A stretch of 20,000 nucleotides of DNA, taken from an uncultured virus (IMG/VR IMGVR_UViG_3300042505_000808). Taxonomy: Duplodnaviria > Heunggongvirae > Uroviricota > Caudoviricetes. The stretch lies in the IMG/VR virus record IMGVR_UViG_3300042505_000808; one strand, written 5' to 3'. Below the pieces are notes generated by a model. It had not been told where the DNA came from, ran no database searches, and was given only the letters and a program-made list of their open reading frames with translations. The translations under genes and the position numbers were made by a program. This document shows, piece by piece, positions 1 to 20,000 of this stretch (the first letter of the stretch is position 1; each line of letters begins with the position of its first letter).

Positions 1-633
1 TTTGTTAAAAAATCCGGCATCTTGTGTGGCAAACTTAGTTGCCATAATACCTTTACGTGCCCCATAGGTTCCGGCCCAATACTCGGCAGGGGACAACCCT
101 TCGCTGTAGCTACGCAGTACAGGGATTGGAATCACATCATCCCGCTGATCCGAATACAGCATGTCTGAACCTAACAAACTAGTTAAATTCATAGACTTAC
201 CGCGCGTACCTGACATTACCTGCATCCCAAGCGGATTCTTATTTAGCAATGCCTCTGCAAGTACTTGTTTTTGTTGTTCTGGACTTTCTTTACCAACGGC
301 ACGAATAATCTGCTCATTTCGCTGCTGATCTGTCAAAGATTCGTCAGATAGAATGTTGGTAAGTGTTGCTCTAACTTTCTGGCGAGAAGCTAATGCCGCT
401 TTGCTTACTTGCAAATGGCGAAGACCAAAAGACATGCCACCCTGCTCTTGAGCCATGCTTTGGCCAAGACCACTTAGCTTAAAAGAAATGTCTTTATAAC
501 GCTCTGGGTGTTGTTGTGCCACTTGCTGTAATAAAGATTGCAGCCCTTTTTTATCTAGCACACGATGAGAGTCTCTCAACTCTTCCGGAAGGACATCATT
601 AATTAACAGTTGTCCAACGGTCGTATTCAACAT
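1..633 (-). CDS. rpoC: RNA polymerase beta' subunit, C-terminal part (split rpoC); truncated by the window edge
   Basis: Not in the ORF track. Manual translation from ATG at 633 is open to position 1: MLNTTVGQLLINDVLPEELRDSHRVLDKKGLQSLL...NPLGMQVMSGTRGK...IPIPVLRSYSEGLSPAEYWAGTYGARKGIMATKFATQDAGFFNK. This matches bacterial beta' motifs TTVGR, SGARG, F.EGL and the bridge helix [25 protein letters not shown]. Confidence 0.93.
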   Translation of the reverse strand, partial: MLNTTVGQLLINDVLPEELRDSHRVLDKKGLQSLLQQVAQQHPERYKDISFKLSGLGQSMAQEQGGMSFGLRHLQVSKAALASRQKVRATLTNILSDESLTDQQRNEQIIRAVGKESPEQQKQVLAEALLNKNPLGMQVMSGTRGKSMNLTSLLGSDMLYSDQRDDVIPIPVLRSYSEGLSPAEYWAGTYGARKGIMATKFATQDAGFFNK

Positions 634-674
634 GGATAGTTCTCAGCGTGTGCAAATTATTTAAAATCTGGATT

Positions 675-1244
675 TTAGTCGTCACTATCGTCACCACCAA
701 AGGCGGCTTCGATATCTTTAAGAGTAATTTCTTCACTCTTGCCACGCTTTGCTTTCTTACGAGATGGCTTAGGTTCATCTTGTATAATAGCAGCCGCCTC
801 TGGCATACTCTCAACAACTTTGACTACTTCTTCTTTAATAGCTTCAGGAGCTAGTATAGAAAAAGATATGGAGTCTGCCTGATCACGGGTTAATTCTCCC
901 CGTCCAACCGACATGTCTACAACGATTTGCAGCTGTGTAATTATATATTCAGTGGCCTTCACTGTGATAAGCGTGGCTCCGTTTTCAAATTCAGCTTGTA
1001 TGGCTGCGAGCCCATAGCAATTATCAAGTATTTCTAACTCTACTTCTTTTTTTGGAGGAAGTTGAAGTTTAGCAATAAGAGGGGCATCTTCTAATATAGG
1101 TAGTGACATCTCGGCATAATACTTATTATTAGAAGAGTTTAAGTTAGAAGATTGTTGATAAGTAGGAGCAGGGATAGCTGTAAGGCTAACCTCTGGTTTT
1201 CGGTCTCGATAGTAGCAGTCAGAAGATCGTAAAGAATCGTCCAT
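675..1244 (-). CDS. hypothetical protein (189 aa)
   Basis: ATG start 1 nt after the upstream stop; same strand as neighbours; basic then acidic C-terminal tail; no recognised family. Confidence 0.7.
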   Translation of the reverse strand: MDDSLRSSDCYYRDRKPEVSLTAIPAPTYQQSSNLNSSNNKYYAEMSLPILEDAPLIAKLQLPPKKEVELEILDNCYGLAAIQAEFENGATLITVKATEYIITQLQIVVDMSVGRGELTRDQADSISFSILAPEAIKEEVVKVVESMPEAAAIIQDEPKPSRKKAKRGKSEEITLKDIEAAFGGDDSDD

Positions 1245-1245
1245 A

Positions 1246-1470
1246 TTACACCTGTATCTTAGTAGAAATAACGGTTTCGTTAATACCTAGTTTACGCAAA
1301 TTATCATTGAAACTGGCATCTTCACAATGAGACACCATAACGCTGGAAGAACCACCAAAAAGTGCAGCTACGCTAACTGGAGTACCATCTAGCATACGCA
1401 CTACAACCTGAGAAGCAGGTATCCTAAGTGGAGGTTTACCAATACTTTCAAGTACCTCCACGATAAACAT
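1246..1470 (-). CDS. hypothetical protein (74 aa)
   Basis: AAGGGA ribosome-binding site upstream of ATG; fills the gap between neighbours; globular-looking sequence. Confidence 0.75.
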   Translation of the reverse strand: MFIVEVLESIGKPPLRIPASQVVVRMLDGTPVSVAALFGGSSSVMVSHCEDASFNDNLRKLGINETVISTKIQV

Positions 1471-1482
1471 ATAATAAATCCC

Positions 1483-2211
1483 TTACTTGTTATTATTACG
1501 CATTAAAAGTGCAGTAGCCAACGCTGCTACACTGCCACTTTTAACAGAAGTATGTTGAGGGTAATAATCCGCAGGCAAGCTGAAAGCTGTACCACTTTCC
1601 CACGCCTCCGCTGACTTCATAGGAGCAATAGGTTGAATCTGCCCAAGACCACCACCCGACTTACCATCGGGAGTAGCTGCCGCTAATCCTGGCCCACCTT
1701 GTGCAATCTGGTTTAAGTCTTCAGGTGTTACCACCATATCAGACACAGGTACATGGATGCCAAGTGCATCAATAATCTTAGCAAGCATTTTCTTAATCTG
1801 TACGATTTCGACATTGATGTCAATTTTAGGTTTAAGACCGGGGCCTGCGCCTTGTGGTTGCCCGCCACCATTAGCTGACATTGCTTGTTGCACTGCCTGT
1901 TGAACCATCGGCATTATTGCTGCCATGGGGTCCATAGGGGGAGGAGGTGGAGCACCGCCACCCATAGAAGGATCCATAGGAGGAGGTGGGGCACCACCGC
2001 CCATAGAAGGATCCATAGGAGGAGCACCGCCCATTGAAGGGTCAGGAGGTGGAGCACCACCGCCCATAGAAGGATCCATAGGAGGAGCACCGCCAGAAGG
2101 CATAGGAGCCCCCATAGCAGGATCGCCTGCCGCAACAAATGCATATTTAGATAGGTGTCGTTTTCCTACATGTTGTCGGGCCATCTTTAACAATTCCAAA
2201 TTAACTGCCAT
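1483..2211 (-). CDS. Pro/Gly/Met-rich low-complexity protein with DPSMGG repeats
   Basis: AAGGAG lies 7 nt upstream of the ATG at 2211 (ORF track start 2217 is too close to it); repeated (M)DPSMGG(G)APP units; one amphipathic helix (INVEIVQIKKMLAKIIDALGI). Confidence 0.8.
   Translation of the reverse strand: MAVNLELLKMARQHVGKRHLSKYAFVAAGDPAMGAPMPSGGAPPMDPSMGGGAPPPDPSMGGAPPMDPSMGGGAPPPPMDPSMGGGAPPPPPMDPMAAIMPMVQQAVQQAMSANGGGQPQGAGPGLKPKIDINVEIVQIKKMLAKIIDALGIHVPVSDMVVTPEDLNQIAQGGPGLAAATPDGKSGGGLGQIQPIAPMKSAEAWESGTAFSLPADYYPQHTSVKSGSVAALATALLMRNNNK
1922..2125. repeat. imperfect coding tandem repeat (DPSMGG(G)APP units)
   Basis: Recurrent ccgcccatagaaggatccataggagga-type units of variable, in-frame length. 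Confidence 0.85.
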
Positions 2212-2283
2212 AAACATACTCCTTGTGTGATCTCATCTTATGATTCTAAGTTCTAATCAAAATCTAGGATAGAGATATATTGC

Positions 2284-5200
2284 CTAACCATTTAAAATTC
2301 GTACGGGATCGTTGATCGAAATATCTCCACGTGCATGCGCTCGTCTTACATCCTGTATATTCTGGAAAATCCTTAATGGTCGATCAGATTTACGAGAAGG
2401 ATCTGTACCCATAAATAAACCACCAATGTACTCATTAGCAGGGGCATGCATTACAGACTTCATATCACCCACACTAAAAAGATTACGACTTGGCAATAAG
2501 CGGTCAAATGCTTCTTGCCTAGCTTTTTCCGTACTTGGCACATGATAGTTCATGGTGTCGCCATCAAAGTCAGCACCAAATCCCTTCACGATCAAAGGAC
2601 TTACTTGTAGGGTATTCCCTTTAGTCAATCTTGGCCTCATCGCCATAATCCCAAACTTATGCAAAACAGGAGCACGACTAATATATACAGGACGATGCTC
2701 CATCTCTTCAAGCAAGAATTTGCGTGCTACCGGAGTCTTATCTTCTAATTGAGTACGAGCCTGCAGCATCGACATGCCTTGTCGCACCAATCTTCTAGTA
2801 ACAAATTTCTCATAGACCTTAAATGCTTTATCTTCGGGCAGCCCTACCGAGTCCATGTCCAATTCCGGATTTGGAGTAATTACCGCTCGACCTACATTGT
2901 CTACCGTAGACGAAATCAGTTTGCGTTGTACAACCCCGAACTTAGGGCTTGCACCAAACACATTTTTTAAAGCCCCACGAACATTCTTCTCTTGGCTTTT
3001 TGCACTAATAGGATCACCTAACCCAGTCACCGCTTTAAATGCTTGATAGGTAGAAAGACGCTCCGATCCCGAAGCTTCTTCCCCTACTTCTTGCTGCATT
3101 TTGCTAAAATTCTGATTAGCCTCAAACAGTTCTTTATAAAGGTGATTAGCGTCGTTAACCAATGGCATGCCATTGCTCATCAAGCTAACTGGACGAAACA
3201 TTGGAGGAAGAACTGGCACTTTGGTCAGCATGTAGTCCGCAGGCTTCAGCCCTAGTTTATGTGCAGATTTAAAATAGCTAAGCTTACGAATTGCGGCATC
3301 TCGTTGCGCCCCTCGCCCTGCGGCTATCATAGCTCGAGCTTTAGGGATTTCTGCTTCTGGATTAAGATTCTCTAATGCCTTTTGTAAAGCTTTCGTACCG
3401 GTGCCATATTTCTCTAAAAATTCTGTACCTGCCACAATGCCTTCAAACTTTTTCTGTGTTAGCCCAAGCATATGACGAATAGGTTCTTCCATTACTGGGT
3501 TAGGTAAAGGTTCGTGCAAACGCATAAACGACCAACGAGTGCCCCCGTGTCCACCAGTTTTAGCCTTGTCAAATAAGCCACCATTAATCTCTTTAAGCTG
3601 ATTTCCCCATTCTACTCCGTCTGCGCTGCTAAGCTCACGATCCCCAGCTAAGTTGTCAATGTCCTTGTCCGTCAATGCCATGATTTGAGTCTGCGTTCCT
3701 TGCTTAACCACATTAACTCCAGCAGATTGCAGCTGGGCTACAAACTTCTGATAAGCAAAAGGAACTTTAGTAACCTTAGGGTTATACCCAGACATGTACT
3801 GCATCCAATAATCATCATTCTTCTGCCTACGAATTGTAAAAATGTCCTGCAGTGTGTCCGTAGCTCCGTGAGAAAGTAATGCGTTGGCATCCATTAGCCC
3901 AATACGCTTAGAACCTTCAACACCACCTTTAGCCGGTGCATCTTCCATCGTGTAAGCTCCACCACTTCTACCTTGTCCTTTAGACTCAGAGGTGTGATGC
4001 AGTTTCATGAAGAAACGATTACCCGTTGCCACATTTTTAATTTTTTGATCTTTAGATGGGTCTATAATGTCTTCTAAGTCCGACAAACCTTCCTTAGCTA
4101 ATTCTTGCATAACCCATTGAGTCATATCTTTTTTAGTGTCAAAATCATCCACCTTAATAGGCATGCCACGCTTAGCTGCTATTTTACCTAGAAACAATTC
4201 AGACATTTGAGCTGGGTTGGTTCGGCTAATAATCCCAAGAGGATTAAGAAGCACTTCAAAAGGTTGTTTATTTGAATCATGGGGCATTTCGCTATCTGGG
4301 ATGATGTCAGCAATAACACCTTTATCCCCATAACGACCCGACAGCTTATCTCCAACCTGCGTTGGCGATTCTGCCTTAACTACAACGACTGGACCTTTCT
4401 TACCCATTACCACATCAGTAACAACACCACTATCGTGATGCTGCCAAAGTACTGCTGCGTCGTTGAATCCAGATTGACCCTTCTTATGCACTTTGTTGTA
4501 TACATTTTCCTTTTGTGTGATCCCCAATACCAAAGGATCTCCAAAGTTAACTACTGTACCAGGCTTGACCACTCCTTGATCGTCTATGTTCGCTAATATG
4601 TCTTTTTTAAAGGTAGCTGGAAATGCTTGAATAAATTGTCTTTTACCGACTTGTGTTTTGTCATCCACTTCCAACTCATGCTGGTACATATGGGAAGAAG
4701 CTGTCTTCTTTGCAAAGCTTTCTGAGATAACAACCGCATCTTCAAAGTTTTTACCCTGCCATGGGATATAGGCAGTGCGAGCATTTCGGCCTAAAGCCAT
4801 TGTTCCAGTACTGTCCGTGAAGTTAGAGCTAGCTAATAACTGATTTGGTCTAAATGTGTCACCGGGTTTAACTGCGGCAGTTTGATGAAAAAAGGTTTTA
4901 CGATTGAAAGGAAAATTATGATAAAGTTCGTGCGTTTCTTCTGTTCCGTCTGCATTACGCACTTTAATCTCTTCATCCGTCACCGAGGTAACTGTACCTC
5001 CTTGTGTTGCCCTTAAAGCTCCCATCCCAGATGAGTATAGCTCTTCATAACTTTGTTTACCGCCTGTGTGCGGAACTGCAGACTGTACCAAAGGAGCTTC
5101 AGGAGAAGCTAAAGGTAATGCTTGTGTGGTCATACGAGATGCCATCACTAATCGCTGACCTTTTACCTGACTCTTCATGGGGATGACATTAGAAAGAGGA

Positions 5201-6750
5201 TTAAATGCTTCTTCCATGTCAGGAAGCTCTAAATCAATGCTTGATTTAGGTACATGTAACATCTTACCGCCACGCATCGCCACTACACGGGCATCTTCAC
5301 CATCTTGGCTTCCGGGAAAACCAACGGTTAAGTCTGCTACATCTTGAGGAGTTTTAAAAGTCATTTCCCCGCTACGCAGATCCTTAAACTGAGCATAGAG
5401 CTTACCATCGCTTCCTTTACGAGATCCCCTAGCTAGATATGTGTCCACCCCTACACGACCCGACTCGGGAGTACGCACAGGATCCACATAACCCAACATG
5501 CTTGACTGTACATTTCTGGATTCCATGGGAATTGCATCCATAGAACCAATACCACCCTCACCCACTCGAGTAACAGACATTGTCTTTTCATAAATGTCTG
5601 TAGGATTAATTTCTTCAATCGCTTGCCCTAGCCCGCTACCGAGCAAAGCACTTTTTAACTGTTTTTCTAATGCTGAAGACGGCATCGAATCCAAATTACC
5701 TTTGCCTGACATCTTCCACAGTAGGTTACGGCGAACCCCGCCTTTATCTCGTGCAATACGCTCTGAAAACAAATCTTCTGGACCTACAAACTGCTGAAAA
5801 TGCAGTGCATCTCTATCATCCGGATCCGCTTCCTTTCTATTAACCTTTATCAGCTTTTTGGTAATGTCCATCAATGTGTCTAGTGTGACACCTGAATGTG
5901 GGTTTCCCAGCGTGCGACGATTTACCTCGGGATCCATTTCCATCTTAGAAAACTTAGCAAGCAATGCTTGTTTTTGTTTTTCTTCTGGTTCAGCTAGTTC
6001 TTTAGAAGAAAGAAACATGCCTTTAAGTCTTGTATACTCAGATGCATCATCCGAATTGTAATTAGAAGCGAATAGATCTTTACCCCAAGCTTCCTGCGCC
6101 TGCTCCGAGGTAACTCCCATAGCTTTTAACAAAGGAGTTAATCCAACTGAAGCTTGCCCAACCTTAAGCTTAAATTTGCCTTTCTCAGGGTCTAAGAAAT
6201 AACGCTGTGATACGCCTTTTCCAGGCATCACATTAACATGGGATTCAATTTCACCATTGTTCCGTGTGCGGGTGTAAACTCCGGGCAGTAACCGCTGTTG
6301 ATTTCTTAAAATGTACTCAGTGCCATTGTTAATAAAGGTACCACGCTCCGTTAAGTGTGGGACAGTGGCAAGAACTGATTTCTTGGAGGCTATCACTTGC
6401 TGTGTTGCATTATCCATTAACTCCCAAGTTCCTTCTAACCTACGACCTTGAGACCTACCATTAAGAATAGCAGCTTTCTGCTCCTGCTTGCTGGCGGTAT
6501 CCCCATCACGATAGTTTACTCCAGTTAAACTAAGCGTATGTCGGTCATTAGATATAGGTTGTACTTGCTGTGCTGCTTGCAACACTCTGTCATAAATAAT
6601 AGATTTGACTTTTTTGGTGTCGTGAAATTCATGAAAACTAGGCAATGGAGCTGCAGGCTGCATTGTTTGTAGAAGCTGTGCCTGTTGTGGCACCCCGCCT
6701 AGCAACGAGATGTTAGCAGTATCAAACAAATTAGACGAAAGTGGAAGCAT
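2284..6750 (-). CDS. rpoB: multisubunit RNA polymerase: beta fused to the N-terminal half of beta' (phage type)
   Basis: Beta motifs in order: GTFINNGTEY, TPESGRVG, RLVMASRMTTQALPL, ALGRNARTAYIPWQGKNFED, GDKLSGRYGDKG, LLNPLGIISRTN, FMKLHH. Then beta' motifs with no stop: GGLFD, VPVLPPMFRP, VDNVGRAVI, SRAPVLHKFG and the catalytic GADFDGD (2557-2577). Confidence 0.96.
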   Translation of the reverse strand: MLPLSSNLFDTANISLLGGVPQQAQLLQTMQPAAPLPSFHEFHDTKKVKSIIYDRVLQAAQQVQPISNDRHTLSLTGVNYRDGDTASKQEQKAAILNGRSQGRRLEGTWELMDNATQQVIASKKSVLATVPHLTERGTFINNGTEYILRNQQRLLPGVYTRTRNNGEIESHVNVMPGKGVSQRYFLDPEKGKFKLKVGQASVGLTPLLKAMGVTSEQAQEAWGKDLFASNYNSDDASEYTRLKGMFLSSKELAEPEEKQKQALLAKFSKMEMDPEVNRRTLGNPHSGVTLDTLMDITKKLIKVNRKEADPDDRDALHFQQFVGPEDLFSERIARDKGGVRRNLLWKMSGKGNLDSMPSSALEKQLKSALLGSGLGQAIEEINPTDIYEKTMSVTRVGEGGIGSMDAIPMESRNVQSSMLGYVDPVRTPESGRVGVDTYLARGSRKGSDGKLYAQFKDLRSGEMTFKTPQDVADLTVGFPGSQDGEDARVVAMRGGKMLHVPKSSIDLELPDMEEAFNPLSNVIPMKSQVKGQRLVMASRMTTQALPLASPEAPLVQSAVPHTGGKQSYEELYSSGMGALRATQGGTVTSVTDEEIKVRNADGTEETHELYHNFPFNRKTFFHQTAAVKPGDTFRPNQLLASSNFTDSTGTMALGRNARTAYIPWQGKNFEDAVVISESFAKKTASSHMYQHELEVDDKTQVGKRQFIQAFPATFKKDILANIDDQGVVKPGTVVNFGDPLVLGITQKENVYNKVHKKGQSGFNDAAVLWQHHDSGVVTDVVMGKKGPVVVVKAESPTQVGDKLSGRYGDKGVIADIIPDSEMPHDSNKQPFEVLLNPLGIISRTNPAQMSELFLGKIAAKRGMPIKVDDFDTKKDMTQWVMQELAKEGLSDLEDIIDPSKDQKIKNVATGNRFFMKLHHTSESKGQGRSGGAYTMEDAPAKGGVEGSKRIGLMDANALLSHGATDTLQDIFTIRRQKNDDYWMQYMSGYNPKVTKVPFAYQKFVAQLQSAGVNVVKQGTQTQIMALTDKDIDNLAGDRELSSADGVEWGNQLKEINGGLFDKAKTGGHGGTRWSFMRLHEPLPNPVMEEPIRHMLGLTQKKFEGIVAGTEFLEKYGTGTKALQKALENLNPEAEIPKARAMIAAGRGAQRDAAIRKLSYFKSAHKLGLKPADYMLTKVPVLPPMFRPVSLMSNGMPLVNDANHLYKELFEANQNFSKMQQEVGEEASGSERLSTYQAFKAVTGLGDPISAKSQEKNVRGALKNVFGASPKFGVVQRKLISSTVDNVGRAVITPNPELDMDSVGLPEDKAFKVYEKFVTRRLVRQGMSMLQARTQLEDKTPVARKFLLEEMEHRPVYISRAPVLHKFGIMAMRPRLTKGNTLQVSPLIVKGFGADFDGDTMNYHVPSTEKARQEAFDRLLPSRNLFSVGDMKSVMHAPANEYIGGLFMGTDPSRKSDRPLRIFQNIQDVRRAHARGDISINDPVRILNG

Positions 6751-6770
6751 TCATAAAACTCTAAATAAGA

Positions 6771-7565
6771 TTATATGGCATGAGGAATAGCATAAATTTC
6801 AGGAGGCTGTACTAATGCCTGCCGACGTGCTCTTTCCTCCACAGCCTCATCCAATATCGCACGCCTGCTATTCTTCTTCATTGCTTTATTGACCAAATAG
6901 TAACCAGCAGGAACACTTGATAATAACCAAGTTAAAGCTAACCCTTTGCTAATACCAGAAGCGTTTGGAAAAGTAGAATTAAATGTGTCAGAGATAGCTC
7001 CAACAGGATCTAATGCCGACTTTTGACTGTACCCTGCAAATGCTCGATCTAAATAATCATCAGTTCCTTTCTTATATGCGCCTAATAAAGCTTCCTCATA
7101 CTTCTTTTTTGAGGCTTCAAGTTTTGCTTTGCTTTCTTGTTCTTTTGCTCTGTTTAACAAAAGATCCACACCTTTCCACCCGCCATAAGCAGCAAGCGGA
7201 GCTCCTAAAAGCATACCAGGCAAATAATAGTCTAAGCCATAAGGAGAAGTTGCTCTAGAATTCGAATCAATAGCATTTTTCTCTTTTGGGTAAGCTACTG
7301 GCATATCAATTACGCGTGGCCCCTTTTTAGGATTTTTTGTATTATCAAAAAGTCCTGTAATCCCTCGAACTGCAGCTCCTGCCCCTACGCCTAATGCTAA
7401 TGTTTTAAGAATACTTTTAATTGCATCAGCTTGCATTTGCTGATTAACTTGAGTTCTGAGGTCTTCACCAATTGCACCTACTGGAGTAACAATGGGGGTT
7501 GCTGCAGATTTTTCAACTTTAATTTGTTTCAATAACTTTTTTGCACTTGTCTTATTCATGTCCAT
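6771..7565 (-). CDS. hypothetical membrane or virion-associated protein with Gly/Ala-rich hydrophobic segments
   Basis: Three hydrophobic small-residue segments (LALGVGAGAAV, GMLLGAPLAAYGGW, GLALTWLLSSVPAGYY). Start may be the ATG at 7559. Confidence 0.7.
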   Translation of the reverse strand: MDMNKTSAKKLLKQIKVEKSAATPIVTPVGAIGEDLRTQVNQQMQADAIKSILKTLALGVGAGAAVRGITGLFDNTKNPKKGPRVIDMPVAYPKEKNAIDSNSRATSPYGLDYYLPGMLLGAPLAAYGGWKGVDLLLNRAKEQESKAKLEASKKKYEEALLGAYKKGTDDYLDRAFAGYSQKSALDPVGAISDTFNSTFPNASGISKGLALTWLLSSVPAGYYLVNKAMKKNSRRAILDEAVEERARRQALVQPPEIYAIPHAI

Positions 7566-7569
7566 ATCC

Positions 7570-7944
7570 TTATGGGGTAGAGGAAGAAGGCATCAAGCAA
7601 GGATTACCATCTTCTAAGAAATATTCGAGCCATTCTGCATAGATATAATGATGCTTATCCTTCTCTTCTCGCCATCTCTCGATAAATACCAACTGATACC
7701 AAGAATTTGCCACACCATCCATGACTTTTAAATACGCTTGATTCTGTTCATTGTCTCCAGTGTAAAATGTAGCATTTTTAGGGTCTGCTACTCGTACTAG
7801 TCTATCTTCATACTCTTCGTTTTTATAAAGAGGTGCTTGATGCCCACGAAAAGGCAAACCATCTACATCCGCACGATCCCAAAATAATTGGCCTCGTTCG
7901 TTACCTTCTTTGCGATTCGTAAACTTCACTAAACTATTCGCCAT
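7570..7944 (-). CDS. hypothetical protein (124 aa)
   Basis: GAGG upstream of ATG; tightly packed between neighbours. Confidence 0.75.
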   Translation of the reverse strand: MANSLVKFTNRKEGNERGQLFWDRADVDGLPFRGHQAPLYKNEEYEDRLVRVADPKNATFYTGDNEQNQAYLKVMDGVANSWYQLVFIERWREEKDKHHYIYAEWLEYFLEDGNPCLMPSSSTP

Positions 7945-7959
7945 CTTAGCCTCTTCTAG

Positions 7960-8340
7960 TTACAGAAAAATACGCCCAGTACTTTTACGCTTTGCTTTAT
8001 AATCTTGTCGTTCTTTCTGCCTTTGCAGCTGTCCTGCTAATCTTTCATAAGTGTCTTGCAACTCTTGCCGTTTAATGTTTTCAATTCCTCGGCTACCTTC
8101 TGTGTCTGCAGCTTGGTTAGCAAAGTAAGCAGCAATACCGCCAATGGCCGGAGGAATTGCTAAACCTGCCATCAAATAAGGAGCAATAGATCCAGCTGCG
8201 CTTACAGCGTTATTAACTTCACCCATGGGGCTAAACAAACTTGCAGCCATTTTAGACAAACCATGTGTCTGCTCAGGGCTCATTCCCTCTTCAACACACC
8301 TAGACAAAAACCCAAGTTTAAATGCTTCGTGTACTTGCAT
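7960..8340 (-). CDS. hypothetical protein with one hydrophobic segment and a basic helical tail
   Basis: AGGAG lies upstream of the ATG at 8340 (MQVHEAFKLGFLSRC), a better start than 8385, which overlaps the previous gene. Confidence 0.75.
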   Translation of the reverse strand: MQVHEAFKLGFLSRCVEEGMSPEQTHGLSKMAASLFSPMGEVNNAVSAAGSIAPYLMAGLAIPPAIGGIAAYFANQAADTEGSRGIENIKRQELQDTYERLAGQLQRQKERQDYKAKRKSTGRIFL

Positions 8341-8351
8341 TAAATAATCTC

Positions 8352-8750
8352 CTAGAACGCAACACTTTTGCCACTGGTCAAACAAGATGGCATAATTACA
8401 GTGACAGGCAAACTCATCGCCTTGTGTCTCTGCACCGTAGGATCATCAGGGGCACCCTGCTCCCTTGCTTTATGTACTAAGTCTAATGCTTGTTCGATGA
8501 AACGCATATGCCGTTCCACCTCATCTTGGTGCATAAAACCTTCATTATCTTTACTGCGACCATTAGACATCATATCGTTGATGCCTTGCAATCGCAGAAG
8601 AAATTCTCGAATAGACACCACTCCATAGCTGTTGTTCCGAGAATCTTCCCAATGGAGTTGCCCTCGTTCCGCCCACCAACGAACCGCTTTTGGGTTAGTT
8701 CGAGGACCAAAGAAAACAACCCCATTATTCGTTCCAAGCAATACAGTCAT
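8352..8750 (-). CDS. hypothetical protein (132 aa)
   Basis: AAGGTG upstream of ATG; operon packing. Confidence 0.75.
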   Translation of the reverse strand: MTVLLGTNNGVVFFGPRTNPKAVRWWAERGQLHWEDSRNNSYGVVSIREFLLRLQGINDMMSNGRSKDNEGFMHQDEVERHMRFIEQALDLVHKAREQGAPDDPTVQRHKAMSLPVTVIMPSCLTSGKSVAF

Positions 8751-8772
8751 ATCACACCTTAAAATCTAGAAT

Positions 8773-9204
8773 TTAGAAAATCATAACAGGCTTAGCCCTT
8801 GCTGCCATTTTAACAGCTTGAGGCTCGTTACTAGTATCTTCAGCTATCCAGCCCATCTTTTCAAACACATTAAATATAGAATCTGTAGCCCCGTCAATTG
8901 TGGAAAGTAGCAATGACTTTATAGTGGAATCCACCATGGGCTCAAGCATGTTAGGAACACCAATGATATCGATTGGAGCAATCACGGTATCGTAGAACTT
9001 ATCCAGCCCAGCTAACACTAGCTGCTTTTTTTCCTCACGGCTACCCTGCCCTGCTATTTCTACAAGTCGCACAAGGGTGGCTGCCCCGTTGTACAATAAC
9101 CCAAGCACTTCTGAATAAGTTATTTTTCCGTCTGCTGTATACCCCTTATAGCGATCAACCATCGCAAGGATTGTTTGTTCCAACTGTTCTTGTACTGTAG
9201 CCAT
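8773..9204 (-). CDS. hypothetical protein (143 aa)
   Basis: AAGGAG upstream of ATG; helical-looking sequence; no family recognised. Confidence 0.78.
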   Translation of the reverse strand: MATVQEQLEQTILAMVDRYKGYTADGKITYSEVLGLLYNGAATLVRLVEIAGQGSREEKKQLVLAGLDKFYDTVIAPIDIIGVPNMLEPMVDSTIKSLLLSTIDGATDSIFNVFEKMGWIAEDTSNEPQAVKMAARAKPVMIF

Positions 9205-9220
9205 AACTATCTCCTTATAC

Positions 9221-10336
9221 TTAGTTAAAAAGACGAGGCACTATACTATTAATCACACCTAGGGTAGCCCCAGTTTGCCCTAATGTAGCTTGCGTTCCGC
9301 CAGGCATGCCAGTTAGTAATCCAAGGCCATAACCAACTGTACGCCCAGTAATGTAACCTTTAAGTCCGCCACCTGCGGCACCCATGGCCATACCAAATAA
9401 CCCAACTTGGTGTGGGGTTACCATTCCTGGGCTTGAATTGGGATCTTGCATTTGCCCTGCCCCATATACTGCTCCCATTGTCATAGCTGTGGTTTGAGGA
9501 CTTGCATTAGTCCCCCAAAGAACTTGCCCAAGCTCGTTTGTGCGGATCAAGGGCATTTCAGTAAAAGAAGGACCACCAATAGTCCCAAAGGCATCACTAG
9601 AATGCTTAGATATAAAGTTTGCCACCGCCTCCTTATACTTTACGGAAGTAGGCAACTTATCTTCAAATCCGTCTTCGGGAAAACCTTTAAAAAGAGTTGG
9701 ATCATTAAATTCTCGACCTTCGTGCAGATTTATTAAACCGGGTACTGAACCTACTAAAGCTCCACCTGCTCCGCCTAATAAAGCCAGCCGTTTTCGTAAA
9801 GTACCTTTAGTCTGTGCCCAGTCTGGCAATACTTGTTCACCTAACCAACCTGCCCCATACCCAAGACCTGTACCTATAAGCCCGCTGGCAACCATAGCTG
9901 CAATAGGTCGTCCACCATAGCCGGGAATGTCTTTGCTTGGAAAAAATTGAGCTAGTTCTCCTAATCGTCGTATAGTTGGGGAGTAAGCTACCTTTACCCA
10001 CCAGTCATGTAAATCGTAAGGTGTCAAAGGCTCAGAATGCACTCGGTCTGTTCCAAGCTTTTCTGTTAAAAGCCGTAGACCCCAATCAAACTCTTCTTGG
10101 TTTAGTACTGGGCGTACATACATGCCAGCCTTTTCAAGAGCTGGATTCCAGTAAATACCTATATCTGTTTTTGTGTATAAAGGAGACACTATCCGTCTTA
10201 TGATTTGAGCCGGAGCAGCACACTTCTCGGCCAAGTAATCAATAGTGCCGGGAAAATCAGCGTATAACCCTAAATCTAGAGTCTGTTCGACATTTAAATT
10301 AGGTAACTCGCTATCGTATGCCACATGCTTATCCAT
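9221..10336 (-). CDS. hypothetical protein with several glycine-zipper-like hydrophobic segments
   Basis: GxxxG-rich stretches: GLIGTGLGYGAGWLG, LLGGAGGALVG, GMAMGAAGGGLKG, GYGLGLLTG. Confidence 0.78.
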   Translation of the reverse strand: MDKHVAYDSELPNLNVEQTLDLGLYADFPGTIDYLAEKCAAPAQIIRRIVSPLYTKTDIGIYWNPALEKAGMYVRPVLNQEEFDWGLRLLTEKLGTDRVHSEPLTPYDLHDWWVKVAYSPTIRRLGELAQFFPSKDIPGYGGRPIAAMVASGLIGTGLGYGAGWLGEQVLPDWAQTKGTLRKRLALLGGAGGALVGSVPGLINLHEGREFNDPTLFKGFPEDGFEDKLPTSVKYKEAVANFISKHSSDAFGTIGGPSFTEMPLIRTNELGQVLWGTNASPQTTAMTMGAVYGAGQMQDPNSSPGMVTPHQVGLFGMAMGAAGGGLKGYITGRTVGYGLGLLTGMPGGTQATLGQTGATLGVINSIVPRLFN

Positions 10337-10352
10337 TGAGTTACAAGTACAA

Positions 10353-10380
10353 AGCCATGCGTCAAAGATGACACATGGCT
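10353..10380 (-). terminator. stem-loop downstream of the RNR gene; possible intrinsic terminator
   Basis: Minus strand AGCCATGTGTCA-TCTT-TGACGCATGGCT forms a 12-bp stem with one G-U pair; only a short U-tract (TTGT) follows. Confidence 0.55.
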
Positions 10381-10427
10381 AACTATCTTACTCCATTTAT
10401 ACCCTGCATAGCTAGACTAAGCTAGGC

Positions 10428-12707
10428 TTACAAAGCACAAGCACCGCCTGCGCACGCAGTCTGCTGATGCAAATCTGTCATGTCGGATCGTTCATAGCGA
10501 ACTAGTTTAGCCCAGTTGATCTTGGGCATAGCTGCAACTCTACGGTCGAACTCTTCTTGAGAAATCGCTTCATAAGGGGCTAAATGATACATACCCCCAT
10601 CAAAGGGCAAGAAACTTAAGCCTCCCACAATATCCCAGTTGTCATAGACCCATTTGCCCACTTCCAACCATTCAGTAGGTCGAATGTAAATAGTGACGCT
10701 AGGATTATGCTCAGTCCAATGCACCTTGAAGGTTTTCCATTTTTCCAACTGGCTAAGAGCTGTTTGAGTTTCTAACAGCACTCCACCTTTAGGAGCCTTC
10801 ATAGGAAACTCTAATACCAAGCCACTACCATCGTAATCGGTTAAGCAAGGTACACCTTCATCTTTCAACATCTGTGCTACTGGATTAGTAGAGTTTGCCC
10901 TAACTCGCCTAACATACCATTCCCCGTGATGTCCTTTGAAACCTGCAGGCGTGTTGAAAAACACACTGCTATCCCCCGAAGGCTTAATACAAGTTGTGGC
11001 TGCAGAGACATTGATACCAAATCGTGCTGCCCATTTAGCATTAACTTCGTTGACTAAACTTAATAACTTAGCTAAAGTTCCACCAGCTTTTGCGTTGTCT
11101 TGGAATAGCGGGTGATCAAGAAAACCAAGCAAATCTACACCCAGTAACCTCTCTTCTTCACTATTCTTTTTCCATTCTTCTCCAATGTACTTAAAGCGAG
11201 TCATCGTAGATTGAAGCGTGCCCCAAATTGTAGCTAACTCCACTTTACGAGCAATCTCTTCATAAGTGTCCGTGACACGAATAACCGCAATGGATAGGTT
11301 GCAGAACTGCTTGTGTCTCAGAATAATTTCACCGCAAGGATTCGTCCCAAAGAGGTGGCCATGGTGTTTGCGCCGTTTGGGAAACTGACTTTTCAACCCG
11401 CCTCGATTGAAGATACCACGCTCACCCGAGTTTGACTTGGCCATCGATAACCATTCTTCCATCCAAATCAATTGATCAGGTTTTTCGTTATAGACTGCAG
11501 AGTTGTTAGCCTGATTGCGTTGCTCATTGGTAGTCCAGAAATCTTGTTGCTTGCAATCTCGCATTTCACGATCATGCAGATCTGATAAAGATATACCGCT
11601 AGCCCTACGCACCCCACCCATACGCACAATTCGATGAGCAAAACAATTAATGTCATGAAGATCCAAGCTAGACAGATACCGTCCTTGTCTTGCTAAGATT
11701 CGAGCTTTAGAAAACTCTAACAAGTCTTTTAATGGACCTGGGCCAGAAGCTCTTCCACCTTTGATTTTAAGTGGAGCACCTGATTCTCGGATATGACTGT
11801 AATCAAAGTGGATATCTTCACCTGCCCACCATGCGTCTAACCCTGCCTTATACGCATCACACCAACCTTCTGTGCTGTCTTCGATTACATAAGTAATAGG
11901 TTCACTATGCTTCTTTTGTCGTTTAACTCGAGGAAACTCTTCTACGCTAAACTCTTTTTCTACTGAAAATCCAACACCCGTGCCCTGCATGAGTACATAG
12001 AGTTCCTCTGCCAAATCTGTAGTATTTTGCAGCATTTGAAAAGAACAGTTGTATACTCCGACATGACATCGTTCTAAAGCAGGTCCAGCCATCTGCACGC
12101 AACGCATGGAAGGAGCAGACTCTAACCGCAAAAGACTTTGCTTAAGCTTCCCCCATTCTTCTTCAGTTACATTGTGGTTTTCACGCTTGCAATGTGTTTG
12201 AAAAAATCCGATAACCCGATCCACTGTTTCAGGCCAAGTCTCTCTGCGCCCTAGCTCGGGAACAAAACGAGCAAACTTGTCTAAAGCTTGGAACTTCTGC
12301 AGCTCGTTATCAAAATAAGTGTCGTTTTCTTGAAATGCAGCAACTACCGCTTCGGGCAATGGTGCGTTTTCTCGTTGCTGTCTTTTGACTTCTCGAAAGA
12401 GAATATACTGCTTGGCCACGAGGTATAACCCATTAGCCATCAATTGGGTTTCCACTAGATTCTGAATCTCTTCCACATCTACTACTTTGTTGCTGCTGCA
12501 CACAATGTTGTATACTTGCTCCCCAACTAGTTTGCTGATGCGAGCTGCCTCGCCTTCATCGTATTTTAGCTCACTTACTAAGCAACGATGTAAGGCAGTG
12601 TAGATGCGAGCTTGATCAAAGTTCACCACTTTCCCGCTTCGCTTCTTAACCGTTAAATCCACATGACTACGAGCTGAAGCATCTTTTTTAAAAGAAGTAA
12701 TTTGCAC
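10428..12707 (-). CDS. nrdJ: class II (adenosylcobalamin-dependent) ribonucleotide reductase with N-terminal ATP cone
   Basis: ATP cone VKKRSGKVVNFDQARI; YNCSF; GGVRRAS; GTNPCGEI (thiyl Cys); CNLS; TCIKPSG; C-terminal CAGGAC as in monomeric RTPR enzymes; no class I tyrosine pair seen and no small subunit adjacent. GTG start with AGGAG. Confidence 0.92.
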   Translation of the reverse strand: MQITSFKKDASARSHVDLTVKKRSGKVVNFDQARIYTALHRCLVSELKYDEGEAARISKLVGEQVYNIVCSSNKVVDVEEIQNLVETQLMANGLYLVAKQYILFREVKRQQRENAPLPEAVVAAFQENDTYFDNELQKFQALDKFARFVPELGRRETWPETVDRVIGFFQTHCKRENHNVTEEEWGKLKQSLLRLESAPSMRCVQMAGPALERCHVGVYNCSFQMLQNTTDLAEELYVLMQGTGVGFSVEKEFSVEEFPRVKRQKKHSEPITYVIEDSTEGWCDAYKAGLDAWWAGEDIHFDYSHIRESGAPLKIKGGRASGPGPLKDLLEFSKARILARQGRYLSSLDLHDINCFAHRIVRMGGVRRASGISLSDLHDREMRDCKQQDFWTTNEQRNQANNSAVYNEKPDQLIWMEEWLSMAKSNSGERGIFNRGGLKSQFPKRRKHHGHLFGTNPCGEIILRHKQFCNLSIAVIRVTDTYEEIARKVELATIWGTLQSTMTRFKYIGEEWKKNSEEERLLGVDLLGFLDHPLFQDNAKAGGTLAKLLSLVNEVNAKWAARFGINVSAATTCIKPSGDSSVFFNTPAGFKGHHGEWYVRRVRANSTNPVAQMLKDEGVPCLTDYDGSGLVLEFPMKAPKGGVLLETQTALSQLEKWKTFKVHWTEHNPSVTIYIRPTEWLEVGKWVYDNWDIVGGLSFLPFDGGMYHLAPYEAISQEEFDRRVAAMPKINWAKLVRYERSDMTDLHQQTACAGGACAL

Positions 12708-12827
12708 ACCTATCTCCTAGATAAATTAAAAACTAATAGACTCTTGTTTAAACATGGCCATACTATCGATACACAGCGCAAGATGCTGCGTCAACTTAAA
12801 AATTTGAACAGCTTGCAGCACCTAACT

Positions 12828-13274
12828 TTATTGTTCGTGATCGTTGTTTTTTTCTACATAATCAGAAAAGTCAGTAGAAGGTACATCTTTGCCATTCCAC
12901 ATCATGCGAGAACGAGGCCCAAGCTCTCGAGAAACTTGTGCATAATCCGCTACAATTTCTTGATCTTTGCTAATTTCTCGCTTTGCTACTAAATCAATTT
13001 GATCCTTATCTTTCTTTATGTCAACATTTGCTTTCCATTGATGGTTACAGTAACGAGCTAATTCTGTTAAATTCCAGATTTTAGACCCAAACTCATCTTC
13101 TCCGCCAGCAGTCCCAGCACTACCAATGCTCTCTCCTTCTTTGTAATCTTTATCCGCAAATATACCTTTCCCTTTTATATGGGATTCCCCTATATACCAG
13201 CCATTATGGCTAGAGGCCATTTTGTCAGTAAATCGGATAGGTACTGCTCGTAATCGCTGAAGAAACGCTTCCAT
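12828..13274 (-). CDS. SET-domain protein (putative lysine methyltransferase)
   Basis: SET motifs: SHIKGKGIFA (GxG), ARYCNHQ (RxxNH), LVAKREI..DQEIVADY (ELxxDY). AAGGAG upstream. Confidence 0.88.
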   Translation of the reverse strand: MEAFLQRLRAVPIRFTDKMASSHNGWYIGESHIKGKGIFADKDYKEGESIGSAGTAGGEDEFGSKIWNLTELARYCNHQWKANVDIKKDKDQIDLVAKREISKDQEIVADYAQVSRELGPRSRMMWNGKDVPSTDFSDYVEKNNDHEQ

Positions 13275-13286
13275 GATAACTCCTTA

Positions 13287-13315
13287 TTGACTTGCTTGCA
13301 TAAAATAAGTATGGT
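13287..13315 (+). promoter_or_regulatory. sigma70-like promoter of csrA
   Basis: TTGACT (13287-13292), 17-nt spacer, TATGGT (13310-13315), in the divergent gap upstream of csrA. Confidence 0.65.
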
Positions 13316-13358
13316 GATCGAATTCCAAGCATTTTAACTTCAAGGAAGGACGATTCAA

Positions 13359-13571
13359 ATGCTAGTATTAAGTCGAAGAAAAGGCGAGAGCATTAAGATC
13401 AGTGATAACATCACTATCACCATAGTGGACATTCGTGGGGATAAAATTCAAATAGGAATAGAAGCTCCTCGTGAAGTTGCCGTACACCGTAGCGAAATAG
13501 CGAAGTTAATTGAAAATAAACTCAAGGCAGAGTCCAACTTGGAAGCTCCTGAGAATCCTTCTGCTTCGTAG
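13359..13571 (+). CDS. csrA: carbon storage regulator CsrA/RsmA family RNA-binding protein
   Basis: MLVLSRRKGESIKISDNITITIVDIRGDKIQIGIEAPREVAVHRSEI is a canonical CsrA sequence with the VHRxE RNA-binding motif. AAGGAAGGA upstream. Confidence 0.96.
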   Translation: MLVLSRRKGESIKISDNITITIVDIRGDKIQIGIEAPREVAVHRSEIAKLIENKLKAESNLEAPENPSAS

Positions 13572-14106
13572 ATTTACTCGTAGCATTGGCAGTGAGTACC
13601 CCAGTTTTACGCACTGCCACTATTATGGAAAAATCAGAATCACCTTCAACTTTGGTAGGTAACCCGTAGCTACGGCGTAACTTACCTAGTTCTGGCGATT
13701 TGATTCGCATGTGCCAGCAAGTAGAAACACCGGGCCAACCTTTGGCAGATGTTTCTTCAAGCCCATCAAGGTAATAGCTAAAAGCTTTACCTCGCTCGCT
13801 TATCTTCTCAGTACCACCTATTTGCTTTAATTCTTCGGGGGTCATAACCACGATACCTGCACGCAAAGCCCCGCCATCTACAGAAGTGGGTAAAGAAATA
13901 CCAGGTTCGTGCATTGCGTCGAAAATACCACGGACTAATGCAGTAGGTATGCCAACTATCAAGTAACTAGGAGCTGCACATTTTGAATTAGTGATTTGAA
14001 GCAAACCCGTCATTTTAACTTCCGCCCATTTCTCGGGCATTTGCAAAACATCATAGAGCAATAAATGCCGATAATCTGGAATATCAGCTGTAGAGATCAG
14101 ACTCAT
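13522..14106 (-). CDS. probable 2H-phosphoesterase-fold protein lacking both catalytic histidines
   Basis: The scaffold ...AGIVVMTPEE...W.MRIKSPELGKLRRSYGL...DFSIIVAVRK resembles, from memory, phage 2H proteins with AHISV and FHITxA motifs; both HxS/T positions are altered. Confidence 0.55.
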   Translation of the reverse strand: MSLISTADIPDYRHLLLYDVLQMPEKWAEVKMTGLLQITNSKCAAPSYLIVGIPTALVRGIFDAMHEPGISLPTSVDGGALRAGIVVMTPEELKQIGGTEKISERGKAFSYYLDGLEETSAKGWPGVSTCWHMRIKSPELGKLRRSYGLPTKVEGDSDFSIIVAVRKTGVLTANATSKSTKQKDSQELPSWTLP

Positions 14107-14121
14107 AAAAACTCCCTTAAC

Positions 14122-14463
14122 CTATTTCATAATTGCGGCATAAACTGAAAATGAAGAAAGCAACACAGTAAGAATCATGCCAGACAAACCTACAACTAAC
14201 TGTGTTCTAGTGAGCATGCGAGAAGCGGTCATAGAATTGGCATATTGGCTAATTTGTTCTAAGTCTTTAATCTGACCTTCTAATACTGTCTCTACTTGAG
14301 CTAACCGCTGCATAATAGACGGCTGACCATTACCATCTCGTACCAACTTACACAGGATATGAATGTCCTGACTCATATGATCCACTTTAGCTTCAACTGA
14401 TGCCACTTGTTGTATTAATCTTTCTTGAGTTAATGCTAAGGCGTGATATTGAGTAGTTGTCAT
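14122..14463 (-). CDS. small coiled-coil protein with a C-terminal transmembrane helix (holin/XhlA-like architecture)
   Basis: Heptad-like N-terminal part and C-terminal LVVGLSGMILTVLLSSFSVYAAI. AAGGA upstream favours the ATG at 14463 over 14475. Confidence 0.65.
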   Translation of the reverse strand: MTTTQYHALALTQERLIQQVASVEAKVDHMSQDIHILCKLVRDGNGQPSIMQRLAQVETVLEGQIKDLEQISQYANSMTASRMLTRTQLVVGLSGMILTVLLSSFSVYAAIMK

Positions 14464-14464
14464 G

Positions 14465-14489
14465 CTTCTCGGCATCCTTGTAAGAGAAG
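14465..14489 (-). promoter_or_regulatory. candidate CsrA-binding hairpin over a ribosome-binding site
   Basis: Minus strand CTTCTC-TTACAAGGATGCC-GAGAAG-C-ATG: a 6-bp stem enclosing UUACAAGGAUGC, 10/12 identical to the CsrA SELEX consensus RUACARGGAUGU. Confidence 0.55.
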
Positions 14490-14496
14490 AGAAATA

Positions 14497-14690
14497 GCTA
14501 AGTGGCCCCTTGAGATCCCCTTCCTCAAGTCCAGTGCGGAAGCGTTCCGCTGGTAACAGTCATAAGGTGCGACTGGAACTCCACCAGCTGGCTGTTTTTC
14601 ACTTGCCCAGCAATCCTAATGCAAATTGCGGCTATCCTAGCTGCGCTGCATTTCCTAACCTATCGGCACCTGCGATAAAGCCACTTGGGC
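14497..14690 (-). ncRNA. candidate structured non-coding RNA or 5' leader, GGA-rich (CsrB/RsmZ-like)
   Basis: Closing stem 14498-14506/14680-14688 encloses six local hairpins; eight GGA on the minus strand versus two on the plus strand; begins just downstream of a TATAAT box. Confidence 0.6.
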
Positions 14691-14692
14691 TG

Positions 14693-14722
14693 ATTATACC
14701 TCTTAAGTAGAGGCAACAGCAA
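14693..14722 (-). promoter_or_regulatory. sigma70-like promoter upstream of the structured element
   Basis: Minus strand TTGCTG (14722-14717), 18-nt spacer, perfect TATAAT (14698-14693). Confidence 0.6.
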
Positions 14723-14741
14723 GAGTAGGAAATTTGTTAGG

Positions 14742-15467
14742 TTAGCTGGCATCTTTTTTATCCCATAGCCTTTTTAAAAGTTCCCACAAATCGGATTGTA
14801 AGTTCTCTTCCTTGTTCTCTACCATCCACTTTTCTACTTCCTTAGCTGTCTCCATCATTCGGTCTAAACGCAAGGCACCTATACTGCGAAGCTCTGACAC
14901 CAAGGTAAGCAGTAACACCCCAGCAGAAGCCGGCACATAGTCTTCTGTTTTACCTTTTTTAATCTTTATCTCGTCCTCATCCGCTTTGAAGGAATCTTCA
15001 ACTGGAAGGTAAGCATCGTCATCAAAGATGATTTCTTCGTCATCATCGTCGTCTTCTTCGTCGCTACCTTCAACCCCTTCCCTACCTTTGTGCCCTTCGT
15101 AATTATGGCACTCCTTGTAGTTCTCCTTGTAGTTCTCCTTATATGTATTATCTGTAGCCAGTTTGCTTTCCAACGAAGAAAAGAAATCAAGCAGATTTTC
15201 CGGTCCTATTAGCTTTACTAGTTCTTCTGCATTGTCTGTATACACATAGCAGCAGGCAATTTCAGCGTGGGTTACGGAATCAGAGTTTTGGCTTAAAGGT
15301 AATAAAGTCGTGTACACGAGGCAAGGATAGGATTCTGGGCTTTTAGGTAACTGTATCGACAACGAACTGCCATCTGCAGCCATATTCAATTCAGTTATCA
15401 TATCTTTCTGATAATGCTGCCACTCTTCTTTATTATGAAGCATAACCGCTTTTTTAAACTTACTCAT
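14742..15467 (-). CDS. hypothetical protein with a strongly acidic central tract
   Basis: AAGGA upstream of ATG; SDEEDDDDDEE tract; YKEN repeat. Confidence 0.78.
   Translation of the reverse strand: MSKFKKAVMLHNKEEWQHYQKDMITELNMAADGSSLSIQLPKSPESYPCLVYTTLLPLSQNSDSVTHAEIACCYVYTDNAEELVKLIGPENLLDFFSSLESKLATDNTYKENYKENYKECHNYEGHKGREGVEGSDEEDDDDDEEIIFDDDAYLPVEDSFKADEDEIKIKKGKTEDYVPASAGVLLLTLVSELRSIGALRLDRMMETAKEVEKWMVENKEENLQSDLWELLKRLWDKKDAS
15111..15143. repeat. 12-bp coding tandem repeat (YKEN, about 2.7 copies)
   Basis: ctccttgtagtt ctccttgtagtt ctccttata. Confidence 0.85.
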
Positions 15468-15485
15468 GTAGGTCCTTTCTTTGGT

Positions 15486-15695
15486 TTAACCTTCCGTCCA
15501 CCCCTGTTTGTAGCCCCACAATCCCACCTCTAACTTAGAGGAAAGATTTAGTTTTTTACGGATACGTTTAACATAAGTCTTAATTGTTTCATAGCCAAGA
15601 TTAAGCTTTACTGCAATGTCTTTGTACTTTAAGTTTTTACTGATTAGTATGACTATTTCCCGTTCTCGTGCCGTCAACCCTTTGTCTTGCTGCAT
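15486..15695 (-). CDS. stand-alone LuxR/GerE-type helix-turn-helix regulator
   Basis: LTAREREIVILI...YKDIAVKLNLGYETIKTYVKRIRKKLNL fits the LuxR C-terminal HTH pattern; no receiver or autoinducer domain. Confidence 0.9.
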   Translation of the reverse strand: MQQDKGLTAREREIVILISKNLKYKDIAVKLNLGYETIKTYVKRIRKKLNLSSKLEVGLWGYKQGWTEG

Positions 15696-15716
15696 GTTTT
15701 TACCTTACTATCCTAA

Positions 15717-16493
15717 TTAAAATAAAGTGGTACTATCCATGTATTCGAGCACATCATGAGGCGCCGCACTTTTCAGCTCGGTCCAATTCATCACTCGACT
15801 GCGAACATCCCTACGCTGTACTCGTTTTTGGTTGGGCAAACATGCTGGGCTAAACTTTAACTCCAAAAACTCTAACAGATTCTCTAAGACACCTCGAAAG
15901 TCTAAAAGTAACTCATGATAGGGAATAACAGCTCGGTCTGGGCAAAGCCTATTAACTTTAGACATAGCTGCAGTGTGGTCCCGCACAAATTGCGTTAGTT
16001 CTGCAGGTTCAATGCAAATTGCAGGTAAGCGGTCACTACTACTAATTTCCACATTACCCTCCCTTTGCTGCTGCTGTTTCCACGCAACATAACAAGCAAT
16101 AGGATTACGCACAACATGCACTAAACAGAAATCGCCACGGCGACAACGCTGGTCCGTATAATCCCACAAATCGTAATGGCGTAAGTGTTCGTAATTGACC
16201 TTTACCCCGACGGCCTTTTCGCCATGCAGTATGTTGTCAAAAATCTTGTTATTGAAGTATTGTTCAACGCTTAGATGGGTGGGATCAAAATGGTCAATGA
16301 TTTTACCAGTAGTCCCAAAGTACATGGAATGTTCGACTTTTCTAACCTTGTCATCATCGTGAAGCAGATCGCCATGACAAACTATGTCAGGGTGTGCAGC
16401 TAAAGAAGACTGTAATAAACCATACCCCGAATGCCGATTTCCGATCACCATAAAATTAAGAATTTCTGCGTTTTCTCGGTTGTACCAAGCCAT
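15717..16493 (-). CDS. sulfotransferase-family protein (Stf0-like), degenerate PAPS motifs
   Basis: FMVIGNRHSGYGLLQSSLAAHPDIVCHGDLL resembles RSGST.L...L..HP.I.C.GE; VHVVRNP (3'-phosphate-binding Arg); IPYHELL (YEDL-like). Confidence 0.75.
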   Translation of the reverse strand: MAWYNRENAEILNFMVIGNRHSGYGLLQSSLAAHPDIVCHGDLLHDDDKVRKVEHSMYFGTTGKIIDHFDPTHLSVEQYFNNKIFDNILHGEKAVGVKVNYEHLRHYDLWDYTDQRCRRGDFCLVHVVRNPIACYVAWKQQQQREGNVEISSSDRLPAICIEPAELTQFVRDHTAAMSKVNRLCPDRAVIPYHELLLDFRGVLENLLEFLELKFSPACLPNQKRVQRRDVRSRVMNWTELKSAAPHDVLEYMDSTTLF

Positions 16494-16572
16494 AAACCCT
16501 CCGTGGATTTTACATTGATCATCCTAAAGCAGATGGGTTTGTACCCACTTAAGGGGACACAGTCAACTAAAT

Positions 16573-16923
16573 TTAATCAATTATTTTTGAGACATACGCT
16601 CGCCAGACCCGAGCATAGCACTTACCCCAGCTGCTACGATGGGGCTCTCCAGTTACCCCATGTGCTACTTGGTCTAATGCGTGTGCCCACTCATGAAGAA
16701 GGGTATCAATAGCCGTAACTGGGGCTAAATTACTGTCTACTTCAATGACAAAACGAGTTACTTTGCCATTATCATCCAAATAAGCTATGCAGCATCCGCA
16801 TAGCTTTTCTCTGTTTAGATCTTTACTAATTACTTTGATAGGGCGGGCTATTTTGCATTCTTTGCGTAACATGCGTAAGACCGCACGAAACTTTGCACCT
16901 TGTCCATCTGTTCGCTCAGCCAT
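16573..16923 (-). CDS. small HEXXH zinc metallopeptidase (SprT-like)
   Basis: DTLLHEWAHA followed by EPHRSSW (third-ligand His pattern). AAGGAGG upstream of the ATG at 16923. Confidence 0.75.
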   Translation of the reverse strand: MAERTDGQGAKFRAVLRMLRKECKIARPIKVISKDLNREKLCGCCIAYLDDNGKVTRFVIEVDSNLAPVTAIDTLLHEWAHALDQVAHGVTGEPHRSSWGKCYARVWRAYVSKIID

Positions 16924-16958
16924 GTCACCCTCCTTGGCACTTTGGCATAAAACAACAG

Positions 16959-17375
16959 TTACTTCCACGGATGTAGTTGGCGGTAAGCCTTCACCTCTTC
17001 CTGACACTTTTTGTTAGTGATTGTCCAGTTACCCGAATGACCTAGAAAAAAATGATGCTTGCGACATAAGGTAATTAAATTATCCGGATCCAGCTCCAAC
17101 TCGGGATTGTTTTTAAAACTAAAAATATGATGCACATTGAGGTTTTGCGAGCTACCGCAAGCTTCACAGCAAGGGTGCGCCTTGATAAATCGCTGGCGCA
17201 CCGCAGGCCACTTCCCCGAGCGAGGGCCCTCGAATACCGCATGGTCATGCGATACCATCTCAGCTTGTTGTTCAACTGGCTCTAGCGGAATTTCCAGTTC
17301 ATAGAGGGTGGGGAAATTCCCCCACCCCAATAAACAGCCGAAAAACAACAAAAGTACTAACCAAAAGAACTTCAT
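16959..17375 (-). CDS. HNH endonuclease with a hydrophobic N-terminal signal or anchor
   Basis: CEAC...NVHHI...DNLITLCRKHH HNH/zinc motif; N-terminus MKFFWLVLLLFFGCLLGWG; ATG directly abuts the upstream TAA. Confidence 0.85.
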   Translation of the reverse strand: MKFFWLVLLLFFGCLLGWGNFPTLYELEIPLEPVEQQAEMVSHDHAVFEGPRSGKWPAVRQRFIKAHPCCEACGSSQNLNVHHIFSFKNNPELELDPDNLITLCRKHHFFLGHSGNWTITNKKCQEEVKAYRQLHPWK

Positions 17376-18746
17376 TTACTTGCCCTTCTGGGGAAAACCC
17401 ACACCCGTGGGCTTCCCCGTGTAACTATTGAGGTTTACCTGCAATCTTGCTACTGGGCCAGTATCGTGATCCCATACAAAGGCCATAGCACCCCGTTGCT
17501 GCCAGTTAAATCCTTTTAATCGATGCCAAGCATTAGGAGGAGTTAAAGCGGGTAAATACTCAACGCCAACCCCTTGCTCCTCCATTACTACAGGACTTCC
17601 AGTTCCTTTGCGGTGCTGGTCTCCTAAATGCCACTCCCTAAAGCTAGTGTCTGCCCAGTGCTCACGGCATTCGTGTGCCATCAAGGCAGCCAATCGAATG
17701 GACTTAATATGATGCCCATGATCAAACCCAATCAAGTTAGTACCGAAACGATAAAACTTATAAGGGCTTGGAGTTACATCTACTGTAACATTATCGTCGT
17801 TGCGATAGTAGGCTTTTAACACCTGTCCTAGGCTAAACGAAGCTTGCTGGTCGTGATTACCAGAAACTTGAATTACCCTAACCGGAGCTAGTGCCGTAAG
17901 CTTGTCCACCATGGTAACTGCAAGCTTAATTGCATTCTCGTACACATGCTGGAAGGACAGACCTTCTGGCTGAAGTGTTCCCCTCGTGGTGGTGTGCATT
18001 GCGTTATCATGGTGGAGGAAGTCATTCCCAAAAGGAAAGACAATCTCTTCAAACTTACCATACAAGTGGGCTTGGGCTAGCAGCGAGTCAATTGCCCACA
18101 GACACATGCGACTGCATTCCTCTAAGCTCCAATTGTGATCGCTTTCACCCTTGTAGCATTGCATGCCATAGTGCGGATCCATGATCGATACTTCAAGGGC
18201 ACGACGAGCTTTCTGCTTCTTGTCTTTAGGATATTTAATCTTCAGCGTAATAGGCGAGTTATCTTCTAGCTGCTGAAGCACACGATCTACCGCCACTCTT
18301 TCATCTCGCTTACGCCTTAGCTGTACCTTAATCTGCTTTAGCCCAGTCTTCCAGATCCCGCTGGTGGGCTTAGCCCCTGCAACTTCCCAGTTGTTGACGG
18401 TGATGCGTTCCACCTCATACAACTCCATGTCAATTCCGGATTTTAAAAGAAGTTCTTCTGCAGTGTTAATCTGGTCGCCCACGTAATCAACTTCAGTAAA
18501 TTGACCTCGTTCATTGATAGTTAGTTTTTCTTTGGCAGACTTTGCAATATTCTGACCAGGCTTTGGCTTTATGCTGGTCATTGCCCGCATGCGTTCCATT
18601 AGCCCAGCTTTTTTAAGCCTTGCACCAACAGTGGAACGATAAGGTATACCTAGTGCTGTGGCTGTTTTAGCCAAGCTACCACCACAGCTTATTGCCGTAT
18701 CAAAGATAACTTGAATGGGAATATCATACTTAGGCTTAACTGGCAT
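17376..18746 (-). CDS. calcineurin-like metallophosphoesterase with an N-terminal HTH-like region
   Basis: Motifs DPHYG (DxH), GNDFLH (GxD), SGNHD, DHGH, LGDQH; N-terminal GGSLAKTATALGIPYRSTV is HTH-like. GGAGG upstream. Confidence 0.88.
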   Translation of the reverse strand: MPVKPKYDIPIQVIFDTAISCGGSLAKTATALGIPYRSTVGARLKKAGLMERMRAMTSIKPKPGQNIAKSAKEKLTINERGQFTEVDYVGDQINTAEELLLKSGIDMELYEVERITVNNWEVAGAKPTSGIWKTGLKQIKVQLRRKRDERVAVDRVLQQLEDNSPITLKIKYPKDKKQKARRALEVSIMDPHYGMQCYKGESDHNWSLEECSRMCLWAIDSLLAQAHLYGKFEEIVFPFGNDFLHHDNAMHTTTRGTLQPEGLSFQHVYENAIKLAVTMVDKLTALAPVRVIQVSGNHDQQASFSLGQVLKAYYRNDDNVTVDVTPSPYKFYRFGTNLIGFDHGHHIKSIRLAALMAHECREHWADTSFREWHLGDQHRKGTGSPVVMEEQGVGVEYLPALTPPNAWHRLKGFNWQQRGAMAFVWDHDTGPVARLQVNLNSYTGKPTGVGFPQKGK

Positions 18747-18812
18747 ACAGAGTCCTCCATGACATTGCGATGCTAGTGAAATTTAGCAAACAGAGCTTAT
18801 TTGACTTTAAAG

Positions 18813-18841
18813 AGCGTATGCCGCTTATGTAAATGAATCAA
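18813..18841 (-). promoter_or_regulatory. possible sigma70-like promoter for the phosphoesterase-HNH-peptidase genes
   Basis: Minus strand TTGATT, 17-nt spacer, TACGCT in a ~100-bp intergenic gap. Confidence 0.4.
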
Positions 18842-18849
18842 GACATGAT

Positions 18850-19674
18850 TTAATTAAGCTGCGGAAGTATACCTGTAGGAGCTACTTTTTTTGAAAAACC
18901 ACCTAGTAGTTTTTTACCATAATGCGCAAGTAAAGGGGTTGCGGCTAGAGCTCCGTAAGTAGGTAATCCTATAGAAGCACCCCAGCGAGACTGACCAAGT
19001 CTTTTTAATAAAGCACCACCTCGCACACTTGCATCTACTTCTGCGGCAAGTAATGGAATGTGTGCGGAGCTACCAAGCAACGCAGCATTTCTTGAATTGC
19101 CCTCGTCACTGGACAACAAAGCTCCCCAAGTACCACCAACAGTACCCAACCTGCTTGCAATTTGGCCCGACGAAAGATTATTCGGTGATAGTAATTTTTT
19201 AGGTGTTAAAGAATGCCCTATTTCGTGTGCAAGGATAGCGGGTGATTCATTTACCCCAGTCCTTATCAAATTGCTTCTGGTATCATAAGAATAACCTAGA
19301 TTATTAGATTGAGGTGCAAAGTCTATACCTCTAGATAAAGCCAATCTTTTTAAAGCTTGCGTAGCCTTCACATTCTCTGGCTTAGGACTAAAATTGAAGA
19401 GCTGCGGGTTATTGTGTGCGGCATAATGCTTAGATGGATTTGCATTTCCAGATGTGGCTTTTTCAAAAGGAGTCATTACTTTGTGTGCATATGCGGTTGT
19501 TGCTAAGAGGGGAGTCAGCAACGCAGGAGGGATTCCAAGCCCCCACAAGTAGTCTAAGCCCCGAGATGCTGGTTTAGCTGAGTCTTCCAAAGTATTAGAA
19601 GCAGCAGTCTTTGCCAATGCAATTATCGAGGCATAGTGCGTCATTGTTTGCCCAAAAGTTGTCAACATTTTCAA
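18850..19674 (-). CDS. membrane-associated HEXXH zinc metallopeptidase-like protein (YugP-like pattern)
   Basis: AILAHEIGHS plus downstream AEVDASVRG (ExxAS third-ligand pattern) and hydrophobic segments. Start uncertain (19674, 19668 or 19644). Confidence 0.75.
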   Translation of the reverse strand: MKMLTTFGQTMTHYASIIALAKTAASNTLEDSAKPASRGLDYLWGLGIPPALLTPLLATTAYAHKVMTPFEKATSGNANPSKHYAAHNNPQLFNFSPKPENVKATQALKRLALSRGIDFAPQSNNLGYSYDTRSNLIRTGVNESPAILAHEIGHSLTPKKLLSPNNLSSGQIASRLGTVGGTWGALLSSDEGNSRNAALLGSSAHIPLLAAEVDASVRGGALLKRLGQSRWGASIGLPTYGALAATPLLAHYGKKLLGGFSKKVAPTGILPQLN

Positions 19675-19683
19675 CAGAAAAAC

Positions 19684-20000
19684 TTAGACAGTAGCCCTAC
19701 CCCGTGTACCCGGATTATATAGTGGGTAGTTTGGATTAGGATAATACGGGTTTAGCGGAGGAAAGGACGGAGTGTAATTAGGATTTGTGTTAGGCGCGTT
19801 ATACTGTGTACCAGGGGCTACTGAATCTGGATTGATTTCCATAATTATAGGCGGTTTCTGGCGTACATAAGGTTGCAGCCCAGTCCCAGGTTTAGCACTT
19901 TCTATCACTGTTCTAGATTTATTTACACCAGGGCTTGAGTAATCAGTTGTGGAATCAGAGTTGAACGCATCAATACCCCTACGAAACTTATTTAGCACAG
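19684..20000 (-). CDS. hypothetical protein, C-terminal part (Pro/Asn/Tyr-rich tail); probably starts beyond the window
   Basis: Frame is open to the window edge; low-complexity PNY/NPY tail. Confidence 0.6.
   Translation of the reverse strand, partial: VLNKFRRGIDAFNSDSTTDYSSPGVNKSRTVIESAKPGTGLQPYVRQKPPIIMEINPDSVAPGTQYNAPNTNPNYTPSFPPLNPYYPNPNYPLYNPGTRGRATV

Follow-up and report, generated by a model that had tools for sequence, protein, structure and literature searches.

The locus described here raises the question of how a phage can encode a multisubunit RNA polymerase (RNAP) whose chains do not end where β and β′ end, and of how such an arrangement could have come about. The window analysed, a stretch of 20,000 nucleotides, belongs to a 179-kb contig of an uncultured freshwater phage (83% complete) on which terminase large subunit, tail collar fibre, baseplate J and a homologue of the portal gp204 of phage Arash are phage markers; the RNAP is surrounded by phage genes and not by an ordinary bacterial chromosome, a possibility that had been raised when the DNA was first read from its letters. 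Two chains encoded here form the core of the only multisubunit RNAP of this phage. Chain 1 contains both double-psi barrels, the Mg site, the lid and the clamp coiled-coil, and chain 2 contains SGxRG, the bridge helix, the trigger loop, the jaw and a variable tail.

Translation of the chain 1 gene (window 2284-6750, minus strand; stop at 2284-2286) gave a single frame of 1488 aa with no internal stops. Residues 1 to about 1022 (window 3685-6750, minus strand) form a complete β part, and residues 1023-1488 (window 2287-3684, minus strand) follow in frame as the N-terminal catalytic part of β′. The HMM mapping proposed in the earlier, sequence-only reading of this DNA placed Rpb2 and Rpb1 domains in this chain (Rpb2_3 at 376-440, Rpb2_6 at 582-935, Rpb1_1 at 1167-1222 and Rpb1_2 at 1334-1414) and Rpb1_5 in chain 2. 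The β double-psi barrel was recognised as Rpb2_6 (PF00562, 3.7e-50) and the β′ barrel by PF00623 (1.2e-23). The DxDGD Mg site is present as DFDGD, the Mg-binding aspartates of the β′ barrel (residues 1394-1398; window 2557-2571, minus strand), in the context GADFDGD as against NADFDGD in the clade consensus. Chain 1 ends 90 residues past this motif, and translation and Pfam together confirm the claim that one ORF runs from β into β′ and stops at about that distance. Its PHROG matches were 24349 and 25354. Against solved structures, residues 120-1035 aligned to cyanobacterial β (96-1074 of 1100) and residues 1114-1480 to cyanobacterial γ, or RpoC1 (184-552 of 624); the closest structural matches of the β′ part were cyanobacterial γ and plastid RpoC1, with target-normalised TM-scores of 0.61-0.65. 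The AF2 model of the chain had a pLDDT of 84.5, and of 82-94 across the junction.

The β and β′ parts meet at LQSAGVNVVKQGTQTQIMAL (chain 1 residues 1007-1026; window 3673-3732, minus strand) without a variable linker, and the GGLFD...TGG(x5)W stretch that follows stands in place of the N-terminal zinc-binding domain. This junction was kept in 25/25 aligned clade members and in 30/30 fused proteins, and was spanned by all of the best 150 cluster representatives (E<=1e-179).

The remainder of β′ is encoded by a separate gene of 1310 aa (contig 118812-122744), which begins at ATG 633, has its first 211 codons in the window (1..633, minus strand) and continues past the window edge. Its product starts with MLNTTVGQ and contains SGTRG; about 620 aa comprising funnel, bridge helix, trigger loop and jaw are followed by a low-complexity extension of about 700 aa, rich in P, Q, N and G, that is kept solely in the closest relatives. 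The bridge helix and trigger loop module was found as Rpb1_5 (PF04998, 1.4e-18); residues 2-494 aligned residue by residue to Streptomyces β′ 658-1169, and residues 23-371 to cyanobacterial RpoC2 5-369. Alignment and Rpb1_5 thus bear out the proposal that the missing part of β′, with TTVG and SGTRG, resumes at this ATG. When the two chains were mapped onto the unsplit β′ of Dojkabacteria, the end of chain 1 fell at 631-636 and the start of chain 2 at 640-646; as the two adjoin, no residues were lost at the cut.

ORFs A, B and C, all on the minus strand, lie between the two genes. ORF A (window 1483..2217; 244 aa) has repeats of the PPPMDPSMGGG type and is kept between the RNAP genes in relatives (L017-L021, L026, L028 and L036); it gave no Pfam match above cut-off, no PHROG match and no named match in the protein Atlas, where it hit unnamed viral clusters at 0.86-0.88. 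ORF B (window 1246..1470; 74 aa) measures 74-76 aa in six relatives. ORF C (window 675..1244; 189 aa) is also kept in six relatives and had no match in Pfam (above cut-off), PHROG or the protein Atlas. The spacer between the RNAP halves measured 477-5134 nt in 41/41 loci and varied by lineage, and all the split genomes that were inspected had one or more genes between the two halves. The two-gene layout itself is common to a large clade that includes the cultured Salmonella phage Arash and the Vibrio phages D69, D148 and D181. In one metatranscriptome run, short contigs covered ORFs A-C only (window 1136-2083), possibly through DNA carry-over, and no contigs from the same run covered the RNAP genes.

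That a frameshift or chimera falsely links rpoB to rpoC, or that the 1.6 kb between the β′ parts is misassembled, is next to impossible, for although Logan contigs of three runs end at window 2020-2065, this break lies in the tandem repeat of ORF A, away from the junction; a contig of 32,574 bp (run X18, from another study) crosses window 2065-6750 without indels and with 35 substitutions, contig pieces of run X17 show zero differences over the junction, the junction is conserved as described above, the order fusion-A-B-C-β′-C is repeated in six independently assembled relatives, the same two-gene layout was present in 7/7 loci first examined, and 0/264 homologues have the β′ C-half. Thus the layout is not an artefact, and the frameshift or misassembly feared in the sequence-only reading did not appear in the independent contigs.

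It is also very improbable that the two parts of β′ are rejoined, whether by an intron holding ORFs A-C or by a split intein, so that the working enzyme would be one complete fusion. Homologues often carry inteins and LAGLIDADG homing endonucleases (Pfam PF14528, PF14890, PF03161), the fusion gene of Vibrio phages D181 and D148 contains a homing endonuclease, and unsplit β-β′ relatives are known; but the ends of the two chains abut contiguous β′ residues, which leaves no space for intein halves, a search of window 1-7000 for Rfam intron families (E<=1) found none, and the spacer, which differs in length from lineage to lineage, includes opposite-strand genes in Arash.

A two-chain core therefore stands, and what accompanies it was judged from relatives, since at 83% completeness the contig alone is weak evidence for the absence of α or of a second RNAP. 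Of five related phage records, two are isolate genomes in full and a third is a contig with terminal repeats that is 100% complete. Each record had one Rpb2_6 match and so a single RNAP set (5/5), and neither the α N-domain (PF01000) nor ω (PF01192) was found in any (0/5 for each, versus 14/14 control genomes). The search for α, ω and σ homologues suggested in the sequence-only reading turned up a σ-like gene by sequence similarity: its product matched Sigma70_r3 (1.4e-5) and phrog_351 (1.3e-8) and resembled Arash gp10, and no Sigma70_r2 above cut-off was found in the contig or in two close relatives. Stand-alone α-CTD and small σ-region-4-like proteins are also encoded by the phage. The two RNAP chains contain no cysteine in 2798 residues, against 39.5 expected at the contig's 1.41%, and both β′ zinc sites are gone in this phage, with no cysteine at either. 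In a comparison that left out cyanobacterial sequences, the N-terminal zinc domain was missing in 30/30 fused proteins and present in 15/16 bacterial ones, and the second zinc site was lost in 8/11 split forms, this phage included. The enzyme thus departs from the canonical α2ββ′ω form in the α N-domain, in ω and in the two β′ zinc sites. Enrichment of k-mers in intergenic DNA returned terminal tandem repeats only and no promoter motif, and in window 1-7700 there were 14 sigma-70-type promoter matches versus 14.5 expected, with a terminator scan also at chance level. A genome-contig scan found fused-split loci in MAGs labelled Gemmataceae, Nanopelagicales, Aquaspirillum, Thermoguttaceae, Moraxellaceae, Lentisphaera, Desulfonatronovibrio and Thermoplasmata; as these labels gave no consistent signal, host candidates drawn from them were rejected and no host is named.

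Many viral contigs carry an unsplit β-β′ fusion of about 2000 aa that shares the junction described above and likewise has no N-terminal zinc domain. Such fusions are new here; we found no published description of them, nor of the fused-then-split layout. In 80 IMG/VR loci there were 28 full fusions, 51 cut fusions, of which 42 also showed the C-half gene, and 1 case of separate genes. The unsplit proteins differ from the split ones in having a continuous β′, a retained second zinc site and 4-10 cysteines; those of the P0268-P0292 group have the same junction motif and share with the split forms a clade that excludes bacteria. Apparent fusions of Dojkabacteria and Saccharibacteria in joined tblastn rows were rejected, since rpoB and rpoC are in fact separate there, as usual.

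In trees of β′ only, of which three of four were quick or FastTree and in which the root was assumed on the bacterial branch, all fused forms made one clade against bacteria (100) and the split forms were nested in a clade with 98-99 support. PhiKZ/AR9 and the Helicobacteraceae/Wolbachia fusions were left out of these trees; YerA41 and Rhizobium phage RHph_Y65 entered a single tree, where their very long branches fell on the bacterial side, and were dropped afterwards. Full fusions made up the basal branches of the fused clade (9 in one tree, 32 in another), and monophyly of the full fusions was rejected (AU test with LG+G4 on 25 rows, p=0.0043). Because the split forms nest in full fusions, which are themselves not monophyletic, the layout probably had a two-step origin, with a complete β-β′ fusion first and fission later. 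Adjacent rpoB- and rpoC-type genes would have fused fully in a phage ancestor, with loss of the N-terminal zinc domain, and the fused gene would then have been cut after the β′ barrel, at a module boundary near, though distinct from, the cyanobacterial/plastid RpoC1|RpoC2 boundary. The cut probably came about through DNA inserted into the fused gene, as genes lie between the halves in all split genomes examined.

We consider it unlikely that the split was ancestral and that the fusions of about 2000 aa were re-fused, or that the cut was repeated independently. The ten full fusions of the P0268 group do sit among split lineages in the best trees, within the clade of all split forms, which implies that the cut arose two to three times at one site or that one lineage re-fused, and a single split origin was not the best tree, though it was not rejected either (log-likelihood 5.3 below it; AU p=0.066). 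Against these points, the basal fused branches are all full fusions, whose monophyly the AU test rejects, and the sharing of one cut residue by Arash/D69 and this clade fits one event better than three. What had been said of a bacterial-like origin holds only in part: bacterial β and β′ are the nearest solved relatives, but the fused clade lies outside all 48 bacterial β′ proteins sampled and so no donor can be named.

Whether the enzyme is made in the cell or brought into it was approached through Arash. In Arash virions the fusion protein Gp206 was top in spectra (3516), and Gp216, σ Gp10 and helicase Gp217 were identified as well, in preparations to which, as the authors caution, abundant enzymes may be carried over (PMC10585845). 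By analogy, at about 29% identity, these proteomic data suggest that the RNAP, the σ homologue and the SNF2-type helicase of our phage may be packed in the virion. The homologues of those four Arash virion proteins (two RNAP chains, σ and helicase) are all cysteine-free here and are among the 13 cysteine-free ORFs of the 95 on the contig with at least 200 aa; such a state is not needed for presence in virion preparations, since the Arash RNAP has 1+4 cysteines and has not lost its second zinc site. The opposite reading, in which the enzyme is not virion-borne and is made after infection for middle and late genes while host RNAP transcribes the early ones, keeps some weight but is doubtful. It would agree with the authors' caveat, and the α-CTD and σ-region-4-like proteins could act on host RNAP; however, each genome has a single RNAP set, the fusion protein leads the Arash spectra, the homologues of the Arash virion RNAP, σ and helicase are all free of cysteine, and sigma-70-type promoters occur only at chance level.

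As a whole, the observations are probably best explained by a two-chain phage RNAP derived from a complete fusion that was re-cut. We regard as evenly balanced the proposal that the covalent tether of β to β′ would replace the α2 assembly platform, that the enzyme would work with phage σ-like factors, and that it would be packed in the virion with the σ homologue and the SNF2-type helicase and enter the cell with the phage DNA. More tentatively, there may be a widespread phage lineage whose two-chain RNAP, without α, ω, zinc or cysteine, is shipped in the virion with σ and SNF2 helicase as a transcription kit.

An α-type platform is held to be necessary for joining β and β′ in multisubunit RNAPs, and the α-less phage RNAPs (phiKZ, AR9), which diverge strongly, are a puzzle. 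The present clade can be aligned residue by residue to bacterial RNAP, yet it has neither α nor ω and carries both barrels in one chain; in this subclade both zinc sites and every cysteine have gone as well. If true, fusion followed by re-cutting would be a natural experiment in which RNAP subunit boundaries became movable once the barrels were tethered, and the unsplit forms, the split forms, and split forms that differ in whether the second zinc site is kept are dated natural variants for structure-function work. The cultured phages Arash and Vibrio D69 make assembly of the minimal core, use of σ and passage through the tail directly testable. Marker-gene pipelines that require separate β and β′ genes will overlook such phages.

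The combination of fusion and split, with both catalytic barrels in one chain, is thus upheld, and in a phage genome. Among known systems, the cyanobacterial and plastid RpoC1 (γ)/RpoC2 pair also has β′ cut after the catalytic barrel, but β there is a separate chain, and the cut follows that of the phage by about 20 residues: residue 23 of chain 2 corresponds to RpoC2 5, and chain 1 ends at γ 552 of 624. It had been predicted that the phage cut would lie ahead of the cyanobacterial one, and the γ/RpoC2 alignments agree; it is also about 90 residues from the cut in Yersinia phage YerA41. The reading as an independent rearrangement is supported. Cyanobacterial and plastid RNAP differs further in its α, ω and zinc features. 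The fusions of Helicobacteraceae and Wolbachia are cellular, have an unsplit β′ and work with α and ω. Zakharova 1999 and Lane & Darst 2010 are reportedly the sources for these fused rpoB-rpoC genes, in which β and β′ are one chain. They are described as such in PMC7483510.

The phiKZ/AR9-type RNAPs come closer in being phage-encoded, without α and ω, cut in β′ after the barrel and, for one set, packed in the virion (PMC7598289). These phages have two enzyme sets, β in 2-3 pieces and, in the passages that describe them, no σ homologue (PMC7824862, PMC13282480). This phage differs in having one set (a single Rpb2_6 gene and a single Rpb1_2 gene), a β that is whole and fused, and a σ-like gene; PHROG matches to phiKZ/AR9-type families were much weaker (1e-25 to 1e-7 versus 1e-74). 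The mReC phages are likewise uncultured tailed phages whose bacterial-type β and β′ branch outside cellular lineages (Weinheimer & Aylward 2020, PMC7481178). Their definition required NADxDGD and separate β and β′ matches no shorter than 800 aa, and the first rows of Supplementary Dataset 1 show adjacent separate genes, often in two sets; the text passages on them mention no fusion (PMC7481178), and fused forms may occur among the 97 contigs. Our phage has a fused gene and GADFDGD.

Closest are the Arash and Vibrio phages, whose records name the proteins 'subunit beta'; where the Arash paper names β and β′, the layout itself goes unremarked (PMC10585845). Arash (OQ632216.1) has the same fusion in gp206 (1525 aa) and the C-half in gp216 (606 aa), with one ORF running from β to about 90 aa past DFDGD and a C-half gene that starts at the matching residue: by blastp, chain 1 residue 1485 aligns to gp206 1524 of 1525, and chain 2 residue 7 to gp216 9. 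The σ gp10, helicase gp217 and portal of Arash have homologues on our contig. These relatives differ in that their RNAPs are only about 29-30% identical to the one described here, have not lost the second zinc site, contain a few cysteines, and have no 700-aa tail on the β′ C-half, and their halves lie 4.7 kb (Arash) and 0.6 kb (D69) apart. They resemble it in lacking the N-terminal zinc domain and in having one RNAP per genome, without α or ω, and the cut in Arash and D69 coincides with that of our phage to within about two residues.

All long open reading frames (ORFs) in the window lie on the minus strand. The first of the RNA polymerase (RNAP) genes (window 2284-6750, minus) translates in a single frame into a protein of 1488 aa (chain 1), in which the Pfam domains Rpb2_3, Rpb2_6, Rpb1_1 and Rpb1_2 follow in that order, so that one ORF does run from beta into beta-prime, as the sequence-only reading had proposed. 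In alignments to solved structures, chain 1 residues 120-1035 corresponded to cyanobacterial beta (96-1074 of 1100) and residues 1114-1480 to cyanobacterial gamma/RpoC1 (184-552 of 624) and also to bacterial beta-prime. The remainder of beta-prime had been placed in a separate gene starting at ATG 633, and this too was borne out: the product (chain 2; minus strand, continuing past the window edge, 1310 aa on the contig) has an Rpb1_5 match and aligned over residues 2-494 with Streptomyces beta-prime 658-1169 and over residues 23-371 with cyanobacterial RpoC2 5-369. With an unsplit Dojkabacteria beta-prime as ruler, chain 1 stops at 631-636 and chain 2 begins at 640-646, and because the chain ends abut in this way the cut in beta-prime is clean. 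The three ORFs separating the genes (A, B and C; 244, 74 and 189 aa) had no family matches in Pfam or PHROGs. Chain 2 ends in a tail of about 700 aa (residues ~640-1310, contig 120732-122744), of low complexity, rich in P, Q, N, G and M and with a charged helical end; good conservation of it is limited to the three closest relatives, and it is weakly similar or not detectable in the longer C-half genes of two IMG/VR loci (L019 and L020, respectively) and is missing from the C-halves of a third (L021) and of the cultured phages Arash and D69.

A frameshift, stop or misassembly at the junction between beta and beta-prime was not seen. At least 85% of sampled words were present in 19 DNA runs from lake water, runoff and estuary metagenomes, 16 of which are possible sources of the contig DNA; contig-level comparison was made with the three DNA runs that did not carry this flag and one RNA run. 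A 32,574-bp runoff-metagenome contig spanning window 2065-6750 differed by 35 substitutions and no insertions or deletions, and lake-run pieces over the junction showed no differences. The only contig break point in the three DNA runs was at window 2020-2065, within a repeat of ORF A. Short contigs from one estuary metatranscriptome library matched ORFs A-C exactly (window 1136-2083) and left the RNAP genes unmatched.

The same layout was found in homologues. In a word-indexed protein search with chain 1 residues 900-1488, PF00562 and PF00623 were both present in all of the 120 clusters listed (57-97% identity) except P0098 and P0100. Exhaustive searching with HMMER (query residues 800-1488) found 1772 representatives at E<=1e-30, and in the best 150 (E<=1e-179) the alignment always crossed the junction. 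None of the 264 homologues pooled from both searches contained the beta-prime C-half, and all seven loci inspected (five IMG/VR relatives, Salmonella phage Arash and Vibrio phage D69) had the fusion ORF with a separate downstream C-half gene. When 50,697 phage records were searched with chain 1 by tblastn, four covered 94-95% of it at 29-30% identity: Arash and the Vibrio phages D69, D148 and D181. The chain boundaries in Arash match those of the window: gp206 (1525 aa) ends where chain 1 does, and gp216 (606 aa) starts where chain 2 does.

The viral record is linear, 178,753 bp long and an estimated 83% complete; by a simple ORF call it has 213 ORFs, of which 193 share one strand. The flanking genome is that of a phage and not a bacterial chromosome, as genes for a terminase large subunit, tail collar fibre and baseplate J attest; these phage genes, together with missing alpha and omega, contradict a cellular origin. 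The contig also encodes a family A DNA polymerase, primase, helicases, SbcCD, ribonucleotide reductase (RNR) and PhoH, and has one Rpb1_2 and one Rpb2_6 gene. The proposed genome-wide search for alpha, omega and sigma homologues was partly rewarded, giving a sigma-like protein and an alpha C-terminal domain encoded on its own (104 aa, PF03118 2.9e-11; G000:C1:37075-37389, plus) on a contig with no alpha N-domain. Across five records (the window contig, two IMG/VR relatives that are 94% and 100% complete, Arash and D69), alpha N-domain and omega were each found in none, versus 14/14 control genomes; each record had exactly one beta barrel, Sigma70_r2 exceeded the cut-off in Arash and D69 only, and the lone alpha C-terminal domain was confined to the three freshwater contigs.

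Elsewhere in the window, all on the minus strand, are genes for a class II-type RNR with ATP-cone (10428-12707), a SET-domain protein (12828-13274), a 2H phosphoesterase (13522-14106), a 69-aa LuxR/sigma-region-4 HTH protein (15486-15695), a sulfotransferase (15717-16493), an HNH endonuclease (16959-17375) and a phrog_704 repair exonuclease (17376-18746). Outside it, a 431-aa tubulin/FtsZ-family protein (PF00091 8.6e-11, Tubulin_2 3.9e-5) is encoded at G000:C1:74778-76073 (plus); the pairing of such a protein with a phage's own RNAP has been linked to phiKZ-type nucleus-forming phages (PMC7824862). The final 550 bases of the contig contain 72-bp and 99-bp tandem repeats, the word GGAGCAAC recurs close to both contig ends (regions G000:C1:178200-178753 and 1-260), and the stretch at 174.4-175.3 kb (174400-175300) carries at least four coding repeats of ~290 bp that include collagen-like GPQG sequence. 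Phage contigs with this RNAP (L026-L039) also occur in metagenome-assembled species representatives from unrelated phyla (Gemmataceae, Nanopelagicales, Thermoguttaceae, Lentisphaera and a Thermoplasmata archaeon), which looks like binning contamination.

In an AlphaFold2 model of chain 1 residues 800-1488 (41-row alignment; mean pLDDT 84.5), ten-residue blocks over the junction scored 82-94, so the junction is predicted to be folded rather than a floppy linker. The top Foldseek matches were cyanobacterial gamma and plastid RpoC1, which covered almost the entire target with target-normalised TM-scores of 0.61-0.65, followed by bacterial beta-prime.

Scanning bacterial and archaeal species genomes with the clade alignment revealed two more distant relatives with beta, beta-prime-N and beta-prime-C in one ORF (L041, 2028 aa; L037, 5'-truncated). 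With the L041 protein as query across the cut region, 28 clusters of 1976-2609 aa were listed, all with PF00562 and PF00623 and 22 additionally with PF04998. Of the 80 loci that an IMG/VR scan with the full-fusion alignment recovered, 28 are full fusions, 42 are cut fusions with a visible C-half gene, nine are cut fusions with the C-half beyond the available DNA and one has separate genes (L180; a 598-aa beta piece and an unsplit 1026-aa beta-prime). A junction motif was common to all 30 fused proteins compared, full and split. Beta-prime trees, with the two parts of split forms concatenated, were run with FastTree (80 and 109 rows), IQ-TREE quick LG+C20+F+G4 (46 rows) and LG+G4 (25 rows), and in every one the branch separating fused forms from bacteria had 100% support. 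Because the full fusions are the basal branches of the fused clade, and all split forms, with ten full fusions, nest inside one 98-99% clade, the trees, rooted on bacteria, indicate that the full fusion would be ancestral and the cut derived. AU tests rejected a tree forcing the full fusions together (p=0.0043) but did not reject one forcing the split forms together (p=0.066); the history may involve a single cut and one re-fusion, or else two or three cuts.

In all 41 split loci, 477-5134 nt separate the two genes, which fits a scheme in which DNA inserted into the fused gene would have cut it in two. Homing endonucleases and inteins are frequent in fusion gene homologues, and we infer a link between them and the cut. 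Intein- or LAGLIDADG-bearing homologues include P0055, P0056, P0079, P0087, P0094, P0103, P0109, others and Vibrio phages D181 and D148, with lengths up to 3350 aa, and several homologue alignments break at ~600-605 of the 800-1488 query, beside DFDGD. No intron families were found by Rfam in window 1-7000 (E<=1). A split intein rejoining the halves is excluded by the contiguous ends on unsplit beta-prime.

The fused enzymes also differ in zinc sites. When 30 fused proteins were aligned with 16 bacterial beta-primes, the GLFCE...C.C...C..C zinc domain was present in 15 of the latter (the 16th is N-terminally truncated), whereas all 30 fused proteins had a short cysteine-free TGG(x5)W loop in its place. 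The second site (C-x-C-x2-C) was retained in 19/19 full fusions and in the split forms of Arash, D69 and L036, and was gone in the other 8 of 11 split forms, including the window's. Chains 1 and 2 contain no cysteine in 2798 residues, versus 39.5 expected (1.41% in the contig remainder), and 97 of 110 insert-free chain 1 homologues likewise have none.

Cysteine is absent from 13 of 95 contig ORFs of at least 200 aa, among them the RNAP chains and the homologues of Arash sigma gp10 (contig 155648-156385, E 6e-18) and helicase gp217 (SNF2-type; 91069-92589, E 1e-63); further examples lie at C1:80296-83223 and 147188-152383, and the set includes 975-aa and 1731-aa proteins without assigned function. 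The portal gp204 homologue is also on the contig (E 2e-50). In Arash virions, Gp206 gave more spectra than any other virion protein, and the proteins detected there included Gp216, sigma Gp10 and helicase Gp217 (PMC10585845); the available text names the RNAP proteins beta and beta-prime and leaves their layout undiscussed. A purely non-virion role for the RNAP is possible. The joint absence of cysteine and the detection of the homologues in Arash virions support, but do not show, a shared fate of RNAP chains, sigma and helicase, such as packaging and ejection, and lack of cysteine may mark a co-packaged or ejected protein set.

Neither an enzyme composed of beta::beta-prime-N and beta-prime-C nor an unsplit phage beta-beta-prime fusion of the kind seen here was found described in the full-text literature outside subscription journals. 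In Yersinia phage YerA41, beta-prime-N (556 aa), beta-prime-C (518 aa) and beta (924 aa) each have their own gene, and the cut in beta-prime lies ~90 residues downstream of the window's, whereas beta-prime of Rhizobium phage RHph_Y65 is whole (1127 aa). The phiKZ-type phages are described as having two RNAP sets, a split beta and no sigma (PMC7598289, PMC7824862, PMC13282480), and the crAss-type and YonO-type enzymes are single chains of a different kind and much more divergent.

Follow-up and report, generated by a model that had tools for sequence, protein, structure and literature searches.

The DNA analysed in this study (hereafter the window: 20,000 nucleotides of the uncultured Caudoviricetes virus IMGVR_UViG_3300042505_000808 from IMG/VR) carries on its minus strand a member of a large, strongly covarying family of structured RNAs that is not listed in Rfam, and this constitutes our secure result. 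Its carriers are uncultured phages of about 200 kb (giant or jumbo phages) that form one clade. Of 81 stretches from related phages, 76 matched family model R2, and in each the RNA lay on the gene strand, 0.5-1.4 kb upstream of a 2H-phosphoesterase gene. The census of the RNA covered these 81 stretches and that of CsrA covered 23 whole records. The window also encodes a CsrA protein, and binding of the RNA by CsrA is plausible from the sequence features presented below. Coordinates are collected in Table 1.

Table 1. Features of the window around the structured RNA and csrA
Feature	Position	Strand	Basis or remark
csrA, 70 aa	13359-13571	+	PF02599 profile match
Promoter-like TTGACT-N17-TATGGT before csrA	13287-13315	+	9/12 matches, promoter scan
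csrA ribosome-binding region AAGGAAGGA, two overlapping GGA	13342-13350	+	Invariant in 3 aligned sequences
2H-phosphoesterase-like gene, 194 aa	13522-14106	-	3' end overlaps csrA 3' end by 50 bases
Coiled-coil protein, 113 aa, C-terminal membrane helix; first gene behind the RNA	14122-14463	-	ORF list
Start-region hairpin CUUCUC (14489-14484), loop UUACAAGGAUGCC, GAGAAG (14470-14465)	14465-14489	-	Sequence
Structured RNA core, P1 5' strand to P1 3' strand, 187 nt	14500-14686	-	R2 match; helix coordinates from family model
Arm P7: CUUGAGG, loop AAGGGGA, UCUCAAG	14509-14529	-	Stem covaries
Arm P3 tip GCUA-GGA-UAGC (GGA 14637-14635)	14631-14641	-	Stem covaries
Unpaired joiner GGUUAGG	14654-14660	-	GGUUAG invariant in 28 sequences
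Promoter-like TTGCTG-N18-TATAAT (-10 box 14698-14693)	14693-14722	-	Sequence; TATAAT invariant in relatives

Members of the family are 185-230 nt long and share one architecture, in which a closing helix (P1) surrounds six hairpin arms and the linkers are conserved and purine-rich. In the family alignment, 54 of 58 pairs displayed double changes, and 97.3% of the cells were paired, whereas shuffles reached 77.7% and slid controls 38-44% (the sequence alignment was made with mafft linsi). R2, although built without the subgroup of the window, aligned positions 14686-14500 to its own positions 1-221 and scored them at 44.8 bits (E 3.7e-13). The RNA of the window was 89.3% identical to that of its relative L003, as compared with 51-82% for the neighbouring genes. 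Folded alone, its minus strand did not surpass shuffled sequences (z +0.80), and the plus strand gave z -2.06. Despite this unremarkable single-sequence folding energy, the multi-hairpin structure is considered real because of the covariation, and it was assigned to the minus strand because of its many G-U pairs and wobble changes. Together with a conserved -10 box before the closing helix, these observations bear out the first-pass annotation, which had recognised a multi-hairpin element of about 190 nt in the window. Two structural candidates were rejected: a five-way junction, predicted by RNAalifold from three near-identical sequences, was wrong for P2, P4 and P5 and was corrected by the family model, and for a supposed contact between the P3 tip and the AUCC/UUCC joiner, judged by eye, the changes did not covary.

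Conservation also extended to unpaired positions and to the upstream flank. A TAnnnT box was counted by script 3-7 nt 5' of P1 in 34 of 49 members, and in a further four it was seen by eye at 6 nt, masked by a nearer chance match. The TATAAT of the window was not listed by the promoter scan because its -35 hexamer, at a spacing of 18 nt, has three of six matches. Joiner GGUUAGG was present in 45 of the 49 members, the remaining four displaying GGUUAGC, GGUUAGA (two members) and GGUAGGA.

No Rfam family (4227 models) was found for the RNA when the window was searched at gathering cut-offs and at E up to 10, nor did the Csr/Rsm models or the riboswitch classes match at E up to 10; seven relatives (E up to 1) gave tRNA only. 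GenBank phages in the collections searched gave no match, either in blastn with the window region and with a major-type RNA or in tblastn with the 2H domain, and the two nearest cultured phages contained neither CsrA nor the RNA. An 18-mer scan returned six loci, all by chance. From a metagenome pattern scan came ten loci, of which six were real and every one a close relative, and a gapped pattern retrieved from viral contigs nothing beyond those already known. A host-derived origin of the RNA was also considered and rejected: search with R1 revealed nothing real in five planctomycete genomes (one match of 15.7 bits, E 0.75, was taken as chance) or in 151 further genomes (a single match, in G153, inside a coding region of 70% GC).

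The csrA gene was, as first annotated, the sole plus-strand ORF among the 24 large ones scanned, and there is no doubt that it is real. Its product is a full CsrA by Pfam and NCBIfam cut-offs, with 82.2 bits for PF02599 (cut-off 27, E 2.6e-23), 79.4 against a cut-off of 73 for equivalog NF002469 and 75.0 against 70.1 for TIGR00202. Compared with solved CsrA/RsmE chains, of which RsmE 2jpp was the closest (residues 1-65 aligned end to end, E 1.4e-15), the protein is small and full-length, and it displays the N-terminal MLxLxR and the VHR motifs, among which the RNA-contacting residues of CsrA are located. The nearest bacterial CsrA sequences originated mostly from Planctomycetota MAGs (46-70% identity), a likeness that may serve as a lead only to the host. 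As for the promoter previously proposed for csrA, its two boxes are present and the -35 box was unchanged across three aligned sequences, but comparable sites occurred at chance rate (six promoter-like matches in the csrA region, 6.1 expected). The pair of overlapping GGA in the ribosome-binding region might allow csrA to be autoregulated.

According to PMC7366521, CsrA targets are unpaired ANGGA in short hairpins. In the RNA family, the P3 tip displayed GGA in 47 of 49 members (CA.GGA.G in 41) and the P7 loop GGGGAU in 48; three positions with unpaired GGA were retained in 44-48 of the 49. Against CsrA docking, the overall GGA content is near background (see below), and the RNA is far more conserved and more complex than CsrA sites need, joiner GGUUAGG, motif GGNGG and the P5 loop not being accounted for.

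In the window, the element directly precedes the gene of the coiled-coil/membrane-helix protein, in agreement with the first-pass annotation. The second ATG was taken as the start of this gene, since one base between the two ATGs is deleted in L002. No family was found for the 113-aa protein in Pfam and PHROG, and its likeness to XhlA came from language-model features alone (rank 15, score 0.92). The sequence of the GGA hairpin that had been described over its start is indeed present, and an equal stem with a GGA loop recurred in L128 and L135, which are more distant, L002 displaying a different, complementary stem. Yet its energy was no better than that of shuffles (z about 0 in three variants), and the match of UUACAAGGAUGCC to the SELEX consensus at 10 of 12 positions is one of 28 such matches in the genome, where 21.4±3.9 are expected. 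A GGA at most 25 nt from the start was found in all five csrA-adjacent loci as compared with 12 of the other 44 (Fisher 0.003, kinship ignored), a contrast to be read knowing that four of the five come from one clade and that the start-codon heuristic miscalled two or three starts. The complete genome of L136, which lacks csrA, has no GGA near this start.

Among the explanations considered, we favour, tentatively and at somewhat less than an even chance, a leader that acts in cis and is docked by a dimer of the CsrA type. The RNA would head the membrane-protein/2H operon as its 5' leader, and the dimer, either the phage's own (encoded 1 kb away in the window) or the host's, would occupy the conserved GGA at the P3 tip and in the P7 loop. 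In the subgroup of the window, the start-region hairpin would add a third GGA, 38 nt 3' of the P7-loop GGA. Such a spacing lies within the bridging range of one CsrA dimer. A single dimer might then span the P7-loop and start-region GGA and restrain translation of the membrane protein, a repression that would lift once CsrA is titrated or the RNA refolds. More doubtful is the wider proposal of a clade with a self-contained Csr module, in which its own CsrA and a dedicated, elaborate docking RNA heading a lysis-type/RNA-end-repair operon might time late functions through occupancy of two or three GGA loops, independently of host Csr or in competition with it.

The distribution of the two partners speaks partly for and partly against the CsrA-docked leader. 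In its favour, CsrA by itself is close to a core gene in the clade: PF02599 was found in 18 of the 23 whole records, and of the 19 that were at least 90% complete, 17 had it. The first-pass annotation had named co-occurrence of csrA and the RNA among related phages as a check, and such a pairing was not supported: the RNA tracks the 2H gene (76 of 81 stretches), and csrA adjoined it in 6 of 80 loci only. Exceptions in both directions also count against the CsrA-docked leader: G156, a 100% complete genome, contained the RNA with a CAAGGAU tip and no CsrA; L182 displayed an RNA without the tip GGA, yet two CsrA genes in its genome; and CsrA was present in G166 and G167, where the RNA was not detected. 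At 19 other CsrA-bearing viral loci, the RNA was found neither with R1 (best 6.4 bits, E 6.4) nor with R2 (a 9.7-bit fragment, E 0.1).

That the RNA goes with the operon and not with csrA, and that it is retained in a complete genome without CsrA, is also what a riboswitch-like leader would display. Its core would respond to an ion, to a small molecule or to some protein that is not CsrA, and would set the expression of the membrane-protein/2H-SAK operon, the GGA loops being tertiary contacts. We regard this as rather unlikely, slightly behind the CsrA-docked leader. The invariant joiners (GGUUAG, GGNGG, GGGGAUC), together with seven helices that covary, are typical of ligand-binding RNAs, but none of the riboswitch classes in Rfam matched (E up to 10). 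Likewise, the RNA has its own -10 box and the next ORF begins 9-60 nt 3' of it among relatives, whereas neither a conserved terminator nor an anti-Shine-Dalgarno platform was seen in the family, and the first downstream gene varies by subgroup, coding for a coiled-coil/TM protein in one case and a multi-helix membrane protein in the other. AGG, GGU and GGG provided as many conserved columns as GGA, which again suits the riboswitch-like leader and speaks against CsrA docking.

The genes behind the RNA raise the question of a function in trans. Their order is RNA, small membrane protein and 2H-phosphoesterase (SAK), with tRNA-Asn between RNA and 2H gene in some relatives (19 of 51 loci). The 194-aa protein of the window, for which 96 homologues were found, scored 23.8 bits with PF22547 (2H-SAK), below the cut-off of 27; its long relatives, fused to NUDIX, passed at 35 bits. 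Its predicted fold (pLDDT 74.5) retrieved with Foldseek weak 2H-type rows only, at E 0.1 or worse, and no paper was found in the literature on SAK in RNA repair. A stable noncoding RNA acting in trans with these RNA-end-processing genes, as scaffold, decoy or substrate in RNA repair or counter-defence, would agree with the 2H neighbourhood (76 of 81 stretches), the tRNA-Asn and the NUDIX fusions. We nevertheless hold it to be improbable, given the short spacing to the next ORF, the promoter/terminator scan, which found no terminator-like site between 14500 and 14463, the Rfam searches, in which neither Y RNA nor tmRNA nor any further known RNP RNA matched, and the sub-threshold 2H assignment and weak fold matches in the window itself.

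RNA libraries contribute a weak argument that would suit the CsrA-docked leader as well as the trans-acting RNA. The sequence of the element was found in libraries of two studies. In run X2, a contig identical to 14518-14657 had a depth of 60.7 and those on the neighbouring gene 4-7, about ten times the depth of the next gene in one run, a difference that is a hint only since contig depth is a poor abundance measure. In run X1, a contig covered 14698-14848; because it crosses the -10 box, the RNA-library sequence is not confined to the element. Contig cover extended over parts of 13200-15500; csrA itself was without cover and nothing is inferred there. Matches at 15015-15071 were discarded as low-complexity sequence from other organisms.

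A CsrB/RsmZ-type sponge, titrating CsrA off its targets through many GGA sites, had been proposed from the composition of the window, where the 266-nt gap displays on its minus strand eight GGA, three of them as TAGGA (UAGGA in the RNA), one of these three lying in the GCUA-GGA-UAGC loop. It now appears very unlikely. Eight is not beyond chance, 266-nt windows containing on average 4.2 GGA (sd 2.0) and 7.6% of them reaching 8, and the family is near background as well, with 6.12 GGA per RNA against 4.78 expected. The eight positions are not all conserved either, L128 having four GGA and lacking five of the eight. The three retained unpaired positions and the hints of abundance in RNA libraries would fit a sponge, but conserved sites number about one per 70 nt, where known sponges have roughly one GGA site per 15-25 nt; in addition, the Csr/Rsm models of Rfam did not match and no terminator follows the element. 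Finally, a small protein on the opposite strand (66-aa ORF, 14510-14710, +), open in the window, L002 and L003 and lying on the strand that folds slightly better in the window, has a negligible chance of explaining the conservation and was rejected on codon periodicity (none: 9, 7, 7 as opposed to 23, 13, 55 in a real gene) and substitution pattern (6 synonymous and 13 non-synonymous codon changes), all the more as the wobble changes suit the minus strand only and the covariation is family-wide.

Among known systems, the CsrA-repressed mRNA leaders, exemplified by hcnA of Pseudomonas and glgC of E. coli, resemble the RNA of the window in a GGA on the translation start, here in a putative hairpin loop, a further GGA hairpin upstream and a canonical CsrA, here encoded nearby. 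Unlike in hcnA and glgC, the phage itself encodes the regulator, the upstream sites belong to an RNA of 187 nt and seven helices whose conservation covers its full extent, and the start-region GGA, present in the five csrA-adjacent loci, is found in only 12 of the 44 others. With CsrB, CsrC and RsmX/Y/Z, the phage RNA has in common GGA in hairpin loops (the CA.GGA.G tip of 41 members) and in unpaired linkers; it differs from them by its complex conserved core, its near-background GGA content and the fact that it runs into an ORF without terminator. GOLLD and ROOL are large phage-associated RNAs of unknown function that are present in Rfam. The phage RNA matches none of the 4227 Rfam models, which sets it apart from these two and from riboswitches. 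It nonetheless resembles riboswitches and structured 5' leaders, GOLLD and ROOL: it is of similar size, its helices meet in a multi-helix junction and covary, it stands at the 5' end of an operon, and it is found in phages.

Phage-encoded CsrA/RsmA homologues were already described (Sobrero and Valverde 2020, PMC7366521; Campa et al. 2021, PMC8450108; gp28 of PTXU04, PMC11879866), and the window's protein is a further one. The accessible text of these three sources includes a record of CsrA in 30/2517 phage genomes and IMG/VR contigs and a plaque-size defect upon knock-down of a phage CsrA; it mentions no cognate phage RNA. Our literature search likewise found phage CsrA and no phage-borne cognate RNA, in line with the first-pass annotation, which was aware of no published case. 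For RNAs this large and this conserved, a specific partner, be it a ligand or a protein, is usual. Should that partner be CsrA, the two would be the first CsrA and cognate RNA borne together by a phage in the literature searched and would provide a concrete role for phage CsrA genes; should it be another, the phage RNA would be a candidate new riboswitch or RNP class controlling a lysis-type gene and an RNA-repair module.

The element ahead of the coiled-coil/TM gene was also carried by the related viral contigs L002 and L003, and was 89.3% identical to the L003 copy, with flanking genes at 51-82% and other spacers at 48-64%. Differences between copies included compensatory pairs, and three changes (G-C to G-U or U-A to U-G) allowed pairing on the minus strand only, in agreement with the strand proposed in the first-pass annotation. 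These comparisons mark the element as a noncoding RNA conserved on the minus strand. A more distant relative with identical gene order, L128, came from a reductase-anchored search; its copy scored 48.7 bits with R1, a first covariance model, and kept the TATAAT before the closing helix but only four GGA.

The 2H-phosphoesterase-like (2H) protein encoded downstream of the RNA had 96 homologues, of which 43 (alignment A7) led to 80 viral loci; contigs of 190-226 kb carried many of them, and many were already matched by R1. The consensus from 20 well-aligned copies held 58 pairs, 37 with compensatory changes. A second model (R2), built from these 20 copies and containing none from the window's subgroup, matched 76 of 81 stretches at E 0.01 or better. 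The set comprised the window and L128 plus 79 of the 80 loci (L134 duplicates the L128 contig). Every match shared the 2H gene's strand and lay 0.5-1.4 kb upstream of that gene; the window's element scored 44.8 bits (E 3.7e-13). R2 missed L137, L138, L164, L166 and L207, and searching the whole records of these five gave only one 17-bit match. Across 49 distinct copies, in an alignment fitted to R2 and thus favouring structure, 97.3% of cells were paired (77.7% in shuffles, 38-44% with slid partners), double changes occurred in 54 of 58 pairs, and the covariation score (0.628 versus 0.249) was reached by none of 500 shuffles; the same helices emerged from an independent MAFFT alignment. Neither the window nor seven divergent members matched any Rfam family. 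A new structured RNA family was established here, located on the minus strand, equipped with its own -10 box and heading a membrane-protein and 2H operon. A five-way junction, drawn from three near-identical sequences, was superseded by covariation of P4 and P5 inside the window's subgroup.

Features of the window and of its RNA element (window positions)
Feature	Position	Strand	Remarks
P1	14686-14678 with 14508-14500	-
P2	14676-14673 with 14665-14662	-	loop CAGGUGC
Joiner GGUUAGG	14660-14654	-	GGUUAG invariant
P3	14652-14618	-	tip GCUA-GGA-UAGC
P4	14611-14607 with 14591-14587	-
Joiner UGGUGGA	14586-14580	-
P5	14579-14573 with 14559-14553	-	conserved loop UCGCACCUUAUGA
P6	14550-14545 with 14541-14536	-
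P7	14529-14523 with 14515-14509	-	loop AAGGGGA
csrA	13359-13571	+	70 aa; PF02599, E 2.6e-23
Promoter-like site of csrA	13287-13315	+
csrA (+)/2H-like gene (-) 3'-end overlap	13522-13571		convergent, 50 bases
SET-domain protein	12828-13274	-	PF00856, E 1e-7
Class II ribonucleotide reductase with ATP cone	10428-12707	-
Fused beta/beta'-like RNA polymerase	2284-6750	-	1488-aa ORF; Rpb2 domain 6 (beta-type), Rpb1 domains 1-2 (beta'-type)
Rpb1 domain 5 ORF	1-633	-	next ORF after the fused polymerase, continues it
69-aa LuxR/sigma-region-4-type HTH protein and sulfotransferase-family protein	within 15486-16493	-

A script counted a TAnnnT box, frequently TGnTAAAAT or TATAAT, in 34 of 49 copies at 3-7 nt ahead of the first paired column. 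Four further copies displayed it at 6 nt when read by eye, a nearer chance match having hidden it, and it was absent upstream of P1 in three. Eight copies (L175, L155, L162, L167, L156, L191, L200 and L174) had a -10-like box, TGATAAATT, 20-26 nt before P1, then an extra small, GC-rich hairpin; their RNAs may carry an additional 5' stem. The next ORF started 9-60 nt past the RNA. That the element precedes a coiled-coil/TM gene was confirmed for the window's subgroup, where the product of this ORF is a coiled-coil protein of 113-170 aa that carries a C-terminal membrane helix and is XhlA-like by language-model features only. Its counterpart in the major subgroup is a protein of about 118-126 aa that has several membrane helices, and another membrane ORF (about 50 aa) comes after this gene. 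Neither Pfam nor PHROGs gave an above-threshold family for these membrane proteins in either subgroup. Of 51 loci scanned, 19 had a tRNA-Asn(GTT) between the membrane-protein genes and the 2H gene (e.g. L171:3281-3353); L164 had four other tRNAs in its place. Most relatives have the 2H-SAK domain at the N-terminus of far longer proteins (375-1354 aa), with NUDIX domains as fusion partner in L183 (L183:3396-5702) and a GerD-like region in L141 (L141:3354-7415). The domain passed the Pfam cut-off in long forms, with the NUDIX fusion there; the window's 194-aa protein fell under it, and its predicted fold matched the 2H type only weakly.

Small parts of 13200-15500 were present in three metatranscriptome runs from two studies. 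Run X2 contained a 156-letter contig identical to 14518-14657 at depth 60.7 and contigs on 14107-14296 at depth 4-7; in run X1 a relative was represented by two contigs, over 14574-14724 and 14698-14848, the latter spanning the -10 box. Such contigs lack strand and end information and DNA may occur in these libraries; they are evidence of presence and at most a hint of abundance.

The window corresponds to the minus strand of positions 99445-119444 in an IMG/VR virus record that is 178,753 bases long and 83% complete. The window's large ORFs are nearly all read from its minus strand, among them one for an HNH nuclease. No DNA-level similarity was found among GenBank phages; by polymerase, the nearest cultured ones were Vibrio phage D181 and Salmonella phage Arash (about 30% amino-acid identity), in both of which neither CsrA nor the RNA was found. 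The SET-domain gene beside csrA is conserved in the window's subgroup. The HTH and sulfotransferase genes lie upstream of one for a 241-aa acidic protein, the same trio occurring in L128, and the convergent csrA/2H overlap recurs in L002, L003 and L128. L002 has an additional 211-aa gene (L002:3140-3775) that separates a 236-aa gene from the RNA and has its stop codon within the TATAAT box.

The csrA product is canonical, as annotated: it passed two NCBIfam equivalog cut-offs and its residues 1-65 align with RsmE (PDB 2jpp). The promoter-like site attributed to this gene is present, and its -35 box, like the ribosome-binding region AAGGAAGGA, is invariant across three aligned sequences, but such matches were no commoner than in shuffles (6 versus 6.1). 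The RNA occurs in a clade of giant phages, nearly all encoding CsrA (18 of 23 whole records; 17 of the 19 at least 90% complete). RNA and CsrA occurred together in 16 of the 23 records, RNA only in three (G156, 100% complete, and two 77-82% complete), CsrA only in two (G166 and G167) and neither in two. CsrA lay within 3.5 kb of the 2H gene at only 6 of 80 loci. The co-occurrence is weak evidence, since both traits follow the clade. At 19 other CsrA-bearing viral loci no RNA was found by R1 (best 6.4 bits, E 6.4) or R2 (best a 9.7-bit fragment, E 0.1). Three records carry two separate CsrA-family genes: G157 (locus L182), G163 (L135) and G168 (L139).

The gap 14476-14741 (266 bases; G+C 49% versus 43% for the window) does hold the eight minus-strand GGA, three of them TAGGA, described in the first-pass annotation, but 7.6% of equal-length windows reach at least eight. 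Its minus-strand fold was no better than shuffles (z +0.80) and its plus-strand fold slightly better (z -2.06). Some GGA positions are conserved in the family, namely the P3 tip (GGA in 47 of 49 copies, CA.GGA.G in 41), the P7 loop (GGGGAU in 48) and an unpaired GGA in the P4/P5 joiner (44). Two like GGA loops would suit docking of a putative homodimer. Conserved columns for AGG, GGU and GGG were as numerous as for GGA, and the L182 RNA has a tip without GGA, yet two CsrA genes occur in its genome.

The second ATG (14463) is the true start because L002 has a one-base deletion between both ATGs. The hairpin proposed at the start region exists (CUUCUC stem, UUACAAGGAUGCC, GAGAAG stem), but its stability does not exceed that of shuffles, and the genome contains 28 sites that, like this one, match the SELEX consensus at 10/12 (21.4±3.9 expected). 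GGA within 25 nt of the start occurred in 5 of 5 csrA-adjacent loci versus 12 of 44 others (Fisher 0.003), four of the five being one clade and two or three starts being miscalled by the start-codon heuristic used; it is a more specific signal for CsrA than genome co-occurrence. L136, a complete genome without csrA, displayed a plain GAGG site and no GGA there, and L139, an independent csrA-adjacent lineage, CUGA-ACAGGAAG-UCAG beside the ribosome-binding site.

Our preferred, still tentative reading is that the RNA would work in cis, a putative CsrA-type dimer docking on its GGA loops and, in the window's subgroup, jointly on the GGA of the start region, which lies 38 nt downstream of that in the P7 loop. 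A riboswitch-like leader with a partner other than CsrA is possible, if rather unlikely, and a trans-acting RNA tied to RNA-repair genes is clearly improbable. The true CsrA sponge suggested initially is very unlikely, GGA averaging 6.12 per RNA versus 4.78 in dinucleotide shuffles and five of the window's eight being lost in L128. An antisense protein instead of an RNA can practically be dismissed: the opposite-strand ORF is open in the window, L002 and L003, but its differences lack codon periodicity ([9,7,7] versus [23,13,55] for a neighbouring real gene), affect 6 synonymous and 13 non-synonymous codons, and include the wobble changes that pair on the minus strand only.

No phage-borne RNA partner of a phage CsrA was found in the literature passages and listings covered; supplementary tables may hold some. 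Phage-encoded CsrA itself is already known: 30 of 2517 phage genomes encoded it (PMC7366521), another study detected it in GenBank and IMG/VR phages and proposed that it represses CRISPR-Cas (PMC8450108), it has been annotated in single phages (PMC10269572, PMC12038007), and its knock-down in phage PTXU04 led to a plaque-size defect (PMC11879866).
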